Shown here: positions 1-64,000 of the stretch, one piece after another
How positions within the stretch are numbered: position 1 is the stretch's first letter
Layout of the letters: each line of letters opens with the position of its first letter
Assembly: GCA_017416185.1 (NCBI GenBank)
Contig: JAFQDF010000037.1
Coordinates: 1-64,000, forward strand
DNA from: Clostridia bacterium
Lineage (GTDB): Bacteria > Bacillota > Clostridia > Oscillospirales > CAG-272
Direction of reading: 5' to 3'
DNA length: 64,000 nt
Program-made: the position numbers and the translations under genes
The notes under the pieces: model-generated
Database searches by the model: none
What the model was told of the DNA's origin: nothing
Seen by the model: the letters and a program-made list of their open reading frames with translations, nothing else

Positions 1-588
1 GTCAGCAGCCTTGGTATAGATACCTCCGCCTACACGGCAGAAGAGCGCTACAGAGCTTGCTCCCAGAGAGAAGCCGGTCAGAAGCTGATTGACTATATCT
101 GCTTCAACGTTAGGATCGATAAGACGCATTATATATGATACGAGAGCCACACCGAAGGCACCTATGGATACAACTAAAATGCCCATTACGGCACCGCCCG
201 AAAAGGCAATTTTAAATGCAGCACCCAAACCTTTTTTTGCAGACTCAGCGGTTCTTACGTTTGATATAACTGCCGTACGCATACCCATATATCCCGCAGC
301 ACAGGAAAGAACTGCACCCAACAGGAAGGCCGCCGCAACGTCAAAGCCCAGACCCGGAGTAAAGCCGAGAATTGCAACCATAAAAACGAGAAATACTGCC
401 AATATCCTGTATTGACGGTACAGATACGCCATAGCACCGCCCTTGATATATGACGATATCTCGTTCATCCTCGGGTCCTCTATCCTGACCTTCTTTATGC
501 CCTTAACCAAAAGCATCGAAAGCACTACTCCCAAGGCACATAGGATAATTACGCTTAAATCTGCATTTAACTTCAAGAAATCAAACAT
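1..588 (-). CDS. hppA: Membrane-bound H+-translocating pyrophosphatase, N-terminal part; the gene continues past the window start
   Basis: Reverse-strand translation from ATG at 586-588, with a GGAGG RBS upstream, gives MFDFLKLNADLSVIILCALGVV...MAYLYRQYRILAVFLV...CRVGGGIYTKAAD. This is multi-TM with the GGG-IYTKAAD motif typical of V-type PPases. The plus-strand ORF 89-415 is antisense noise. Confidence 0.8.
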   Translation of the reverse strand, partial: MFDFLKLNADLSVIILCALGVVLSMLLVKGIKKVRIEDPRMNEISSYIKGGAMAYLYRQYRILAVFLVFMVAILGFTPGLGFDVAAAFLLGAVLSCAAGYMGMRTAVISNVRTAESAKKGLGAAFKIAFSGGAVMGILVVSIGAFGVALVSYIMRLIDPNVEADIVNQLLTGFSLGASSVALFCRVGGGIYTKAAD

Positions 589-610
589 AAATACCTCCGA
601 TTAGTGTCGA

Positions 611-626
611 GTGTTAATATTAACAC
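611..626. promoter_or_regulatory. Perfect 16-bp palindrome GTGTTAATATTAACAC, with a partial repeat (GTTAATATTATAAC) just downstream. It is a candidate operator in the hppA/plsY intergenic region.
   Basis: Read directly from the sequence. It lies 23 bp upstream of the hppA start codon on the minus strand. Confidence 0.35.
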
Positions 627-709
627 TTATAATGTTAATATTATAACAGAGACGATGCTGATTGTCAACATTTTATTAATAAATCAACCGGAATCTGTTA
701 GATGTTTCT

Positions 710-1345
710 TTACTCTTTAGATACATTCTTCTCGAGTCTTGCTTTTTCATCCTTATTCCATAAGAAGCTGAAGCGCGCTTCCGTACCCTTTTTGATGCGG
801 CGCAGATTTTCAATATGCTTAAATATAATAACTAAAGAAATCAACAGAAGTATGACGGTTCCTATGATATCCTTAGTCATAATTCCGTATATCACCGCGA
901 ACACAGGAGACGCGCTCATAGGCACAAAGCAGATATAATCTACTATCAGTACCATAATAAGCTCGGAGATAAGTAACACTACGAACACACGCCAATCGAA
1001 AGCAAGTACCATTCCTCCAAGGCAGGCAAGTCCCTTGCCGCCGCGGAATTTCATATAGAAGGGGAAAATATGGCCTAAAATGCAGGCAGAACCTGTAATC
1101 ACAAAGGACAGAGCAAATTCGGCAAACAGCACCGCGGTCAGTTTTATCGCCAAATATGCCTTAAAAATATCAAGCAACGCACATACGATCCCCGTTATCT
1201 TCCCGAACAGGATAAGGGCGTTTGAAGCCCCTGCATTGCCCGATCCCTTTTTCTTGATATCAACACCCTTTATCCTTCCGAGCAGATATGAAGGATTAAA
1301 ACAACCGATAAGATAACCTATAAGAGTACAGTATAAGTATTCCAT
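710..1345 (-). CDS. plsY: Glycerol-3-phosphate acyltransferase PlsY (acyl-phosphate dependent)
   Basis: 211 aa and multi-TM, with the GSGNAGASN motif matching the PlsY signature GSGN-GATN. Confidence 0.8.
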   Translation of the reverse strand: MEYLYCTLIGYLIGCFNPSYLLGRIKGVDIKKKGSGNAGASNALILFGKITGIVCALLDIFKAYLAIKLTAVLFAEFALSFVITGSACILGHIFPFYMKFRGGKGLACLGGMVLAFDWRVFVVLLISELIMVLIVDYICFVPMSASPVFAVIYGIMTKDIIGTVILLLISLVIIFKHIENLRRIKKGTEARFSFLWNKDEKARLEKNVSKE

Positions 1346-1442
1346 ATTAACACCTTCTCAAATGAATATAAATTGCCATTATATGTATATTATACCCGTA
1401 ATTATAAACTGAAAATAAACGAAACGCCGTTAACCGACAGCC

Positions 1443-1470
1443 TTGACTTTTAGAAAAGTTGTTATATAAT
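1443..1470 (+). promoter_or_regulatory. Sigma-A type promoter (TTGACT, 16-nt spacer, TATAAT) for the two-component operon
   Basis: Hexamers read from the sequence, about 50 nt upstream of the response-regulator start at 1521. Confidence 0.45.
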
Positions 1471-1520
1471 GTTTATATTGGGTTTATCTGAAAATGTCAT
1501 AATAGGTCGAGGTGATATAA

Positions 1521-2204
1521 ATGTTCCATATACTTGTAGTAGATGATGACAAGCATACCCGTATGCTGCTTCAGGCTGTACTTGAAGCGGAAAATTATAC
1601 CGTTTTTACCGCAGAAAACGGAGCGCAAGCCCTTATGATCACAGACAAGGAGCATATAGACCTTGTGGTGCTGGATATAATGATGCCCGAGATGGACGGA
1701 TATGAGTTTACCCGTACCCTCCGTGCAACTGACGACAATCTGCCTATATTGATGGTCTCGGCAAAGCAGCTGCCCGAGGATAAGAAAAAAGGTTTTCTTG
1801 TGGGTACGGACGACTATATGACCAAGCCCATAGACGAGGAAGAGATGCTATGGCGTATCAAAGCACTTTTACGCCGCGCACGTATAGCAAGCGAACAGAG
1901 GATAACGGTGGGAGATATAGTTCTTGATTATAAGTCCTTGACGGTGACTAAAGGTGATACGGTCATAGAGCTTCCTCAAAAAGAATTTTTACTGTTATAC
2001 AAATTATTATCCTATCCCGGACAGATATTCACACGTATACAGCTTATGGATGAGATATGGGGACAGGACAGCGAAACGGGCTGGGAAACGGTGACGGTAC
2101 ATATAGGCAGACTCCGTAAGAGATTTGAAAACTGGAATGAATTTGAAATTCAATCTGTAAGAGGATTAGGTTATAAGGCGGTAAAGTATGAACAAAAAGC
2201 ATAA
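1521..2204 (+). CDS. OmpR-family response regulator (receiver domain plus winged-helix DNA-binding domain)
   Basis: MFHILVVDDDKHTRMLL...DLVVLDIMMPEMDGYEF, with a C-terminal trans_reg_C-like region (RLRKRF...GLGYK). Confidence 0.9.
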   Translation: MFHILVVDDDKHTRMLLQAVLEAENYTVFTAENGAQALMITDKEHIDLVVLDIMMPEMDGYEFTRTLRATDDNLPILMVSAKQLPEDKKKGFLVGTDDYMTKPIDEEEMLWRIKALLRRARIASEQRITVGDIVLDYKSLTVTKGDTVIELPQKEFLLLYKLLSYPGQIFTRIQLMDEIWGQDSETGWETVTVHIGRLRKRFENWNEFEIQSVRGLGYKAVKYEQKA

Positions 2205-3231
2205 AGGGCGTCTGAGACTCAGCCTTTTGATATCGGTGTTTGTATTCTGCATCATAGTTGTTGCTGTGGTCGTTGCCTTTGGTTTGGTAAACCTGTTGGC
2301 TTACACCGGCATAATAATTTCTATAAATGAAGAAACAGACCCCGTTACGCTGTTTATATTTATGGGTATCGTCAGCCTGATAGTAGGTTTAGGTGCATCT
2401 CTTGCGGCAGGTAAAATTCCCATAAAACCGATGTACCGTCTGATAGATCAGATCGACAGGCTGGCATCGGGAGATTTTAAGGTCAGATTAAAGCCGAGTA
2501 ATGCCCTCAGTTCTCATCCTGCAGTGGAGAAGGCAGTGGACAGCTTTAACCGTATGGCTGAACAGCTTGAAAATACACAAATGCTGCGTCAGGATTTTAT
2601 CAACAACTTCTCCCACGAGTTCAAAACACCTATCGTTTCTATAGCAGGCTTCGCAAAGCTTTTAAAAAAGGGAAATCTGTCTGATGAACAGAAAAACGAA
2701 TATCTCGATATAATAGAAAGCGAATCGCTGAGACTTTCTGCTATGGCGACAAACGTACTCAACCTTACCAAGGTGGAAAATCAGACTATACTTACCGATA
2801 TCACCGAATATAACCTTTCCGAACAGCTGCGCAACTCTATTCTGTTGCTTGAATCAAAATGGGCTGACAGAGACATCGAATTTGATCTTGGCTTTGACGA
2901 GCATTATATAAAAGCCAACAAGGAGCTGCTAAGGGAGGTATGGATAAATCTGCTTGACAACGCCATAAAGCATACCGACGGTTATATCGCAGTAAGGGTC
3001 ACCGAAGATGATAAGCTGACTATAGAGGTGGAAAACACGGGAAGCTCTATCCCGAAGGATAAGCAAACGCGCATATTTGATAAGTTTTATCAGTCGGACG
3101 AATCCCATTCCTCCGAGGGTAACGGCATAGGCCTTGCCCTTGCAAAGCGTATAGTTGAGCTGCACAAGGGAAGCATCGGCGTTAAAAGTGAAGAAAATCG
3201 GGTTACCTTCAAAGTCAAGTTGCCGAAGTAG
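2188..3231 (+). CDS. Sensor histidine kinase (two TM helices, HAMP, HisKA, HATPase_c)
   Basis: Two N-terminal TM segments, H-box FSHEFKTPI, and a C-terminal ATPase G-box (GNGIGLALAKRIVELHKG). It overlaps the response-regulator gene by 17 nt. Confidence 0.9.
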   Translation: MNKKHKGRLRLSLLISVFVFCIIVVAVVVAFGLVNLLAYTGIIISINEETDPVTLFIFMGIVSLIVGLGASLAAGKIPIKPMYRLIDQIDRLASGDFKVRLKPSNALSSHPAVEKAVDSFNRMAEQLENTQMLRQDFINNFSHEFKTPIVSIAGFAKLLKKGNLSDEQKNEYLDIIESESLRLSAMATNVLNLTKVENQTILTDITEYNLSEQLRNSILLLESKWADRDIEFDLGFDEHYIKANKELLREVWINLLDNAIKHTDGYIAVRVTEDDKLTIEVENTGSSIPKDKQTRIFDKFYQSDESHSSEGNGIGLALAKRIVELHKGSIGVKSEENRVTFKVKLPK

Positions 3232-3284
3232 AATTTTGCAAAACAATGTCGAAAAGTTTCTTTTTAGTTTAGAATATGGGTATA

Positions 3285-3314
3285 AACTCCCTTTTACGGA
3301 AGGGAGTTTTTGTT
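3285..3314 (+). terminator. Intrinsic terminator-like hairpin (AACTCCCTT-TTACGG-AAGGGAGTT plus TTTGTT) whose 3' arm is the degV Shine-Dalgarno sequence
   Basis: 9-bp stem followed by a T-run, ending 1 nt before the degV ATG at 3315. Confidence 0.5.
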
Positions 3315-4208
3315 ATGAACAAAGTTAAGATAATCACCGATTCCTGTTCGGATCTGTCAGAAGAGCTCTTGGCAAAATATGATATCGACTATTGCCGTAT
3401 GGCTACTTTTCTTGACGGAGTTGAGTCCCCTGCTCTGTTGAGCTGGAGTCAGAATGATGCTCACGAGCTGTACGAAACTATCCGATCGGGTAAGCGGGTA
3501 ACGACCTCACAGGTTCCCACCGAGGAATTTAAAAATGTTTTTACCAAGTATCTTGATTCAGGGTATGACGTAGTATATATCGGATGCTCCTCTAAACAGT
3601 CAGGCTCTGTAAACACAGGTAATCTGATCGCACAAAAGCTTATAAAGGAATATCCCGATGCACGTATACATTGCATTGATTCCTTAAACGCATCCCTCGG
3701 TGAGGGTATGCTTGCCATAGAAGCCGCAAGGCTGGCAAAAGAAGGCTTTGATGCCGACGAAATATGCGAGCGTATCACCGCAATATGCAACAACGTCCGT
3801 CAGTACGTAACCGTACATACCCTCGATCATCTCAAAAAGGCAGGCAGGGTATCGGCATCCTCGGCTTTCTTCGGTAATCTTATGGGAGTGAAACCGATAA
3901 TCACCTCTGACAAAAACGGTGTTCAGATACCCGTAAAGAAAGTCAAGGGCAGAAAAAACTCGTTTACCGAAATTGTAAAGCTGCTCAGAGAGGTAATACG
4001 CGAGCCTGAAAAACAAACGGTATACATAGCCCACGCTGACTGTCAAAAGGAAGAGGTCGAATACCTTAAAGAGCTTATTAAAAGTGAGATAAACTGCAAA
4101 GATATATACGTGGGGATCATAGGCCCCATCATAGGTGCATCCATAGGACCTGATGCCGTCGGAATATGGGGCTACGGTGAAGAGATAGATTTTGAGGGTG
4201 AACAATGA
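3315..4208 (+). CDS. DegV family fatty-acid-binding protein (FakB-like)
   Basis: MNKVKIITDSCSDL... has a typical DegV N-terminus. The ATG at 3315 has a GGAAGGGAG RBS at 8-nt spacing. The ORF-track start at 3276 lacks an RBS and would place the hairpin inside the CDS. Confidence 0.85.
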   Translation: MNKVKIITDSCSDLSEELLAKYDIDYCRMATFLDGVESPALLSWSQNDAHELYETIRSGKRVTTSQVPTEEFKNVFTKYLDSGYDVVYIGCSSKQSGSVNTGNLIAQKLIKEYPDARIHCIDSLNASLGEGMLAIEAARLAKEGFDADEICERITAICNNVRQYVTVHTLDHLKKAGRVSASSAFFGNLMGVKPIITSDKNGVQIPVKKVKGRKNSFTEIVKLLREVIREPEKQTVYIAHADCQKEEVEYLKELIKSEINCKDIYVGIIGPIIGASIGPDAVGIWGYGEEIDFEGEQ

Positions 4209-4825
4209 TAAAGGTATTATTATATGTTTCAGCCGCTTTATGCGCGTATCTTGTGTGCGGTATAAACCCTGCTATACTGATCTCAAAAAGAGTTTATCAT
4301 ACCGATATCCGAACCCTCGGCAGCGGCAATGCGGGCTTTACTAACTTCAAGCGCAGCATCGGCGGTATCTATAGTTGGGTGGTGCTGTTGTTCGATCTTT
4401 CAAAGGCGGCAGTTATAACGGCTATATTTGCAAGGCTATTTGAAATACATATCGGCAGCTATGACCTTGGGGCAATATATACCTGCTTCTTTGCAATGCT
4501 GGGACACTGTTTTCCCTGTTGGTACCGCTTCAAAGGAGGCAAAGGCTTTTTGGTATATATATCGGTAATATGGTTCGTTGACCCGCGTGCGGGAGCCGTA
4601 GCTCTTATTATAATGCTGTTACTGCTTATAACTACCCGTTATATGTCCCTGTCAACCGTTACGGCTATGCTCTCCTGCCCTATTACTCTGGCACTTATAA
4701 ACGCCGAAGCTCGGGTCATCGTCATATGTACACTATGCTCTCTTCTTATGACTGTAAGGCATAAGGATAATTTTGTAAGACTTATCAAGGGTACGGAAAA
4801 AAAGGTATCTCTCATTGATAAATAA
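4205..4825 (+). CDS. plsY: Second PlsY-family glycerol-3-phosphate acyltransferase paralog, translationally coupled to degV
   Basis: GSGNAGFTN motif and multi-TM. Its start overlaps the degV stop (ATGA). Confidence 0.75.
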   Translation: MIKVLLYVSAALCAYLVCGINPAILISKRVYHTDIRTLGSGNAGFTNFKRSIGGIYSWVVLLFDLSKAAVITAIFARLFEIHIGSYDLGAIYTCFFAMLGHCFPCWYRFKGGKGFLVYISVIWFVDPRAGAVALIIMLLLLITTRYMSLSTVTAMLSCPITLALINAEARVIVICTLCSLLMTVRHKDNFVRLIKGTEKKVSLIDK

Positions 4826-4830
4826 CTATA

Positions 4831-4858
4831 AAAGGACTTCCTTTTTCGAAGTCCTTTT
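4831..4858. terminator. Bidirectional intrinsic terminator (AAAGGACTTC...GAAGTCCTTTTT) between plsY-2 (+) and niaR (-)
   Basis: 10-bp stem with T-runs on both sides. Confidence 0.7.
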
Positions 4859-5370
4859 TATATTTCAGGTGCTATATATCCCTTTTCGGTAAGGGCGTTT
4901 TCAATATTATCAAGCGTTTGCCTGCTGTCTGCGGAAACTGTATGGTAGTGATATCCTCCGGTTATATTCATAAGCTCGGTGGATTTTCCGCTTCGTACAC
5001 CCTCCATAAAATTCTCTATGTCTTCTCTTGAGGCAATACTCAGAGGTGCTTCTATACGCCCATATACCTTATGCCATACGTAGACGTTCTCTACCCTGCC
5101 GCCGAAGGATACGATAACGGAAAGCTCATCCTCGGTCTGCTCCTTGGTATGGCGGAGCTTAAAGGTCTTTTTAACAAGCTCACTCACAGGCAAAAGATAT
5201 CCGCTATGGGTGGATCGTATATCATACCCCTCTGCCTTGAGAGCGGAAATATCGCTGACTACGATCTGACGCGAAACACCGAATTTATCGGCTAAAGCCG
5301 TGCCGTTAACAGCAGCTTCGCTTCCTCTCAAAGTGTCGATTATCGCTTTTCTTCTCTCGTCTGCTTTCAT
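4858..5370 (-). CDS. niaR: NiaR/YrxA-like transcriptional regulator (HTH_11 plus 3H domain)
   Basis: 170 aa with an N-terminal HTH (GTALADKFGVSRQIVVSDISAL) and a C-terminal His-rich 3H-like region (GGYHYHTV). Confidence 0.65.
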   Translation of the reverse strand: MKADERRKAIIDTLRGSEAAVNGTALADKFGVSRQIVVSDISALKAEGYDIRSTHSGYLLPVSELVKKTFKLRHTKEQTEDELSVIVSFGGRVENVYVWHKVYGRIEAPLSIASREDIENFMEGVRSGKSTELMNITGGYHYHTVSADSRQTLDNIENALTEKGYIAPEI

Positions 5371-5431
5371 TTCATCACCCCTTGTAATACTTTACCATAT
5401 TACAACGATAAAGTCAAGTGAATATAGGATA

Positions 5432-5460
5432 TTGCAAAATTTTGTCATATATTGTATAAT
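5432..5460 (+). promoter_or_regulatory. Sigma-A promoter (TTGCAA, 17-nt spacer, TATAAT) upstream of the WYL gene pair
   Basis: Hexamers read from the sequence, 60 nt upstream of the start codon. Confidence 0.45.
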
Positions 5461-5519
5461 AAGTACGGTTTTTGGGACAGTTGATTTTTATAATTAAATA
5501 TAACGAAAGGAGAATGGCT

Positions 5520-6770
5520 ATGGCATACAGCGAGCTTATAAAGAATTTTGAGAATATCCGTGATTATATGCGTGAGTTTTACGTTTACGGCTTCAAGAGC
5601 AGAAACGACTATACCGAAAAGAGCTCACGCTCATACGACGATGAGCGTCGGCGTATGGAAAGCTGGCTTGGGGAGCATATGAGCTTCGTACGTACTCCCG
5701 AGGGTAAAAACGTCTTTATATCTATTGACAGCCGTGTCACGGGACACAATCCGCTCTACAAGGCACTCAAGGCTAAAAGCTTTACCGACAAGGATATCAC
5801 CCTGCATTTTATACTTTTTGACCTACTTCATTCTCCCGAGATATCTCTTTCCCTTTCAGAAATAGTTAAGAATATAGACCGCCGTCTGTCCGAATTTGAC
5901 GAGCCTATGATATTTGACGAATCCACCGTCAGAAAAAAGCTGAAGGAATATACAGAGCAAGGACTGATAGTCACAGAAAAGGACGGCAGAAAAATACTAT
6001 ACAGACGCTCCCCTTCCGTTATGCCTATGGGAATAAGCGATGCTCTGCATTTCTTTTCCGAGGCTGCTCCCGTAGGTACAGTCGGCTCATTTCTGCTCGA
6101 CAAGCAGGGAGAGCATAGGGACAATTTCGGTTTTAAGCATCATTATATCACAAGCGCCCTTGACAGTGACGTTACCGCCAAGCTCTTTATGGCAATGCAC
6201 AAAAAGGCTATCGTATCCGTCTCAAATCATTCACGGTTTGCCCCTACCCCCACGATAAAAAGAATAATTCCCCTTCGTATTTTTATGAGTGTTCAGAACG
6301 GCAGACATCATCTGCTGGCATACGAGGCGGAGTATAATTCTATCAAGGCATTCCGTATTGATTATCTGTCTGACATAAAGATAGAGGAAACTACTCCCCG
6401 CTTTGACGAGCTGAGGGCAGCACTTGATACTATACAGACAAAAATGTGGGGAGTTACGGTAAGAAAGGGACTCTCTGTAGATCAAAATACGGAAAGAGTA
6501 GAGTTTACGGTACGCGTAGAGGATGACGAGGAGCATATAATAAGAAGGCTGCTTCGTGAAAAGCGTATAGGCCGTATAGAAAGACTTGATAAAAATAACT
6601 ACCGCTTTACTGCCGATGTTTACGACATAAGCGAAATGATCCCTTGGATACGTACCTTTATCTGCCGTATAACGAGTCTTGATTTTTCAAACAAGGTCCT
6701 TGAAAAGCAATTTCGGTCAGACATAAAAGAAATGTACCGTATCTACGGTATAGAGGAGGCGGAAATATGA
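5520..6770 (+). CDS. WYL-domain protein 1 (putative wHTH, WYL and C-terminal extension domains)
   Basis: The WYL-like core HHLLAYEAEYNSIKAFRIDYLSDIKIEE, a preceding winged-helix-like segment (DESTVRKKLKEYTEQGLIVTEKDGRKILYRR), and an unknown N-terminal ~120 aa. The ATG at 5520 has an AAAGGAG RBS at 7-nt spacing; the ORF-track start at 5472 is TTG. Confidence 0.6.
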   Translation: MAYSELIKNFENIRDYMREFYVYGFKSRNDYTEKSSRSYDDERRRMESWLGEHMSFVRTPEGKNVFISIDSRVTGHNPLYKALKAKSFTDKDITLHFILFDLLHSPEISLSLSEIVKNIDRRLSEFDEPMIFDESTVRKKLKEYTEQGLIVTEKDGRKILYRRSPSVMPMGISDALHFFSEAAPVGTVGSFLLDKQGEHRDNFGFKHHYITSALDSDVTAKLFMAMHKKAIVSVSNHSRFAPTPTIKRIIPLRIFMSVQNGRHHLLAYEAEYNSIKAFRIDYLSDIKIEETTPRFDELRAALDTIQTKMWGVTVRKGLSVDQNTERVEFTVRVEDDEEHIIRRLLREKRIGRIERLDKNNYRFTADVYDISEMIPWIRTFICRITSLDFSNKVLEKQFRSDIKEMYRIYGIEEAEI

Positions 6771-7678
6771 TATTCAATGAAATATATTCTGCATACTTTA
6801 ATGCCGTAGCCGATATTTTAGCAAAACTTACCGAAGGTGATACCGAGGGCTGTGACCTGTCTGCCATAGTATCAGAACACGCCTTCGGAGAAAGCGCTCT
6901 AACCATCCTCCCCGCCCTTAAAAGCGGTAAATGGCAGTTGGTTCATCCCGATATGACCACCCATATTGCACACAGACCTTCAATGCCCCTGACCGATATA
7001 CAGAAAAGATGGCTTAAAGCCATATCCCTTGACCCGAGAATAGCTCTGTTTGATATATACTTTGAGGGCCTTGAGGACACCGAACCGCTGTTCACCGCCG
7101 AGGATTACGTAATATACGATAAATATTCGGACGGAGACCCCTTTACCGATGAAAGGTATATTTCTCATTTTCGTACTATATTGACAGCCCTGAATCAGGG
7201 ACATAATCTGAAGCTGGAAATATTAAACCGGCGTGGTGAGAGGGTCTATATAAGATGTATCCCCGAAAGGCTGGAATATTCAGAAAAGGACGATAAATTC
7301 CGTCTTGTTACAAGCGGATGCGGCTTTGTCCGTGCCGTCAACCTTGCCCGTATACAGAAATGCAAAATATATTACGGTGACGATATCATACGCTCAAAGG
7401 GGGATGAAAGAAAATGCGACACCCTGCGTCTGAAGATAACGGACGAGCGCAACACTCTTGAAAGATGCCTTATGCATTTTGCACATCTTGAAAAGAACGT
7501 TGAGAGGATAAGCGAAAAGGAGTACATACTCAATATGAGCTACGACATGGCCGATACCCCCGAGATGGTAATACGTGTGCTTTCCTTCGGCCCAACCGTT
7601 GAGGTGATATCACCCGAAAGCTTTAAGGAATTAATAAAAAATAAGTTAAAAGATCAAAAAAGATGCGGATTTTTTTAA
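6767..7678 (+). CDS. WYL-domain protein 2, translationally coupled (ATGA overlap) to WYL protein 1
   Basis: WYL-like segment ERVYIRCIPERLEYSEKDDKFRLVTSGCGFVRAVNLARIQKCKIYY. It is 303 aa with no obvious HTH. Confidence 0.55.
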   Translation: MIFNEIYSAYFNAVADILAKLTEGDTEGCDLSAIVSEHAFGESALTILPALKSGKWQLVHPDMTTHIAHRPSMPLTDIQKRWLKAISLDPRIALFDIYFEGLEDTEPLFTAEDYVIYDKYSDGDPFTDERYISHFRTILTALNQGHNLKLEILNRRGERVYIRCIPERLEYSEKDDKFRLVTSGCGFVRAVNLARIQKCKIYYGDDIIRSKGDERKCDTLRLKITDERNTLERCLMHFAHLEKNVERISEKEYILNMSYDMADTPEMVIRVLSFGPTVEVISPESFKELIKNKLKDQKRCGFF

Positions 7679-7695
7679 GTTCGCATCTTTTTTTC
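7661..7695 (+). terminator. Intrinsic terminator (AGATGCG...CGCATCT plus a T7 run) overlapping the stop codon of WYL protein 2
   Basis: 7-bp stem with a large loop containing the TAA stop, followed by TTTTTTT. Confidence 0.5.
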
Positions 7696-7787
7696 CGTGA
7701 AAAAAACGGTATAACTTAGTAAAATATACTTGCAAGCCGATAAAGTCAGGTATATGAAATTACTACGGTACATAAGGCTATGCCGAA

Positions 7788-7895
7788 ATGTATGCCGTAT
7801 GCTTGCGGCAAATTTGATTGAGTCTTGAAAACTCATAGCAAATTTTAAGGACCTTTCAGGTCCATCTATCGCAGGTTCGAATCCTGCCGTATGTT
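7788..7895 (+). ncRNA. tRNA-like element. It has a canonical T-arm (GCAGG-TTCGAAT-CCTGC), an upstream stem-loop (GGACC-TTTCA-GGTCC), an anticodon-like hairpin (TGAGT-CTTGAAA-ACTCA) and a weak 7-bp acceptor-like pairing (ATGTATG/CGTATGT). This is a non-canonical cloverleaf, possibly a Y-RNA-like or tRNA-mimic RNA, or a tRNA remnant.
   Basis: Folded by hand. The GGTTCGAATCC T-loop lies on the + strand in a 470-nt gap free of plausible CDS between the WYL genes and the SPFH/rtcB pair. There are three G-U pairs in the acceptor, no D-arm and a 13-nt insertion, so it is not a standard tRNA. Confidence 0.3.
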
Positions 7896-8149
7896 GTGAA
7901 ACATATCGCCGGTGGATTGGTATTTTGATGTCGTGCAAAAAAGCACTCTACCCTGATGCAATTACTCTGCCGAAATAAGGTTTACCTTGTCTAAGCAATA
8001 TGTAAATGGCCTTGTCCGAAAACGGATACCGTTGTTCAAATATAAAAGCCAAAATTATTTCCGTTTTTATATGCGTCTGCTTAAGTTTTTGGCCGTCATA
8101 AGCATATGAGTAATTGCAAACGTATATTAACCGTAAAGGAGTATATATA

Positions 8150-9253
8150 ATGATAAAAAAAGTGATAATTAATGAAAATCAAAGAGGGTTTCTCTTCAAG
8201 AACGGAAAATACGTAAAGATGCTTTGTCCCGGTAAGTATTATACAAACGGTACAAAGGAAATAGAAATATCAAATTTAGATATGCCCGTAGATCCTCACA
8301 GATGCTCTGTCGATACACTATTAACCGACAAAGCAGTCGCAGATTCCGTATGCTTAGTAGATGTCGGAGATGAGCAGGTTGCGCTCCATTTCGTCAACGG
8401 AAAATTCAAATCCGCACTTACTCACGGAAAGTATATGTTCTGGTCCGTACAGGATAAACACGAATATAAGATGATAGATATATCTATCACAGAAGCCGAC
8501 GAAAGCGTTCCCGAATACATTTTTTCTATGATCCCCTCAACACTCTATGTAAAAATAGAGGTAGAGGAGTATCATAAAGCATTGCTTTACTTCAATCAAA
8601 GATTTGTAAAGGTTTTAGATGCAGGTACATACTTTTACTGGAGAAATTCTGTCAAAATAAGCGTAAAACACATCGACACCAGACTTACTCAAATGGATAT
8701 TACGGGACAGGAAATACTTACGCAGGACAAAGTTTCACTTCGTATCAATATGATCTGTAACTACCGAGTAACCGATTACGTAAAAATATTTACCGAAATT
8801 GACGATTTTACCGAGCAACTGCATATAATGGCTCAGCTCGCGTTACGTGAATACGTAGGCAAGCACAAGCTGGACGATATCCTTGAAAAGAAAGACGAAA
8901 TGTCCGAATTTGTTTTTAATAAATTAAAAGCAAAGGAAAGTGAATTGTTCGTTAATATTGCAAATGCCGACGTTAAGGATATAATTCTTCCCGGCGAGAT
9001 CAGAGCGATAATGAATACTGTGCTTATCGCAGAAAAACGCGCTCAGGCAAATGTTATAACCCGCCGCGAGGAAGTAGCATCCACAAGATCCCTTTTGAAT
9101 ACGGCTAAGCTTATGGATGAAAACAGTACCTTATATAAGCTTAAAGAGCTTGAATACGTAGAACGCATCTGTGAAAACATCGGTAATATCAATCTCAACG
9201 GTAACACCGACGTACTGTCCCAGCTTACAGGTATCCTGAGAGGCGGTGCTTAA
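8150..9253 (+). CDS. SPFH/band-7 (stomatin/prohibitin/flotillin/HflKC) domain protein with a duplicated N-terminal SPFH-start motif
   Basis: Core match to SPFH: VNIANADVKDIILPGEIRAIMNTVLIAEKRAQANVITRREEVASTRSLLNTAKLMDEN. Two SPFH-start-like segments are present (VIINENQRGFLFKNGKYVKMLCPGKYY and VEEYHKALLYFNQRFVKVLDAGTYFYW). The ATG at 8150 has an AAGGAG RBS. Confidence 0.7.
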   Translation: MIKKVIINENQRGFLFKNGKYVKMLCPGKYYTNGTKEIEISNLDMPVDPHRCSVDTLLTDKAVADSVCLVDVGDEQVALHFVNGKFKSALTHGKYMFWSVQDKHEYKMIDISITEADESVPEYIFSMIPSTLYVKIEVEEYHKALLYFNQRFVKVLDAGTYFYWRNSVKISVKHIDTRLTQMDITGQEILTQDKVSLRINMICNYRVTDYVKIFTEIDDFTEQLHIMAQLALREYVGKHKLDDILEKKDEMSEFVFNKLKAKESELFVNIANADVKDIILPGEIRAIMNTVLIAEKRAQANVITRREEVASTRSLLNTAKLMDENSTLYKLKELEYVERICENIGNINLNGNTDVLSQLTGILRGGA

Positions 9254-9260
9254 CAATAAA

Positions 9261-10466
9261 ATGATAGAGATAAAAGGAAATTTTAATACCGCCCTCTGCT
9301 TTACAGACAGTGTGGAGGGCTTGGCATACGAGCAGATCAAAACGGTCTGCGATATAGAGGCGTTTGCCGATAATAAGATAAGAATAATGCCCGACGTTCA
9401 CGCAGGTGTGGGCTGTACCATAGGTACGACGATGACTCTTACCGACAAGGTAGTTCCCAATATGGTAGGCGTGGATATCGGCTGCGGTATGTATACCGTA
9501 GAGCTCGGAAAGATCGATATTGACCTTGAAGCATTTGATACCGCCGTTCATACTATTCCCTGCGGCAAGGCTGTATGGGAGGGCAGAAAGGAGCGCTTTG
9601 ACCTTGAGGAGCTGCGCTGCTTCCGTGCGCTTAAGGATTCAAAAAGACTGGAAAGAAGTATCGGAACCCTTGGAGGCGGAAACCACTTTATAGAGATAGA
9701 TAAGGACGAAGATGGCAACAAGTACCTCGTTATCCATTCCGGAAGCCGTAACCTCGGCACTCAGGTGGCGGAGTACTATCAGTCTATTGCCGTTGATCTT
9801 AATATGGGCAAGGAGGAGTACTTTGACCGCCGTGAGGAGATAATCCGCACCTACAAAGCTGAGGGCAGACGCTCTGAAATTCAGGATGTCTTGAAGGCTA
9901 TGGCAAAGGAGTGGAAGGATAAGGAGCCTACACTTCCCCGCGGACTCTGCTATCTCTACGGCAGATTTATGGAGGATTATATCCACGATATAGACATCTG
10001 TCAGCGCTTTGCTACCCGCAACCGTGAGAAGATGGCAGAGATAATTCTTGAGCTGACTGGAATAGCGGCGGCACATTCCTTCCATACGATACACAATTAT
10101 ATCGACGTTGAGGCTATGATACTCCGTAAGGGCTCTGTGTCTGCAAAGGCAGGCGAGAAGCTCCTTATCCCCATCAATATGCGTGACGGCAGCCTTATCT
10201 GTATCGGCAAGGGAAACTCTGACTGGAATTTTTCCGCACCCCACGGTGCAGGCAGACTTATGAGCCGTACCGATGCCTTTGAGAAGCTGACTATGGCAGA
10301 GTATGAGGCGCAGATGTCAGGTATCTACTCCACCTGTATCAACACCTTTACTCTTGACGAGTCACCTATGGCATACAAGTCTATGGAGCATATAGTATCC
10401 AACATCACTCCCACCGCCGATATAGTTACACATATAAAGCCTATATACAATTTCAAGGCAAATTAA
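9261..10466 (+). CDS. rtcB: RtcB-family RNA 3'-phosphate/5'-OH ligase (short ~400-aa form)
   Basis: Motifs MPDVHAGVGCTIG, GGGNHFIEI and NFSAPHGAGR (the GMP-histidine motif). An alternative GTG start at 9246 would overlap the SPFH gene by 8 nt. Confidence 0.8.
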   Translation: MIEIKGNFNTALCFTDSVEGLAYEQIKTVCDIEAFADNKIRIMPDVHAGVGCTIGTTMTLTDKVVPNMVGVDIGCGMYTVELGKIDIDLEAFDTAVHTIPCGKAVWEGRKERFDLEELRCFRALKDSKRLERSIGTLGGGNHFIEIDKDEDGNKYLVIHSGSRNLGTQVAEYYQSIAVDLNMGKEEYFDRREEIIRTYKAEGRRSEIQDVLKAMAKEWKDKEPTLPRGLCYLYGRFMEDYIHDIDICQRFATRNREKMAEIILELTGIAAAHSFHTIHNYIDVEAMILRKGSVSAKAGEKLLIPINMRDGSLICIGKGNSDWNFSAPHGAGRLMSRTDAFEKLTMAEYEAQMSGIYSTCINTFTLDESPMAYKSMEHIVSNITPTADIVTHIKPIYNFKAN

Positions 10467-10488
10467 GGGGCAAGTTGCCCCACCCATA

Positions 10489-10524
10489 CTGCGCCCATTT
10501 GTGCAGTAATACAAATCACACGCC
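10489..10524. repeat. Copy A of a ~36-bp intergenic hairpin motif (CTGCGCC-ATTTGT-GCAGTAAT-ACAAAT-CACACGCC)
   Basis: It shares the TTTG-loop(CAGT)-CAAATCACACG core with copies at 27440-27475 and 53983-54020. Confidence 0.5.
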
Positions 10525-10545
10525 ACAAGGCAATTATCTATATAT

Positions 10546-10585
10546 AAAAAGCTTCGGATCAAACCGAAGCTTCTTTTGTTTTTTT
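10546..10585 (+). terminator. Intrinsic terminator for rtcB (AAGCTTCGG...CCGAAGCTT plus CTTTTGTTTTTTT). The stem overlaps the 3' end of the convergent MATE gene.
   Basis: 9-bp stem with a long T-run. Confidence 0.7.
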
Positions 10586-11908
10586 CATTACCGTAATATA
10601 CATTATAAATCCCATTACAAGGGTCAGGGTGTCGGCTATGGGCTGGGCGCTCATAAGCCCCGTCTCGCCGCCAAAATTCTTAAGTATTATAAGTAAGGGT
10701 ATAAGCAGAACAAGCTGTCTTACCATAGAGAGCAGAAGTGACTGGAACCATCTGCCCATAGACTGGAATATTGCGCCGAAGAGGTTAGTGAAGCACATAC
10801 CCGGCACGCATAAGAACCATATACGTATAAAGTCTATTCCCTTCTCAACAGTCTGTGTCTCGGAGGTAAATATGTGAAGTATAGGCTCGGCAAATATCTC
10901 TGCCAACGCTATACAGAGTCCTGCGTAGATGGCAAGTATTATAAAGGAAAGACTGCTTACAGACTTGAATCTCTTAAGGTTTCCCGCACCGTAGCAGTAA
11001 CCTAACAGAGGCATTATACCCTGTGTGAGACCAACGGTTATCTGTATTCCCACAGAGCCTATCTTCTGTACCGTTCCCTGTGCGGCGATAGATATATCAC
11101 CGTAGGATGACATACTGTTAGTAAGAAGGATGTTGGCTACAGTACCCAGGATTATAACAGCAGCGGCGGGAATTCCTACAAGGATGACCGAGCTTGCAAT
11201 ATTCTTATCAAATCTGAATTTCAGAGGATTAAGAACTATTACGCTGTCCTTTGTTCTGAGGGCTACCGTAAGAAGATAACCGAAGGATATAAGGTTGGAT
11301 ATAAAGGTAGCTATTCCCGCGCCGCCTATTCCCATACCTAACACGGAAACGAAGAGTCCGTCAAGAACTATATTCAACACTCCGCCGAGCGCAACGCCTA
11401 TACTTGCCTGCTTGGTATTTCCTTCAGAACGGATAAGATGCGCCAGCACCATAGAGCCTACCGTGGGTATTCCGCCTATCGTAAAGGTCCAGAAAAGATA
11501 GCTTTGGGTGTGTGCAAGAGTAGACTCGGTAACTGCTCCTGCCATACGGAAAATGGGTAGGTTAAATACGTTTAATATAAGTATCAAAAGCCCCACGGCA
11601 ATAAAGGAACCGTAAAAGCCGAAGGTAGAGGCAAGACGGGCATTGTCCGGCTTCTTTTCACCCAGAGAACGGGAAATAAAGCTGTTGGCGCCGATACCGA
11701 AAAGGTTTGCCACCATAGTAAGGCACATAAATATGGGGAAGCTTACCGTCAAGGCTGCAATCTGTGAGGGATCGTTGGTATGTCCCACAAAGAAGGCATC
11801 GGCAAGGTTATATATAAGTACCACAAGCTGACTCAGAACCGTGGGTATGGCTAACTTTGCCACTGCCCTCGGTACCGTCATATTTTCAAAAACGTCTTTA
11901 TTGTTCAT
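10559..11908 (-). CDS. MATE-family efflux transporter
   Basis: 449 aa with 12 predicted TM helices and the MATE N-terminus (VPRAVAKLAIPTVLSQLVVLIYNLADAFFVGH). Confidence 0.85.
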   Translation of the reverse strand: MNNKDVFENMTVPRAVAKLAIPTVLSQLVVLIYNLADAFFVGHTNDPSQIAALTVSFPIFMCLTMVANLFGIGANSFISRSLGEKKPDNARLASTFGFYGSFIAVGLLILILNVFNLPIFRMAGAVTESTLAHTQSYLFWTFTIGGIPTVGSMVLAHLIRSEGNTKQASIGVALGGVLNIVLDGLFVSVLGMGIGGAGIATFISNLISFGYLLTVALRTKDSVIVLNPLKFRFDKNIASSVILVGIPAAAVIILGTVANILLTNSMSSYGDISIAAQGTVQKIGSVGIQITVGLTQGIMPLLGYCYGAGNLKRFKSVSSLSFIILAIYAGLCIALAEIFAEPILHIFTSETQTVEKGIDFIRIWFLCVPGMCFTNLFGAIFQSMGRWFQSLLLSMVRQLVLLIPLLIILKNFGGETGLMSAQPIADTLTLVMGFIMYITVMKKTKEASV

Positions 11909-12417
11909 CAGATCTCTTCTACTATGTCTTCTCTATCTCTGTACCGGCTGTGTCTGGGGCCTGCCTCCATATCTGCATACCCCATAGGCATAAGAGCTGT
12001 TACACGTATATTTTCGGCAAGCCCGAGGGCATCTCTTACTTCATCCGAATTAAAAACTCCTACCCAACAGGAGCCTATTCCATCCTCCCAAGCTTGTAAC
12101 ATCATATGGGTGGTAACTATAGCCGCATCCGTCTCTCCCGACTCGTAACCCGGCATACGCTTGTTCTGCCAGCTTCTCGTTTTGTCATAGCCTATAACCA
12201 TAATAACGGGAGCATCAAAGGTATAGGGAGTACATTCTTTCAGTTTTTCTCTTGTTTCCTTTGATTTTACAACGTAGATCTTCTGGGGCTGGTTGTTGCA
12301 GGCTGTGGGAGCATACATTCCCGCCTCGATTATACGCTCCAGTATATCCGCAGGGATATCTTTTTCCTTATATTTTCTGACAGAATATCTGTCCTTTGCT
12401 AATTTCATAAACGTCAT
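11908..12417 (-). CDS. Nitroreductase-family protein
   Basis: RYSVRKYKEKDIPADILERIIEAGMYAPTACNNQPQKIYVV is the typical FMN nitroreductase fold signature. Its stop overlaps the MATE start. Confidence 0.8.
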   Translation of the reverse strand: MTFMKLAKDRYSVRKYKEKDIPADILERIIEAGMYAPTACNNQPQKIYVVKSKETREKLKECTPYTFDAPVIMVIGYDKTRSWQNKRMPGYESGETDAAIVTTHMMLQAWEDGIGSCWVGVFNSDEVRDALGLAENIRVTALMPMGYADMEAGPRHSRYRDREDIVEEI

Positions 12418-12508
12418 TTTTAATCACCTCGGAGCATATTATAGCACATTCTATTGACAAAATAAAGTATATATTTTATACTATCTATGTATTTTGGAGG
12501 AAAATGTT

Positions 12509-12874
12509 ATGTTTTATGAAAATGACTTAGTTGCAAGACAGATAGAAGCATTGGTACAGATAGCCTCGAAGATCCTCTTTGGCTCAAACTGTGTAAGCTA
12601 TGAGAAAAAAGGCGACGTTACAGACGAGCTTTTTGACCATATAAACTCTCTTATAGCTGAAAGAGAATTTGGCGAGTGTGAGGATATTATATACGATAAC
12701 TTTGACCTTTCAAATGACGCATATATTGTTTTGGCTATTGACTATTATCACCGTCTCAATGCCTTTGATGACGATACTCTTGAACAGGCAGACTTTGAGC
12801 GTGACGAGGTACGTGACGGACTGATGGAATTTATGCGTAAATGCGGAATTCCGGATGATGCGATGAGTGTGTAA
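12509..12874 (+). CDS. Small acidic hypothetical protein
   Basis: ATG at 12509 with a GGAGG RBS at 8-nt spacing (the ORF-track start is TTG). No recognisable motif. Confidence 0.5.
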   Translation: MFYENDLVARQIEALVQIASKILFGSNCVSYEKKGDVTDELFDHINSLIAEREFGECEDIIYDNFDLSNDAYIVLAIDYYHRLNAFDDDTLEQADFERDEVRDGLMEFMRKCGIPDDAMSV

Positions 12875-12922
12875 AGGAGCAAGCTGCCCCACATATAATA
12901 AAAATTCCCCAACAATAAGCTT

Positions 12923-12953
12923 AAAGGAGTTGCTTCAACTAAGCAACTCCTTT
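12923..12953. terminator. Bidirectional terminator (AAAGGAGTTGCTT-CAACT-AAGCAACTCCTTT)
   Basis: 13-bp stem between convergent genes. Confidence 0.7.
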
Positions 12954-12957
12954 AATA

Positions 12958-14121
12958 TTACAGTTTCTTTTTTACGAAAATAAATGCAATAACTGCTATT
13001 GCAGCTACGCCTATTGCAATACCTACGCCGATATCTCCGGTCTGAGCTGCATTATCTCCCGTTATTCCCCCGGTAACAGCTTTCTTGGTTGTACTTGAGG
13101 TCTTTGAGGCTGTCTTTTGAGTGGTAAGCTTGCTCCCCGTTTGGGTGGTAACAGGGTGTGTCCCTGATTCTGTTTCTGTAGATTTTTCGCTCTCCTTTGT
13201 GTCGATAGTAGTATCAACAGCTCCTGTTGCTATGGTCGTCTCATCCGTTTCAACAGGTTCGGTTACTTCTCCGTTTGCACCAAAGCTGAGCGTTATACCG
13301 TATGCCTTAAGGCATACGCCTGATGACAAATATCCTTTGAGCCCGTCTGCAAGAATATATCCGCAGGTTGCAAAACGCTGGAAGGTGGCAACTTCACCTG
13401 CTTCGGGATCAATAAACCTATCCATATATATTGCCATAGCTCTGTGCTTGGCGCCGCCTGAACAAAGCTCTTCAGTAGTCACACTAATGTCACCGAAGGA
13501 CAGTTCATCTGTATCCTGACATATAAATTCCCAAGGGATAAAAGCCTCAAAGCACCATCCATCATTCGTTACCTGCCCTTTAACCTTAACGTCTGATGTA
13601 ATGTCGCCGCTTCGATTATGGGCACGGTACATACGGCAGATATTATTCTCAAATATACCTACCGAATACCAGGTATTATAATCGGTGTTTGACATATACC
13701 CCTCCTCAAGAAATCTTCCGAGGGGATCTATAACAAAGGTAAAGATATCTCCGTTATATCCGTAAACCACCTCATTTTTAATATTGAAATCGTTCTGTAC
13801 GTTGTCTATATCGTCCTCGCCGGTAGACAGCACAAAACTATTGTCAAGGATGTCAGCGGCATAGTATATACCGTCCTTATCGTATGCATAATATAGATAA
13901 AATGACTGAAGTATCTCGTTGCAGTTACCGAAGGTAGCCATAAGATCCTTGTGGGCATATACGCCTTCACTCCAACCCTCATCCGCTGCTATACTTCCAT
14001 CTATTAAAGGCGTCGACATAGGAACATCGATATTACCGACGTCTGCCTGCATGTTCGGGTTTGCATAGACTGTTGTTGAAAGACAGACAAGTAAAAGTAA
14101 TATACAAATCAATCTTCTCAT
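12958..14121 (-). CDS. Paralog A of a tandem secreted/anchored protein family, the divergent member. It has a signal peptide, an aromatic-rich beta-sandwich-like domain, a Ser/Thr-rich linker and a C-terminal TM anchor ending KKKL.
   Basis: Signal peptide MRRLICILLLLVCLSTTVYA. It shares motifs with paralogs B-D (YYAADILD, GYNGDIFTFVIDPLG, GDITSDVKVKG, GWCFEAFIPWEFI). Its start overlaps the stop of paralog B (ATGA). Confidence 0.7.
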   Translation of the reverse strand: MRRLICILLLLVCLSTTVYANPNMQADVGNIDVPMSTPLIDGSIAADEGWSEGVYAHKDLMATFGNCNEILQSFYLYYAYDKDGIYYAADILDNSFVLSTGEDDIDNVQNDFNIKNEVVYGYNGDIFTFVIDPLGRFLEEGYMSNTDYNTWYSVGIFENNICRMYRAHNRSGDITSDVKVKGQVTNDGWCFEAFIPWEFICQDTDELSFGDISVTTEELCSGGAKHRAMAIYMDRFIDPEAGEVATFQRFATCGYILADGLKGYLSSGVCLKAYGITLSFGANGEVTEPVETDETTIATGAVDTTIDTKESEKSTETESGTHPVTTQTGSKLTTQKTASKTSSTTKKAVTGGITGDNAAQTGDIGVGIAIGVAAIAVIAFIFVKKKL

Positions 14122-15356
14122 TTTCTTTTCTTTGCTCCCTTATATACGATTCCCGATACCGCAAGCGATCCTATAGCTGCAGCGATTCCTATATCAAAGG
14201 TCTGTGCCGCATTGCCACCCGCAGCGGTACCTGTAGTAGCCTTCTTGGTGGTAGCCTTAGCTGTAGCCTTACTTGTAACCTTAACTGTAACCTTCTGCGT
14301 AACCTTGTTACCGGAAGCATCAGTTACTGCATTACCCTTGTCATCGGTAACCTCAACAAAAGCTGTTTCGGTTTCCTCAGTGACAGTATCACTGCCGCTG
14401 TCAGTAGCAGGAGCATCGGTAGTAGCTGTACTATCTGATGCTGTAGTGTCTTCACCTACCTGATCCTTTGCCTCAAGATAAAGGTTAAGCCCAAGAGATT
14501 TGACGTTTGTACCTGTACCCATATGACCGGGAGTTCCGTCCGCCATAGTTGAGGGAACGGTAACAAAGCATCCCCAGGTTGCAACCTCACCTGCCTCGGG
14601 ATCGTTGAAGCGGTCGTGATACATAGCACCTGCTCTGACCAGTGATTTATCGGAAAGAAGCTCTGCTTTGTCTATGACACAGTCACCGTATGAAATATTC
14701 TCTATATCTTCAATAATCATATCCCAAGGTATACCTGCTTCAAGGCACCAGCCTGTAGCGGTCTTGTGTCCTGCCACCTTTACCTTGTCAGTAATATCGC
14801 CTGCATTTACCTTTTCGCGGTACATCCTGGCTACATCTCCTTCAAAAAGACCTACCATATACCAAGGAGAGTTATCTTCATTACCGGTAAACCCATTATT
14901 CGCCAATATTCCTGCGGGATCTATAAGCATACCGAAAACGTCGCCGTTATATCCGAACGCAGAACCGTCATCCTTTATGTCAATATCATCGGTACCTGAA
15001 GAATACACAAATTCGTTTGTACCTGCGGGAATAACCTCGCCGGTTATCTCATGTACTGACTCAAGACCGTCGGTAAGATCGGCGGCATAATAGAAATATT
15101 CGTCGTCATAAGCAAATTTAACCGTACCCTTAAACGTAAGAGGATTTACGTGCCAGAAGAAACCGAGGGTATCGTAATCCATACTTGCTGCAACAGACCA
15201 GCCTTCCGTTTCGGTTATATTGCCGTCAACGGTAGGAGAAACCTTCGGCGTATCTATGGGACCGTTCTCAATAACGCCCTCGGGCCCTGCCATAATCTGT
15301 ACCGACATAATTGATATCATCAATAATGCCAATAATACTGTAATGATCTTTTTCAT
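14118..15356 (-). CDS. Paralog B of the tandem surface-protein family
   Basis: Signal peptide MKKIITVLLALLMISIMSVQIMA, with a GGAG RBS; the ORF-track start is further upstream. The conserved domain is followed by the C-terminal tail TGTAAGGNAAQTFDIGIAAAIGSLAVSGIVYKGAKKRK. Confidence 0.75.
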   Translation of the reverse strand: MKKIITVLLALLMISIMSVQIMAGPEGVIENGPIDTPKVSPTVDGNITETEGWSVAASMDYDTLGFFWHVNPLTFKGTVKFAYDDEYFYYAADLTDGLESVHEITGEVIPAGTNEFVYSSGTDDIDIKDDGSAFGYNGDVFGMLIDPAGILANNGFTGNEDNSPWYMVGLFEGDVARMYREKVNAGDITDKVKVAGHKTATGWCLEAGIPWDMIIEDIENISYGDCVIDKAELLSDKSLVRAGAMYHDRFNDPEAGEVATWGCFVTVPSTMADGTPGHMGTGTNVKSLGLNLYLEAKDQVGEDTTASDSTATTDAPATDSGSDTVTEETETAFVEVTDDKGNAVTDASGNKVTQKVTVKVTSKATAKATTKKATTGTAAGGNAAQTFDIGIAAAIGSLAVSGIVYKGAKKRK

Positions 15357-15387
15357 AGCATTACTCCTAAAATTATTTTCTATAGAT

Positions 15388-15416
15388 ATTATAACATCTG
15401 TTCTTAAATAAATCAA
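15388..15416 (-). promoter_or_regulatory. Sigma-A promoter for paralog B (TTGATT, 17-nt spacer, TGnTATAAT extended -10)
   Basis: Read on the minus strand as TTGATTTATTTAAGAACAGATGTTATAAT. Confidence 0.5.
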
Positions 15417-15449
15417 GCCTTTCGACCACAGTCGAAAGGCTCCATTAAC

Positions 15450-15477
15450 TTTGCACTTTGCATTTTGCACTTTGCAC
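15450..15477. repeat. Short tandem repeat (TTTGCAC)n-like, TTGCACTTTGCATTTTGCACTTTGCACT, next to a palindromic hairpin at 15415-15440
   Basis: Read directly from the sequence. Confidence 0.6.
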
Positions 15478-15487
15478 TACATAAAAC

Positions 15488-15507
15488 AAAGCACTCCGAG
15501 GAGTGCT
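15488..15507 (-). terminator. Intrinsic terminator for paralog C (AAGCACTCC-GAGGAGTGCTT plus a T-run on the minus strand)
   Basis: 9-bp stem, with TTTGTTTTAT following on the minus strand. Confidence 0.7.
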
Positions 15508-15519
15508 TGTTTCATGTAA

Positions 15520-16767
15520 TTACTTTCTCTTCTTTGTAGCTACAAAGCCGATACCGGAGGTTGCAAGAGCACCGAGTGCTACTGCTATGCCAATATCAAA
15601 TGTCTGAGCAGCGTTACCGCCTGTAGTGGTACCTGTGGTAGCTTTCTTAGTAGTGGCCTTAGCTGTAGCTTTAGTTGTAGCCTTACTTGTAACCTTAACT
15701 GTAACCTTCTGGGTAACCTTGTTACCGGAAGCGTCAGTTACTACGTTACCCTTGTCATCAGTAACCTCAACAAATGCTGTCTCGGTTTCTGCAGAAGTAT
15801 TGTCATCACCACCGGGAGTTGCTGTAGTTGTATCATCAGGTGTTGCGGTGGTATCATCAGCCTCAGGACCCTTGAGAGTGTTGGAAATGTTAAGGGTAAT
15901 ACCGCAGGACTGTACAACGTCACCCTTACCCATATGACCGGCAGTACCGTCAAGCTGAGTGGTGGGAACGGTTATATAACGTCCCCAAGTAGCAACCTCG
16001 CCTGCCTCAGGATCGTCAAAACGGTCTTGATACATACCTGCACATTTGTACTGTGCACCATCAGCTATAAGCTCTTCCTTTGTAAGTACAACGTCACCGT
16101 AAGAGATATCCTCGATATCCTTGATGATTATTTCCCAAGGAATCATCGCTTCAAATTCCCAACCGTCAGAGGTCTTCTTGCCGGCTACCTTAACCTGATC
16201 AGTAATATCACCTACACTTACCTTCTGTCTGTACATCTTAGCCTGATCGCCTTCAAAAAGACCTACAAGATACCAAGGAGTATAGTCATTGTTGAAGCCG
16301 GCTGAAAGTAAACCACCCAAAGGATCAAGAAGAAGACCAAATACGTCTCCGTCATAACCGTAATGGGATGTAGGATCTGCTGAATCAACATCGATCCAGT
16401 CTTCGCCCGTAGAATAAACGAAATAGTTGGTGTCAATAACCTCTTCACCGGTGAGCTCATTTACTGCATGGAGATTCTCTTTAATCTTACCTGCAAAGTA
16501 GAAGCCTGTTTCATCTACCGCAAAAAGTATGTTTCCGTCAGAGGTAAGGGGATTCTGTTTCCAGAAATATCCACATGTCTCTGCGTTCATTAGAGCAGCA
16601 GTAGACCAACCCTCATTATTGGTAACAGATCCGTCAACAGTAGGAGTACCGGTAGGAACGGTAATGGGGGGATTTTCAACAACACCGTGGGGACCTGCTG
16701 TAACTGTCATTGCAAAACTCATTGCAAGAACAAGCACACATGCAATGATTGCACTAATTTTTCTCAT
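15520..16767 (-). CDS. Paralog C of the tandem surface-protein family
   Basis: Signal peptide MRKISAIIACVLVLAMSFAMTVTA with an AGGAGG RBS. C-terminal tail GGNAAQTFDIGIAVALGALATSGIGFVATKKRK. Confidence 0.75.
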   Translation of the reverse strand: MRKISAIIACVLVLAMSFAMTVTAGPHGVVENPPITVPTGTPTVDGSVTNNEGWSTAALMNAETCGYFWKQNPLTSDGNILFAVDETGFYFAGKIKENLHAVNELTGEEVIDTNYFVYSTGEDWIDVDSADPTSHYGYDGDVFGLLLDPLGGLLSAGFNNDYTPWYLVGLFEGDQAKMYRQKVSVGDITDQVKVAGKKTSDGWEFEAMIPWEIIIKDIEDISYGDVVLTKEELIADGAQYKCAGMYQDRFDDPEAGEVATWGRYITVPTTQLDGTAGHMGKGDVVQSCGITLNISNTLKGPEADDTTATPDDTTTATPGGDDNTSAETETAFVEVTDDKGNVVTDASGNKVTQKVTVKVTSKATTKATAKATTKKATTGTTTGGNAAQTFDIGIAVALGALATSGIGFVATKKRK

Positions 16768-16798
16768 AATATATTCCTCCTGAATTGTATATATGGTT

Positions 16799-16827
16799 AT
16801 TATAACATATGATTTTAAATTAATCAA
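16799..16827 (-). promoter_or_regulatory. Sigma-A promoter for paralog C (TTGATT, 17-nt spacer, TGnTATAAT)
   Basis: Minus strand TTGATTAATTTAAAATCATATGTTATAAT, nearly the same architecture as the paralog B promoter. Confidence 0.5.
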
Positions 16828-16917
16828 TAGTAATTTTTACATATTAGAAAAAATACTTTAAGAAAGTAGATCAATCTTTTTCTTTAATCAATAGCTTGTA
16901 TACATTTTTCGCATAAA

Positions 16918-16941
16918 AAGATGACCCTTTCGGGTCATCTT
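16918..16941 (-). terminator. Intrinsic terminator for paralog D (AAGATGACCC-TTTCGG-GTCATCTT)
   Basis: 9-bp stem, with CTTTTTATG following on the minus strand. Confidence 0.65.
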
Positions 16942-16949
16942 AATTTATA

Positions 16950-18212
16950 TTACTTTCTCTTCTTTGTAGCTACAAAGCCGATACCGGAGGTAGCAAGTGC
17001 ACCGAGTGCTATTGCAATACCAATATCAAATGTCTGAGCAGCGTTACCGCCTGTAGTGGTACCTGTAGTAGCCTTCTTGGTGGTAGCCTTAGCTGTAGCT
17101 TTACTTGTAGCCTTACTTGTAACCTTAACTGTAACCTTCTGTGTAACCTTGTTACCGGAAGCATCAGTTACTGCATTACCCTTGTCATCGGTAACCTCAA
17201 CAAATGCTGTCTCGGTTTCTGCAGAGGTGTTGTCATCACCGTCGGGAGTTGCTGTGGTTGTATCTTGGCCGCCCTCGTCACCGTTTGGAGCTGTAGTATC
17301 CTGGCCGCCCTCGGGAGCCTGGAGATAGAGGTTGATACCGCAGGAAAGAACGTTGTCACCGGAGGAACCATTACCGGACATACCAGTAGCAAGAGTGGTA
17401 GGACAGGTTACGAAACGGCCCCAAGTAGATCTCTCACCCGCCTCGGGATCGTCAAAACGGTCATGGTACATAGCGCCGAGTCTGATATACGCGTTTTCCT
17501 TAAGGAGGTCAGCCTTGTCTATAACACATTCGCCGAAAGTGATATCCTCAACGTCCTTGATGATGATATCCCACGGAATAGCTGCCTCGAAGTGCCAACC
17601 GTCTGTGGTCTTATGACCTGCAACCTTGACCTGATCGGTAATTTCGCCTTCGTTGATCTTGTTTCTGTACATCTTAGCAACGTCACCCTCAAAAAGACCT
17701 ATGAGATACCAGGGAGTGTAGTCCTGGTTACCGTTATATCCTGCGTCAAGCATTACGGACAGGGGGTCAATGATGATACCGAAAATATCACCGTCAAAAC
17801 CATAGTTATCAGCAGGATTATCAGGGTTAACGTCGATCCAGTCCTCACCCTCAGAATAAAGGAACTGGTTATAGCCTGCGGGGATAAGTTCGCCTGTGAT
17901 CTCGTGGTGTGTTTCAAGACCGTCAACGATCTTACCACAGTAGTAGAGATTGTCGTTATCCCAAGCAAATCTTACGTTACCGTCCATAGTAAGGGGATTA
18001 ACGTGCCAGTAGAAGCCGAGAGTATCATAGTTCATAAGAGCAGAAACAGACCAACCCTCGTTTTCATTGATAGTACCGTCAATGGTGGGAGACATAGCAG
18101 GTACGTTGATGGGGGGATTTTCAATAATTCCCTCAGCGCTTGCCATAACGTTTACCGCCATTGAAGACACGAGAATAAGTAATGTTGCAACGATTGCAAT
18201 GAATTTCTTCAT
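16950..18212 (-). CDS. Paralog D of the tandem surface-protein family
   Basis: Signal peptide MKKFIAIVATLLILVSSMAVNVMASA with an AGGAGG RBS. Its C-terminal tail is identical in type to paralog C. Confidence 0.75.
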   Translation of the reverse strand: MKKFIAIVATLLILVSSMAVNVMASAEGIIENPPINVPAMSPTIDGTINENEGWSVSALMNYDTLGFYWHVNPLTMDGNVRFAWDNDNLYYCGKIVDGLETHHEITGELIPAGYNQFLYSEGEDWIDVNPDNPADNYGFDGDIFGIIIDPLSVMLDAGYNGNQDYTPWYLIGLFEGDVAKMYRNKINEGEITDQVKVAGHKTTDGWHFEAAIPWDIIIKDVEDITFGECVIDKADLLKENAYIRLGAMYHDRFDDPEAGERSTWGRFVTCPTTLATGMSGNGSSGDNVLSCGINLYLQAPEGGQDTTAPNGDEGGQDTTTATPDGDDNTSAETETAFVEVTDDKGNAVTDASGNKVTQKVTVKVTSKATSKATAKATTKKATTGTTTGGNAAQTFDIGIAIALGALATSGIGFVATKKRK

Positions 18213-18245
18213 AACGAAATTCCTCCTAATAAAATAACTATCGGC

Positions 18246-18274
18246 ATTATAACATAGAATATGGCAAATTTCAA
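18246..18274 (-). promoter_or_regulatory. Sigma-A promoter for paralog D (TTGAAA, 17-nt spacer, TGnTATAAT)
   Basis: Minus strand TTGAAATTTGCCATATTCTATGTTATAAT. Confidence 0.45.
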
Positions 18275-18532
18275 GTAGAAAACTATTAAAATGACAAAAT
18301 AATTATGTACACAAAATTAATTTTTTAGTTGAATTGCCTTTCTATATATTATTACAGTTAAGAGGGATAAATTACTACAGCATAACAGTAATTTGTATTA
18401 AATTAAATATAGATATTTGTTCCGAAAAACAAATATCCCCCTTGATCTCGAATTTCGTATTGTTCAGATACAATATCAATCCTATCGAGAGTGATGAGTT
18501 TAGAGTGTAGAGTTTAGAGTTATAACTAAAAA

Positions 18533-18550
18533 TGCACCCCGTACGGGGTG
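18533..18550 (-). terminator. Intrinsic terminator after rplQ (GCACCCCG-TA-CGGGGTGC)
   Basis: 8-bp GC-rich stem with a T-run on the minus strand. Confidence 0.75.
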
Positions 18551-18563
18551 CAAATTTTAGTTA

Positions 18564-18908
18564 TTAGTCAACGAGCTTTACGATAGCCATCTCTGCAGCA
18601 TCGCCGCGACGGGGACCGAGCTTGTAGATACTGGTGTATCCACCGTTACGGTCGCTGTACTTGGGAGCGATCTGATCAAAGAGCTTCTTTACTACGTCTT
18701 TCTTTGTAATTACCGCAAGAGCAGCACGGCGGGATGCCAGTGTGTTTGTCTTGCCGAGTGTTATCATCTTTTCGGTAATGGAGCGTACTTCCTTTGCTCT
18801 GGTAAGAGTGGTCTCGATCTGACCGTTCTCAAGCAGATATGTTACCATACCGCGGAGCATAGCCTTACGGTGTGCGCTTGTTCTACCGAGTTTTCTGTTG
18901 CTAGGCAT
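18564..18908 (-). CDS. rplQ: 50S ribosomal protein L17
   Basis: [21 protein letters not shown]... is the L17 signature. Confidence 0.95.
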
Positions 18909-18958
18909 TTAAACTTACCTCCTTTAAAGATTGGGTTCGTCTATCAATGTAGTTTAGC

Positions 18959-19906
18959 TTACTCGTCCTTCTTGAGATCCAAGCCGAGCGAATGAAGCTT
19001 CTGGATTACTTCTTCGAGTGATTTCTTTCCGAGGTTTCTGACCTTAATCATATCTTCTTCAGTACGGTTAGTCAGATCCTCAACTGTGTTGATGCCTGCA
19101 CGCTTCAAGCAGTTGAAGCTACGTACAGACATGTCAAGCTCCTCAATGACCATCTCAAGAACTTTCTCTTTCTGAGTTTCAGGTCTCTCGACCATGATCT
19201 CTGCCTTCTTCGCCTCATCAGAGAGATCAACGAAGAGGTTGAGATGCTCGTTGAGTATCTTGGCACCGAGCGATACAGCTTCCTTAGCGGAAATAGTTCC
19301 GTTAGTCTCAACGTTAAGAGTGAGCTTATCAAAATCGGTAACATTGCCCACACGTGTATTTTCTACCTTATAGCTTACGTTATACACGGGGGTGTAGATC
19401 GAATCGGTATATATAACACCGATCGTTGCGGGATTGTTCTGCTTATTCTTTTCCTGAGAAACATATCCTCTACCGTGATCCAGTGTTAACTCCATATAGA
19501 AACGGGTATTCTCGCCGACAGTTGCAATAACGTGGTCGGGATTGAGAATTTCGATTTCGCCGTCTGCTTTGATGTCACCGGCAGTTGCTACTGCGGGTCC
19601 AACAACGTCAATAACGACTGTCTTCTGTCCTTCACTGAACAGCTTTGCAATGATGCCCTTTACATTGAGAACGATCTCGGTGACGTCTTCCTTTACACCG
19701 GGAATGGTGGAGATCTCATGGAGTACGCCGTCGATCTTGATAGATACAACAGCCACACCGGGAAGAGAACTCAGAAGAACACGACGGAGTGAATTACCAA
19801 GAGTGGTGCCGAAGCCTCTCTCAAGGGGCTCCACTGTAAAGGTGCCAAATCTGCCATCGTCACTTAATTCCATTGTCTCAATATTAGGCTTTTCTATTTC
19901 TATCAT
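18959..19906 (-). CDS. rpoA: DNA-directed RNA polymerase subunit alpha
   Basis: [50 protein letters not shown]. The start was moved to the ATG after the GGAGG RBS; the ORF-track ATG lies inside the RBS. Confidence 0.95.
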
Positions 19907-19976
19907 GCACTTTTCCTCCATTTACTATATTTAATTAGTTGTTTATAATAGCTATGCGCTATTACCGGAGGCATGA

Positions 19977-20603
19977 TTACTTGGAGTACAACTCCACGAT
20001 CAGCTGCTCCTCGAACGGGAATTCGATATCTTCTCTCTTAGGAAGTGCGATTACCTTAGCCTGTACGTTCTTCTTGTCAACATCAAGCCACTTGGGGAAT
20101 ATTCTTCCGTCAAGACCTTCCATAAGTCCCTTAAGCTTCTCGGATGCGCGGCTGCTTTCCTTAACAGTAATTACATCGCCAACCTTGATCTGGATAGAGG
20201 GGATGGTAACCTTCTTACCGTTAAGTGTGAAATGTCCGTGAAGTACGAGCTGACGAGCATCGGTTCTGCTCTCTGCCATACCCATTCTGTAAACTACGTT
20301 GTCAAGACGTCTCTCAAGAAGGCTGAGAAGGTTTTCACCTGTGATACCCTCCATCTTGTCTGCCTTTACGTAATAGCTCTTGAACTGCTTTTCAAGAACT
20401 CCGTAGTATCTCTTGGTCTTCTGCTTCTCACGAAGCTGCATTCCGTACTCTTCAACCTTCTTTCTTGCTGCACCGTGCTGACCGGGAGCAGTAGGTCTGC
20501 GGTCGAAGGAACATTTACCGGAAAGACATCTTTCGCCCTTGAGGAAGAGCTTTGTGCCCTCTCTGCGGCAAAGTCTGCAAGCAGGTCCTGTATATCTTGC
20601 CAT
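19977..20603 (-). CDS. rpsD: 30S ribosomal protein S4
   Basis: [26 protein letters not shown]... Confidence 0.95.
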
Positions 20604-20624
20604 ATTTCTGATCCTCCCTTTAAA

Positions 20625-21017
20625 TTAAACTCTGCGGCGCTTAGGCGGTCTGCATCCGTTATGAGGGATGGGTGTAACATCCTTGATCATTGTGATGTCA
20701 AGACCAGCAGTCTGAAGTGCGCGGATTGCGGATTCACGACCGGAACCGGGGCCCTTAACAAAAACCTCAACGGTCTTCATGCCGTGATCAACAGCTGCCT
20801 TTGCAGCAGTTTCTGCTGCCATCTGTGCAGCAAACGGAGTGGATTTTCTGGAACCCTTGAAACCGAGCTCACCGGCAGATGCCCATGATACTGCGTTTCC
20901 GGCCACATCCGTTATGGTTACGATTGTATTATTGAAAGTTGCTCTGATATGTGCAGCGCCCTTTTCAATATTCTTGCGCTCACGGCGCTTTCTGGTAACT
21001 TTCTTTACGTTAGCCAT
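20625..21017 (-). CDS. rpsK: 30S ribosomal protein S11
   Basis: ...[30 protein letters not shown]... Confidence 0.95.
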
Positions 21018-21031
21018 TAGGTTGTCACTCC

Positions 21032-21400
21032 TTACTTCTTCTTATTTGCGATTGTCTTAGCGGGACCCTTTCTGGTTCTCGCGTTAGTCTTGGTACGCTG
21101 ACCTCTTACGGGGAGGCCTTTTCTGTGACGCATACCGCGGTAGCAGTTTACCTCGATAAGTCTCTTGATGTTCATACCAACCTCACGGCGAAGGTCACCT
21201 TCTACCATGTAGTTGTTTTCGATCTCGTCACGGAGCTTAGCTACCTGATCCTCGGTAAGGTCCTTAGCACGGGTATCAGGATCGATACCTGTTGTCTCAA
21301 GGATCTTTGTAGCAGATGTTCTGCCGATACCGTATATATAGGTCAGTGCGATTTCAATACGTTTGGAATTAGGAATATCTACGCCTGCTATACGAGCCAT
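21032..21400 (-). CDS. rpsM: 30S ribosomal protein S13
   Basis: [26 protein letters not shown]... Confidence 0.95.
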
Positions 21401-21439
21401 TTGATTTTCTCCTTATTTTAGTTTGTTGCATTCGTCAAA

Positions 21440-21553
21440 TGCTGCGATTAACCCTGTCTCTGCTTATGCTTGGGGTTCTCGCATATAACCATTACGTTAC
21501 CTTTTCTCTTAATGATCTTGCACTTTTCGCAGATCTTCTTAACGGACGGTTTA
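21440..21553 (-). CDS. rpmJ: 50S ribosomal protein L36 (37 aa), missed by the ORF track
   Basis: Minus-strand translation gives [37 protein letters not shown] with a Zn-ribbon C-x2-C...C-x4-H pattern. Confidence 0.9.
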
Positions 21554-21579
21554 ACCTTCATTTTAATACCTATCCTTTC

Positions 21580-21798
21580 TTATTTGGCACGCCAGGTGAT
21601 ACGGCCCTTTGTGAGGTCATACATTGAAACCTCAACAGTAACCTTGTCTCCCGGAAGTATCCATATATAATTCATTCTCAGTTTACCTGAAATGTGTGCT
21701 GTTACAAAGTGTCCGTTGGGAAGCTGTACCTTGAAGTTTGCATTAGGCAGCGCTTCTACAACAGTTCCTTCGAACTCAATTACGTCATCCTTAGCCAC
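21580..21798 (-). CDS. infA: Translation initiation factor IF-1
   Basis: [53 protein letters not shown]. Confidence 0.95.
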
Positions 21799-21814
21799 GG
21801 ATTTTTCCTCCTAT

Positions 21815-22057
21815 TTATGATTGAGAAATATTGTTAATAAGCTCAGTGAGCTTTTTGTTGGTCTCCGGTATTTCTACAGGGTCGTTTGCAAGAAGCTTTA
21901 TATGCTTAAGCTTTTTTCTCTTCGGTTTTTCTAATCTTCTGAGCTCACCGTCACAAAGCAGTACGAAGTTTTCATTGGGTGTACCAACTATTACGAACAC
22001 CCTGCCCTCGTCTCTGCCGGCGGTACTTTGGGCAAATCTACCGATCATAGTGATCAC
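21815..22057 (-). CDS. KOW-domain RNA-binding protein (YbzG-like), lying between map and infA
   Basis: 80 aa with a GRDEGRVFVIVG KOW-like motif. Its position matches B. subtilis ybzG. Confidence 0.6.
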   Translation of the reverse strand: MITMIGRFAQSTAGRDEGRVFVIVGTPNENFVLLCDGELRRLEKPKRKKLKHIKLLANDPVEIPETNKKLTELINNISQS

Positions 22058-22806
22058 TCCACAAGTGTGAGGAGCTCGACACCGTTTTCGGTAAGAGCGA
22101 CCGTATGCTCATAGTGACAGGACAAAGATCTGTCCGCACTCAAAACCGTCCAGCCGTCACTAAGCTCAATAACATCGCTTGTTCCCATGTTTACCATAGG
22201 CTCAATCGCTATTACCATACCAACCGAAAGTCTCGGACCTCTGCCTGCTCTTCCGTAGTTTGGGACCTCGGGGGACTCGTGCAACTCATGGCCCACACCG
22301 TGTCCTACATATCGCTTAACGACGTTGTAACCGTTTGCAGTTACGTGTGACTCTATCGCGTGACCGATATCACCTATCCTGTTCCCAGCCTTAAACTGTT
22401 CAATACCGCGAAAGAAGGATTCCTTAGTAGTTTCGATCAGTTTTTTGGCTTCGGGAGTTATATTACCTACGGCGAAGGTGTTTGCACTGTCGCCGTGAAA
22501 GCCGCGGTAATAGGCGCCTACATCGATCTTTACGATATCGCCCTCTTGCAGGTAAACATTTTGAGAGGGTATACCGTGTATCACCTGCTCGTTTATGCTG
22601 ATGCATGCGCTTCCGGGGAAGCCGCCGTACCCTAAAAATGAGGGTCTTGCACCGCATTTCTCGATATGATGACGGATCAAATCATCAAGATGCTTTGTGG
22701 TTATACCTGCTCTGACCGCCTCACCGGCAAGGGCTAATGCTTCACCGGTGATACGTCCTGCTTCTTTCATAAGAGCTATCTGCTCGGAATTTTTTAACTG
22801 GATCAT
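22054..22806 (-). CDS. map: Methionine aminopeptidase type I
   Basis: 250 aa with the metal-binding residue pattern (HGIP...DIVKIDVGA...HGVGHELHE). Confidence 0.95.
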   Translation of the reverse strand: MIQLKNSEQIALMKEAGRITGEALALAGEAVRAGITTKHLDDLIRHHIEKCGARPSFLGYGGFPGSACISINEQVIHGIPSQNVYLQEGDIVKIDVGAYYRGFHGDSANTFAVGNITPEAKKLIETTKESFFRGIEQFKAGNRIGDIGHAIESHVTANGYNVVKRYVGHGVGHELHESPEVPNYGRAGRGPRLSVGMVIAIEPMVNMGTSDVIELSDGWTVLSADRSLSCHYEHTVALTENGVELLTLVE

Positions 22807-22814
22807 AAATAAAT

Positions 22815-23444
22815 TTATTTCAGTGCCTCAAGAGTCAGTGCAGTAGTATCTGCTACCTCTTCCTGACCGATGACTGTTACAAGCTTACCCGTCTTTTCAT
22901 AGTAGTCCTTTAAGGGCTCGGTAACCTTATGATAGGTTGCAAGTCTGTCAAGTACAACTTCGGGCTTATCGTCCTCTCTGATTGTAAGTGCAACTCCGCA
23001 CTTGTCACAGGTCTCACCCGTTTTTGACGGTTTATACTCTGTATGGAAGGTAGCTCCGCATGCAGGACACGCGCGTCTACCGCTCATACGTGTAACTATT
23101 TTTTCGTCGGGTACCTCAATATTTACTACCTTGTCGATAGTAACACCCATAGCGTCTAGCGCTTCTGCCTGAGGAACCGTTCTTGGGAAACCGTCAAGAA
23201 TGAAGCCGTTTGCACAGTCATCCTTTGCCAGTCTCTCTTTTATGATTCCGATTACAACCTCATCGGGAACAAGTGCACCCTTACTGGTGAATTCCTTCGC
23301 CTTAGTGCCCATATCGGTACCGACTTTGATTGCTTCACGGATTATTGCACCTGTGGATATTGCAGGAATATTAAAGGTCTCAGCGGCAATCTCAGCCTGG
23401 GTTCCCTTACCTGCACCCGGTGCTCCTAAAAAAATGATTTTCAT
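22815..23444 (-). CDS. adk: Adenylate kinase (with zinc-binding lid, CPAC...CDKC)
   Basis: MKIIFLGAPGAGKGTQAEIAA. Confidence 0.95.
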   Translation of the reverse strand: MKIIFLGAPGAGKGTQAEIAAETFNIPAISTGAIIREAIKVGTDMGTKAKEFTSKGALVPDEVVIGIIKERLAKDDCANGFILDGFPRTVPQAEALDAMGVTIDKVVNIEVPDEKIVTRMSGRRACPACGATFHTEYKPSKTGETCDKCGVALTIREDDKPEVVLDRLATYHKVTEPLKDYYEKTGKLVTVIGQEEVADTTALTLEALK

Positions 23445-23526
23445 CTGTTATTCCTCCACTCTGTATGCGGGTGGTTAGATGGCTGCCAAAGAGCCTGAGC
23501 TCTTTGGTAGCATCATTACGTTAATC

Positions 23527-24849
23527 TTACTCAAGGAATCCCTTGTAGTGACGCATTGTCATCTGTCCCTCGATCTCGCGTGCAGTCTCAAGTACAACAC
23601 CTACTACGATAAGAAGTGAGGAACCGCCGAATGCGATACCCTGAAGTACACCACCACTTACCCAGTTAGCAATCATAGGAATAATAGCTACTATGCAAAG
23701 GAAGAACGCACCGATAAGAACGATACGGTTAAGAACCTTTGTAATGTAGTCAGAGGTAGGCTTTCCGGGTCTGATACCGGGAATGAAACCACCGTTCTTC
23801 TTAAGATTGTTAGATACTTCAACCGGGTTGAAGGAGATCGAAATATAGAAGTATGCGAACGCTACGATAAGCACTGCAAAGAATAAGGGATAAAACCATT
23901 CGTTGGGGGAGAAGAAATTAACGATCTTTTCCCATATGCCACCTGCCTTAGGCGGGAACATCAGTGCGAGTGTCGAGGGCAGAGCCACGATAGAGTTCGC
24001 AAAGATGATGGGCATAACACCGGACATATTGAGCTTAATGGGAAGATGCGTGCTCTGACCACCGTACATCTTTCTTCCGACAACCTTCTTAGCATACTGT
24101 ACAGGAAGTCTTCTTTCACTTTCGGTAATGAATACAACGAATGTAATAATAGCGAGAGATGCGATAACGATCACCTCAGCAATAACTATACCCCAAGGAC
24201 CTGTGAGGATAAATGCCTTCAAGGTCTCAATGATACCCATTGTGCCTGCAAGGATGTTGGCAAAAAGGATAATGGAGATACCGTTACCGATACCGAATTC
24301 GTTGATCTGCTCAGCGAGCCACATTACAAGTGCAGTACCTGCAACATAACAACCGATGATTACGATAGCGCCAAATACGCTCTTACCTTCCTTGGTAAGA
24401 ATATCGCCACCAAGCTGTGTTACAGAGAAGTTGAAGTTGTTTTTCATAGTCATATAATAACCGAATGCGGTTATTAGACCGAGAACAACTGTAATTATAC
24501 GAGTCCACTGAGTCAGGATCTTCTTGCCTTCCTCGCCCTGTTTAGAAAGTCTCTCAAGAGCGGGAATAGCCACAGAAAGAAGCTGAATAACGATGGATGC
24601 TGTGATGTAGGGGGAGATGGAAAGTGCGAAGAGTGTTGCCTGTGAGAATGCGGAACCGGAAATTATGTCCATATACTGGAACAGAGATCCGCCCATAGAT
24701 GAACCAAACACATTACCCATTACGTTAGAGTTAATGAAAGGTACAGGAACCATCGCACCGAGACGGTACAGAATGACAATAAATATTGTCATCAGTAACT
24801 TCTTACGCAGTTCGGGAATCTTCCAGGCATTTCTAAATGTCTTAAGCAC
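23527..24849 (-). CDS. secY: Preprotein translocase subunit SecY
   Basis: 440 aa with 10 TM helices and the typical SecY N-terminus. Confidence 0.95.
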   Translation of the reverse strand: MLKTFRNAWKIPELRKKLLMTIFIVILYRLGAMVPVPFINSNVMGNVFGSSMGGSLFQYMDIISGSAFSQATLFALSISPYITASIVIQLLSVAIPALERLSKQGEEGKKILTQWTRIITVVLGLITAFGYYMTMKNNFNFSVTQLGGDILTKEGKSVFGAIVIIGCYVAGTALVMWLAEQINEFGIGNGISIILFANILAGTMGIIETLKAFILTGPWGIVIAEVIVIASLAIITFVVFITESERRLPVQYAKKVVGRKMYGGQSTHLPIKLNMSGVMPIIFANSIVALPSTLALMFPPKAGGIWEKIVNFFSPNEWFYPLFFAVLIVAFAYFYISISFNPVEVSNNLKKNGGFIPGIRPGKPTSDYITKVLNRIVLIGAFFLCIVAIIPMIANWVSGGVLQGIAFGGSSLLIVVGVVLETAREIEGQMTMRHYKGFLE

Positions 24850-24850
24850 C

Positions 24851-25291
24851 TTAGATCACCTCTGCCTTTCCTCCTGCTGCTTCAATCTTTTCCTTAGCGG
24901 ATGCGGAGAAGATTGCTGCCTTAACAGTTAAATTCTTGGTAATTTCGCCGTTACCTAATACCTTAAGACCGTCAAGTTCCTTACGGATCATACCGGACTC
25001 AAGAAGTACCGCCATATCAACAATAGCGCCGTTCTCAAACTTGTTGAGGTCCTCTACGTTGACGATAGCGTATTCCTTGGAGAAGATATTCTTAAATCCT
25101 CTCTTGGGAAGCTTTCTATAAAGCGGAAGCTGACCGCCCTCAAAACCGGGACGTACACCGCCGCCGGAACGAGCGTTTTGACCCTTATGGCCCTTGCCTG
25201 CGGTCTTGCCGTTACCCGAACCGTGGCCTCTGCCCTTACGCCATGCAGGCTTAGCAGAACCGGGAGCGGGTGAAAGTTCATGGAGCTTCAT
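24851..25291 (-). CDS. rplO: 50S ribosomal protein L15
   Basis: [38 protein letters not shown]. Confidence 0.95.
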
Positions 25292-25312
25292 TGGTTTTTC
25301 CTCCTTTTAGAA

Positions 25313-25489
25313 TTACTCGCCAACTTTAACGAGGTGAGATATTACCTTAACCTTGCCTGCGAGAACTGCGTTGTCCTCGTGCTCGATGTAATCACCGATC
25401 TTAGCAAGTCCAAGGGACTTAGCGGTAAGCTTCTGATTGGGCTTAGCGCCGATGAGGCTCTTTACAAGAGTAACTTTAACCTTAGCCAT
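25313..25489 (-). CDS. rpmD: 50S ribosomal protein L30 (58 aa), missed by the ORF track
   Basis: Minus-strand translation gives MAKVKVTLVKSLIGAKPNQKLTAKSLGLAKIGDYIEHEDNAVLAGKVKVISHLVKVGE with a GGAGGG RBS upstream. Confidence 0.9.
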   Translation of the reverse strand: MAKVKVTLVKSLIGAKPNQKLTAKSLGLAKIGDYIEHEDNAVLAGKVKVISHLVKVGE

Positions 25490-25506
25490 TCTAAAGACCC
25501 TCCTTA

Positions 25507-26004
25507 TTATAACTGATCAGCGGAAATGCCGCGCATTGCAGCAACTTCCTCTGCTGTACGAAGTGCGCGCAGACCCTCGAATGTTGCCTTAACAACGTTT
25601 GCGGGGTTGTTGGAGCGCAGACACTTTGCTCTGATGTTCTTGATACCTGCAGCCTCGAGTACCTTACGTACTACGCCGCCTGCGATGATACCGGTACCTT
25701 CTGCTGCGGGCTTGAGAAGTACTCTGCCTGCACCGTACTCACCGATGATCTCGTGGGGAATAGTTGTACCCTTGAGAGATACCTTGATCATATTCTTCTT
25801 TGCATCTTCGATTGCCTTACGGATAGCCTCGGGAACCTCGGCTGCCTTACCGGAACCGTAACCTACGTGACCGTTACCGTCACCAACGATCATGATCGCT
25901 GTAAAACGGATGATACGACCACCCTTAACGGTCTTAGATACACGCTTTATAGCAACATTGGTTTCGATAAGATCCAATGTAGCTGCATCTATTTTCTGTG
26001 CCAT
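25507..26004 (-). CDS. rpsE: 30S ribosomal protein S5
   Basis: ...[29 protein letters not shown]... Confidence 0.95.
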
Positions 26005-26023
26005 ATCTTATTACTCCTCCTAC

Positions 26024-26383
26024 TCAGAATTTCAGGCCGCCCTCGCGAGCGCCTTCAGCAAGCTCGAGTACACGTCCGTGATAGAGATAACCGCCACGGT
26101 CAAATACAACTGTGTCGATATTCTTCTCAAGTGCTCTTGCTGCGATGATCTTACCGATCTCACGAGCAGCAGTCTTGTTGCCGCCGTATTCGGTAAAGGT
26201 CTTCTCGAGTGTGGATGCGGAAACGAGAGTGTTTCCGTTAACATCGTCTATGATCTGTACAGAGATGTTAGCGTTGGAGCGATATACACAAAGACGGGGT
26301 CTCTCGGGAGTACCGGAAATCTTTGCTCTAACTCTTGCATGTCTCTTAAGACGTGCCTTGTTTGTGTCTTTTCTAGATACCAT
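26024..26383 (-). CDS. rplR: 50S ribosomal protein L18
   Basis: ...[18 protein letters not shown]... Confidence 0.95.
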
Positions 26384-26401
26384 TGCAAACCCTCTCCTTT
26401 C

Positions 26402-26941
26402 TTACTTACCGGCCTTACCAGCCTTGCGGCGGATATGCTCGTCAGCGTACTTGATACCCTTGCCGTGGTAGGGTTCAGGGGGTCTCTTCTCTCTTACGAG
26501 AGCTGCAACCTGACCAACCTTCTGCTTGTCGATACCGGATACGATAATTGTGTTAGCATCGGGTACCTCAAAGGTAACGCCGTCTGCATCTTCAAACTTA
26601 ACGTCGTGGGAATAACCGAGGTTGAGGTTGAGAACCTTACCAGCCTTAGCTGCTCTGTAACCTACGCCGTTGATTTCAAGCTTCTTGGAATAGCCCTGGC
26701 TTACACCGATAACCATATTGTTAAGAAGTGTTCTTGTAAGGCCGTGAAGAGACTTGTGTTCCTTAGACTCCGAAGGACGCTCAACAGTAACAACTGCGCC
26801 GTCTACGGTGATCTTCATTGCTGTGTTTAATGCCTGTGTAAGTGTTCCCTTAGGACCCTTTACGGTAACAAGGTTGTCAGCGCCTACTGTAACTTCAACG
26901 CCTGCGGGAACATTTATAGGCTGTCTACCAATTCTGGACAT
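26402..26941 (-). CDS. rplF: 50S ribosomal protein L6
   Basis: MSRIGRQPINVPAGVEVTV... Confidence 0.95.
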   Translation of the reverse strand: MSRIGRQPINVPAGVEVTVGADNLVTVKGPKGTLTQALNTAMKITVDGAVVTVERPSESKEHKSLHGLTRTLLNNMVIGVSQGYSKKLEINGVGYRAAKAGKVLNLNLGYSHDVKFEDADGVTFEVPDANTIIVSGIDKQKVGQVAALVREKRPPEPYHGKGIKYADEHIRRKAGKAGK

Positions 26942-26963
26942 ATTCTAAATCCTCCCTATCTTA

Positions 26964-27359
26964 TTACCATACGAAGGCGAGAACTTCGCCGCCTACGTTT
27001 TCTTTACGTGCGTTCTTGTCGGTCATAATACCCTTGGAAGTGGAGATGATCGCAATTCCAAGACCGTTCATAACCTTGGGAATATCCTCACAGTTGGAGT
27101 AAACGCGGAGACCGGGCTTGGATACACGCTTGATGCCTGTAATAGCCTTCTTCTTGTTTACATACTTGAGTGTGATTCTGATGATACCCTGCTTGCCATC
27201 CTCGACAACCTGGTATCCCTTGATGTAACCCTCGTTTGTAAGAATGTCTGCGATAGACTTCTTCATATTGGATGCGGGAACATCAACTGTTTCGTGTTTT
27301 GCGTTGCTTGCGTTTCTGATACGTGTAAGCATATCCGCAATTACGTCTGACATTTGCAT
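26964..27359 (-). CDS. rpsH: 30S ribosomal protein S8
   Basis: ...[14 protein letters not shown]... Confidence 0.95.
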
Positions 27360-27532
27360 TATTCTAATCCTCCTATTTGCAGTTGCCGGTTATCACCGGC
27401 TTGGTACCGGGGGTTAACCGGGCCCGGCCCGGAGCGAAACTGCGCACGTTTGCTCAGTGCGAACAAATCACACGGAACATCGAAGTCAGCTGCTCGACCT
27501 TTTGCCCTGTTCCTACCGATTGAGCGTGGAGA
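27360..27532 (-). promoter_or_regulatory. GC-rich, structured 173-nt intra-operon spacer between rpsZ and rpsH. It contains copy C of the ACAAATCACACG hairpin motif (27440-27475).
   Basis: This spacer is unusually long and GC-rich for an rpsZ-rpsH junction. It carries multiple inverted repeats (GCCGGTTATCACCGGC, CCGGGGGTTAACCGGGCCCGG). Confidence 0.4.
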
Positions 27533-27718
27533 TTACCACGATGCTTTACGAACTCCGGGAATTTCGCCCTTGTATGCAAGCTCTCTGAAGCAGATACGGC
27601 AGATGCCGTACTTGCGGAGATAAGCATGGGGACGACCGCAGATCTTACATCTGTTGTATTCTCTTGTAGAGAACTTCTGTGCCTTCTGCTGCTTTAATAC
27701 CATAGCCTTCTTAGCCAT
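27533..27718 (-). CDS. rpsZ: 30S ribosomal protein S14 type Z (zinc-binding, 61 aa)
   Basis: [12 protein letters not shown]...[23 protein letters not shown], with four Cys. Confidence 0.95.
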
Positions 27719-27737
27719 TGTTTCGTCCTCCTTCTAA

Positions 27738-28277
27738 TTACTTTGCAAAGGGTGCGCCCATAAGTGTGAGAAGCTCTCTTGCTTCCTCATCTGTCTGAGC
27801 GGTTGTTACGAATGCGATATCCATACCACGGATCTTGTCGACCTTCTCGTACTCGATCTCGGGGAAGATAAGCTGTTCTTTCAGACCGAGAGAGTAGTTA
27901 CCTCTGCCGTCGAAAGCATTGGGGTTGATACCCTTGAAGTCACGTACACGGGGGAGAGAGAAGTTGAAGAGTCTATCCATAAACTCGTACATTCTTTCAC
28001 CTCTGAGTGTAACCTTTACGCCGATCTTCATACCCTCACGGAGCTTGAAGTTAGCGACGGACTTCTTTGCGTAGGTAGGAACTGCCTTCTGACCTGCGAT
28101 TGCAGAAATGTCAGCGATTACAGAGTCGATTGCCTTGGAGTTATCCTTAGCATCGCCTACACCTACGTTGATAACGATCTTATCAAACTTGGGGATCTGC
28201 ATAGTGCTCTTGTAGTTGAACTTCTTCATTAAGGCGGGAGCAACTTCAGCCTTGTACATATCGTTAAGTCTTGCCAT
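27738..28277 (-). CDS. rplE: 50S ribosomal protein L5
   Basis: [22 protein letters not shown]... Confidence 0.95.
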
Positions 28278-28292
28278 TACTATACCCTCCTA

Positions 28293-28607
28293 TTAAAGTT
28301 CCTTGCCGCACTTAGCGCAGACTCTTACTTTCTTACCGTCAACTACGTTGTACTTAGCGCGAACGCCCTTGCCGCACTTGTCGCAGTAAAGTGCAACCTT
28401 ATCGGCATAGATAGCGCCCTCAACCTTCATGATGCCGCCAGCTTCACCCTGCTTACGGGGCTTGGTGTGCTTGGAAACAACGTGAACGCCGTTAACGATT
28501 ACTTTTCCCTCTTTGGGAGATACTTCGACAACCTTGCCCTTCTTGCCCTTATCGTCACCGGAAAGAACAATGACGGTGTCGTCTCTCTTAACATGAACCT
28601 TATTCAT
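28293..28607 (-). CDS. rplX: 50S ribosomal protein L24, a variant with a C-terminal CxxC-x17-CxxC zinc-ribbon-like segment
   Basis: N-terminal KOW motif (VKRDDTVIVLSGDDKGKKGKV); C-terminal CDKCGKGVRAKYNVVDGKKVRVCAKCGKEL. Confidence 0.9.
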   Translation of the reverse strand: MNKVHVKRDDTVIVLSGDDKGKKGKVVEVSPKEGKVIVNGVHVVSKHTKPRKQGEAGGIMKVEGAIYADKVALYCDKCGKGVRAKYNVVDGKKVRVCAKCGKEL

Positions 28608-28619
28608 TGTAATTCCTCC

Positions 28620-28988
28620 TTAAAGTACTTCGGGTGCAAGTGAAAGGATCTTAAGATAGTCCTTATCACGGAGCTCTCTTGCCACGGGACCGAATACACG
28701 GGTACCGCGGGGTGTCTTGTCTTCTTTTATAATGATAGCTGCATTTTCGTCGAACTTGATGTAGGAACCGTCGTTACGCTTAACACCCTTAACCGTTCTT
28801 ACCACAACAGCCTTTACAACATCACCCTTCTTAACTGTACCGTTGGGTGCTGCCTTCTTAACTGATGCAACAATAACGTCACCGATGTTAGCGTAGCGTC
28901 TGCCTGTACCGCCAAGTACGCGAATGCACAATAATTCTTTGGCGCCGGTATTATCGGCAACCTTCATACGTGATTCTTGCTGTAACAC
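28620..28988 (-). CDS. rplN: 50S ribosomal protein L14
   Basis: [27 protein letters not shown]. Confidence 0.95.
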
Positions 28989-29035
28989 TTCGTTATCCTC
29001 CTGTCAGTTACTATGATTTGGTAGCAACTTTTAGC

Positions 29036-29296
29036 TTACTTAGCTTTTTCAACGATGTTGACAAGTCTCCATCTCTTTGTCTTGGAAAGAGGTCTTGTCT
29101 CCATGATTGTAACTCTGTCACCGATGCCGCACTCGTTGTTCTCGTCATGTGCGTGAACCTTGAGTGTACGCTTCATTACCTTGCCGTACATAGGGTGCTT
29201 TACGTTGTCCTGAATAGCAACTACGATGGTCTTATCCATCTTGTCGCTTACAACCATACCTACTCTGGTCTTTCTGAGGTTACGTGTCATTTCCAT
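29036..29296 (-). CDS. rpsQ: 30S ribosomal protein S17
   Basis: ...[21 protein letters not shown]... Confidence 0.95.
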
Positions 29297-29317
29297 TATT
29301 ATTTACCTCCTCTTTCC

Positions 29318-29506
29318 TTACGCGTTCTTCTCGTTGAGAAGAGTCATTACGCGAGCGATGTCTCTCTTGACATCAGCGATCTTGTGAGGATTGTCGAGCT
29401 GGTTGATAGCATGCTGGAAACGAAGGTTAAAAAGTTCTTCCTTGAGCTCACCGAGCTTCTTCTCGAGTGCTTCTGCGCTCATTTCTCTGAGTTCATTGAT
29501 CTTCAC
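29318..29506 (-). CDS. rpmC: 50S ribosomal protein L29
   Basis: [31 protein letters not shown]. Confidence 0.95.
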
Positions 29507-29509
29507 TTT

Positions 29510-29932
29510 TTATGCCTCCTCTTCTACAGCTTTCATAACGAACTTACACTTGATGGGGAGCTTGTGCATAGCAAGACGCATAGCTTCCTTTGCTACCTCA
29601 GGTGCAACGCCGTCCATCTCAAACATTACTCTACCGGGCTTTACTACTGCTACCCAGTACTCGGGTGAACCCTTACCGGAACCCATTCGGGTCTCAGCAG
29701 GCTTCTCAGTGATAGGCTTGTCGGGGAATATCTTGATCCAAACGTTACCGCCACGGCGGATGTAACGTGTCATCGCGATACGGGCTGCCTCGATCTGGTT
29801 GCTGGTGATCCATGCGGGCTCAAGAGCAACGAGACCGTACTGACCGTAAGCAATCTCTGTGCCGCGGCTTGCCTTACCCTTAAGTCTGCCACGATGTACA
29901 CGTCTGTATTTAACTCTCTTAGGCATTAACAT
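29510..29932 (-). CDS. rplP: 50S ribosomal protein L16
   Basis: [19 protein letters not shown]. Confidence 0.95.
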
Positions 29933-30831
29933 TATTCGTTGCCTCCTTCCGCAGTTTCAGCAGCGGGTGCCTCCACGACGGGAGCTTCCTTCACGGGCTT
30001 CTTGTAACCGGGATTTCTGTTAGAGAAGTTACGAACTTCCTTCTTTTCATCGCGGTTAAAGCCTCTGCCGTTACCTCTGTTATTGTTGCGGAAATCTCTG
30101 TTTCCTCTGTCATTGTTTCTGTTATCTCTACGGTCACCGCGACGTCTGTTGTCTCTTCTGTCGCCGTTCTCAGTGCTGTTTCTTCTGGTTCTGTTAGCAG
30201 ACTCAGCAAGAACCTCGCCCTTGTAGATCCATACCTTGATACCGATCTTACCGTAGGTTGTATTTGCTTCATAGAAACCGTAGTCTATGTCAGCACGGAT
30301 GGTCTGAAGCGGAATAGTACCTTCGTGGTAGTGCTCACAACGTGCGATTTCAGCTCCTGCAAGACGTCCGGAAAGGGAGATCTTGATACCCTTTGCACCG
30401 AGACGCATAGTTCTGCCGATAGACTGCTTCATAGCACGACGGAACGCAACTCTGCGCTCAAGCTGACCTGCGATGTTCTCAGCAACGAGCTGAGCGTTGA
30501 GGTCGGGAGTCTTAACTTCTACTACGTTAACTACTACAGGCTTACCAACCTTAGCCTCAAGGGTCTCCTTGAGCTTGGTGATCTCAGAACCGCCGCGACC
30601 GATGATCATACCGGGCTTAGCGCAGTGAATGAATACTCTTACACGTTCATTGTCACGTTCGATCTCGATCTTGGGAACGCCTGCCTCTTTCAGAGAATCC
30701 TTCAGATACTTTCTGAGATTGTAGTCGGATACCAGTGTATCGCCGAACACTTCGTCCTTAGCGAACCATCTGGAATCCCAATCTTTGATTACGCCAACAC
30801 GTAAACCGTGCGGATTAACTTTCTGACCCAT
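29932..30831 (-). CDS. rpsC: 30S ribosomal protein S3 with a ~75-aa Arg/Asn/Asp-rich low-complexity C-terminal extension
   Basis: [18 protein letters not shown]... followed by [52 protein letters not shown]... It is 299 aa against a usual ~220. Confidence 0.95.
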
Positions 30832-30848
30832 TAGGTAATGCCTCCTTC

Positions 30849-31184
30849 TTACTCTTTTTCCTTGACAACTATTGTCATATGGCTGGTTCTCTTTAAGATC
30901 CTGTCACCGCGTCCCTTTGCTCTGGGCATCATACGCTTGAGTGTGGGGCCGGGGCATACGAAGCACTCAGAAACATAGAGATTCTTCGCATCCATATTGA
31001 AGTTGTGTTCGGCATTAGCTACAGCACTCTTGAGAAGCTTGATAAGATACTCAGATGCTGCCTTGGGTGTGTTCTTAAGAATTGCCATTGCTGTGTCAGT
31101 GTCTTTACCCCTGATCAGATCGAGAACGATCTGCACCTTGCGGGGAGAAATTCTGGCATATTTAAGATAAGCTCTTGCTTCCAT
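30849..31184 (-). CDS. rplV: 50S ribosomal protein L22
   Basis: [27 protein letters not shown]. Confidence 0.95.
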
Positions 31185-31204
31185 TATTATATCCTCCCTA
31201 CAAA

Positions 31205-31486
31205 TTACTTACCGTTGTTGCTGGTCTTGGAACCTGCGTGACCGCGGTATGTTCTGGTGGGTGCAAATTCACCGAGCTTGTGTCCTACCATGTCCTCTGT
31301 AACGTATACGGGAACATGCTTTCTGCCGTCATGTACGGCGATTGTGTGTCCAACGAACTCCGGGAATATGGTGGAAGCTCTGGACCATGTTTTGAGGACT
31401 TTCTTTTCGTTTGCATCATTCATTGCGCACACGCGCTCAAAAAGCTTTGCTTCGACGAAAGGTCCCTTCTTTAAGCTTCTGCTCAT
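31205..31486 (-). CDS. rpsS: 30S ribosomal protein S19
   Basis: [15 protein letters not shown]... Confidence 0.95.
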
Positions 31487-31501
31487 TACTTCGCTTCCTC
31501 C

Positions 31502-32332
31502 TTATTTACCGTTTCTGTGTTTTACGATCATCTTCTCGGTACGAGCCTTCTTGTTTCTTGTCTTGTAACCGAGAGCGGGCTTGCCCCAAGGTGTAACAGG
31601 TGCGGGTCTACCGATGGGAGACTTACCTTCACCACCACCGTGAGGGTGGTCGCAGGGGTTCATTACGGAACCGCGTACTGTGGGACGGATACCCATATGG
31701 CGCTTCTTACCTGCCTTACCGATCTTAACGGTATCATGCTCGATGTTACCGATCTGACCGATTGTTGCCTTACAGTCAAGGCGAACAAGTCTTACCTCGC
31801 CGGAGGGAAGTCTTACCTGAGCCATTCCGTTTTCCTTTGCCATCAGCTGAGCTGCAGCACCTGCACTACGTACAAGCTGACCGCCCTTACCGGGGTAAAG
31901 CTCGATGTTGTTGATAAAGGTACCGGTAGGAATGTTTGCGATAGGAAGTGTGTTACCGGGCTTGATATCGGCGTCAGCACCTGTGTAAAGGGTGTCGCCT
32001 GCAGTTACACCGTCGGGAGCAATGATGTAGCTCTTCTTACCTTCTGCATTTTCGAGAAGTGCGATGTAAGCTGTTCTGTTGGGGTCGTACTCGATACCGA
32101 TTACCTTTGCGGAACCCTCGTAGTTACGCTTGAAATCGATGATTCTGTACTTCTTCTTGTTACCGCCGCCCTGGTGACGAACGGTGATTCTGCCGTAGCT
32201 GTTACGTCCGGCATTCTTCTTTAAGATCTTTACTAAGCTCTTTTCGGGCGAGAACTTTGTTATCTCCGCAAAAGACGGTACAGACATATTTCTTCTCGCC
32301 GGAGTAGTAGGCTTATACTTCTTAGCTGCCAT
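31502..32332 (-). CDS. rplB: 50S ribosomal protein L2
   Basis: [18 protein letters not shown]... Confidence 0.95.
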
Positions 32333-32350
32333 TATTCAGTCCTCCTTTGA

Positions 32351-32644
32351 TTACATCATACCGTCGAAGAACTCGATGGTCTTGGAGTCGGGCTTAAGTG
32401 TTACTAATGCCTTCTTCCACTCTGCAGTACGACCTGCAGGACGAGCGCCGAGTCTCTTGGGCTTAGACTTACAGTTGATGGTGTTTACCTTAGCAACCTC
32501 AACCTTGAATACCTTTTCAACCGCCTCAGCGATCATGGGCTTGGTTGCGTTCTTTGCTACCTTGAAGGTGTACTTCTTGTCAGCTACCATCTCCATAGAA
32601 TGCTCTGTGATGATGGGCTTGATGATTACATCATAATTGTTCAT
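32351..32644 (-). CDS. rplW: 50S ribosomal protein L23
   Basis: MNNYDVIIKPIITEHSM. Confidence 0.95.
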   Translation of the reverse strand: MNNYDVIIKPIITEHSMEMVADKKYTFKVAKNATKPMIAEAVEKVFKVEVAKVNTINCKSKPKRLGARPAGRTAEWKKALVTLKPDSKTIEFFDGMM

Positions 32645-33264
32645 GCGTATACCTCCTCGATCTTCTCTACTGCTGCCTTAGCGCATACGAAAGAGCCTGC
32701 ATTGAGAATGTCGTATACATTAAGTGTGTTAACATATGCAACCTTAACGCCGGGAATGTTGCTGAGAGATGCAACAACCTTTTCGTCCTTCTCTGCGAGA
32801 ACAACAAGAGACTTCTTAGCAGCACCGACAGCGGTAAGCATATTTGCCATAACCTTAGTCTTGTACTCGGTTGCAGCGATGCTGTCGATTACTATCATGT
32901 TTTCTGTAGCTACCTTGTCGGAGAGAGCACTCTTCATAGCGATTCTCTTAACCTTCTTGTTCATAGAGATGCGGTAGCTTCTGGGCTTAGGACCGAGAGC
33001 CACACCACCGTGTGTCCACTGGGGTGCTCTGGTGGAACCCTGTCTTGCACGGCCTGTACCCTTCTGTCTCCAGGGCTTCTTACCGCCGCCGGAAACCTCG
33101 GTACGTGTCAGAGTAGACTGTGTACCCTGTCTCTGGTTTGCAAGATACTGCTTAACTGCGGCGTGGAGAACTGCGGTATTGACCTCCTGTGCAAATACTG
33201 CATCAGAAACTGTCATTTCGCCGACACCCTTGCCGGTCATATCAACAACCTTCAGATTTGCCAT
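32641..33264 (-). CDS. rplD: 50S ribosomal protein L4
   Basis: MANLKVVDMTGKGVGEMTV... Confidence 0.95.
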   Translation of the reverse strand: MANLKVVDMTGKGVGEMTVSDAVFAQEVNTAVLHAAVKQYLANQRQGTQSTLTRTEVSGGGKKPWRQKGTGRARQGSTRAPQWTHGGVALGPKPRSYRISMNKKVKRIAMKSALSDKVATENMIVIDSIAATEYKTKVMANMLTAVGAAKKSLVVLAEKDEKVVASLSNIPGVKVAYVNTLNVYDILNAGSFVCAKAAVEKIEEVYA

Positions 33265-33283
33265 TGTGTTTTCCTCCTTCCGC

Positions 33284-33916
33284 TTATGCCTTTACGCTGT
33301 TGCGGAGATAAACGATGCTGTTCTTAGCGCCGGGAATAGCACCCTTGATAGCGATAAGATTCTTTTCAGCATCTACGCGAACAACGTCAAGATTTAAAAC
33401 TGTAACCTTTTCGTTACCCCACTGACCAGCCATCTTCTTGTTCTTGAAGATTCTGGAGGGGCTGGAGCATGCACCCATGGAACCGGGCTGTCTGTGAACA
33501 GGACCGCCACCGTGAGTATTTCTGAGTATGTGTGCTCCCCATCTCTTAACAGCACCGCAGTAACCGTGACCCTTTGTGGTACCTGTTACGTCGATCTTTT
33601 CGCCTGCTGCGAAAGTATCTGCTGTAAGAGTGTCGCCTACGTTAAGTGCAGAGCAATCCTCGAGTCTGAACTCCTTGAGGTACTTCATACAAGCAACGTT
33701 TGCCTTCTTGAACTGGCCCTGCTGAGCCTTGTTGAGCTTCTTCTCAACTACGGTCTCGAAGCCAACCTTGATTGCTTCGTAGCCGTCATTTTCAACTGTC
33801 TTCTTCTGCACAACCACGCAAGGGCCTGCTTCAACAACAGTTACGGGAATTACGTTTCCCACTTCGTCGAAGATCTGGGTCATACCGATCTTCTTAGCAA
33901 TAATGCCTTTCTTCAT
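33284..33916 (-). CDS. rplC: 50S ribosomal protein L3
   Basis: [18 protein letters not shown]. Confidence 0.95.
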
Positions 33917-34076
33917 TTTGTTTTCCTCCTGTTTTAGGTTATTGGTTGCTCTTTTCTTCTAATGTAAGAAAGCGGAGCAACGTGACGTAAAACTTCACCT
34001 CGGTGAATAGTTAATTCAGATCCCGGCAGTGTGCGTCACTTACGCACTTACCGAGAAGCTTACCTTAATTAATAAA

Positions 34077-34388
34077 TTAAAGCTTAACTTCGATTTCAAC
34101 GCCGGCGGGAAGTTCGAGACTCATAATAGCGTCTGCTGCAGCCTTAGAGGGCTTGATCACGTCGATAAGTCTCTTGTGTGTTCTCATTTCAAACTGCTCA
34201 CGGCTGTCCTTGTACTTGTGAACTGCACGAAGGATAGTAACTATCTCCTTCTCAGTGGGAAGCGGAATGGGACCGGAAACTGCCGCACCGTTTCTCTTTG
34301 CAGTCTCAACAATCTTGGCTGCTGCCGCATCGATCAGAGTATGATCGTAGCTTCTGAGTCTGATTCTGAGCTTTTCATTAACTGCCAC
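34077..34388 (-). CDS. rpsJ: 30S ribosomal protein S10
   Basis: ...[38 protein letters not shown]... Confidence 0.95.
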
Positions 34389-34644
34389 TTGGTTTGCCTC
34401 CTAAAAAAATATTTTGGCCGGAAGGCGAGAATTGGTCTACACCCTGCCGGGTGTTTCTTGCTCCCACGAAATTAAAACGGAAATTTGCTATGCAAATTCC
34501 GACATAATCCACATCATAACAGGTGAGATCTGCTATGCAGAAGCGCCAACTCTTTGCGCCCGATTGGAGATCGGACATACTCCACGGTAATTCCCTTACT
34601 CACAGGTAAGCCACCTACCGCTTCATCGCACATCAAGCTTGACC

Positions 34645-34673
34645 ATTGTATCATACTATTTATACAATTGCAA
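34645..34673 (-). promoter_or_regulatory. Candidate sigma-A promoter of the S10 operon (TTGCAA, 17-nt spacer, TACAAT on the minus strand). It implies a ~250-nt leader upstream of rpsJ.
   Basis: Hexamers read from the reverse-complemented sequence. Confidence 0.35.
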
Positions 34674-34869
34674 TATCTCTTTTCAGAATTTACAATTTAT
34701 TAATATCAAACATCACCTTTATTAATTTATGAGCTCGAATTTCAAATATATATGTAGAGTTTTATTGAATTTTAGCAATCTTTAGCGTTTCTTAACCGCT
34801 TTTTGATTGACAGTTCTGTATAAATGTGGTAAATTGATAATAGTTTTATATCCTAAGGAGGCAAACAAA

Positions 34870-35112
34870 ATGAAATCTACCGGTGTAGTAAGAAAAGTTG
34901 ATGAATTGGGACGTATAGTTCTCCCCATTGAAATCAGAAACAATATGGATATCAAGAGTCGTGATGCGGTTGAGATATTTGTTGACGGTGACAAAATCAT
35001 ACTAAAGAAATATGAACCTGCATGTCTCTTCTGCGGTAATGCGTCTGATGTTGAGCATTTCAACGGAAAGCTTATCTGCCGTGAATGCCTTGACAAGCTC
35101 AGAAATCTGTGA
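34870..35112 (+). CDS. AbrB/MazE/SpoVT-family transcriptional regulator with a C-terminal CxxC...CxxC zinc-ribbon-like tail
   Basis: MKSTGVVRKVDELGRIVLPIEIRNNMDIKSRDAVEIF is a swapped-hairpin AbrB N-domain. It has an AAGGAGG RBS. C-terminus CLFCGN...CRECLDKL. The ORF-track start at 34807 is upstream of the RBS. Confidence 0.8.
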   Translation: MKSTGVVRKVDELGRIVLPIEIRNNMDIKSRDAVEIFVDGDKIILKKYEPACLFCGNASDVEHFNGKLICRECLDKLRNL

Positions 35113-35157
35113 CATAATGATTGCGTACTACGGTACGCAATTTTTTCTTTTGGCGGA

Positions 35158-35595
35158 ATGATTATGAATATACTGATAAGCGCATGTTTATGTGGATGTA
35201 CCTGTCGTTATGACGGTAAGAATAAAAACAGCATAGACCTGTCTAAACTCGACGGTCATAACCTTTTCCCGGTTTGTCCTGAGGTCGACGGTGGACTCAG
35301 CATTCCAAGAGCTCCTGCCGAGCGTGTCGGCCCCTATATAATAACTAATGAAGGAAACGATGTAACCGAGCAATATAAAAGAGGTGCCGAAATCGCCCTA
35401 AAAACGGCTCTTGAGAACGGTTGTACCGTTGCTATACTCAAAGCAAGAAGTCCATCCTGCGGTAAAGGTGAGATATATGACGGAAGCTTCACACATACCG
35501 TCATCGAGGGAAACGGTGTTACAACAGAGCTTCTTGAAGCTAACAGAATAAAGGTTTTTACCGAAAAAGACTTCGACACATCCAATCTATTTTGA
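35158..35595 (+). CDS. DUF523 family protein (YbbK/TudS-like, predicted Fe-S 2-thiouracil desulfidase family)
   Basis: ISACLCGCTCRYDG has the family-typical Cys cluster. 145 aa. Confidence 0.65.
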   Translation: MIMNILISACLCGCTCRYDGKNKNSIDLSKLDGHNLFPVCPEVDGGLSIPRAPAERVGPYIITNEGNDVTEQYKRGAEIALKTALENGCTVAILKARSPSCGKGEIYDGSFTHTVIEGNGVTTELLEANRIKVFTEKDFDTSNLF

Positions 35596-35736
35596 TATAT
35601 ATCATTTGAGACGGCATATGTATTACCTATAGTATGTGAATTTGATTACGATCTTAGGCAATACATATGTCGTTATTTATATTTTATAAGACAATATTCA
35701 AGCTGATATTAAAAAAGCCTTTCATAAGAAAGGCTT

Positions 35737-36519
35737 TTAATATTTTTCTATATCTACCTTGAATACATTATCTCCGACGGGCATTTCAAGGAAGGTACTT
35801 GCAGCAGCTTTAAAAGAATCTACATCATCGCTGACATAATATTCTACTCTTCCCTCTCCACCCTTTGCACCTATTTCCTTAAACAGACGTACTGCAGATT
35901 CAGCACCAGTGTTAATAAGCTCTACACCGGGAAGGACCTTTGAAATGACCGGCGCAATAATGGGATAGTGGGTACAACCGAGAATAACGGTGTCAGCACC
36001 GAATTTCTTTATGTCCGCAAGATATTTTTCTGCGGTAAGATACGCAATTTGATCATCAGGATCCGTAAATCCATTTTCCACAAGAGGAACAAATAAAGGG
36101 CAAGGTGTCGACACAGTTTTAATATCTCCACGTATACGCTTAATATGCTCCACGTATGCGTTGCTTTTTACGGTAGCGTTAGTACCAATGATACCAACCT
36201 TACCGTTACGGGTAAATTCGCAAGCCTTTTCGGCAGCTGCCTCCACCACACCGTAAATCGGCACATCAAAGGTTTGCCTTAACACCGTCAAAGCATTAGC
36301 ACTAACAGTGCCGCAAGCAATAAGGATCGCATCCACCTTTTTAGATAAGAGGAAACGGACATCCTGACAGGCATATTTAATTATAGTATCCTTTGATCTG
36401 GTGCCGTAGGGAACTCTTCCGGTATCACCAAAATATACTATATCCTCATTCGGCATCATACTGACTATCTGCTTAATGGCAGTAAGTCCGCCCATTCCGC
36501 TGTCGAATACGCCAATCAT
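35737..36519 (-). CDS. murI: Glutamate racemase
   Basis: MIGVFDSGMGGLTAIKQIVSMMPNEDIVYFGDTGRVPYG. Confidence 0.9.
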   Translation of the reverse strand: MIGVFDSGMGGLTAIKQIVSMMPNEDIVYFGDTGRVPYGTRSKDTIIKYACQDVRFLLSKKVDAILIACGTVSANALTVLRQTFDVPIYGVVEAAAEKACEFTRNGKVGIIGTNATVKSNAYVEHIKRIRGDIKTVSTPCPLFVPLVENGFTDPDDQIAYLTAEKYLADIKKFGADTVILGCTHYPIIAPVISKVLPGVELINTGAESAVRLFKEIGAKGGEGRVEYYVSDDVDSFKAAASTFLEMPVGDNVFKVDIEKY

Positions 36520-36521
36520 TA

Positions 36522-37562
36522 TTAATGTCCTTTCCTGTACGCTAACTCAACAATCTTTTCGCAAAGCTCGTTATAACCGATTCCTACAGCCGCCGCCTCC
36601 TGAGGCATAAGACTGTTGGGAGTCATACCGGGAAGCGTATTTGCCTCAAGGCAGTAAAACTCACCATCCTCGCGGTTGAGAAGAAAATCAACTCTGCTAT
36701 AATCTCCAAGTCCCAGACAGTTATGTACTTCGAGAGCAAGCCTTGAAATGCGTGCTGTTTGAATTTCACTTATTTCTGCCGGAGTCACCTCTTTGGTGGT
36801 TCCCTGATATTTATTTTTATAGTCATACCACCCATCAGTAGGAATGATCTCTATAGGAGGAAGAGCGGTGCCGTCAAGAACAGCGACAGAAAATTCTCTG
36901 CCTTCGATTTTCTTTTCTATGACTATTTTGTTTTCATATTTCTTTGCATAATCGAGCGCCTCGGTAAGCTCCGCCTCGTTATCAACTATGGAAACTCCGA
37001 CACTTGATCCACAGGCTGCGGGTTTTACCACACAAGGATACCCTATCTCCTCTCCCACACGGCTGATTTCATCTGTGTCAACATTATACAGGATCCATTC
37101 TGCGTTGGGTATTCCGGATGTTGTCATTATCTGCTTTGAGATAGCCTTATCCATAGCGAGAAGACTGCCTACATAACCGCTTCCTGTATAGCACTTGATA
37201 CCGTAATTATCAAGAGTAGCCTGAAGAGAACCGTTTTCGCCCATTGCTCCGTGGAGTGCCAGAAAAACAACGTCGGCATATGCACAAACACCAAGCACGT
37301 TTTCACCGATAAGTGCATCCCTTCCTCCGTTTTCAGCCTTTACCGCTTCAAGATCAGGCTCTGTAGATTCTATTTTATATGAGTGGTCAGACTTTGCGGT
37401 AAACAGCTTTGAGTAATCACCGTCGGACTCAACACCCTTATATACGTCACAAAGAAGAACTTTATGTCCATTCTGAACCAATGCATTTGCTATAAGACTT
37501 CCCGATACCAGAGATACGTCTCTTTCAGGACTGAGTCCTCCTGCTAAAACTACTATATTCAT
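36522..37562 (-). CDS. ddl: D-alanine--D-alanine ligase
   Basis: MNIVVLAGGLSPERDVSLVSGSLIANAL... with an ATP-grasp fold. Confidence 0.9.
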   Translation of the reverse strand: MNIVVLAGGLSPERDVSLVSGSLIANALVQNGHKVLLCDVYKGVESDGDYSKLFTAKSDHSYKIESTEPDLEAVKAENGGRDALIGENVLGVCAYADVVFLALHGAMGENGSLQATLDNYGIKCYTGSGYVGSLLAMDKAISKQIMTTSGIPNAEWILYNVDTDEISRVGEEIGYPCVVKPAACGSSVGVSIVDNEAELTEALDYAKKYENKIVIEKKIEGREFSVAVLDGTALPPIEIIPTDGWYDYKNKYQGTTKEVTPAEISEIQTARISRLALEVHNCLGLGDYSRVDFLLNREDGEFYCLEANTLPGMTPNSLMPQEAAAVGIGYNELCEKIVELAYRKGH

Positions 37563-37569
37563 ATGTAAA

Positions 37570-38250
37570 TTACCTTTCTATAATTGCAACTCTCGGATTT
37601 CCACCGTAATCGTTATAAACCTTACAGTCACACAGGTCCATAATAGCCTGTTTTTGATCATACCCTATCTCAAGTATCATAACTTCGGGATTATAATCAC
37701 GAATGAGTATTCGATAAAAATCCATTCCGTCTGCTCCGCCGTCAAGGGCAAGCTCAGGTTCATACCGTGTAACCTCAAGGGTAGGAACTACATCACTTTG
37801 TATATAGGGGGGATTAGACAGTATAACGTCAAAATCGCCAGCTACTATATCCTTTTGTATATCAATACATACAAATCTGCACCTGTCTGTCAGTCCCATA
37901 CGCCCGGCATTAACCTTTGCCATCTCAAGAGCATCCTCGGATATATCAGCAAAGGTACATACCGTATCCCTTGTATGCTTAAGCACACTTAAACCAATAC
38001 AACCGCTACCACAACAGATATCGGCAATACGATTTCCCGGTTTTACATGCTTCAGTGCGTGCTCAACAAGATGCTCCGTGTCGGGTCGCGGAATAAGACA
38101 AGCGTTGTTCAGCTTAAAGCTATCATCCCAGAAATACCATTCACCAATAACATAGGCAAGGGGCTCTCCTGAATCTACACGCAATTTTGCTTTTTCCAGC
38201 TCCTGCCCTTCAAAATGCTCTTTTAAAAAGGAAAGCTCGCGGTCAGTCAT
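37570..38250 (-). CDS. prmC: Release-factor glutamine N5-methyltransferase (HemK/PrmC family)
   Basis: NPPY motif, with GSGCIGLS in the SAM motif I position. Its start at MTDRELSF overlaps the stop of the upstream DUF1385 gene (ATGACTGA). Confidence 0.8.
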   Translation of the reverse strand: MTDRELSFLKEHFEGQELEKAKLRVDSGEPLAYVIGEWYFWDDSFKLNNACLIPRPDTEHLVEHALKHVKPGNRIADICCGSGCIGLSVLKHTRDTVCTFADISEDALEMAKVNAGRMGLTDRCRFVCIDIQKDIVAGDFDVILSNPPYIQSDVVPTLEVTRYEPELALDGGADGMDFYRILIRDYNPEVMILEIGYDQKQAIMDLCDCKVYNDYGGNPRVAIIER

Positions 38251-39265
38251 TGTTTTCTGCGGGTTCCTCTGCTGTTTCTTCTGCTTTTTTGAGATTTTCC
38301 TCGGTGGGAGGAACAAAATCGGGAAATTCCTCGGGAAGTGCGGTTTTAAGCGCTATGATAGCAACTTCGATCTGATCAAGATCGGGCTCACGGGTAGTGA
38401 TACGCTGCATCAGAAGACCGGGGGCTGAAAGCATACGTATAAACCAGTTATCGTGCTTGCCCGCAAACATTATAAACTCAAAGCCAAGACCTATGGCTAC
38501 AGGCATCAGGGGAAGCTTGATAAGCAGACGCAGCCAGATGTTATCCCAAGGAACAAAAGGCAACGAGAATATAAGCACACTGATTATAAGCATTACAAAC
38601 ATAAAGCTTGTTCCGCAACGGGGGTGATGCTTGCTGTGCTTCTTGACGTTCTCGGGGGTAAGCTCCTCTCCTGCCTCGTAGCAGAAAATGGATTTATGCT
38701 CAGCACCGTGATATTCAAAGGTGCGGCGGATGTCCTTCATAAGAGAAACAAGGGCGAGATAAGCTATAAAAATGCCTATCTTAAGAACACCCTCAATAAG
38801 ATTTTTCCAAGCGCCGAGATCTGTACCGATGAGCTTTTCTATCCCCTTGGTGATAAGACTGGGCAGGAACATAAACAAACCGAGTGCCAATGCAACACCA
38901 AGCACCGAGGCTATGACCATAACGAAATCCATAAGCGACTTGCCGAATTTCTTTTCAAGCCATTTTTCAAACTTCGTAGGCTCTTCGTCTATACCCTCAC
39001 CGTACACCTCTGCAGAAATGTTCAGAACCTTGAAGCTGAGAACGAAGGATTCTATCATTCCCACAACGCCTCGGATTATAGGCAGATTAAGGATCTTATA
39101 CTTTTTACGGACAGAGATATGCTTTTCCTTGGTAACTACAACGGTTCCGTCCTCTTTACGCACGGCAACGCCCATAGTTCCGTCCTTACCTTTCATCATA
39201 ACGCCCTCGAGTACAGCTTCTCCTCCGACGGTACCCAGACGGCAATTCATTTCTTTCTTTGACAT
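38243..39265 (-). CDS. DUF1385 (YqhQ-like) membrane-associated protein
   Basis: HGAEHKSI and HPRCGTSF motifs; multi-TM. The start at MSKKEM has an AAGAGG RBS. Confidence 0.7.
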   Translation of the reverse strand: MSKKEMNCRLGTVGGEAVLEGVMMKGKDGTMGVAVRKEDGTVVVTKEKHISVRKKYKILNLPIIRGVVGMIESFVLSFKVLNISAEVYGEGIDEEPTKFEKWLEKKFGKSLMDFVMVIASVLGVALALGLFMFLPSLITKGIEKLIGTDLGAWKNLIEGVLKIGIFIAYLALVSLMKDIRRTFEYHGAEHKSIFCYEAGEELTPENVKKHSKHHPRCGTSFMFVMLIISVLIFSLPFVPWDNIWLRLLIKLPLMPVAIGLGFEFIMFAGKHDNWFIRMLSAPGLLMQRITTREPDLDQIEVAIIALKTALPEEFPDFVPPTEENLKKAEETAEEPAENND

Positions 39266-39459
39266 TTTATTTTTCCTCTTAATATTTATTCTTCCCATCT
39301 ATATTATACAATTATAGCATATATTTTTATAAATGTATATATTTTTTGAAAATAATTATATATTTTTATTGTTAGAACTTGATTTTTACCAAATAATATA
39401 TTATTATAATAATGTTAACCAAATATCAATATGATAATGATTCTCAGGAGGATATATTT

Positions 39460-40554
39460 ATGGCAAACACAATCAAGAAGATAGGTGTTCTTACATCCGG
39501 CGGCGACGCCCCCGGTATGAGCTCTGCCGTAAGAGCCGTTGCACTTGCCGCTCTTAATCAGGGCCTCGAGGTAGTAGCTATCTACGAGGGCTACAAGGGA
39601 CTTATCTACAACAACATCAAGAGTATCTCAAACATTGATGTCCTCAATTTTGTAAACGCAGGCGGTACAACTCTCCTGTCCGACAGATGTGACGAATTCA
39701 AGACTGAGGAAGGTATGCAGAAGGCTATCGCTACTTGTAAGGAAGAAGGCATAGACGCAATCATTGCTATCGGCGGCGACGGTACCTTCAGAGGTGCAAC
39801 CGACTTAAGCCACAGAGGAATTCCTACTATCGGTATCCCTGCAACCATTGACAACGATATCACGTCCACCGACTACGCTCTCGGTTTTGACACAGCTATG
39901 AACACCAATCTTATGCTTGGTGACAGACTTCGTGACACCTGCTGGTCTCACGCAAGATGTAACGTTATCGAGATCATGGGCAGAGGCGCAGGCTATTTAG
40001 CACTTCAGTCCGGTATAGCTCTCGGTGCAACCGTGATCGCTATACCCGAGTGCGACTTTGACGAAGAAGCGGCTATGGCTAAGCTCAAGGCAGCAAGAGC
40101 GGCTGGACAGCGCAGCTTTATCATCGCAGTTGCAGAAGGCTTCCCCGAAAAGGACGGTGTTCCCTACGGTGAATATCTCACCAAGAGAATCAACACCGAG
40201 ACAAAGGCAGAGGGTGCTTGGATCGACACCAAGTTCTGCCGTCCCGCACATATGGTACGCGGCGGCGCTCCCACACTCCGTGACAGACTTATGGCTGCTC
40301 AGTTCGCAGAAAAGGCTGTTGAGCTTATTCTCGCAGGCAAGAGCGACGTTGTTGTTTGCGCAAGAGACGGTAAGATCATTGAGACAGATATATCCTATGC
40401 TCTCATCCTTGACAGAATGAACAAGGGCAAGCTTAAGGACGGAGATCTTGAAAAGTTCACACCCGAACAGGTAGAGGCTATGAAGGCTTTCTGTGCTATG
40501 CGTAAGGACGAGCTTAACAAGATGTATGCTCTCGCAGAGCTTATCTCTCACTAA
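39460..40554 (+). CDS. pfkA: ATP-dependent 6-phosphofructokinase
   Basis: IKKIGVLTSGGDAPGMSSAVRAV...IGGDGTFRGA...GIPATIDNDI...MGRGAGYLAL; it aligns along the whole of canonical PfkA. Confidence 0.9.
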   Translation: MANTIKKIGVLTSGGDAPGMSSAVRAVALAALNQGLEVVAIYEGYKGLIYNNIKSISNIDVLNFVNAGGTTLLSDRCDEFKTEEGMQKAIATCKEEGIDAIIAIGGDGTFRGATDLSHRGIPTIGIPATIDNDITSTDYALGFDTAMNTNLMLGDRLRDTCWSHARCNVIEIMGRGAGYLALQSGIALGATVIAIPECDFDEEAAMAKLKAARAAGQRSFIIAVAEGFPEKDGVPYGEYLTKRINTETKAEGAWIDTKFCRPAHMVRGGAPTLRDRLMAAQFAEKAVELILAGKSDVVVCARDGKIIETDISYALILDRMNKGKLKDGDLEKFTPEQVEAMKAFCAMRKDELNKMYALAELISH

Positions 40555-40670
40555 TTGAAATAAATATGTATAAAGAAGGGTATTTTTTGTAAATATCCTT
40601 CTTTTTTCTTGATTTTAGTTTTATAAAGTGGTATAATTATGTATTATAATATTTTATCAGGGAGTTTAAT

Positions 40671-42839
40671 ATGAAAGGTATTAAAAGAATCACAGCCATA
40701 GGATTGTGTATACTGTTCCTTATTCTGTCTATTCCGGTTATGGGTCTCGCAGGTTACAACGATCCGGATTCCGTATTCGGTAATCTGTTCAGCTTTGTAT
40801 CAACAGTTGCGGAAACAGGATATTCCGTTGACCGTGACGGAAATAACAGCTATCTGTATTTTGACGGAGAAAAGGTTACCGATATAGGTATGCACTTCGA
40901 CGGTACGGACTATTATTACGTCTTAACCGATTCCACCCTTGCCTGTGGAGAAAAAATTTATGCATACAATAACAACGGTCTGCTTGACAAGGCATACTAC
41001 TACTTTGAAGATGACTGTAAAATGAGGAAAGACGGTTGGCTTGAGCTGGACGAGGGTACTCTCCACTACGAGAACGGTATTATTTCTCAGGGTCTTACCA
41101 AGATAGACGATGATTTCTATTTCTTTGAGCTTAACCGAGGTTATCTCTTAAAGGACCGGGATATATTCGTAAATGACGACAATAAGTATAATGTAAAGCC
41201 CGGAACCTATAGCTTTGATGCACAGGGCAAAATGACAGGCGAGGCAGTAATATTACCCGACCTCGGAAAGGGCGCCACCGCTACCGGTATAGTAATGTAC
41301 AATACCTTCTCGGACGATATGATGTTCCAGAGAGATCAGAGCCTGTCGGTATGGGGACTGGCGGATGCATCAAGCGGCAAGGTCATTGTAGAGTTTGCGG
41401 GTCAGACAGCTGAGGCTACGGTCAATGCCGACCGCACATGGAAGGCGACCTTTGACAATACCTTCCCCTACAGTACCACACCAAGGGATATGACCATCCA
41501 CGGTGCGGATGCAGATGTAGTTCTGAAGGATGTGCTTATAGGTGACGTATATTACGTTATCGGTCAGTCAAATGTTTTCTACGATATGCAGGTACAGATC
41601 AACGATCTTGCTGTCAACGGCGGAAGCATGAGCTATGATTTTGACGACAGCCGTAACCTTCGTTTCTACCGTAATTCGGCTCTTTATACCGCAGGTCTTA
41701 CCGGTATTCTTGCCCAGGGTACTACCACCGAGTTCGTTGATGCTGTGGTAGATTACAACTGGATGACCCCCTCCGATGTTGAAGAAAACCTTTCAAGCTC
41801 TGCAAATCAGGATAATACCCACCGTGCTTTTTCCGCACTGGGATATCTTTTGGCATATAATCTTTCAAACAAAACGGACGTGCCCATCGGTATCATTGAG
41901 ATCGATGCAGCAGGTATGCCCCTGACCGCCTTTGCTCCCAACAGCCTTGCAGATAAATGGGGAGACGATACGATGGATCCCGCAACAGGCATCTATACCT
42001 ACAACCTCAGACAAGGTATGGCACAGCCCACAATGAAATCCAGATTTGTATACAATCAGCTTATCAATCCCTTAAAGGGCTTTTCCACTGCCGGTGTTGT
42101 ATGGTATCAGGGAGAGTCCGACCTTCTGAACCATATCGGATTATGGGGCGAGGACCACAAGACCTTTGCATACCAGTTCACCGAGCTTATGACCTATTAC
42201 CGTAACAATTTCGGTGACGGCAGCTATGATTTTCCTGTTTATATGATAGAGATCCCTGCCTGCTTCTCCAACAGCGGACAGAACGCATATCTCACAATGG
42301 GCGGTGTAAGAAGCGACCAGGGTGTGATAAGTAAGTTGCTGGATAATTTCCATCTTGTATCCTCCGCAGATTTCTTCTCAAATATAACCTGGCCAAACTC
42401 CCTGCACCCTTACATAAAGCATCTCCAGGCACAGCGCCTTGCAAATATTGTAGCCGCAGACAGATATAATGTAAGTAATATGGCGGCAGTTCAGGGTCCC
42501 TACTTCGATTCTGCTTCCTACGGAGCAAATACCGTGACGGTAAGCTTTTCAAATGTCGGAAGCGGTCTTAAGGTATACGAAAACGGCAAGCTGTACGGCT
42601 TTGAGGTATGTACAGGCAAAGATGCAAACGGCTTCCTTGTCTGGGAATATGCCGAAGGTGCTGCAGTCAGCGGTACAAATACTGTAACCGTAACTCATTC
42701 AAAGAGCTTTAACGGTGTAAGATATCACGCACAGGACGAGGCATACTATCCCGGTATTCCCGGATTTGACACATTCTGCGCAACTCTTGCAGGTGGTAAC
42801 GGCATACCCGCAACAGCATTTGTTGATATGAAGGATTAA
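40671..42839 (+). CDS. Secreted protein with N-terminal cell-wall-binding-like repeats and a sialate O-acetylesterase (SASA/DUF303, SGNH-like) domain
   Basis: Signal peptide MKGIKRITAIGLCILFLILSIPVMGLAG. Aromatic-rich repeats (YYYVLTD, YYYFEDD, FYFFELN). Esterase motifs VYYVIGQSNV and VVWYQGESD. Confidence 0.55.
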   Translation: MKGIKRITAIGLCILFLILSIPVMGLAGYNDPDSVFGNLFSFVSTVAETGYSVDRDGNNSYLYFDGEKVTDIGMHFDGTDYYYVLTDSTLACGEKIYAYNNNGLLDKAYYYFEDDCKMRKDGWLELDEGTLHYENGIISQGLTKIDDDFYFFELNRGYLLKDRDIFVNDDNKYNVKPGTYSFDAQGKMTGEAVILPDLGKGATATGIVMYNTFSDDMMFQRDQSLSVWGLADASSGKVIVEFAGQTAEATVNADRTWKATFDNTFPYSTTPRDMTIHGADADVVLKDVLIGDVYYVIGQSNVFYDMQVQINDLAVNGGSMSYDFDDSRNLRFYRNSALYTAGLTGILAQGTTTEFVDAVVDYNWMTPSDVEENLSSSANQDNTHRAFSALGYLLAYNLSNKTDVPIGIIEIDAAGMPLTAFAPNSLADKWGDDTMDPATGIYTYNLRQGMAQPTMKSRFVYNQLINPLKGFSTAGVVWYQGESDLLNHIGLWGEDHKTFAYQFTELMTYYRNNFGDGSYDFPVYMIEIPACFSNSGQNAYLTMGGVRSDQGVISKLLDNFHLVSSADFFSNITWPNSLHPYIKHLQAQRLANIVAADRYNVSNMAAVQGPYFDSASYGANTVTVSFSNVGSGLKVYENGKLYGFEVCTGKDANGFLVWEYAEGAAVSGTNTVTVTHSKSFNGVRYHAQDEAYYPGIPGFDTFCATLAGGNGIPATAFVDMKD

Positions 42840-42846
42840 CTGCAAT

Positions 42847-42877
42847 AAGAAAAAGCCCTTTGAAAGGGCTTTTTCTT
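42847..42877. terminator. Bidirectional terminator (AAGAAAAAGCCCTTT-GAAAGGGCTTTTTCTT)
   Basis: Perfect 14-bp stem between convergent genes. Confidence 0.8.
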
Positions 42878-42885
42878 ATTGCTTA

Positions 42886-44262
42886 TTATTTGTCATTTAC
42901 TATTGAGTATGCGATCTTGCATACGTCTCCGGCTCCCATTGTAAGGATCAGGTCACCTTTTTTTGCATTTGCCTTAAGATATTCGGCAATATTCTCAAAA
43001 GAGCCTAAATACAGCGCCTTATCCCCTGCCCTCTTGGCAAGCAACTCGGCGGAAACACCGAGGGTATCGGTCTCTCTTGCGGCAAAGATATCCGCAAAGA
43101 TAACCGTATCTATACTGTCAAAGGCACGGGCAAACTCGTCAAAGAGTCCTGCGGTACGGCTGTAGGTATGGGACTGGAAAACACACCATATCTTATTATA
43201 TCCGCGTTTTACCACACCTTCAAGGGTGGTCTTTATTTCACTGGGATGATGGGCGTAGTCGTCATAAACATCTATTCCGTTATACTTGCCTATATACTCA
43301 AAACGACGGTTGGCACCCTTAAAACAGGCAAGTGCGTTTGCCACAGGCTCAAAGGGCAAGCCGCATATATCCGACACAGCCACCGTTACAAGAGCATCAA
43401 GCACACTATGCTCTCCCGGAACTCCGAGAGTAACTCTGCCCAAATTCACTGCACCTTTGATAACGTCAAAGCTTCCAAATCCGTGATCGTAGCTTATATC
43501 AACGGCGTTGTATTCCGCTTCGTTACCCTTGGTGCTGACACGGATAAGCTGACCATCATAGTCCGCACAGGCCTCGACCGTATAATCATCATCGATGTTG
43601 ACGACTGCAGTCTCAGCAAGCGCAAGATAACGCCTGAAGGACTCTACGGTCTGCTCCATAGACAGAAAATAATCAACGTGGTCGCGGTCTACATTAAGCA
43701 CCACCGCAATGCTGGGAAAGAAGGAAAGGAAGGAGTCGGTATATTCACACGCCTCAAAGATGAAATGATCTTTGCCCCCAACTCGGTAGGCTCCTCCGTC
43801 AAGCATCTTAAGACGTACACCGTTAACAATGGTGGGGTCAACGCCCGCTGTCATAAAAGCTTCTGATATCATAGACGTCGTCGTACTTTTTCCGTGCATA
43901 CCCGCAACGCCTATACGGTTCTTGTACGCCTGCATTATATAGCCCAAAAATTCGGCTCTCTTGATACGGGGCAAACCCAACTCGATCGCTCTTGCCATCT
44001 CGGGATTATCGTCGTGGACGGCGGCAGTATAAACTACTGCTTCGCATCCCTCAATATTTGAAGCCTCGTGGGCATATATGACCTTTATTCCTGCCGACTC
44101 TAATTTTTCCGTAGCCTCGCTCCTTGTTCGATCGGAGCCTGTAACCTCAAATCCGCGGTCCTTCGCTATCATAGCCAAGCTGGACATACTGATGCCGCCG
44201 ATACCAATAAAATGAAGCTTTTTAACTTTCGATAACAGTTCGTTTAACTCGGTTTTATTCAT
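42886..44262 (-). CDS. murC: UDP-N-acetylmuramate--L-alanine ligase
   Basis: HFIGIGGISMSSLA...GMHGKSTTTSMI. Confidence 0.9.
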   Translation of the reverse strand: MNKTELNELLSKVKKLHFIGIGGISMSSLAMIAKDRGFEVTGSDRTRSEATEKLESAGIKVIYAHEASNIEGCEAVVYTAAVHDDNPEMARAIELGLPRIKRAEFLGYIMQAYKNRIGVAGMHGKSTTTSMISEAFMTAGVDPTIVNGVRLKMLDGGAYRVGGKDHFIFEACEYTDSFLSFFPSIAVVLNVDRDHVDYFLSMEQTVESFRRYLALAETAVVNIDDDYTVEACADYDGQLIRVSTKGNEAEYNAVDISYDHGFGSFDVIKGAVNLGRVTLGVPGEHSVLDALVTVAVSDICGLPFEPVANALACFKGANRRFEYIGKYNGIDVYDDYAHHPSEIKTTLEGVVKRGYNKIWCVFQSHTYSRTAGLFDEFARAFDSIDTVIFADIFAARETDTLGVSAELLAKRAGDKALYLGSFENIAEYLKANAKKGDLILTMGAGDVCKIAYSIVNDK

Positions 44263-44465
44263 TGGAAAGCCTTTCTGTGTTGTACAAAATTACACATTTT
44301 ATACAGTTATTTTACTTTTTTTGTATGATTTATATAAAATATTAATATATTTATAATTATGACTTATTGAATAATTCACAATTATCTTGTATAATTTTAC
44401 CATAGCAACGGACAAGCTGCTACCCGGCAACCGTAAGCGTATTTCAATAAGGAGGAAAAAAGCCC

Positions 44466-44756
44466 GTGGAAATTACTGACATCAAGATTAGAAAACTTTT
44501 CAACGAGGAAGGTCCTATGAAAGCTATCGCTTCCGTAACCTTCGACCATCAGCTTGCGGTACATGACATCAAAGTAATAAATGCACGTGAAAAGTTATTC
44601 ATCGTAATGCCCTCACGCAAGAACCCCGACGGTACATACCGCGACATAGTTCATCCCATCAACGCTGATTTCAGAGCACATTTGGAAAACGGCGTTATCG
44701 AGGCATACGAACGCGAGCTCGCTGAACAGGCAGCAAACGATTATGCTGAAGCATAA
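44466..44756 (+). CDS. spoVG: Septation protein SpoVG
   Basis: EITDIKIRKLFNEEGPMKAIASVTFDHQLAVHDIKVINAREKLFIVMPSRK. GTG start with an AAGGAGG RBS. Confidence 0.9.
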   Translation: MEITDIKIRKLFNEEGPMKAIASVTFDHQLAVHDIKVINAREKLFIVMPSRKNPDGTYRDIVHPINADFRAHLENGVIEAYERELAEQAANDYAEA

Positions 44757-44789
44757 TTAAAATGCAAAATTCAAAATGCAGAATTTAGG

Positions 44790-44813
44790 AGCTTTCCGCA
44801 TAAGCGGAAAGCT
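44790..44813. terminator. Bidirectional terminator (AGCTTTCCGC-ATAA-GCGGAAAGCT)
   Basis: 10-bp stem. Confidence 0.7.
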
Positions 44814-44822
44814 TCTTTTAAT

Positions 44823-45446
44823 TTATTCTCTTGTATCGATAAAGAATTCCTTGAAATAAGGAAGGTTCTCTATAAGATCGCACAAAACGTGCCACTCGTC
44901 AAGCTTGTGGCTCTTTCTTGCATAGTATATGTTGGCTAAGTTCTCATAATTCAGCGTACAGGTGCGCATCTGATTGTAGCTTGAGGGCAGGAACTGTATC
45001 ATATCGTACCAATATTTTTTGTCCTTATCCGCAAGATACTTCTGACGAAGCACTTCCATATATTCAACGACCTTCACAAACTCAGCCCTGCACTCCTCGG
45101 TCATATGATCACAGCTGAAATCGTCAAGGGTAAATTCTTTAGAGTGTATCTTATGCATAGTGGAGGTTGAATTGGCAACGGTACCTACCTTGTAGGTATC
45201 AAACTCCTTCCACCAATAGAGAGGAGCCGTGATATCGACGGATACGAATATCTGTCTGACAAACTTACGGTGATCCGAGCCTGCTTTGCAGAGGCGCATA
45301 CAGAGGCCGAGATCGTTTTCACCTAAAATATAATTTCCTTTTTCGTCATAAGAGGAATCCATTTTATCCCAGCTGTTCATAGGGTTACGTGCTCCTCTGA
45401 CAGCGTTTTCAAAATTCATTACACTGACCTTTTCAAGCTTTATCAT
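44823..45446 (-). CDS. Hypothetical cytoplasmic protein (207 aa), no recognisable family
   Basis: Good AAGGAG RBS. It is Cys/Trp/Tyr-rich (WWKEFDTYKVG, DDFSCDHMTEECRAEF). I could not place it. Confidence 0.5.
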   Translation of the reverse strand: MIKLEKVSVMNFENAVRGARNPMNSWDKMDSSYDEKGNYILGENDLGLCMRLCKAGSDHRKFVRQIFVSVDITAPLYWWKEFDTYKVGTVANSTSTMHKIHSKEFTLDDFSCDHMTEECRAEFVKVVEYMEVLRQKYLADKDKKYWYDMIQFLPSSYNQMRTCTLNYENLANIYYARKSHKLDEWHVLCDLIENLPYFKEFFIDTRE

Positions 45447-45574
45447 ATCTAAACTCCTTACACTTTAATTATATATATATTATCATATTTAACCAACACC
45501 TGTCAACATTTAAAAAAATATTGACAAATCACAGCCTTGATAGCATAATATATTTACGGAAAGGCGGTATAAAT

Positions 45575-46171
45575 ATGAAAATATATGATATATCACAGGA
45601 AATATTCAGCTGCGAGGTCTATCCCGGAGACCCTGCACCTAAAAAGGAGACACTGGCATCTATAAACAAAAGGGATGTCTGCAATCTTACCGCCTTTTAT
45701 ATGTGTGCCCACAACGGTACTCATATAGACGCTCCCTATCATTTTTTCGCAGACGGTAAGACCGTGGATATGCTGCCTCTTGAAAAAACTGTGGGCGAGG
45801 CTTACGTTGTCGGGCATAAGGGTGATATCGGAGCCGAGGATGCCGAAAGGATGCTGAAAAAAGCAGACGGAATAAGCCGTATACTCATTAAAGGCGACGT
45901 TACGGTAACAGCCGAAGCAGCTAAAGTCTTTGCCGAAGCGGAAATTGACCTTTTAGGCAACGAAAGTCAGACGGTAGGTCCGAAGGACGCACCTATGGAG
46001 GTTCATAAAATACTTTTGTCAAAGGATATAGTTCTCCTTGAGGGAATACGCCTCGGTGACGTTCCCGAAGGCGTATATACGCTCTGCGCCCAGCCTATTG
46101 ATCTCGGAGGCTGCGACGGTGCCCCCGTTAGAGCAATACTTATCGGAGATAAGTATTGCAGTGAAAAGTGA
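45575..46171 (+). CDS. Cyclase-family protein (kynurenine formamidase/arylformamidase-like, PF04199)
   Basis: HNGTHIDAPYH metal-binding motif. Confidence 0.7.
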   Translation: MKIYDISQEIFSCEVYPGDPAPKKETLASINKRDVCNLTAFYMCAHNGTHIDAPYHFFADGKTVDMLPLEKTVGEAYVVGHKGDIGAEDAERMLKKADGISRILIKGDVTVTAEAAKVFAEAEIDLLGNESQTVGPKDAPMEVHKILLSKDIVLLEGIRLGDVPEGVYTLCAQPIDLGGCDGAPVRAILIGDKYCSEK

Positions 46172-46193
46172 AGAGTGAAAAGTGAAGAGTGAA
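46159..46193. repeat. Short tandem repeat, GTGAAAAGTGAAGAGTGAAAAGTGAAGAGTGAAGG, at the 3' end of the cyclase gene
   Basis: Read directly; it is followed by a terminator. Confidence 0.6.
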
Positions 46194-46197
46194 GGAG

Positions 46198-46229
46198 GAT
46201 TTTTGACCGAAAGTCAAAAATCTTCTTTT
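46198..46229 (+). terminator. Intrinsic terminator (GATTTTTGAC-CGAAA-GTCAAAAATC plus TTCTTTT)
   Basis: 10-bp stem with a T-run. Confidence 0.75.
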
Positions 46230-46366
46230 ATTACACGGATAGTTCGGAAAGTGAACGATCCATTATAATTGTTTTTACATTATTAACCTATAAAACTATT
46301 GTAATATTTTTAATTTTGTGATATCATATAATAGATTATAATTTCATTAAGGTAGGTAGATATAAT

Positions 46367-47209
46367 ATGTCAAAGTGGTTATTCGTTATAATCAGCGGTA
46401 TAATTCAGGGTCTTGCAGAATTTCTGCCCATATCAAGCTCGGGACATCTTTCCCTGTTTCAGAATTTCTTTGGTATGGATGAGATCCCCATGACCTTCGA
46501 TATAATGCTTCATCTCGGAACTCTTGCCGCTGTTTTTATCGTATACCGCAAGGATATATTCCCTCTTGTACCCGCCTTCTTCTCAATGCTGGGCAAGGTA
46601 TTCAAAGGCAAGTTTAAATTAAGCGAGGCAACGGTTCACGAGCGTTTCGTGCTTATGGTGCTTATCGCTACCCTTCCCCTTATATTGATCGTTCCCTTTA
46701 CCGATTATATAGATCTTATCGGTCAGACCAGCTGGGCGATCGGATGTATACTCATCTTTAACGGAGTTATGCTGTTCGTTTCGGATAAGCTTGCCAGCGG
46801 TAAGGTGAACGGAGAAAACGTAAAGCCCCGCAACGCTCTCGTTACAGGTCTGTTCCAGATGTGTGCGACCCTCCCCGGACTTTCCCGCTCCGGCTCCACC
46901 ATCACAGGCGGTCTGACACAGGGCTTTAACCGTGAGTATGCAGTTAAGTTCTCCTTCATTATGAGTATCCCCGCCATCCTCGGTGCCGCTGTCACCGATA
47001 TCCCCGACGTTATGGAGGGTGCTATTGCAAAAGCCGATATTCTCCCCTTTATCGTAGGAACCCTCGTGGCTTTTGTCAGCGGAATCGCGGCAATGAAGCT
47101 GCTCATCTACATATCAAAAAAATCAAATTTCAGAATTTTCTCCGTATATTGCCTTATCGTAGGCGCTCTTATAATCGTCCTTGATCTCTGCAATATAACG
47201 TTTGCTTAA
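46367..47209 (+). CDS. uppP: Undecaprenyl-diphosphate phosphatase
   Basis: GLAEFLPISSSGHL ... PGLSRSGSTITGG. Confidence 0.9.
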   Translation: MSKWLFVIISGIIQGLAEFLPISSSGHLSLFQNFFGMDEIPMTFDIMLHLGTLAAVFIVYRKDIFPLVPAFFSMLGKVFKGKFKLSEATVHERFVLMVLIATLPLILIVPFTDYIDLIGQTSWAIGCILIFNGVMLFVSDKLASGKVNGENVKPRNALVTGLFQMCATLPGLSRSGSTITGGLTQGFNREYAVKFSFIMSIPAILGAAVTDIPDVMEGAIAKADILPFIVGTLVAFVSGIAAMKLLIYISKKSNFRIFSVYCLIVGALIIVLDLCNITFA

Positions 47210-47229
47210 TTCACAATAAGGAAGTAAAA

Positions 47230-49692
47230 ATGCCATCTAAAAAGAAAACGACTAAAAAAGTATACAAAAAATCGACTTCAAAAACCGCAGCAAAGAAAAG
47301 CTCTGCCAAGAAATCCGAGCTTTCCTCTCTGCATTATATAATGCCCTGGGTACTGGGACTTGCCGCGGTATTTATGGCCATCTGTCTCTATTTTACCGAG
47401 TATTCGGGATTTATAGGTAAATGGCTCCACGGTCTCTGCCTCGGTCTCTTCGGAGGTGCGGGATATATGACCCCCTTCGTGCTTGCGGTCATAGCCTTCT
47501 TCTGGAAGACAGACGCAAAGAATTATTATATCGGGAAGCGTATAGCTTTTGCCGCAACCATTACTGTATCGGTTGCCGCTTTTATCCATTCATTCAGCAA
47601 GCTGACAGCCGTATTCAATATGGTAGACCTCTGGAAAGAAGGAGTTGAGCTTCACGGCGGCGGTGCAGTAGGCGGTTTCGTCGGAAGCTGTCTTAAGGCT
47701 GCTATCGGTAAACCGGGACTTATTATACTGACTCTGCTCTTAATGATAGTTTTCACCATATTCTTCATCGGCTTTACCCCTGCTATGATAGGCTCTTATC
47801 TTTCTAACTACTTTACCGTAAAAAAGAAGAAAAAAGACGAGTTCAAAAAGGAAAGGGCAAAGGAGCTCCACACGCACAAGCCCGAGGCCTATCTTCCCGA
47901 CGAAGATGATTATGATACACCCGAGCGAGCTCTTGACGTGGACGTACCTATCGACGATACCCCCAAGGTTGACCCCGAGATATTTGAACGTATCAAGAGT
48001 GAAATAAATCAGGCAAACGAATCTCGCGAGCCTAAGTTCAAAAAGGACGAAAAGCCCTATACCGGCGAGCAGGTAAACTTAGACGAGGTATATCTTGACG
48101 AGGACGAGCAGGAGCTTATCAAGAAGGCGGCTCAATCAGCCGAATTAGAGGTAGAGAGAAAGCCTGTTGAAGAACCAAAGACGGAAGAAGAAAAGCCTGT
48201 AAAGAAGGAAAAGCCAAAGTATATCTTCCCTCCCATCTCTCTGCTCACTCAGGCACAGAAGCCTCAGAACGAGGATATCACCGAGGAGCTTCGCACCAAT
48301 GCAAACAAGCTGGTAGAGACTCTTGCAAGCTTTAAGGTGCGTACCAAAATAATTGATATTTCCAGAGGTCCCGCTATCACCAGATACGAGCTTCAGCCCG
48401 AGGAGGGTGTAAGAGTCCGTCAGATAGCCAACCTCGTTGACGATATTGCCCTTAATCTTGCCACCAGCGGTATACGTATCGAAGCACCTATACCCGGTAA
48501 AGCCGCGGTAGGTATCGAGGTTCCCAACAAGACGAGAACCGTGGTAGGACTGCGGGAACAGCTTGAAGCACCTACCTTTAAGGAAGCCAAAAGCCGTCTT
48601 ACCGCTTCGCTCGGTGTTGACGTGGCTGGTGAGCCTATATATATGGATATAGCCAAAATGCCCCACCTCCTCGTTGCAGGTGCTACGGGTCAGGGTAAAT
48701 CGGTATGTATCAATTCCATCATCGTCAGTATGCTCTACAAGGCGACCCCCGACGAGGTCAAGTTCATCCTTATAGACCCAAAGAAGGTCGAGTTCGTTCC
48801 CTACAACAGACTTCCCCACCTTCTCGTTCCCGTGGTTACCGACCCCAAGAAGGCTGCCGGCTCGCTGCAGTGGGCTGTAGGTGAAATGGAAAGACGTTAT
48901 CAGCTTATGGAAACCCTTGGAGTTCGTGACATCTATAACTTCAATATGAAGACCAAGGATGATCCCACCTACGAATATATTCCTCAGGTAGTTATCATCA
49001 TTGACGAGTTGGCTGACCTTATGATGACAGCCCCCGATCAGGTAGAGGATTCTATCTGCCGTCTTGCTCAGAAGGCAAGAGCCGCAGGTATGCACCTCAT
49101 TCTCGGTACACAGCGTCCTTCGGTTGACGTTGTAACAGGCCTTATCAAGGCTAACATTCCTTCAAGAATCTCCTGTAAGACTACAAGTCAGGTGGACAGC
49201 CGTACCATACTTGATATGGCAGGTGCAGAAAAGCTTATCGGACGCGGTGATATGCTCTATGCTCCCGTAGGTGCTCCCAAGCCTATGCGTGTACAGGGTT
49301 CCTTCGTCCACGAGGATGACGTTGCCAAGGTAACCGACTTCATCCGCTCAAAGGTAGGCGAGAGCGAATACGACGAGTCTGTTATAGAAAAAATAGAACA
49401 GGAAGCCGCGAAATGCGGAGTCAAGAAGGGCTCCTCTATGTCCGCCGGTGATATTGATGATGACGAAGACGGCGACCCTATGCTCAAACAGGCAATCGAG
49501 CTTGCCGTAACGTCCGGTAAGATATCCACCTCCCTTATCCAGCGTAAGCTCTCTCTCGGATACGGCAGAGCCGCCAAGCTTATAGATACTATGGAAAAGA
49601 TGGGTATCGTAGGCGCTCCTGAAGGAAACAAACCCAGAGAAGTTCTTATGAGCGAGGCAGAATATCACGAAATGACAATGCGTCAGGAATAA
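47230..49692 (+). CDS. ftsK: DNA translocase FtsK
   Basis: N-terminal TM helices, a long linker, Walker A (GATGQGKSVCINSII), and a C-terminal gamma wHTH domain. Confidence 0.9.
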   Translation: MPSKKKTTKKVYKKSTSKTAAKKSSAKKSELSSLHYIMPWVLGLAAVFMAICLYFTEYSGFIGKWLHGLCLGLFGGAGYMTPFVLAVIAFFWKTDAKNYYIGKRIAFAATITVSVAAFIHSFSKLTAVFNMVDLWKEGVELHGGGAVGGFVGSCLKAAIGKPGLIILTLLLMIVFTIFFIGFTPAMIGSYLSNYFTVKKKKKDEFKKERAKELHTHKPEAYLPDEDDYDTPERALDVDVPIDDTPKVDPEIFERIKSEINQANESREPKFKKDEKPYTGEQVNLDEVYLDEDEQELIKKAAQSAELEVERKPVEEPKTEEEKPVKKEKPKYIFPPISLLTQAQKPQNEDITEELRTNANKLVETLASFKVRTKIIDISRGPAITRYELQPEEGVRVRQIANLVDDIALNLATSGIRIEAPIPGKAAVGIEVPNKTRTVVGLREQLEAPTFKEAKSRLTASLGVDVAGEPIYMDIAKMPHLLVAGATGQGKSVCINSIIVSMLYKATPDEVKFILIDPKKVEFVPYNRLPHLLVPVVTDPKKAAGSLQWAVGEMERRYQLMETLGVRDIYNFNMKTKDDPTYEYIPQVVIIIDELADLMMTAPDQVEDSICRLAQKARAAGMHLILGTQRPSVDVVTGLIKANIPSRISCKTTSQVDSRTILDMAGAEKLIGRGDMLYAPVGAPKPMRVQGSFVHEDDVAKVTDFIRSKVGESEYDESVIEKIEQEAAKCGVKKGSSMSAGDIDDDEDGDPMLKQAIELAVTSGKISTSLIQRKLSLGYGRAAKLIDTMEKMGIVGAPEGNKPREVLMSEAEYHEMTMRQE

Positions 49693-49696
49693 ATAT

Positions 49697-49780
49697 ATGA
49701 ATTGACAACTGCGTTGTCATGAATTGATGCGTTGCATCATGAATTGACACACCGTGTCATTAATTGTATCCTTCGGATAC
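49697..49780 (+). repeat. Array of four ~21-bp units, each ATGAATTG followed by a different short perfect hairpin
   Basis: Hairpin units TGACAAC-TGC-GTTGTCA, TGATGC-GTT-GCATCA, TGACAC-ACC-GTGTCA and GTATCC-TTC-GGATAC, each preceded by (C)ATGAATTG or TTAATTG. Confidence 0.7.
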
Positions 49781-49837
49781 ATTAAGGAAACTTTTTGCTT
49801 ATGGCAAAAAGCAATTCCATCAATATAGAGGTTTGTT

Positions 49838-50194
49838 ATGAAGGAAAATATATTGGTAATCTTGTCGAAACAGTTTTCTGTAGACATAATAAATGTATGT
49901 TCTCATATTGATACCTTTAAAAATGGAAACTTATTGGCAAATCAGCTTCTTCGCAGCGGTACAAGCATCGGTGCTAATATTCATGAGGGAAATTATGCAC
50001 AAAGTCGAGCCGACTTCATCTCAAAGTTTCAGGTCGCACTGAAAGAATGTTATGAAACCGAGTATTGGTTAGATATATTTCATACTGCCGGAATAATAAC
50101 CGAAGATGATTACAACAAGCTGTATAATCAATGCTGTAAAATACGAAGAACTCTGGCAGCTTCCCTAAACACCGCAAAAGCCAATTCAAATTAA
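49838..50194 (+). CDS. Four-helix-bundle protein of the 23S rRNA intervening-sequence-protein family type (TIGR02436/PF05635-like)
   Basis: 118 aa, alpha-helical, with the family-typical GTSIGANIHEGN ... KFQVALKECYETEYWLDI segments. Confidence 0.6.
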   Translation: MKENILVILSKQFSVDIINVCSHIDTFKNGNLLANQLLRSGTSIGANIHEGNYAQSRADFISKFQVALKECYETEYWLDIFHTAGIITEDDYNKLYNQCCKIRRTLAASLNTAKANSN

Positions 50195-50198
50195 ATTG

Positions 50199-50307
50199 AT
50201 TTTCGCCATAGCGAAAATCCACCTTAATGTGCTTTGGCACAATTCATGACGCTTGCCGTCAATTCATGGCATAGCCAATTCATGAAAGCCAACGGCTTTC
50301 AATTCAT
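50199..50307 (+). repeat. A 9-bp-stem hairpin (GATTTTCGC-CATA-GCGAAAATC), then an array of four hairpin units each followed by CAATTCATG. This is the inverted counterpart of the upstream array.
   Basis: Units GTGC-TTTG-GCAC, GACG-CTTGC-CGTC, GGC-ATA-GCC and AAAGCC-AAC-GGCTTT, each followed by (C)AATTCAT(G). Confidence 0.7.
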
Positions 50308-50335
50308 CATTTTCTACGAAGGAGAAAATATAGTT

Positions 50336-50872
50336 ATGTTTTACATCTTTCTTGCTGACGGATTTGAAGAGATAGAGGCTCTTTGTCCTTATGATCTTAT
50401 TCTCCGTGCAGGTATCCCCGTAAAAACAGTATCAATAAATGAAACTACTCTTGTAACCGGTACACACGGTATAAAGATGCACGCCGATATCACTCTTGCT
50501 GAAATGGAAGAGGATTTTGACGGTATTATGCTTCCCGGGGGTCTTCCGGGTGCCGATAACCTTAACGCCTGTGAAAAGGTTCAGGCTTGTTTGAAAAAAG
50601 CAAGCTCTGAGGGAAAGCTTATTTCTGCTATCTGTGCTGCCCCCTACGTCCTCGGACAGGCAGGACTTTTAGAAGGCAAAAAAGCCACTTGTTTCCCCGG
50701 CTTTGAGGACAGAATGACAGGTGCTGTTCATTGTACCGACAAGGTAGTAACGGATGCAAACATCATTACCGCCAAGGGTATGGGCGCGGCCTTTGAATTT
50801 GGTATAGAGATCATAAAATACTATAAAGGACAAGCTTTTGCCGAGGAGATCGCGGCAAAGACACAAAACTGA
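50336..50872 (+). CDS. DJ-1/PfpI/ThiJ family protein
   Basis: AICAAPYVLGQAGLL holds the nucleophile-elbow Cys. The start at MFYIFLADG has a GAAGGAG RBS; the ORF-track start reads through the repeat array. Confidence 0.8.
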   Translation: MFYIFLADGFEEIEALCPYDLILRAGIPVKTVSINETTLVTGTHGIKMHADITLAEMEEDFDGIMLPGGLPGADNLNACEKVQACLKKASSEGKLISAICAAPYVLGQAGLLEGKKATCFPGFEDRMTGAVHCTDKVVTDANIITAKGMGAAFEFGIEIIKYYKGQAFAEEIAAKTQN

Positions 50873-50874
50873 CT

Positions 50875-51468
50875 ATGAATCTGCTGCGTGAGCAAAAAAA
50901 CAGAATACGAGAAGAGTTCAAGGCTCTGCGCAGAGAGATGGACCCTAAGCTTAAGGAGCTCTGCGACCGCAAGATATGTCAACGGTTTATGTCTCTTGCA
51001 TCCTACCGATTTGCGGACACACTGCTCCTGTATGCCCCTTTGAAATACGAAATAGATATAATGCCCATAGCCGATGATGCCATCAAACGCGGAAAGACTG
51101 TCGCGTTCCCTCTCTGTGATCCTGTAAATCACACTATGGTTTATCATATCATAAGCGATCTTTCAGATTTGAAGGAAGGCAGTTACGGCATCAGGGAGCC
51201 CGACAGCTCCAAGCCCGTATATGACCCGAAGTCGCACAAAAATGGTAATTCGGTATGCTTCGTTCCCGGTTTGGTTTTTGACCGCAACGGCTACCGTATC
51301 GGCTACGGTAAGGGCTTCTACGACAGGTATCTTTCCTTATTCAGCGGTTCTAAGATGGGGGTCGAATACAGCTCTTGTGTTGTAGATACCCTTCCAAGAG
51401 GCAGATTTGATACCGCTGTTGACTTTTTAGTGACCGAAAAAGGAGTTATCACCATAAATGCGAATTAA
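50875..51468 (+). CDS. 5-formyltetrahydrofolate cyclo-ligase family protein
   Basis: ...FVPGLVFDRNGYRIGYGKGFYDRYL is the family signature. Confidence 0.8.
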   Translation: MNLLREQKNRIREEFKALRREMDPKLKELCDRKICQRFMSLASYRFADTLLLYAPLKYEIDIMPIADDAIKRGKTVAFPLCDPVNHTMVYHIISDLSDLKEGSYGIREPDSSKPVYDPKSHKNGNSVCFVPGLVFDRNGYRIGYGKGFYDRYLSLFSGSKMGVEYSSCVVDTLPRGRFDTAVDFLVTEKGVITINAN

Positions 51469-52393
51469 ACTGAAACCTTCAATCACCGCACCGTTGCTTG
51501 TCTTCGTGATGTACCTGCTTATGGCAGCCTCTACCCTGGCAGACGTTGAACGGTTGGGACGACGGGAAAACGTTTTTTTGGCAGTAATTATACTGCAAAT
51601 CATCCTGTTCATTATCCCGGGTATAATATATTGCAGATTCAAGGGAAACGGATTTATTTCCAAGGTTCGTTTTAACAGATTTTCCCCTGATAAGATCTGG
51701 CTGTCCGTATGCTCTTTCTTTGTACTTGCATCAGGTTCGGCACTTGTCAAGCTTGGGCTTTATGCAATAGGATACTACAGTCAGCAGTATACCTTATATG
51801 AAAATTATCTTCCGAATGATGCATCATCTGTGGCCAATCTGGTATATATTCTTATAGCAATTGCCATAATCCCGGCTATAACTGAGGAATTTATATTCAG
51901 AGGGATCATTCTCGGAGAGTACACAGAAATGGGAACAAAGCCTAAAACCGCAGTTATACTGTCATCGGTGATGTTTGCTATGCTTCATTTCAACCTGTAT
52001 CAGTTCCCTGTTTATTTCTTCGGGGGAATAGTTCTGGGCTATGTAGCATTCATTTCCGACTCTGTTTTCTGTGCTATGATAGTTCATCTTCTGAATAATA
52101 TATTCAGTCTGCTGTTTGAACCGCAGCTTTTGAGACTTATCTCTCAGACAGACAGCCCTGTATTTGTACTGTTTATTCTGGTAATAATATTCTTTATCTT
52201 CCTCATTCTGTTTCTACAATGTGTAGAAAACATTTATTATACTAAGGGAATCAGAGGTGAACACTCTGCCCCCCAAAAAAGAAAAAAACGCAAAAAAGCA
52301 AATCGATTCACACCGGATACAGAAGCTCTTCTCTCACCTGTATTATTGATGTGTATCATCACTTACATAATAATAACCTTAACCCTTAAATAA
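51458..52393 (+). CDS. CPBP-family intramembrane metalloprotease (CAAX protease/Abi domain)
   Basis: EEFIFRG ... FAMLHF motifs; multi-TM. Confidence 0.75.
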   Translation: MRIKLKPSITAPLLVFVMYLLMAASTLADVERLGRRENVFLAVIILQIILFIIPGIIYCRFKGNGFISKVRFNRFSPDKIWLSVCSFFVLASGSALVKLGLYAIGYYSQQYTLYENYLPNDASSVANLVYILIAIAIIPAITEEFIFRGIILGEYTEMGTKPKTAVILSSVMFAMLHFNLYQFPVYFFGGIVLGYVAFISDSVFCAMIVHLLNNIFSLLFEPQLLRLISQTDSPVFVLFILVIIFFIFLILFLQCVENIYYTKGIRGEHSAPQKRKKRKKANRFTPDTEALLSPVLLMCIITYIIITLTLK

Positions 52394-52403
52394 GGAGAAA
52401 AAT

Positions 52404-53963
52404 ATGGACAACAATAACAACAAGCGCTCTCCCCTGGATGAAATCAAACGTATAACTCAGGAAGCATCCGGTGATAAGCCGTCACAAAGAACCTTCCCGC
52501 ACACAAGCGAACAACAGGCCAAGGCAACCCAACAGCCCGTACACACGGCAAAATCCTCAGAAAATGATTTTGATTTTGACATTCCGGGCTTTAAACGTAA
52601 TAATCCTAACGATGGACTATCGCGTGCTGATAAGGTACGTATAGCAAGACAGAGCGCTATGCGCACAAGAGAAGAAAATCAGCCTACAAAGGTGATCGAC
52701 GTATCGGAAATGACACCCGAGCAGCGTTCAGAGCTGGATAGACAAAAAGAAGAAGCTCACCGTCTTGTGCAGGAGAATGCTAAAAAGAACAAGCACAGAT
52801 ATGCAACAAGAGAAACGAAGATAGTCTCTCCTCAGCCCGAGCCTAAAAAGAATAAAAAGATGTCTACTGAATCCGAACGTGGCAGAAAATTCGAGGAAGC
52901 CGTAGGTAGAGGAGTTCTCTCAAATACGGTTAAGGCTGTTATATATATCGTATCAGTACTCGTAGTATCAGGCTGTATTGCTCTGTTCGCCATACTTGTC
53001 GGAAATGACTGTTTTGCATTTGTCAAGAGTGAAACAGAGGTTACTATTACGATACAGGACGGAGCTACCCTTTCTGATATCGCAAAAGAGCTTAAGAAGA
53101 ATGACATCATTAAATTCCCAAATATGTTCAAACTCTATATAACCCTGCGCAACAAGGACAGTAACAACTATGTTGCGGGTAAGCACACCGTAAACGGAAC
53201 AATGGGATATGACACTCTTATTGCTCAATTTAAGCCCACCCTCGGACGTGAGGAAATAACCATAACCATCGTAGAGGGTTCAACAACACAGGAGATCATT
53301 GACCTCTTTGTTGCCAATGGAATAGGTACTCAGGAGGGATTTGAGGAAACCATAAAGAATTACGAATTTGATTTCTGGTTTCTTGATGAGCTTGACAGTA
53401 TAGATACGTCAAACCGTATCTACCGCCTGGACGGTTATCTTTTCCCTGATACCTATAATTTCTTCACAAATGCCACAGAGGCAGACGCTCTATATAAATT
53501 GCTTGCAAATTTTGAAGCAAAGTTTGATACAGAAAACAAAGAAAGAATAAAAGAGCTTGGCATGACTGTAGATGATATAGTCATTATGGCATCCATTATT
53601 CAGAAGGAAGCGATGTACGTGTCCGACTACCCCCTTGTATCCTCTGTATTCCATAACCGAATAGAAAAGGGTATGAAGCTGGAAAGCAACGCTACCGTTC
53701 AGTACACAATGCCCCGTGAAGAGGTCGAGCTTAAACTGACCTACGAGCAGATCAACACCTATAACAACGCCTACAACACTTATCTCTACGAAGGACTTCC
53801 TACAGGTCCTATCTGTAACGCTTCTCTGAATGCTATCAACTGGGCAATGTTTCCCAATGATACAGATTATATGTACTTCGTTTCCGATTCTGAAGGATAC
53901 AACCATTATGCCGTTACCTTTGCAGAGCATGATAAGAACGTAAAGACATACCAGGGTGAATAG
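52404..53963 (+). CDS. mltG: Endolytic murein transglycosylase MltG (YceG-like), with a ~150-aa disordered N-terminal region and a TM anchor
   Basis: YceG-like C-terminus (SVFHNRIEKGMKLESNATVQYTM ... LPTGPICNASL). Confidence 0.75.
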   Translation: MDNNNNKRSPLDEIKRITQEASGDKPSQRTFPHTSEQQAKATQQPVHTAKSSENDFDFDIPGFKRNNPNDGLSRADKVRIARQSAMRTREENQPTKVIDVSEMTPEQRSELDRQKEEAHRLVQENAKKNKHRYATRETKIVSPQPEPKKNKKMSTESERGRKFEEAVGRGVLSNTVKAVIYIVSVLVVSGCIALFAILVGNDCFAFVKSETEVTITIQDGATLSDIAKELKKNDIIKFPNMFKLYITLRNKDSNNYVAGKHTVNGTMGYDTLIAQFKPTLGREEITITIVEGSTTQEIIDLFVANGIGTQEGFEETIKNYEFDFWFLDELDSIDTSNRIYRLDGYLFPDTYNFFTNATEADALYKLLANFEAKFDTENKERIKELGMTVDDIVIMASIIQKEAMYVSDYPLVSSVFHNRIEKGMKLESNATVQYTMPREEVELKLTYEQINTYNNAYNTYLYEGLPTGPICNASLNAINWAMFPNDTDYMYFVSDSEGYNHYAVTFAEHDKNVKTYQGE

Positions 53964-53982
53964 GCAGAGAGTCCGCACCAAA

Positions 53983-54020
53983 ATTGTGATCGTTTGTACA
54001 GTCATACAAATCACACGCCC
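53983..54020. repeat. Copy B of the ACAAATCACACG hairpin motif (GTGATCG-TTTGTA-CAGTCA-TACAAA-TCACACGCCC)
   Basis: Shared core with 10489-10524 and 27440-27475. Confidence 0.5.
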
Positions 54021-54040
54021 GACGCAGTCTCCTATACAAT

Positions 54041-54069
54041 AAAAAAGCACTCGTTACGAGTGCTTTTTT
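54041..54069. terminator. Bidirectional terminator (AAAAAAGCACTCG-TTA-CGAGTGCTTTTTT)
   Basis: 10-bp stem with flanking A- and T-runs. Confidence 0.8.
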
Positions 54070-54658
54070 ATTTTCTGTATTCTGCTTTTACCTCTTCTAT
54101 CCATGCCCCTTCTTCATTATAGTATAAGGTAATATACTGCGTACGGCTCATATCTGAGCCTATATCACGGCGAAAGCTGCCGTCGTTTTTCATAATATTA
54201 TAATCGACTGAATATGTAATAGAGAAGGTATCGTCATCAATGCGCTCATCATATAGATAAACGACTTCCTTCTGATAAACACGCTGCGGTGTAAAGGACA
54301 CATAATTTCCCAGCTCTTTCTTATACATATCGTTCAAGGTTGCAGCATCCCCCTGCTCTATTGCAAGAAAATAAAGCCGAAAGAATATAGCCCCTATTTC
54401 CGTACAGCTTGTATCCTGATCTATATACCATTGCTGACCTGTGCTATCCGTATAATGTAAGGTTCTATCCTTAGAAAGATACTTCGGATCATTTAAATAA
54501 TCTTCTTCCTCCGTCGGAACATAAAATTCGTAATCAAGCTTGATTTCATTATTGCTTTTTATTATTCGTGCAAGAACAAAATATGTTATAAGCAAAAGCG
54601 CCAAAGCCATTGCTATTATAACAAAGAGTTTAATAATTTTTCTTTTTTTGGCAGACAT
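54068..54658 (-). CDS. Hypothetical membrane-anchored protein
   Basis: The start at MSAKKRK has an AAAGGA RBS; the ORF-track start is TTG. N-terminal TM helix. No motif recognised. Confidence 0.5.
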   Translation of the reverse strand: MSAKKRKIIKLFVIIAMALALLLITYFVLARIIKSNNEIKLDYEFYVPTEEEDYLNDPKYLSKDRTLHYTDSTGQQWYIDQDTSCTEIGAIFFRLYFLAIEQGDAATLNDMYKKELGNYVSFTPQRVYQKEVVYLYDERIDDDTFSITYSVDYNIMKNDGSFRRDIGSDMSRTQYITLYYNEEGAWIEEVKAEYRK

Positions 54659-54795
54659 TACAAATAATCCTTTCAAGGTTTTGATATATTATATCATACA
54701 AACAGTATTTTGTAAACTCAACATTAAACTATTGACAAGATACGGATATTTAATTATAATTATTCTGTAGATATTACAGATAAGGAGGCAAATAC

Positions 54796-56502
54796 ATGCC
54801 TAAGCCAATAAAGCGCATTGTAGACCCAAAGATAATAACAGACCTTCGTGACCTTGTTATAAGCAATGCCGAAAAATTTGGAGACACACCTCTCTATCAC
54901 TATAAAGAGAATAAGGAAGTCAAGACCTTTTCTCATAAGGATCAGTTAGAGCAGATGAATGCCCTGGGTACTGCCTTTGCAAAAATGGGTCTTATGGGCA
55001 AGCACATTGCCGTCATCGGTGAAACCCACCCTAACTATATGACCACCTACTTCGCTACAGTTAACGGCGGAGGTGTTATCGTTCCTCTCGACCGCGAGCT
55101 TGAGCTTGAGCAGATCGCCAATTTCTGTAACGTTGCAAACGTTGAGGCGATCGTTTATACAAAGGGAATGAACGGAAAGCTTATTCCTCTGGCTGAAAAG
55201 ATGCCCGGAGTAAAGTATTTTATTCCTATTCACGGTGAGCTCGAAACAGCCGAAAGCGAAAAACTCATAAAATTCAGTGAAGTGTTAAAGATAGGTAACG
55301 AAGAGTTGGCAGCAGGAAACAGAGCCTTTCTTGATCACGAAATAGATATGGATAAGATGTGTGCAATCATTTTCACCTCCGGCACTACCGGCACCAGTAA
55401 AGGTGTAATGCTCACACAAAAGAACCTAACCACAGCAACTAATTCTGCCTGCCAGACAATGCAGGTCGACCACCGTAACACTATGGTTTCTGTTCTCCCC
55501 ATCCATCACACCTACGAATGCACTTGCGAGCATTTAGCTTTGCCCAACTGCGGCTCACAGATGTTTATAAACGACGGACTGAAAAACACAATGAAGTCTA
55601 TCAGCTATTTCAAGCCTAACACTTTGGTACTGGTCCCTCTCTACGTTGAAACTATGTACAAGAGACTTTGGGCAGAGATAGAAAAGAAGGGTATGACCAA
55701 GAAAGTAAAGCTTGCAATGAAGCTGGCAAACACAATGCTCAAGGTTGGTATTGATCTTCGCGACAAGCTCTTTGCACAAATTAGAGCAGGATTTGGCGGA
55801 AATCTTCGTTCCATCATTTGTGGCGGTGCTCCTCTGGCCCCCAAGCTTGTTCAGGATTTTGAGACCTTTGGTATCACCATCATTGAGGGTTACGGTATAA
55901 CCGAGTGTTCTCCTCTTGTTGCGGTAAATGACCCTAATAATGTTGTTCTCCACTCTGTCGGCTTCCCTGTTTTTGGTTGTGAGGTCAAGATAGATAAGGA
56001 AAGACCCGAGGATGAAACAGGTGAGATCCTTGCCCGCGGCGACAATGTAATGCTTGGTTATTACAACAACCCAGAAGCTACCGCTGAAGTATTCACTGAA
56101 GACGGTTTCTTCCGTACGGGTGATATCGGCTTTATCGATGAAAAGGGTGCCGTACACATAACAGGAAGAAAGAAAAACGTTATTATTCTTTCTAACGGTA
56201 AGAATGTATTTCCTGAAGAGGTCGAAGAGCATATGGCAGACTGTGACACCATTTCAGAAATCGTTGTTATAGGCCGTGAAAATGCAAACAAGGAGATAGT
56301 TGTCACCGCTATCGTATACCCCAATTATGACGTTGTGGGTGAAAATACACCCGAGGATAAGATTCTTGAAGCAGTCAAGGCTCAAATCTTTGAGGTTAAC
56401 CGTAAGCTCCCCTCCTTCAAGCAGATAAGAGAGGTAGAACTCAGAGCTACTGAGTTTGAGAAAAACACATCTAAAAAAATCAAAAGATTTTTAATCAAAT
56501 AA
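54796..56502 (+). CDS. AMP-dependent synthetase/ligase (long-chain fatty acid--CoA or acyl-ACP ligase)
   Basis: IFTSGTTGTSKGVMLTQKNL (AMP-binding motif I), a TGD motif, and a C-terminal K. Confidence 0.8.
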   Translation: MPKPIKRIVDPKIITDLRDLVISNAEKFGDTPLYHYKENKEVKTFSHKDQLEQMNALGTAFAKMGLMGKHIAVIGETHPNYMTTYFATVNGGGVIVPLDRELELEQIANFCNVANVEAIVYTKGMNGKLIPLAEKMPGVKYFIPIHGELETAESEKLIKFSEVLKIGNEELAAGNRAFLDHEIDMDKMCAIIFTSGTTGTSKGVMLTQKNLTTATNSACQTMQVDHRNTMVSVLPIHHTYECTCEHLALPNCGSQMFINDGLKNTMKSISYFKPNTLVLVPLYVETMYKRLWAEIEKKGMTKKVKLAMKLANTMLKVGIDLRDKLFAQIRAGFGGNLRSIICGGAPLAPKLVQDFETFGITIIEGYGITECSPLVAVNDPNNVVLHSVGFPVFGCEVKIDKERPEDETGEILARGDNVMLGYYNNPEATAEVFTEDGFFRTGDIGFIDEKGAVHITGRKKNVIILSNGKNVFPEEVEEHMADCDTISEIVVIGRENANKEIVVTAIVYPNYDVVGENTPEDKILEAVKAQIFEVNRKLPSFKQIREVELRATEFEKNTSKKIKRFLIK

Positions 56503-56527
56503 GACATTTACAAAGGAGTAATTTATT

Positions 56528-56755
56528 ATGTTTGAGAAAATCAAAGAAATTCTTGTTGAAGAGATGCAGGTTGACCCTGAAAACGTTACTATGGAGGCTG
56601 AACTTGTAAACGATCTGGGCGTAAACTCCCTTGAGCTGGCTGACCTTATTCTTCTCTGCGAAGAGAAATTTGATATTGAAATCAATGACGAAGATATCCA
56701 CAAGTTCATCACTGTAGCTGATGTTGTGGTATACCTTGAGAACCTTAGCAAGTAA
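56528..56755 (+). CDS. acpP: Acyl carrier protein
   Basis: 75 aa, with DLGVNSLELADL at the phosphopantetheine-serine position. Confidence 0.8.
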   Translation: MFEKIKEILVEEMQVDPENVTMEAELVNDLGVNSLELADLILLCEEKFDIEINDEDIHKFITVADVVVYLENLSK

Positions 56756-56809
56756 AAATTATTATATTATAGCAGGTCAAGAGACCTGCTATAATATTAA
56801 GGAGCAGAA

Positions 56810-57478
56810 ATGGGACAAGCAATAGGTCTGATACTATTAATACTCGGCATTGTAGCCCTGACCTTCGTTATCATATACAGCCTTATGCAGATAATGGGCA
56901 AATCAAATGCCGCAAAGATCCTGCAATACGGCAGGGATAGAGAGTATTTTATATACGAAATGCTTACCAATGCCTTTAATAAAGACACCGTTCTTCATAA
57001 CCTATACTTTCCTGTTGTAACAAAGGAAGGAACTTTTGACACCGAAGTTGATATCGTATGTGTTACACGGGGTGGTATTGCCGTAATCGAGGTAAAGGGA
57101 AACAAGGGTATGATACACTGTCCACCCTCTGATACCTGGCGCCAACGTTACGGTAAAAAGGTTCTGCAGTTTAAAAATCCCTATATACAAAATGAAGGTC
57201 ATATCAAAGCTATAAGAAAAGCACTTGAGAAAAAAGGATTAAGCAACGTTCCTATAAAAAATTACGTTGTATTCACAGATATTCATACCCAGTTCAGTCA
57301 TCGTTATCCCTGGCTTATACGCTCTGATAATATCGTGGAAACCCTTGAAAGACTGGATGATAAGCTTATTCTTACCCGTAGGGATCAACGCATTATCGCA
57401 CAGATAATGCGAAATCACAAGCGAAGAAAACATATGACGTTCAAACAAAAAGATAAAAACAGAAGGACAAAAATATGA
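56810..57478 (+). CDS. NERD (nuclease-related domain) protein with an N-terminal TM helix
   Basis: FDTEVDIVCVTRGGIAVIEVKGNKG is the NERD core. It overlaps the dut start (ATGA). Confidence 0.65.
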   Translation: MGQAIGLILLILGIVALTFVIIYSLMQIMGKSNAAKILQYGRDREYFIYEMLTNAFNKDTVLHNLYFPVVTKEGTFDTEVDIVCVTRGGIAVIEVKGNKGMIHCPPSDTWRQRYGKKVLQFKNPYIQNEGHIKAIRKALEKKGLSNVPIKNYVVFTDIHTQFSHRYPWLIRSDNIVETLERLDDKLILTRRDQRIIAQIMRNHKRRKHMTFKQKDKNRRTKI

Positions 57479-57909
57479 AAATACTATTTAAAAAGTTACA
57501 GGAGAAGGCTCACACGCCTACATACGGGTCTCCTTTTTCGGCAGGAGCAGACCTGTATTCGGCAGACGAAACCGTTACTATTGCCCCGGGAGAAAGCAGA
57601 CTTATGCACACGGGTATTGCGGTTGAGATCCCCGTTGGATATGTAGGACTGGTATACGCAAGAAGCGGTCTTGCCTGTAAGCGTGGACTTGCTCCCGCAA
57701 ACAAGGTTGGTGTTATTGATGCCGACTACCGCGGTGAGATAATGGTATGCCTGCATAATCATTCTGACAAAGAACAAACGGTAGAGGCAGGAGAAAGGAT
57801 CGCACAGATGGTCGTTGCTCCCTTCCTCACCTGCGAGTATGAAGAAACCGACGAGCTTTCCGAAACGGTACGCGGCGAAGGCGGGTTTGGTTCTACAGGA
57901 ACAAAATAA
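57475..57909 (+). CDS. dut: dUTP diphosphatase
   Basis: GSPFSAGADLYS ... ARSGLA ... GVIDADYRGEI are the dUTPase motifs. Confidence 0.9.
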   Translation: MKILFKKLQEKAHTPTYGSPFSAGADLYSADETVTIAPGESRLMHTGIAVEIPVGYVGLVYARSGLACKRGLAPANKVGVIDADYRGEIMVCLHNHSDKEQTVEAGERIAQMVVAPFLTCEYEETDELSETVRGEGGFGSTGTK

Positions 57910-60464
57910 TGCAGGATAAAAGATATGATTTGACCTTAGGAGACTGGGGTCCCTATAACAAGCAATATTACGGTGCCTGTAATATAATAGATAAAAAAAA
58001 AGGCTCAACCTTCAACGTTGAGCTTTTTCCCGGTTTTTTCAGAAGAAGTGTCCTTGCGGGCAACTCCAAGAGTGACACAGGTGTTAAGCTCTGGGGCGCA
58101 AATGCGGCTCTCACGAGATTTATATACCGCTACGAGCTTGAATGGAAGGACAGAATATACTGTGATGTAGATTATAACATCACAGAGGATAAGCAGGTGG
58201 ATATTACCTGTACCTTTGTCAACAACACCGAACTTAACCAGTCCCTTGATATCACCTTGGCAGCTTCACTTCAACTTCCCTTAAATATGCCCGGAAGCGA
58301 ATTTGAAGGCTATTATACCTTCTATAAACCCGTATTGCCTGAGGATACTGTTTGTATCGATGCAACAGAGTATACCGACATAAAATGCGGTACAGATATC
58401 GCCCCTGACGGAAAATATCTTGGCGAAGAGGAGCATAACGGTGCTTCGGGCTTAGGTACAGCCATTGACGGATATCACTTCTGCCGTGAAGGACATTTTC
58501 TTAAATATACCGTAGATAAGAGTGCTTCTAAGATAGGCATAAGATATTTCTGTGACACGGACAGCTCTTTAAGAGTGGCTGTAAACGGCAAGGAATACAC
58601 CTTTCCCTGTCCTACAGTAGAAAAGTACACATATTCCGTAACAGATATCGAAGCCGATGATATAAAGGAGCTTATTCTCTACGCCACAGGCGGGGGTGTT
58701 TCGATAGACAGTATATGCATAGGTGATTCGGCAGATAAGGTCGTTTTTGAGGCCGTTCCTCACAACCTCACCCCGGAAAAGGTAATGGGTGAGGATACTA
58801 TGACCCTTAAATACACCGATTTTCCCGACAGATATACCGTAAAGTGGTTTGAGGGTGTACGCCATCAAAGACAGTGTCGCTGTGCCGATATCGGAAAGAT
58901 GCTCCAGCTTACCGTAAACGACCATATTTCCCGTACTGTGCGGGGTCTTGGTGAGGGTATATACGAGGTCGTGCAATCTACTCCCGTATATCTTGCACCA
59001 AACTCCACCGAGGTAAGACACTTCAGAATCTTTAAAGACGAGGAGATAGAACCTGTATACCGTGACGTTGAACACGTAAGCTGTAACAGCGACGGTGAGG
59101 AATACTCTTTCTCGCAGGATATGATGCGTTATAACACGCTTCTCAACGTAGTGTTCCCTATCTATACCCGCCGTCAGTATATAAAACATAACGCTCCCGG
59201 ACGCTTCTGGAATTCTCTTTATTCCTGGGATTCGGGATTTATAGGTATGGGACTTGCCTGCTCTGATTTTCAGAGAGGATATGACTGTCTCAACACTTAT
59301 CTGACACCTGTGGGCGACAGACACTCACCTTATATTTTCCACGGAAGCGTTGTTCCCACACAGGTATTCCTGTACAAGCATCTGGTGGATTCATTCCCCG
59401 AAAAACGTAAGGAACTAAAAGTGCTCTATCCTATGATGAAGCAATACTTTGACTTCTATGCTAACTTAGACAAGGGCAAAGAACAGATGAAGTCGGGTCT
59501 TACCAAGACCTGGCACCTGTCCTACAACTCGGGGGGATGGGATGATTATCCTCCTCAGCATCATTTAAGAGACGCAGGAGATCGCGGAGAAAAGTTTACC
59601 CATACCAATACTACCCCTGTTATAACAACGGCTAATACCGTGCTTATTTCAAAGATAATGAAGCAGATAGCCTCTATAATGGACTTTACAGGGGACATTG
59701 AGTATTATGACAGCGTAGCAGAGCGCTTTGCCGAGGCTATACCACAGACCTGGGATGAGGAGACAGGTTACTTCTCATACATGACACATAACGAAAATGG
59801 TCAGGCGGAGGCTATATTCCGCTACGAGGACGGAACAAACTTCAATATGGGTATGGACGGTGTTACACCCTATATCGCGGATATCTGTACCGAAGAGCAG
59901 GAAAAGGTTATCCTTGATAACATCAAAAACGGTCTTATGACTGATATCGGTGTAGGTGTGGTAGACAAGCGCGCTCCCTATTATTCACCCTACGGGTACT
60001 GGAACGGCTCTGTATGGATGCCCCACCAATGGATACTGTGGAAGGCTCTTATCGACCGAGGCGAAACCGACCTTGCTTTTGAAATAGCGCAAAAAGCCCT
60101 CACGGTTTGGGCTAAAGAGGTGGATGCCTCCTACAACTGCTATGAGAACTTTATGTGCCATAACGGCAGAGGCAGCGGATATCACCATTTCTCGGGACTT
60201 TCCTGTCCTATTTCTCTGTTCTTTGAGACTTATTATACGCCAAATACGGTAACCACAGGATGGTCGTCAACAATAGATGATATCCGATATCATAACGGTA
60301 ATATAACAGAAGTTGATGTTACCGCCTTAAAGGATGATACCCATATTCTTATATGCCTTGATGACAAAAAGGAACACAGCTTCTCTCATAAGGCTGTAAA
60401 GATAACCGATGGTACATATTCGATAACCTTAAGCAAAGGGAATAATATAATAAAGATAAATTAA
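57909..60464 (+). CDS. Cytoplasmic glycoside hydrolase with N-terminal beta-domains and a C-terminal (alpha/alpha)6-barrel. It is GH63/GH78/glycogen-debranching-like; the family is not resolved.
   Basis: No signal peptide. The C-terminal region is aromatic-rich and helical, with acidic catalytic-like motifs (YSWDSGFIGMG, GYWNGSVWMPHQW). It is translationally coupled to dut (TAATG). Confidence 0.4.
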   Translation: MQDKRYDLTLGDWGPYNKQYYGACNIIDKKKGSTFNVELFPGFFRRSVLAGNSKSDTGVKLWGANAALTRFIYRYELEWKDRIYCDVDYNITEDKQVDITCTFVNNTELNQSLDITLAASLQLPLNMPGSEFEGYYTFYKPVLPEDTVCIDATEYTDIKCGTDIAPDGKYLGEEEHNGASGLGTAIDGYHFCREGHFLKYTVDKSASKIGIRYFCDTDSSLRVAVNGKEYTFPCPTVEKYTYSVTDIEADDIKELILYATGGGVSIDSICIGDSADKVVFEAVPHNLTPEKVMGEDTMTLKYTDFPDRYTVKWFEGVRHQRQCRCADIGKMLQLTVNDHISRTVRGLGEGIYEVVQSTPVYLAPNSTEVRHFRIFKDEEIEPVYRDVEHVSCNSDGEEYSFSQDMMRYNTLLNVVFPIYTRRQYIKHNAPGRFWNSLYSWDSGFIGMGLACSDFQRGYDCLNTYLTPVGDRHSPYIFHGSVVPTQVFLYKHLVDSFPEKRKELKVLYPMMKQYFDFYANLDKGKEQMKSGLTKTWHLSYNSGGWDDYPPQHHLRDAGDRGEKFTHTNTTPVITTANTVLISKIMKQIASIMDFTGDIEYYDSVAERFAEAIPQTWDEETGYFSYMTHNENGQAEAIFRYEDGTNFNMGMDGVTPYIADICTEEQEKVILDNIKNGLMTDIGVGVVDKRAPYYSPYGYWNGSVWMPHQWILWKALIDRGETDLAFEIAQKALTVWAKEVDASYNCYENFMCHNGRGSGYHHFSGLSCPISLFFETYYTPNTVTTGWSSTIDDIRYHNGNITEVDVTALKDDTHILICLDDKKEHSFSHKAVKITDGTYSITLSKGNNIIKIN

Positions 60465-60492
60465 AAGAAGGCTTCGATTGAAGCCTTCTTTT
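60465..60492. terminator. Bidirectional terminator (AAAGAAGGCTTC-GATT-GAAGCCTTCTTT)
   Basis: 12-bp stem. Confidence 0.8.
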
Positions 60493-60497
60493 ATTGC

Positions 60498-63400
60498 TTA
60501 TTTGTTTAAATACTGATCGAACATCATCATCATCTGTGCGACCTGTGCTCTCGTTGCGTTACCTCTGGGCTGGAATTCATTGTTACCCATACCGGACACG
60601 ACACCGATAGCCTTGATCGCGTATACCGCATCATATGCCCAGGAGCCTATCTTTGCATCATCTGCAAAGAGGGTATTTTCTGACTCTGCTATTTCAATGC
60701 CCTTATACTTAAGGTAGTTTGTAAGCATCAGACACAGATCCTGACGGGTTATGGTCTTGGTGGGTGCAAAGGTATCGGGAGTCATACCGTTGACTATACC
60801 TCTGTTTGCCGCCCAAGCCATTGCACGGTAGTACCAAGCGGAGGATTTAACGTCTGTGAACTTATCACATTCCTCAGCGGAATAATCCTCACCTGAGTAA
60901 TTTGCAAGAACCATAACGAATTCAGCTCTGGTTATTGCCTTGTTGGGAGCAAAGCTGCCGTCGGGGTTACCCTTGAAGATTCCGCGCTCTGCGGCGTACA
61001 TAACCGCATTGTAGAACCAATGGCTTTCCTTGACGTCGGTGAAGCTGATAGCAAGCTTGAGTCCTGCAAGTGCATCCTCGATAGCCTTTGCCATAGCATC
61101 GACCTCTGCCTGGTGAGTAATGTCAAGGTCGTATACAACTGCTTCAACAGCTGCTGTAAGAGCCGCTATACTGTCCCCAGTATATACCGTTGTGTCAGAA
61201 GGAACCTTTGAGAGTGCTTCGGTTACTGCACTGTAGTCAGCCATTCTCAGGGTCAGACCCTCTGCAGCATTGTTAATGTTAGTTATAGCCTCTCTTATAA
61301 GGTCAGCGCTCTCGGCAGTTTCAAGTAAATTCTCTGCCGCAAGCTTTGCGGATATGAACGTACTCCAGCTGTCCTCGGTATAGTTGCCCTCTTCAAATGC
61401 GGGAAGTGCTTCAAGGATAGCCTTAAGCTCTGCCTTTGCAGCTTCAAGCTCGTAGTCAACTCTGTCTATCTCGGTAAAGAGATATACGGGAGTAACTGTT
61501 ACGTTGCCGCTGCTGTCGGTAAGAGTTGCATAGTAGAGATATTCAACGCCTGCTTCAAGCCCTATAGGAGTAACCTTAAGTGATTCACCCTCGGTTACCG
61601 TAACGGTCTGTGTAAATGCCGTATTGCCGTTTGACAGAGTAAGAGTGCTTGTAGTGAAGCTTCTCGTCTTGTCGCCGTTAAGCGGAATATTGAGGGCATA
61701 CTCGTCACCGTTCTTCTGGTAGAGACCCTCCGTCTCTGCTTCCAATGAGCTTCCTATAGGAGAAAGTGTCTCACCGGTAAGAGGTGAATAGGTGTTGAAG
61801 TAGATAAGATCGTTTTCTACGTCAAACTGTATCATCTTCAAGAACTCGTTACCGCCGTGCTTGACCTTGCCGCTCTCGCCCTGATAGTCCTGAAGGAGAA
61901 CAAAGCTGCCGTTAGGATCCTTATGTACTGCTGTACCGTCAAGGTGTCCGCAGAGTACCATCTTGACGTTGGGATAAACGTCTGTAAGGCGTGTACGGAT
62001 GTTGGTATCGAGTATCTTAGAGTTAGATGCGTAGTTGTGGGTAATTATCATTACCGTATAATCGGGATGAGCCGCTAAGATCTGCTCTGCCCAGGTAAGA
62101 TCAGACTCGGTAAGTCTGTGATTGTATGCAAGGGAGAGGATCATTATCTTTGCGCCGTCTATAGTCTGCTTATACGCCATAGCACGGGTCGTAGTTCCGT
62201 CTGCGGGATCGGGAGCGTAAGCTACCTCCCAGCTACCCTTGTTTTCATCCATACGGGAGGTGGGGAAATAGCTTCTGTAATATCTTGTTTCGTTGGGCTG
62301 ACCGTCATAGGATATATCGTGGTTGCCCCAACAGAAGGTATAGGGTATTCCAGCCTCTTCGAAGATATTGTAGCTTTCGTCAACTACCTTCCAGTTGTAC
62401 TCGTAATTGAGGTTGGTACGGTTGGATACATCCCCTGTGTTGAAGGTGATAACACCCTTCTTTTCAGCAAAGGCATCAGCTATCCACTCGTACTGATGAT
62501 ATACCATATTATCTGCAAACTGAGACAGATACTGAGTATCCGAGTTCCAGAACATAGTGAAATCATACTGATCCTCTGTAGGTATAAAGGAGGTCATATC
62601 AGCAAATTCCTGACCAAGACCGCGGAATATCATAAGGTAAAGTGTGTTGTCTGCTACGTACTGAGCTCCGTTTATCTCGATATTCATTGCAATATCGCCC
62701 GTACCGTCGGAGGAAGTTATCTTAGTCCACTCGCCAAGAGCTGCATCATAAGCATATGCGTGAAGCTCTCTGTCGCTTGTTCCCTGCCAAGCAAATCGCC
62801 AAGCACCGTAGCTTGCCTCCTCGTCGGTAAGAGTAACCTTGAATATCTGGTAGGGGTTTGTTCCGTCCTCTACGGTAGTTGTGAGGTTATCGGTAAATTC
62901 ACTGTAGCTTGCCGCTGTGGGGTCAACGCCTGCAGGAGTCTTGCCCTCTGTACTGCCGACAGCAATGCTTGCGTTGTCAGAGGTAAGAGGAATATACTCG
63001 TTTACATTAACGGTTACGTCGATAAGATCATTCTTGTCGGGTACTGTTTCGACGTAGAGATCATCCTCGTCATCCATACCTATCTCGGGCTGTGCGGGAG
63101 CTTCTTCGTCAAGTGCGGGGATAACAACCGTATCACTTAACGTGTTGCCGTTATTTTCTGCGGTGACGGTGATCTCAAATTCACCTGTGCCGGGGTGAGG
63201 TACTGTGACGTCAAATCTGCCTGCCTTAACGTTGCCAAGCTCAACGTATACGCCGTTGATCTCGGTAGAAAGAAGCGAGTCTTGACTTACTATACCCACT
63301 GCTCTGCCGTCCACGGAAGCAACGGTAAAGCTGAAGCTGTCCTTGTATTCGGGTTCGCCGACTGTAACAGCATCACCGAAATAGTTATCGTATCTGAAGG

Positions 63401-64000
63401 CTTCCCACTGGTTTGTCAGACGGGCGCCGTTTATCTGTACGTCGTAGATGTTACCTGTAAAGGGACGCTCAAGATCCGAATATGCTCCGATAGTGGTCAG
63501 TATATCCGGAGCAAGGAAGGTCGCGTTCTCTATAAGTACGGTCTCCCAGGCAACGCACTTACCGTCAAGGAAGGTCTCGATGGTAAAGCCGTCATAGGAT
63601 ACCGTAATAAGGTGAGGCTGACCGTCTGCGATAAACTCGGTGGTATCGTACCTTTCGGTTACTACCTCGTTTGTACGCCACCATGTTGCACCGTAAAAGC
63701 TGCGGAGCATACCGTCTGTATCAATACCGAGCAGATAAGATCCCATACCGCTGGGATTGCTCCTTTCATACTTGGAAACTATACCCGATCTGTGAGGATC
63801 AGTTCCTGCCTCCATCTGTACAACGGCAGATACCGACAGGTGGTTAAAGTCATCACCGATGCTGCCGTAGGTAAGGGCAGATGCACCGTCGAATATACCT
63901 ACTGCATCACCGTCAGTTACGTCGGTCTTTACATTTCCGTGCATTACTGCATCGGAAATATCTTCAAAATGCTCAACAAGAGCGTAGCTGTCGCCCCATA
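60498..64000 (-). CDS. Large S-layer-anchored protein with LamG/concanavalin-like, calcineurin-like metallophosphoesterase and three C-terminal SLH domains. It is partial; the N-terminus lies beyond the window end.
   Basis: The reading frame stays open upstream of the ORF-track Met to the window edge. GNHD metallophosphatase motif (FCWGNHDISYDG). Three SLH repeats (FTDVKESHWFYNAVMYAAERGIFKG..., FTDVKSSAWYYRAMAWAANRGIVNG..., FADDAKIGSWAYDAVYAIKAIGVVSG...). Confidence 0.7.
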   Translation of the reverse strand, partial: WGDSYALVEHFEDISDAVMHGNVKTDVTDGDAVGIFDGASALTYGSIGDDFNHLSVSAVVQMEAGTDPHRSGIVSKYERSNPSGMGSYLLGIDTDGMLRSFYGATWWRTNEVVTERYDTTEFIADGQPHLITVSYDGFTIETFLDGKCVAWETVLIENATFLAPDILTTIGAYSDLERPFTGNIYDVQINGARLTNQWEAFRYDNYFGDAVTVGEPEYKDSFSFTVASVDGRAVGIVSQDSLLSTEINGVYVELGNVKAGRFDVTVPHPGTGEFEITVTAENNGNTLSDTVVIPALDEEAPAQPEIGMDDEDDLYVETVPDKNDLIDVTVNVNEYIPLTSDNASIAVGSTEGKTPAGVDPTAASYSEFTDNLTTTVEDGTNPYQIFKVTLTDEEASYGAWRFAWQGTSDRELHAYAYDAALGEWTKITSSDGTGDIAMNIEINGAQYVADNTLYLMIFRGLGQEFADMTSFIPTEDQYDFTMFWNSDTQYLSQFADNMVYHQYEWIADAFAEKKGVITFNTGDVSNRTNLNYEYNWKVVDESYNIFEEAGIPYTFCWGNHDISYDGQPNETRYYRSYFPTSRMDENKGSWEVAYAPDPADGTTTRAMAYKQTIDGAKIMILSLAYNHRLTESDLTWAEQILAAHPDYTVMIITHNYASNSKILDTNIRTRLTDVYPNVKMVLCGHLDGTAVHKDPNGSFVLLQDYQGESGKVKHGGNEFLKMIQFDVENDLIYFNTYSPLTGETLSPIGSSLEAETEGLYQKNGDEYALNIPLNGDKTRSFTTSTLTLSNGNTAFTQTVTVTEGESLKVTPIGLEAGVEYLYYATLTDSSGNVTVTPVYLFTEIDRVDYELEAAKAELKAILEALPAFEEGNYTEDSWSTFISAKLAAENLLETAESADLIREAITNINNAAEGLTLRMADYSAVTEALSKVPSDTTVYTGDSIAALTAAVEAVVYDLDITHQAEVDAMAKAIEDALAGLKLAISFTDVKESHWFYNAVMYAAERGIFKGNPDGSFAPNKAITRAEFVMVLANYSGEDYSAEECDKFTDVKSSAWYYRAMAWAANRGIVNGMTPDTFAPTKTITRQDLCLMLTNYLKYKGIEIAESENTLFADDAKIGSWAYDAVYAIKAIGVVSGMGNNEFQPRGNATRAQVAQMMMMFDQYLNK

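Follow-up and report, generated by a model that had tools for sequence, protein, structure and literature searches.

The window, the whole 64-kb stretch of DNA analysed here, contains three copies of a short repeated motif. The first copy, c1 (10467..10545), lies beyond rtcB, a plus-strand gene with its stop codon at 10466, and a convergent MATE gene follows downstream. The second, c2 (27420..27503), is found in the spacer between rpsZ (27533-27718) and rpsH (26964-27359) of the spc ribosomal operon, both on the minus strand, and the third, c3 (53964..54040), lies between the stop codon of mltG (plus strand, stop at 53963) and a host terminator beyond which there is a convergent gene of 202 codons (202 aa). 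All three copies are read on the minus strand, which makes c2 sense to its operon. They share the 12-mer ACAAATCACACG, at 10511-10522, 27463-27474 and 54006-54017; when sought with at most one mismatch it occurs three times in the window, always exactly and always on the plus strand, and as written it is antisense to the minus-strand spc operon, the transcript of which reads CGUGUGAUUUGU.

The first-pass annotation had placed the motif at 10489-10524, 27440-27475 and 53983-54020, and the sequences there are as it described them. Its contention that the recurrence is real is also borne out, three exact 12-mers standing against a chance expectation of 0.32 in the window, a number that none of 100 shuffles reached. 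The unit, however, is not the 36-nt hairpin that had been proposed but a segment that measures about 67 nt in the spc operon and, at the dispersed sites, about 79 nt, and in place of the CTGCGC said to be common to the copies c3 reads TTGTGA. A repeat search within the window aligns 10478-10524 with 53973-54019 at 79% identity. Moreover, the covariance model, built like the HMM (nhmmer) from all members of the family, gives alignments that span about 85-94 positions (10461-10553, 27412-27505 and 53956-54047), with scores of 91.5 bits for c2, 83.4 bits for c1 and 59 bits for c3 and E-values of 1e-13 to 1e-22. Run with its filters off, the model finds exactly three copies in the window, the runner-up having 12 bits (E 0.35).

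Laid out on the plus strand, c1 consists of a GC hairpin (GGGGCAAGTTGCCCC, 10467-10481), an arm (ACCCATACTGCGCCC, 10482-10496), a central hairpin (10497-10516) that runs into the 12-mer, and a second arm (10523-10545) ending in CTATATAT. On the minus strand, the terminator scan finds at the end of the copy a terminator-like hairpin, GGGGCAACTTGCCCC, followed by TTAATTT. The arm of c1 (CAAGGCAATTA) matches the end of rtcB (CAAGGCAAATTA) at 11 of 12 positions, a likeness left as coincidence because the covariation of the arm helix (see below) explains the arm better. The annotation had also placed two of the copies upstream of intrinsic terminators, and this holds: c1 precedes a hairpin at 10549-10572 with its T tail, and c3 one at 54038-54072. 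Both belong to bidirectional host terminators, found by the terminator scan and lying outside the element. That between rtcB and the MATE gene (10546..10587) is ancestral, and its 3' half codes for the C-terminus of the MATE protein; that between mltG and the 202-aa gene (54038..54075) has orthologues in two related contigs, L034 and L035.

Filled and empty sites in relatives

About 370 kb of related sequence was examined in all. For the rtcB site, the relatives are five contigs found through RtcB homologues of 84-90% identity (L022, L023, L024, L026 and L027). In each, the gap between rtcB and the MATE gene is 12 nt, against 92 nt in the window, and a terminator orthologous to that of the window begins directly after the stop codon. 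Because the terminator is kept in these relatives with a gap of 12 nt, c1 represents 79 nt inserted after the rtcB stop codon and ahead of the A-run of this terminator. At the mltG site, the MAG RGIG1815 (L034) lacks the element, while in L035 the site is filled by a variant with the same arms and a different centre (type C, see below). The GC hairpin of that variant is intact (GCGGCGAGTCGCCGC) and its counterpart in c3, GCAGAGAGTCCGC, is a decayed version of it; one arm of c3 is decayed as well.

For the spc site, we chose contigs that code for an identical S14 or S8 protein. The S14-S8 spacer is 106-108 nt long and free of the element in L010, L011, L014, L041 (RGIG1815), L043-L045 and L047-L049, and 171-179 nt long, with the element present, in five contigs: L007 (the window itself), L008, L009, L012 and L015; the outgroup L006 has an unrelated version of 145 nt. 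Thus, the length of 173 nt given earlier for the junction in the window (27360-27532) stands, but not the notion that such junctions are normally tiny, as the norm of the clade is a structured leader of 106-108 nt. Flanks near-identical to those of the window are found in L044 and L045, which lack the element. Since their apical hairpin, P3 (AGGCAATACTGCCTGCCC), is similar to the one located after the element in L008, L009 and L015, the operon copy is placed as a net insertion of about 67 nt at the tip of the P3 stem. In c2 this length, relative to the 106-108-nt spacers, corresponds to the arms and the core, and the GC hairpin of c2 (27418-27432) probably derives from the resident P3 hairpin. 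Together, the filled and empty sites show, at the level of sequence, that the element has been gained and lost at precise positions. With empty orthologous sites for all three copies and more copies in two other MAGs, the earlier suggestion of a dispersed element, tolerated where it has entered the operon, is upheld.

Contigs with filled and with empty spacers interleave in a tree of their ribosomal-protein genes (about 2.4 kb). Divergence among the spc copies is 11-32% over the full length and 12-22% in the core, and that of the third codon positions of the flanking ribosomal-protein genes is 5-14%; because the copies diverge more than these positions, nothing points to strong selection on the whole element. 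The core is still recognisable in spite of this divergence. The copy in L009 is a mosaic, its 5' part being like that of L012 and its hairpin like that of L008. The pattern at the spc site suggests that the element was gained and lost more than once, or that alleles recombined, and speaks less for a single ancient insertion under strong constraint.

Copies at other loci were sought by scanning about 600 Gb of GTDB genomes, one per species and on both strands, with an exact 20-base pattern and four gap lengths. The genuine matches come from RGIG1815 (two contigs, L002 and L003) and Oscillospiraceae SIG691 (one contig, L005). The copy in L003 follows an rpe-like gene, L002 has two in tandem (L002a and L002b) upstream of an ArsR-type operon, and the copy in L005 sits between convergent genes. 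In all, five copies are known at loci other than those of the three in the window. The same exact pattern gave one match in metagenomes, to the core only, and none in two scans of viral contigs; plasmids and phages searched with blastn gave no match. The density is three copies in about 74 kb of this genome, the 9.3 kb beyond the window holding no additional copy; in five relatives, a single dispersed copy falls within about 95 kb, and the entire RGIG1815 MAG yields only two exact-pattern matches. Six copies, from three genomes, have an identical 12-mer, and the core is identical between genomes the MltG proteins of which are only 71% identical. As far as could be searched, the family is confined to a narrow clade of uncultured rumen and gut Clostridia (Oscillospirales-like MAGs).

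Could the 12-mer merely have recurred by chance in AT-rich intergenic DNA? Three matches, L001, L004 and L016 (alphaproteobacterial, Deinococcales and metagenomic), are confined to the core and are rejected by the covariance model; the two from genomes compare with an estimate of about four random matches in the GTDB scan, and matches of this kind do agree with chance. For the family itself, however, recurrence by chance is refuted by the shuffles, by an alignment of about 85 nt at the E-values given above and by insertions that are precise when set against the empty sites, and we regard its probability as next to nil. The first-pass annotation would have dropped its proposal had there been no further copies and no alignment of the three matches past the 12-mer; both were found.

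The rpsH leader as a host

The spacer that houses c2 (27360..27532, minus strand) is itself a structured leader of rpsH, with helices that are kept in 15 or more contigs, including an outgroup that is 25% diverged. A CUCC just past the rpsZ stop codon (27528-27531) pairs with the GGAG of the rpsH Shine-Dalgarno sequence AGGAGG (27369-27374), and this pairing is invariant among the long and short forms of the leader. A long-range helix, AAUCGG/CCGGU (or CCGAU), covaries through U-A, C-G, U.G and A-U pairs, another, GGAxC/GxUAACC (GGAGC/GCU-AA-CC), has an invariant AA bulge, and the hairpin P4 covaries, while the apical stem P3 is variable and is the site of insertion. RNAalifold finds identical outer helices, with compensatory changes, whether or not the element is there. 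The folded spacer would thereby have what is expected of an S8 leader, a conserved structure predicted to occlude the rpsH ribosome-binding site. In topology, the leader, which has an internal loop besides its 2-nt AA bulge, resembles the S8 site in helix 21 of 16S rRNA, with an unpaired A, 2 bp and a 2-nt bulge containing an A. No Rfam family matches the rpsH leader, and a published survey of ribosomal leaders names no S8 leader for Clostridia (Eckert & Weinberg 2020; PMC7247131). The structure predicted here is directly upstream of rpsH, unlike the spc/S8 site of E. coli, which is at rplE. We suggest the conserved rpsH leader as a candidate S8 autoregulatory site in Clostridia, in which the element, judging from the predicted fold, sits in the one position where added RNA should be harmless. 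The likeness to autoregulatory ribosomal-protein leaders (S4, L20 and S15 of Firmicutes) is that of the host spacer and not that of the element.

Architecture, strand and structure

The layout of the element is taken from the family alignment and given in the minus sense, by which we mean the minus strand of the window. A copy begins with (A)TATAG, followed by a 5' arm ending in ACGUUGUGGCGUGUGAU, a centre, a 3' arm, GAGCGCAGU(U/A)UGG, a GC hairpin and, often, a run of six or seven T residues. The centre comes in three types: type A, UUGUAUUACUGCACAAAC, in c1, c3, L003 and L002a; type B, UUGUUCGCACUGAGCAAAC, in c2, the other spc copies and L005; and type C, an AU-rich 26-mer, in L002b and L035. 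Types A and B form a hairpin that carries UUUGU...ACUG...CAAA. The build is modular, as seen in c3 and L035, which occupy the same site and have related hairpins but centres of types A and C, respectively. The GC hairpin is found between loci in five unrelated versions, each of which pairs perfectly; it is paired in 90% of cells, and five of its six pairs show double changes. No conserved ORF is found among the copies, and a small protein or leader peptide (MWRVIC.../MFRVICSH) was rejected, as types A and B differ by a 1-nt indel, the stops vary and the frames run from 8 to 33 codons; in the MFRVICSH frame, all substitutions among the five spc copies are non-synonymous when read by eye. There are no terminal inverted repeats: c1 ends in GGGGCAAGTTGCCCC... 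and ...TCTATATAT, the other copies in ...CCTATA, and these are not complementary. L003 is flanked on both sides by a near-identical TATAA(T)CAAAAAAG, but no consistent target-site duplication is found in c1, c3, L005 or the spc copy. The A-runs on both sides of the element are accounted for, since each hairpin has its own.

Three observations favour the minus sense as the functional strand. First, the terminator scan calls the GC hairpin only in this sense, and a hairpin followed by a T-run stands exactly at the end of the element in L003, L002a, L002b and L035 (T6-7) and, with a weak tail, in c1; L005 also has a weak tail, the hairpin is lost in c3 and the terminator is absent from the spc copy. 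Secondly, every dispersed copy begins 0-5 nt 3' of the T-run of a host terminator and on the strand of the upstream gene, position and orientation relative to that terminator being uniform at all six dispersed loci; with the spc operon, and with L002 included, the minus orientation is co-directional with the upstream gene at seven of seven loci. Thirdly, the spc copy is necessarily co-transcribed with the ribosomal operon, because it is sense-oriented at the apex of P3. These features could be those of mobile genes for trans-acting small RNAs, each dispersed copy being a minus-strand unit with a -10-like TATAG at its start and an intrinsic terminator of its own, as expected of a small-RNA gene, at its end. 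The invariant GGCGUGUGAU(UUGU) would then be a seed or a protein-binding site, swapped centres would mean different targets, and the spc copy would yield the same RNA from the operon transcript, thereby coupling its level to ribosome synthesis. A core that stays constant across divergent genomes while the arms drift agrees with this, and a low copy number suits such a family. The first-pass annotation had offered a small RNA or riboregulator as one option, and the minus-strand terminator strengthens it; possible as it is, we hold such a function to be rather unlikely. No convincing promoter precedes the copies: a sigma-70-type match at 9 of 12 positions is found for c1 only, with its -35 inside the host terminator, and no minus-strand sigma-70 promoter was found in L003, L035 or L005. 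Moreover, c3 is without the hairpin and one arm, and no target can be proposed.

Base pairing also bears on this small-RNA interpretation, and in both directions. In minus-sense structures drawn by hand for 12 copies, 78-79% of cells pair, against at most 48% in slid controls, counts that are biased towards these helices because they were drawn from the very sequences scored. G.U pairs far outnumber A.C mismatches in the arm helix (16:4) and in the core hairpin (19:2) when read on the minus strand, and c1 and L003 differ in the arm helix by two double changes that are compensatory. The five spc copies keep a hairpin GUUC-n-GUGYGA-UKUGU-UCRCAC-n-GARC, seen in c2 as GUUC-c-GUGUGA-UUUGU-UCGCAC-u-GAGC (27452-27478, minus strand), in which one pair varies between U.G, C-G and U-A among the five species. 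In contrast, the competing helix ACUGCAC/GCGCAGU gives the opposite strand signal (A.C 14, G.U 5), the single-sequence folds of dispersed copies beat their shuffles on the plus strand only (z of -2.3, -3.2 and -2.2; the minus strand gives -0.6 to -1.5), and consensus folds that mix the types are weak whichever sense is taken (-6.4 and -2.0 kcal/mol). The arm helix, GCGU/GCGC, the UUUGU/ACAAA hairpin, GUGYGA/UCRCAC and ACUGCAC/GCGCAGU are mutually exclusive and each is partly supported, and no single consensus secondary structure could be fixed for the family, the strand signals of the helices being in conflict. Two more elaborate folds were rejected. L005 and L012 do not preserve an H-type pseudoknot formed by ACUGC/GCAGU and UUUGU/ACAAA, and a K-turn or C/D-box-like structure, suggested by GUGAUGA in L035 and CUGA in c2, would have boxes that are not conserved within helices that are fully Watson-Crick.

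The plus-strand signal raises the alternative of a cis-acting 3'-UTR element of the rtcB, mltG, rpe and other mRNAs, with an ACUGCGC/GUGCAGU hairpin that would affect the stability or termination of the 3' end; on this view, the insertion in spc is antisense and would have no function. Seen in the orientation opposite to the minus sense, dispersed copies do fall between a stop codon and the A-run of a terminator. Five of the seven lie 0-17 nt past a co-directional stop and directly before the terminator, and because of this position their transcription on the plus strand is certain. Besides the folding z-scores, the hairpin keeps G.U or U.G pairs in c1, L003 and c3, with one compensatory change from C-G to U-A. 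However, this helix is lost in L005 and L012, L002 has no upstream gene on the plus strand, the host genes are functionally unrelated and relatives manage at the same genes without the element. In addition, the GC hairpin of the element has its T-run on the opposite strand and the wobble pairs of the spc hairpin work only on the strand of the operon. A 3'-UTR function therefore seems improbable to us. A plus-strand promoter match in L003, ATCACA-18-TATAAT, was dismissed because transcription from it would run directly into a terminator.

Finally, the motif could act purely as double-stranded DNA, bound by a regulator or a recombinase, and have no role as RNA; a CRP/FNR-like palindrome, TGTGA-N-TCACA, would be an example. 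Type B copies do hold TGTGA-N5-TC(G/A)CA and c3 holds TGTGAT...ATCACA, and no other part of the element is as well conserved as the 12-mer. The half-sites, however, are spaced inconsistently (5, 13 and 19 nt), which led us to reject a CRP-like palindrome, and in c1 and L003, which are of type A, the second one is missing. The locations are 3' ends of genes and the interior of an operon rather than promoters, and a binding site would leave unexplained both the homology of the flanks, some 70 nt, and the covariation of the hairpin. Nothing positive speaks for the protein-binding site offered as an option by the first-pass annotation, and we consider a pure DNA site very unlikely.

Origin of the element and known systems

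The explanation that we prefer, and to which we give about an even chance, is that the three motifs belong to an undescribed, low-copy family of small, non-coding and modular interspersed elements that insert beside hairpin/T-run junctions, bring along or take over a terminator-type hairpin and are co-transcribed with their surroundings. Its chief rival is the small-RNA interpretation, which differs mainly in whether the RNA acts in trans. Such elements would spread non-autonomously, targeting hairpin or T-run junctions, and their centres and hairpins would be exchanged when copies recombine. A mobilising or binding protein or RNA would recognise the invariant core, CGUGUGAU(UUGU). In its RNA form the element would be tolerated on account of where it lands, at the tip of the leader stem or in the gap between stop codon and terminator and thus away from the helices that matter, and the host would profit from it, if at all, only secondarily, for example through a back-up terminator or a structured 3' end. 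Several observations sit uneasily with an interspersed element. The copy number is low compared with that of typical proliferating repeats, and inverted termini, a consistent target-site duplication and a candidate transposase are all lacking. Moreover, the identity of the 12-mer across diverged genomes points to selection on an expressed RNA, as does the unidirectional terminator kept at five of the seven dispersed copies.

If the interspersed-element interpretation is correct, the family would be a new one of small modular elements, from poorly studied and uncultured Oscillospirales of the rumen and gut, with an unusually clean choice of target, the junction beside terminator-type hairpins. 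Filled and empty alleles at three loci make the process of insertion, and its effects on termination and on the 3' ends of mRNAs, directly testable, and the rpsH leaders with and without the 67-nt insertion at the tip of the stem are natural controls for structure and function. The element itself is a modest curiosity and by itself reveals no new regulatory mechanism.

A further possibility, to which we give a slim chance, is that of a cassette mobilised as RNA, in the manner of a bacterial SINE-like retro-element: the short terminated transcript would be copied into DNA and integrated directly 3' of the T-runs of other terminators or hairpins, a choice of target like that of class C group II introns. 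Copies that end in a hairpin with a T-run, start after the T-run of a host terminator and are without a promoter, inverted termini or target duplications would fit such a cycle, but the sequence that was examined revealed no reverse transcriptase. A cassette of this kind, if it exists, would seed new small-RNA loci and could even enter the leader of a ribosomal-protein gene.

The interspersed element has no counterpart in Rfam 15, which gives no match at the gathering level in the window; for the element alone, at E-values up to 10, only noise is returned (ctRNA_pGA1, 12.5 bits; L17 leader, 15.3 bits; sR15, 13.5 bits; fstAT, 12.2 bits). Among mobile elements, a MITE is rejected for want of terminal inverted repeats at ends set by the comparison with empty sites. 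An integron attC site is rejected too, with no RYYYAAC ... GTTRRRY cores at the ends of any copy, and neither a dif/Xer site nor the domains of a group II intron could be recognised. The REP-like character put forward by the first-pass annotation fails in the strict sense, as the element has no simple palindrome and no GTAG head and is built of modules. A REP or BIME is also at odds with a conserved portion of about 55 nt that consists of non-palindromic arms and a core and with copies that, in the window, are unpaired and in one orientation, and no RAYT, TnpA or other Y1 transposase is found among the annotated genes in about 95 kb around copies in this genome and its relatives. The element does share with REP/BIME (RAYT) and PATE sequences a location at gene 3' ends between convergent genes, strand specificity and the lack of inverted termini and target duplications; REPs, however, are single imperfect palindromes of 20-40 nt headed by GTAG, which are numerous and usually stand in inverted clusters.

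Class C (IIC) group II introns insert directly downstream of the stem-loops of intrinsic terminators, in the orientation of the terminated transcript. The core of the element has a GUGUG that resembles the 5' end of such introns, GUGYG. Unlike these introns, however, it is about 80 nt long, with no domain V/VI and no ORF for a reverse transcriptase, and its GUGUG is off the junction; the likeness is one of target choice only.

As a kind, the element resembles BOX and ERIC sequences: it is non-coding, shorter than 200 nt and dispersed, it varies in presence and absence, and it is found in transcribed intergenic DNA. The BOX elements of S. pneumoniae, with a boxA-boxB(n)-boxC structure, are present in more than 100 copies per genome, and their boxA and boxC are partly complementary, like inverted termini. 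The element is likewise small and intergenic, with conserved outer modules around a variable middle, and it is co-transcribed, foldable and without a transposase of its own; it differs in that it has no sequence similarity to BOX, is low in copy number, lacks inverted termini, ends in a terminator-type hairpin and always adjoins a host terminator or hairpin. The ERIC (IRU) and Correia (NEMIS) elements of Proteobacteria are long imperfect palindromes, the latter with inverted termini and a TA duplication, and are not known to be linked to terminator T-runs. With them (about 70-150 nt) the element shares transcribed sites between genes and within operons, optional internal segments, presence and absence at given sites and the formation of RNA hairpins; unlike them, it is non-palindromic, has neither inverted termini nor a TA duplication and is tied to the T-runs of terminators. 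On these comparisons, the systems that it would most resemble in the way it works are the BOX, ERIC or Correia elements.

Sequences beside the element and in a gene gap of RGIG1815

In contig L002 of the related MAG RGIG1815, the Gut-1 RNA motif (RF01706) matches twice, at 2094-2173 on the plus strand (45.5 bits) and at 2238-2304 on the minus strand (34.7 bits), in both cases near but below the gathering score of 50. Both are positioned just upstream of two tandem copies of the small modular interspersed element; because the Gut-1-like matches adjoin these copies, the intergenic region contains a cluster of small structured-RNA-like units. In L003, a second RGIG1815 contig, a direct repeat of 13-14 nt, TATAA(T)CAAAAAAG, nearly perfect, stands on either side of the element copy (1122-1135 and 1203-1216); no other copy has such a target-duplication-like feature. 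Two A-runs may simply coincide here, or the repeat may hint at the element's insertion mode. In contig L034 of the same MAG, the PP-binding gene is separated from the NERD gene by 275 nt (14380-14654), as compared with about 54 nt in the window, and this gap holds about ten copies of the motif GCGATAT/ATATCGC in both orientations. These copies look like an iteron or binding-site array.

Repeats and a gene end in the window

Three to four paralogous genes of ~1.4 kb each lie in tandem on the minus strand at about 13700-18000; their products (387-420 aa) have no Pfam match. A repeat search of the window revealed blocks, 66-93% identical, common to the paralogues (families D1-D8), and a 12-nt periodic repeat, GTAGCCTTAGCT, inside them. 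The same search placed inverted repeats (I4 and I13; 49715-49767 and 50239-50271), composed of repeated CATGAATTG units, on both sides of a gene whose 118-aa product belongs to the '23S rRNA intervening sequence protein' family (PF05635); gene and repeats could form a small cassette that is mobile or regulated. The MATE gene ends in eight codons (KKTKEASV; 10559-10590) that are made of the stem and T/A-runs of a bidirectional terminator common to this gene and rtcB, and in relatives the MATE 3' end is likewise encoded within the shared terminator.

The rpsZ-rpsH spacer

Whether or not the element is inserted, the spacer between rpsZ and rpsH (27360-27532, minus strand) is a conserved, structured leader of ~106 nt, and the same structure is found at the corresponding region of five relatives' contigs (L010, L011, L014, L041 and L044). 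The leader, which has no match in Rfam, contains an internal loop and an invariant AA bulge, and the rpsH Shine-Dalgarno sequence pairs with an anti-SD, CUCC. In topology only, the internal loop and AA bulge resemble the S8-binding site in helix 21 of 16S rRNA. The leader may be an S8 autoregulatory leader of Clostridia, so far undescribed.

Follow-up and report, generated by a model that had tools for sequence, protein, structure and literature searches.

A PF05635 four-helix-bundle gene and two Gut-1-type hairpin arms form an inserted cassette at a Clostridial ftsK–DJ-1 junction

The 23S rRNA intervening sequence (IVS) of Coxiella has been described as selfish: it ends in inverted repeats, carries an S23p open reading frame (ORF) in its loop, with heptamer repeats ahead of the ORF, and is cleaved by RNase III (PMC4990558). 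Papers on the PF05635 family call it functionally uncharacterised; GxxRxxxSxxxNxxE has been given as the family motif (PMC3936711), and Xcc0516 is cited in PMC4990558 as a homopentameric toroid. Diversity-generating retroelement loci include the gene for Avd (PMC10053308), and "23S rRNA IVP" proteins appear as CRISPR-array-linked in the list given in PMC10910872. Gut-1, in Rfam since 2010 without a function and with no gene association found, was assigned to the structured RNAs because of its covariation (Rfam RF01706; Weinberg et al. 2010, PMC2864571); the description of it in PMC2864571 presents a three-hairpin orphan sRNA, restricted to the human gut and not cis-regulatory, and that description makes no mention of a second arm or of mobility. 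In the literature searched, we found no report linking Gut-1, heptamer arrays and PF05635, or stating an inverted-array rule, an absence that is not proof of novelty.

The window analysed here is a 64-kb stretch of DNA (64,000 nucleotides) from a Clostridia bacterium. Between ftsK and DJ-1, both confirmed, a PF05635 gene is enclosed by two arms of short linkers and hairpins, with the following features:

49697..50307, + strand: whole inserted cassette (left arm, gene and right arm), 611 bp, between ftsK (left) and DJ-1 (right)
49697..49787, + strand: left arm, four linker-plus-hairpin units and then a degenerate fifth linker, CATTAAGG, at 49780-87
49696-49704, 49718-49726, 49738-49746 and 49758-49766, + strand: left-arm linkers (T)ATGAATTG, CATGAATTG, CATGAATTG and CATTAATTG, respectively
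49703-49719, 49725-49739, 49745-49759 and 49765-49781: left-arm perfect hairpins, one after each linker, with stems that all differ
49792..49818, + strand: inner hairpin TTTTTGC-TTATG-GCAAAAA, then CAATTCC; a degenerate unit of the opposite type (hairpin, then linker-complement) directly 5' of the gene
49827..49831, + strand: ribosome-binding site AGAGG, 6 nt 5' of the ATG, from sequence
49838..50194, + strand: gene for the four-helix-bundle protein, PF05635 / TIGR02436, 118 aa, from profile matches
50193..50219, + strand: degenerate plus-type unit, AAATTG overlapping the stop codon, then hairpin GATTTTCGC-CATA-GCGAAAATC
50198-50219: 9-bp-stem hairpin of that unit, from sequence
50222..50307, + strand: right arm, CCTTAATG (50222-29, complement of 49780-87) and then four hairpin-plus-linker units
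50228-50241, 50247-50261, 50267-50277 and 50283-50301: right-arm hairpins
50240, 50260 and 50276 (CAATTCATG) and 50300-50307 (CAATTCAT): right-arm linkers, one after each hairpin
50310..50330, + strand: native hairpin ATTTTCT-ACGAAGG-AGAAAAT, outside the element, containing the DJ-1 ribosome-binding site

The first-pass annotation of this DNA had described four tandem linker-plus-hairpin units after ftsK, alike in geometry and differing in their stems, and, after the gene, a 9-bp-stem hairpin followed by four inverse units; both arrays were found in the sequence exactly as described. With up to one mismatch, the linker motif occurs 12 times in the 64-kb window, and eight of these matches, four on the + strand and then four on the − strand, fall within the 611-bp cassette; chance predicts ~17.6 matches for the whole window and therefore ~0.17 for 611 bp. 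An inverted-repeat search linked the arms by the pairs I1, I2, I7, I12 and I16-I18, and the spacing of linkers in the arrays is variable (16–24 bp). The degenerate unit at 50193..50219 has a terminator-like score on the minus strand. A promoter scan of the cassette returned one TTGACA-17-TATCCT match, within the left arm, and a total not above that of shuffles.

The ~610-bp unit had also been proposed to be an inserted cassette, and comparison of the junction in relatives bears this out: the cassette is present at the same ftsK–DJ-1 junction in two relatives (L120 and L121) and absent from four syntenic outgroup loci (L122–L125), in which the spacer is just 9–36 bp. Junction alignment placed the boundaries of the insert exactly at the outer ATGAATTG and the outer CAATTCAT. 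Against the empty sites the join was clean and no target-site duplication was visible, with divergence of the spacer limiting the precision to ~2 nt. The insertion point lies 2 nt before the native DJ-1 hairpin, and this hairpin is also present, as ATTTTCCGAAGGAGAAAAT, at the empty site of L122. The window and L121 are sisters (86% nucleotide identity), with the empty L122 and L123 at 83% and 80%. Together, these alignments show that the 611 bp are one insertion cassette, gained once in the ancestor of the window lineage and L121. It lies in sense orientation within the short ftsK–DJ-1 operon spacer.

The assignment of the 357-bp gene to the four-helix-bundle family of 23S IVS proteins proved correct, as the ORF at 49838-50194 scored 88.4 bits against PF05635 (cut-off 33.8) and 101.8 bits against TIGR02436 (cut-off 24). 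The protein is matched by PDB 2RLD (E = 2e-24), an entry of five chains, and its residues R39, S43, N47 and E50 fit RxxxSxxxNxxE, the position of the leading G being taken by Q36. The family is large, with more than 7,900 homologs at E <= 0.001 among the candidates scored. A phage or defence origin was considered and set aside: the protein had no match among PHROG profiles, its PADLOC match was spurious (E = 0.012), and viral occurrences were few, as just 30 viral contigs had the motif pattern, most of them as chance matches, and just two had the protein.

Both gene and arms have changed slowly. Against L121, the gene has a dN/dS of 0.06 (dS 1.06), and the arms differ at 17 of 255 nt (~7%), mostly in loops, at an inter-genome dS of ~0.5–1; the right-arm side has only five differences in 114 nt. 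A gene-free orthologous element is 96.4% identical, and the adjoining rplM/rpsI DNA is 65–82% identical. By these divergence estimates, the gene, the cassette arms and one gene-free copy are all shown to be under purifying selection.

The association of arms with the gene was found well beyond this locus. Arrays lie within 400 nt of the gene in 74 of 80 independently fetched homolog loci, which include many same-species near-duplicates, so that independent events number closer to ~20; arrays number 1.98 per kb close to the gene and 0.106 per kb at >800 nt. Every one of the 22 protein clusters is marked by a characteristic linker (TGAATT, TGATTT, TGAAAT, TGAAG[CT] or TGATAT). Judged from these loci, gene and arms form a linked module in which the linker type follows the protein clade. 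Neighbour-ORF clustering over 87 loci, in which a third associated gene such as a transposase or reverse transcriptase was sought, gave only syntenic host genes, and neither a Y1/HUH nor any other transposase was seen in ~200 loci. The arrangement of the arms differs among relatives: in most Clostridial loci, both arms are upstream and the gene is therefore not bracketed. The inner unit at 49792..49818 agrees with the layout common in relatives, in which a minus-type arm is immediately 5' of the gene. In loci of the TGAAAT type, a canonical extended −10 promoter lies between element and gene, its −35 overlapping the last linker, and the arms there are probably outside the mRNA of the gene.

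The arms belong to a dispersed repeat family of rumen and gut Clostridia, the usual form of which is a gene-free, two-armed element of ~160 bp. The family comprises at least 119 loci, typically with ~4+4 units and ~160 bp, including 38 compact pairs and 78 solo arms, and its copies occur in all types of intergenic context in related Clostridia, in line with the earlier suggestion that the units are dispersed like REPs or MITEs. Gene-free arms had no orientation bias relative to neighbouring genes, a bias that would have pointed to a transcript acting from one strand, and no positional preference. Many elements sit directly after intrinsic terminators, and of 140 arm tips, 35 adjoin a hairpin or terminator that was already there, versus ~9 of 140 at control offsets. 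No transposase, then, accompanies the element in the ~200 loci, no target duplication was seen, and its ends often adjoin a hairpin already in place.

Arrays with the GTGAAAT linker scored 50–76 bits against RF01706, some of them directly upstream of cassette-gene homologs, and at two loci there was a further score for the right arm, from the opposite strand. CATGAATTG-type arms elsewhere reached 25–28 bits, and the window itself contained no Gut-1 match at E <= 10 or at the gathering threshold (50 bits). When the sequence flanking Weinberg's Gut-1 alignment was inspected, it revealed an inverted second arm. On these scores and alignments, Gut-1 (RF01706) belongs to the arm family and models one arm.

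In the minimum-energy fold, each arm forms exactly four hairpins separated by 5-nt single-stranded linkers. DNA parameters fold the arms more cleanly (z = -3.7 to -5.0; 0 of 200 shuffles as good) than RNA parameters do (z = -1.4 to -3.4). Since the MAFFT alignment for covariance of the CATGAATTG arms slipped by whole units, anchor-based hairpin counts were used; across the family, 318 hairpins gave 1279 stem pairs, only 2.7% of them non-Watson–Crick. With 97% Watson–Crick pairing in stems that differ, the claim that structure rather than sequence is conserved was well founded. Read from the centre to the arm tip, C(GNA)G accounts for 90 of 186 triloops and GNNA for 58 of 109 tetraloops, whereas the other strand has only four and one, respectively. 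C(GNA)G and GNNA loops form the most stable DNA mini-hairpins known. As an indicator of strand or RNA, G.U versus A.C mismatches (16 versus 7) were too few to decide.

Pairing between the arms, which the first-pass annotation had proposed for structure prediction, was favoured in silico (RNA, -73.8 vs -51.4 kcal/mol), and the predicted minimum-energy structure pairs them, but the complementarity runs through four or five 8–9-nt linkers, with perfect local hairpins competing and no continuous long duplex. Kissing loops between partner hairpins of the two arms were rejected, as 3% of partner loops were complementary versus 9% of shuffled partners.

In more distant homologs, the bracketed layout returns in a simpler form. 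Of 13 loci from cyanobacteria, Bacteroidota, Spirochaetes and Chloroflexota, 12 have inverted tandem heptamer arrays on either side of the PF05635 gene, and 11 of the 13 genes are co-directional between their neighbours. These arrays are plain contiguous heptamers without hairpins. PF05635 genes of Planktothrix, Nostoc, Dolichospermum and others lie between inverted heptamer arrays, which we take to be of the STRR type (e.g. CCCCAAT). Unrelated heptamers can accompany proteins that are 80% identical, and the conserved property is therefore complementarity; the same observation weakens the case for strict, sequence-specific co-evolution between protein and repeat. At the level of the gene family, the comparison with an IVS made by the first-pass annotation is supported, as PF05635 genes are bracketed in four other phyla and the Coxiella IVS has the same plan (PMC4990558). 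Nothing shows that the cassette was transposed from a 23S rRNA gene, as had been suggested: no rRNA or any other Rfam family was found at gathering thresholds in the 64-kb window, nor any relevant one at E <= 10, and the arms are Gut-1-type repeats rather than rRNA helices.

These results show that the cassette is made up of two Gut-1-type linker–hairpin arms and a functional four-helix-bundle gene of PF05635, and we consider it probable that it belongs, as a Clostridial variant, to the IVS-like insertion cassettes built on PF05635. Such a cassette would be transcribed together with the host operon, whereupon both arms would fold into hairpin arrays and, as the folding model predicts, the complementary 8–9-nt linkers could zip them into a rod with the gene as its loop. 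The rod may shield the flanking host RNA and, by analogy with RNase III acting on the 23S IVS, might offer a site to a double-strand-specific RNase. With a hairpin of unique stem placed between one repeated linker and the next, the array would stay in register and replication slippage would be prevented. The putative pentameric ring protein probably binds units of linker plus stem base, of which each arm offers four hairpins and five linkers, and by binding the arms it would control its own expression, processing or spread.

Several observations weigh against this explanation. Both arms are upstream of the gene in most Clostridial relatives, the TGAAAT-type promoter probably leaves them out of the gene's mRNA, the predicted rod consists of 8–9-bp rungs broken by four-way junctions and is not a classical RNase III substrate, and the 80 loci amount to ~20 independent events. 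Moreover, elements after terminators and gene-free copies without orientation bias are more readily explained by an element acting as DNA than by one acting in a transcript, and both the C(GNA)G loops on the centre-to-tip strand and the cleaner DNA folds point the same way. These features, with the two-fold symmetry of the arms, the loop bias toward arm tips that includes GNNA, the exact design given by DNA-parameter folds, insertion without target duplication, empty-site polymorphism and the excess of arm tips beside hairpins or terminators (35/140), would suit a single-stranded DNA mobile element of the REP/RAYT or IS200/IS605 type, whose extruded hairpins are recognised by a recombinase encoded elsewhere; the four-helix-bundle protein would then be an accessory, the cassette a gene-carrying form and the compact elements non-autonomous copies. 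We regard this as unlikely: those ~200 loci yielded no transposase, whether Y1/HUH or of another type, the heptamer arrays of distant homologs are hairpin-free, and orthologous copies are far better conserved than ribosomal-protein genes or synonymous sites, which a signal serving mobility only does not predict.

Arms that accompany the gene and arms that lack it are both under strong purifying selection, as would be expected if the module had been domesticated for regulation. The protein would then be a repeat-binding regulator or RNA chaperone, and the Gut-1-type arrays, located beside its gene and at many other intergenic sites, would serve it as operators, decoys or sRNA partners. The position of TGAAAT-type arrays just 5' of a canonical promoter, with overlap between its −35 and the last linker, the tracking of protein clade by linker type and the classification of Gut-1 as a structured RNA by Rfam and Weinberg et al. 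(2010) agree with such a role. It is nonetheless doubtful, and distinctly improbable in our judgement, given that the arrays favour no position or orientation with respect to the genes around them and differ in presence between close relatives, that unrelated heptamers at 80%-identical proteins argue against fixed sequence-specific recognition, and that linker spacing of 16–24 bp is awkward for cooperative binding of double-stranded DNA. A pair resembling type III toxin–antitoxin systems, in which repeat-array RNA neutralises a small protein encoded just downstream, would account for an array immediately 5' of a small gene in most relatives and for a module that persists under selection; we think this very improbable, since the protein belongs to PF05635 rather than to ToxN/AbiQ-type endoribonucleases and has no meaningful PADLOC match, and the units differ in sequence, form two inverted arms and are widely gene-free.

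Beyond the IVS-like reading of the cassette, we tentatively raise a broader one, to which we give somewhat less than an even chance: PF05635 genes across phyla, namely the ORFs of 23S IVSs, the genes wedged in restriction-modification, DISARM, BREX-like and cas operons and the Clostridial genes, may be the coding core of one widespread class of small cassettes bounded by inverted short-repeat arrays. Orphan Gut-1 would be a gene-free derivative, as possibly would the cyanobacterial heptamer arrays, and the pentameric ring protein would recognise the array and govern processing or spread. PF05635 genes wedged in rRNA genes, cas and restriction or defence operons may then travel as self-contained cassettes, and complementary arms may be what makes their insertion tolerable. 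Flanking repeat arrays might contribute to the reported CRISPR linkage of "23S rRNA IVP" proteins. The design principle is unusual in that a repeated short motif is interleaved with unique hairpins, by which the folded strand would keep the motifs adjacent and slippage would be blocked. The tie between Gut-1 and PF05635 gives each a testable partner.

Among known systems, REP/BIME repeats with RAYT (REPINs) share with the cassette dispersed, short palindromic intergenic units, inverted pairs and one repeat-flanked gene, but the cassette gene encodes a 118-aa helical bundle rather than a Y1 (HUH) transposase, and units of the cassette family each have their own stem, with only the linker in common. 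The cassette differs from a MITE in showing no target-site duplication; among the ~200 loci, no related element encoding a transposase was seen. Avd is a pentamer that acts on structured nucleic acid encoded beside its own gene. The cassette protein has the homologous small four-helix-bundle fold of this PF05635-like protein (PMC10053308), but no reverse transcriptase, template repeat or variable repeat was found near the cassette gene or its relatives. Cyanobacterial tandem heptamer arrays are likewise inverted around PF05635 genes, in the role of cassette arms, and differ in being contiguous, with hairpins absent. Gut-1 shares tandem GC-rich hairpins with a conserved UGAA-containing linker, an origin in gut Clostridia-type sequences, bona fide matches directly upstream of homologs of the window gene and an inverted second arm in its representatives, whereas the window has the linker CAUGAAUUG instead of GUGAAAU and arms that score below the Rfam threshold. 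Finally, the 23S rRNA IVS of Leptospira and Coxiella (PMC4990558) has the same protein family in its loop, mutually complementary ends, sense orientation in the host transcript and short tandem repeats before the ORF, and is regarded as selfish. The cassette, in contrast, is not in an rRNA gene, and its ends are hairpin arrays joined by 8–9-nt complementary linkers in place of a continuous 28-bp stem; while the Coxiella IVS ORF is decaying, the cassette ORF is preceded by a good ribosome-binding site and subject to strong purifying selection.

The first-pass annotation had described four structured repeat units, a gene and four inverse units at positions 49697–50307, and both the coordinates and the hairpins of this 611-bp cassette were confirmed from the sequence.

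Features of the cassette and its upstream border (window positions)
49690–49692: ftsK stop codon, 5 bases before the first unit
49697–49787: left arm, with linkers (C)ATGAATTG starting at 49697, 49718, 49738 and 49758, each followed by a 15–17-nt perfect hairpin
49792–49818 and 50193–50219: degenerate inner units, one on either side of the gene
49838–50194: four-helix-bundle ORF with profile matches to PF05635/TIGR02436
50198–50219: hairpin 3' of the stop codon, 9-bp stem
50222–50307: right arm, four hairpins, each followed by CAATTCATG

No two stems of the left arm were alike (ACAAC/GTTGT, ATGC/GCAT, ACAC/GTGT and TATCC/GGATA), and all were lengthened by the TG...CA of the adjoining linkers, leaving a 5-nt TGAAT spacer between hairpins. 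Of the 12 linker matches in the 64-kb window that had one mismatch or none, eight fell inside the cassette, four per strand in mirror order. Each arm folded into four hairpins with 5-nt spacers under DNA parameters (z = −3.7 to −5.0), the fold being less clean under RNA parameters (z = −1.4 to −3.4). An Rfam search of the whole window at the gathering score returned no family, including tRNA, rRNA and riboswitches. The closest solved structure to the cassette protein was 2RLD, which has five chains. Since a degenerate inner unit is kept on each side of the gene, the cassette looks like an "element–gene–element" arrangement with shrunken inner arms.

The annotation had also taken the unit for an inserted cassette and proposed comparing the junction in relatives, which bore this reading out. 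The same cassette occupied the same ftsK–DJ-1 junction in L120 (protein 99% identical) and L121 (88%), whereas four genomes without it had an ftsK–DJ-1 spacer of only 9–36 bp while retaining the order BacA–FtsK–DJ-1–5-FTHF ligase–Rce1-like–YceG; their DJ-1 proteins were 89, 84, 81 and 70% identical to that of the window. Comparison of the empty junction of L122 (TAATAACT/ATTTTCCGAAGGAGAAAAT) with the occupied junction of L121 (TAACA(ATGAATTG...CAATTCAT)ATTTTCGACGAAGGAGAAAAT, cassette in parentheses) showed that the cassette ends exactly at its outer linkers, and no duplicated target-site bases were found in this comparison. The window shared 86% nucleotide identity with L121 and 83% and 80% with the empty loci L122 and L123; because the window and L121 are thus sisters relative to these two, one gain explains the pattern of presence and absence. 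Since the empty site consists of the short spacer only, co-transcription of ftsK with DJ-1 is very likely. The DJ-1 ribosome-binding site GAAGGAG lies inside a 7-bp hairpin (50310–50330) that is conserved in L122 and belongs natively to the insertion site, suggesting that DJ-1 translation is controlled or coupled independently of the cassette.

Between the window and L121, dN/dS was 0.06 for the cassette gene (dS 1.06), 0.08 for DJ-1 (dS 0.94) and 0.05 for FtsK (dS 0.47). The arm regions differed at only 12 of 141 and 5 of 114 positions. Roughly half of the changes lay in hairpin loops, and the two that touched a stem both produced a G.T-type wobble on one strand. An orthologous element without a gene (L060 and L097) was 96.4% identical, the adjoining rplM/rpsI DNA being 65–82% identical. 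These substitution patterns indicate that gene and arms are both under selection and are not decaying relics.

A scan for CATGAATTG-N9–17-CATGAATTG in one genome per species returned at least 119 loci; the annotation had asked whether the units are dispersed like REP or MITE sequences, and in related genomes they are. The listed hosts were mostly rumen or gut Clostridia MAGs (Oscillospiraceae, Acutalibacteraceae and Christensenellales), and the listed matches comprised 38 two-armed pairs and 78 solo arms. Most commonly, an element lacks a gene and spans ~160 bp, typically with about four linker–hairpin units, a short center and about four hairpin–linker-complement units. Among 318 inter-linker hairpins, 35 of 1279 stem pairs were not Watson–Crick, and shuffled segments almost never paired. 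Hairpin sequences varied within and between copies, though some recurred at a given position; the first window hairpin (GACAAC..GTTGTC) was found again in L020, L049, L069 and L114. One "closed" arm per element had a tip linker and first half-stem complementary to the center. The elements occupied intergenic contexts of every kind.

Several individual occurrences were seen. L105 (691–3859) carries four same-orientation arms, one in each successive intergenic spacer of a four-gene minus-strand cluster, with spacing that looks cassette-array-like. In rumen MAGs (L047, L118, L092, L110, L022, L157–L159 and L173), an element lies 3' of an rlmD/rumA-like methyltransferase gene (C-terminus VDMFP..HVE), whose ORF extends across a hairpin as far as the first linker; its final codons and stop are thus provided by the element. 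The densest occurrence was three complete two-armed elements within 5 kb (235–4765) of L129, a 5128-bp IMG/VR contig classed as viral, which may come from the edge of a prophage or be bacterial sequence assigned wrongly. In another viral contig (L137, 5345–5569), 12 CATGAATTG-like matches were rejected as a coding tandem repeat (HELHGL...).

When the window protein was compared by tblastn with the listed pattern-selected loci (at least 119), the gene directly adjoined the arrays in seven, and in L039 it lay between arms as in the window. For an unbiased linkage test, we fetched 80 metagenome loci (53–68% identity) by protein alone; a linker–hairpin array lay within 400 nt of the gene in 74 of them. 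Many of the 80 came from the same species, the independent contexts numbering ~20. Four or more linker copies were still present in most of the six "negative" loci. Array density was 1.98 per kb near the gene versus 0.106 per kb beyond 800 nt, and the detector's one match outside the cassette in the window, three copies of GTAGCCT at 13–40-nt spacing (17068–17114), is probably coding or chance, a false positive. The linker (TGAATT, TGATTT, TGAAAT, TGAAG[CT] or TGATAT) tracked the protein clade in all 22 clusters, and no further gene common to different contexts was found among the neighboring ORFs, which were crude in-house calls. The commonest layout was arm, inverted arm, 13–54 nt and gene, while ~12 loci bracketed the gene as in the window or with reversed polarity. 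Together, these results establish that the arms and the PF05635 gene are a linked module.

Sequence comparison further indicates that the orphan Rfam motif Gut-1 (RF01706), whose consensus is three hairpins with GUGAAAU between them, is a member of the repeat family. The CATGAATTG arms scored below threshold against RF01706 (25–28 bits), and bona fide Gut-1 matches (50–76 bits) lay just 5' of PF05635 homologs in 10 of 20 loci scanned, the right arm also scoring on the opposite strand in two. The flanks of the raw Gut-1 alignment of Weinberg et al. already contain a second, inverted arm, as where AAUAUCAC linkers come after GUGAUAUU linkers. The passages on Gut-1 in that paper (Weinberg et al. 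2010, PMC2864571) class it as a certain RNA, from the human gut only and not cis-regulatory, and note solely where the motif occurs. Many Gut-1-plus-gene modules were also seen directly 3' of tRNA gene clusters and their terminators (L195, 2059–2290; L190, L193, L201, L218, L222, L225 and L234). Such clusters are a classic landing zone of mobile DNA. In L195 and L209 (3442–4248), four to five complete Gut-1-type two-armed elements stand in tandem, including a ~505-bp duplication, ~600 bp 3' of the four-helix-bundle gene.

We propose that the cassette would be transcribed with the ftsK–DJ-1 operon and that its arms would fold and then zip through their linkers, holding the gene as a loop, as in an rRNA intervening sequence (IVS). 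Structure prediction for inter-arm pairing, as the annotation had suggested, favored the zipped form over local hairpins alone (RNA, −73.8 versus −51.4 kcal/mol; DNA, −46.0 versus −38.1 kcal/mol), and the predicted fold of the whole cassette region had z = −8.7. The zipped structure might serve to insulate the host transcript or have it processed, hairpins of unique sequence would hold the linkers in register and so avoid the slippage to which plain heptamer arrays are prone, and a ring pentamer of the cassette protein could plausibly bind the four-hairpin, five-linker array. As against a purely RNA-based reading, a DNA-level step in element mobility is likely, because the arms do not bracket the gene in the usual Clostridial layout, a canonical TGnTATAAT promoter lies between element and gene in TGAAAT-type loci, and many elements lie 3' of terminators (arm tips adjoined a perfect hairpin or terminator at 35 of 140 positions versus ~9 of 140 control positions, a fourfold difference). 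The same step is favored by the lack of orientation bias relative to neighboring genes among the listed loci and by the C(GNA)G triloops, which make up most loops on the center-to-tip strand of each arm.

Thirteen distant homologs (25–47% identity) were sampled from annotated plasmids and chromids of Nostoc, Dolichospermum, Planktothrix, Gloeocapsa, Euhalothece, Pseudanabaena, Chlorohelix, Bernardetia, Chondrinema, Treponema and Monoglobus. Eleven were co-directional between neighboring genes, and several sites were defense operons.

Distant PF05635 genes in operons, and flanking genes by host
L238, 1501–1842
L242, 1474–1833
L244, 1429–1827
L246, 1462–1818
L247 and L249, 1474–1842
L248, 1480–1848
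Monoglobus: type I R-M hsdS and hsdR
Planktothrix: DISARM drmD and MmeI
Gloeocapsa and Chlorohelix: DUF1156 and Swt1-HEPN
Pseudanabaena: csx2 and cas1
Chondrinema: RND adaptor and permease
Dolichospermum: helicase, ..., methyltransferase

In 12 of the 13, a tandem heptamer array stood upstream and its reverse complement downstream (e.g., GGAAGTC/GACTTCC, TAATTCG/CGAATTA, TTAGTGA/TCACTAA and GATTTTA/TAAAATC), and nine loci had exact inverted matches of 12–16 nt between flanks, with ~0.002 expected per locus. The heptamer type tracked the protein clade, also where the clade spanned phyla (Planktothrix, Gloeocapsa and Chlorohelix), yet unrelated heptamers were found beside 80%-identical proteins, indicating that what is conserved is the complementarity of the two flanks and not a fixed sequence. 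The Planktothrix gene of L242 is flanked by CCCCAAT and GATTTAC runs and their complements (~1250–1470 and 1835–2010), CCCCAAT being the classic cyanobacterial STRR heptamer. The unexplained genome-wide heptamer arrays of cyanobacteria may be related to PF05635 cassettes.

The window cassette is therefore an inserted, sense-oriented and selected unit of a PF05635 gene with Gut-1-type arms, and is one of a wider class of PF05635 cassettes whose flanking repeats are complementary. The PF05635 family, rRNA IVSs and Gut-1 were already known; our literature search found no report of Gut-1 as one arm of a two-armed element, of its physical linkage to PF05635 genes, of the gene-plus-arms unit as an insertion cassette or of inverted heptamer arrays bracketing PF05635 genes in other phyla. 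PF05635 genes have been reported in cas loci (PMC3936711) and in CPR rRNA insertions, and their products have a homolog in Avd of diversity-generating retroelements (PMC10053308). The Coxiella IVS is described as a selfish element that has inverted repeats at its termini, carries an S23p ORF in its loop with heptamer repeats preceding that ORF, and is cleaved by RNase III (PMC4990558); the window cassette gene would likewise be held as a loop by its paired arms.
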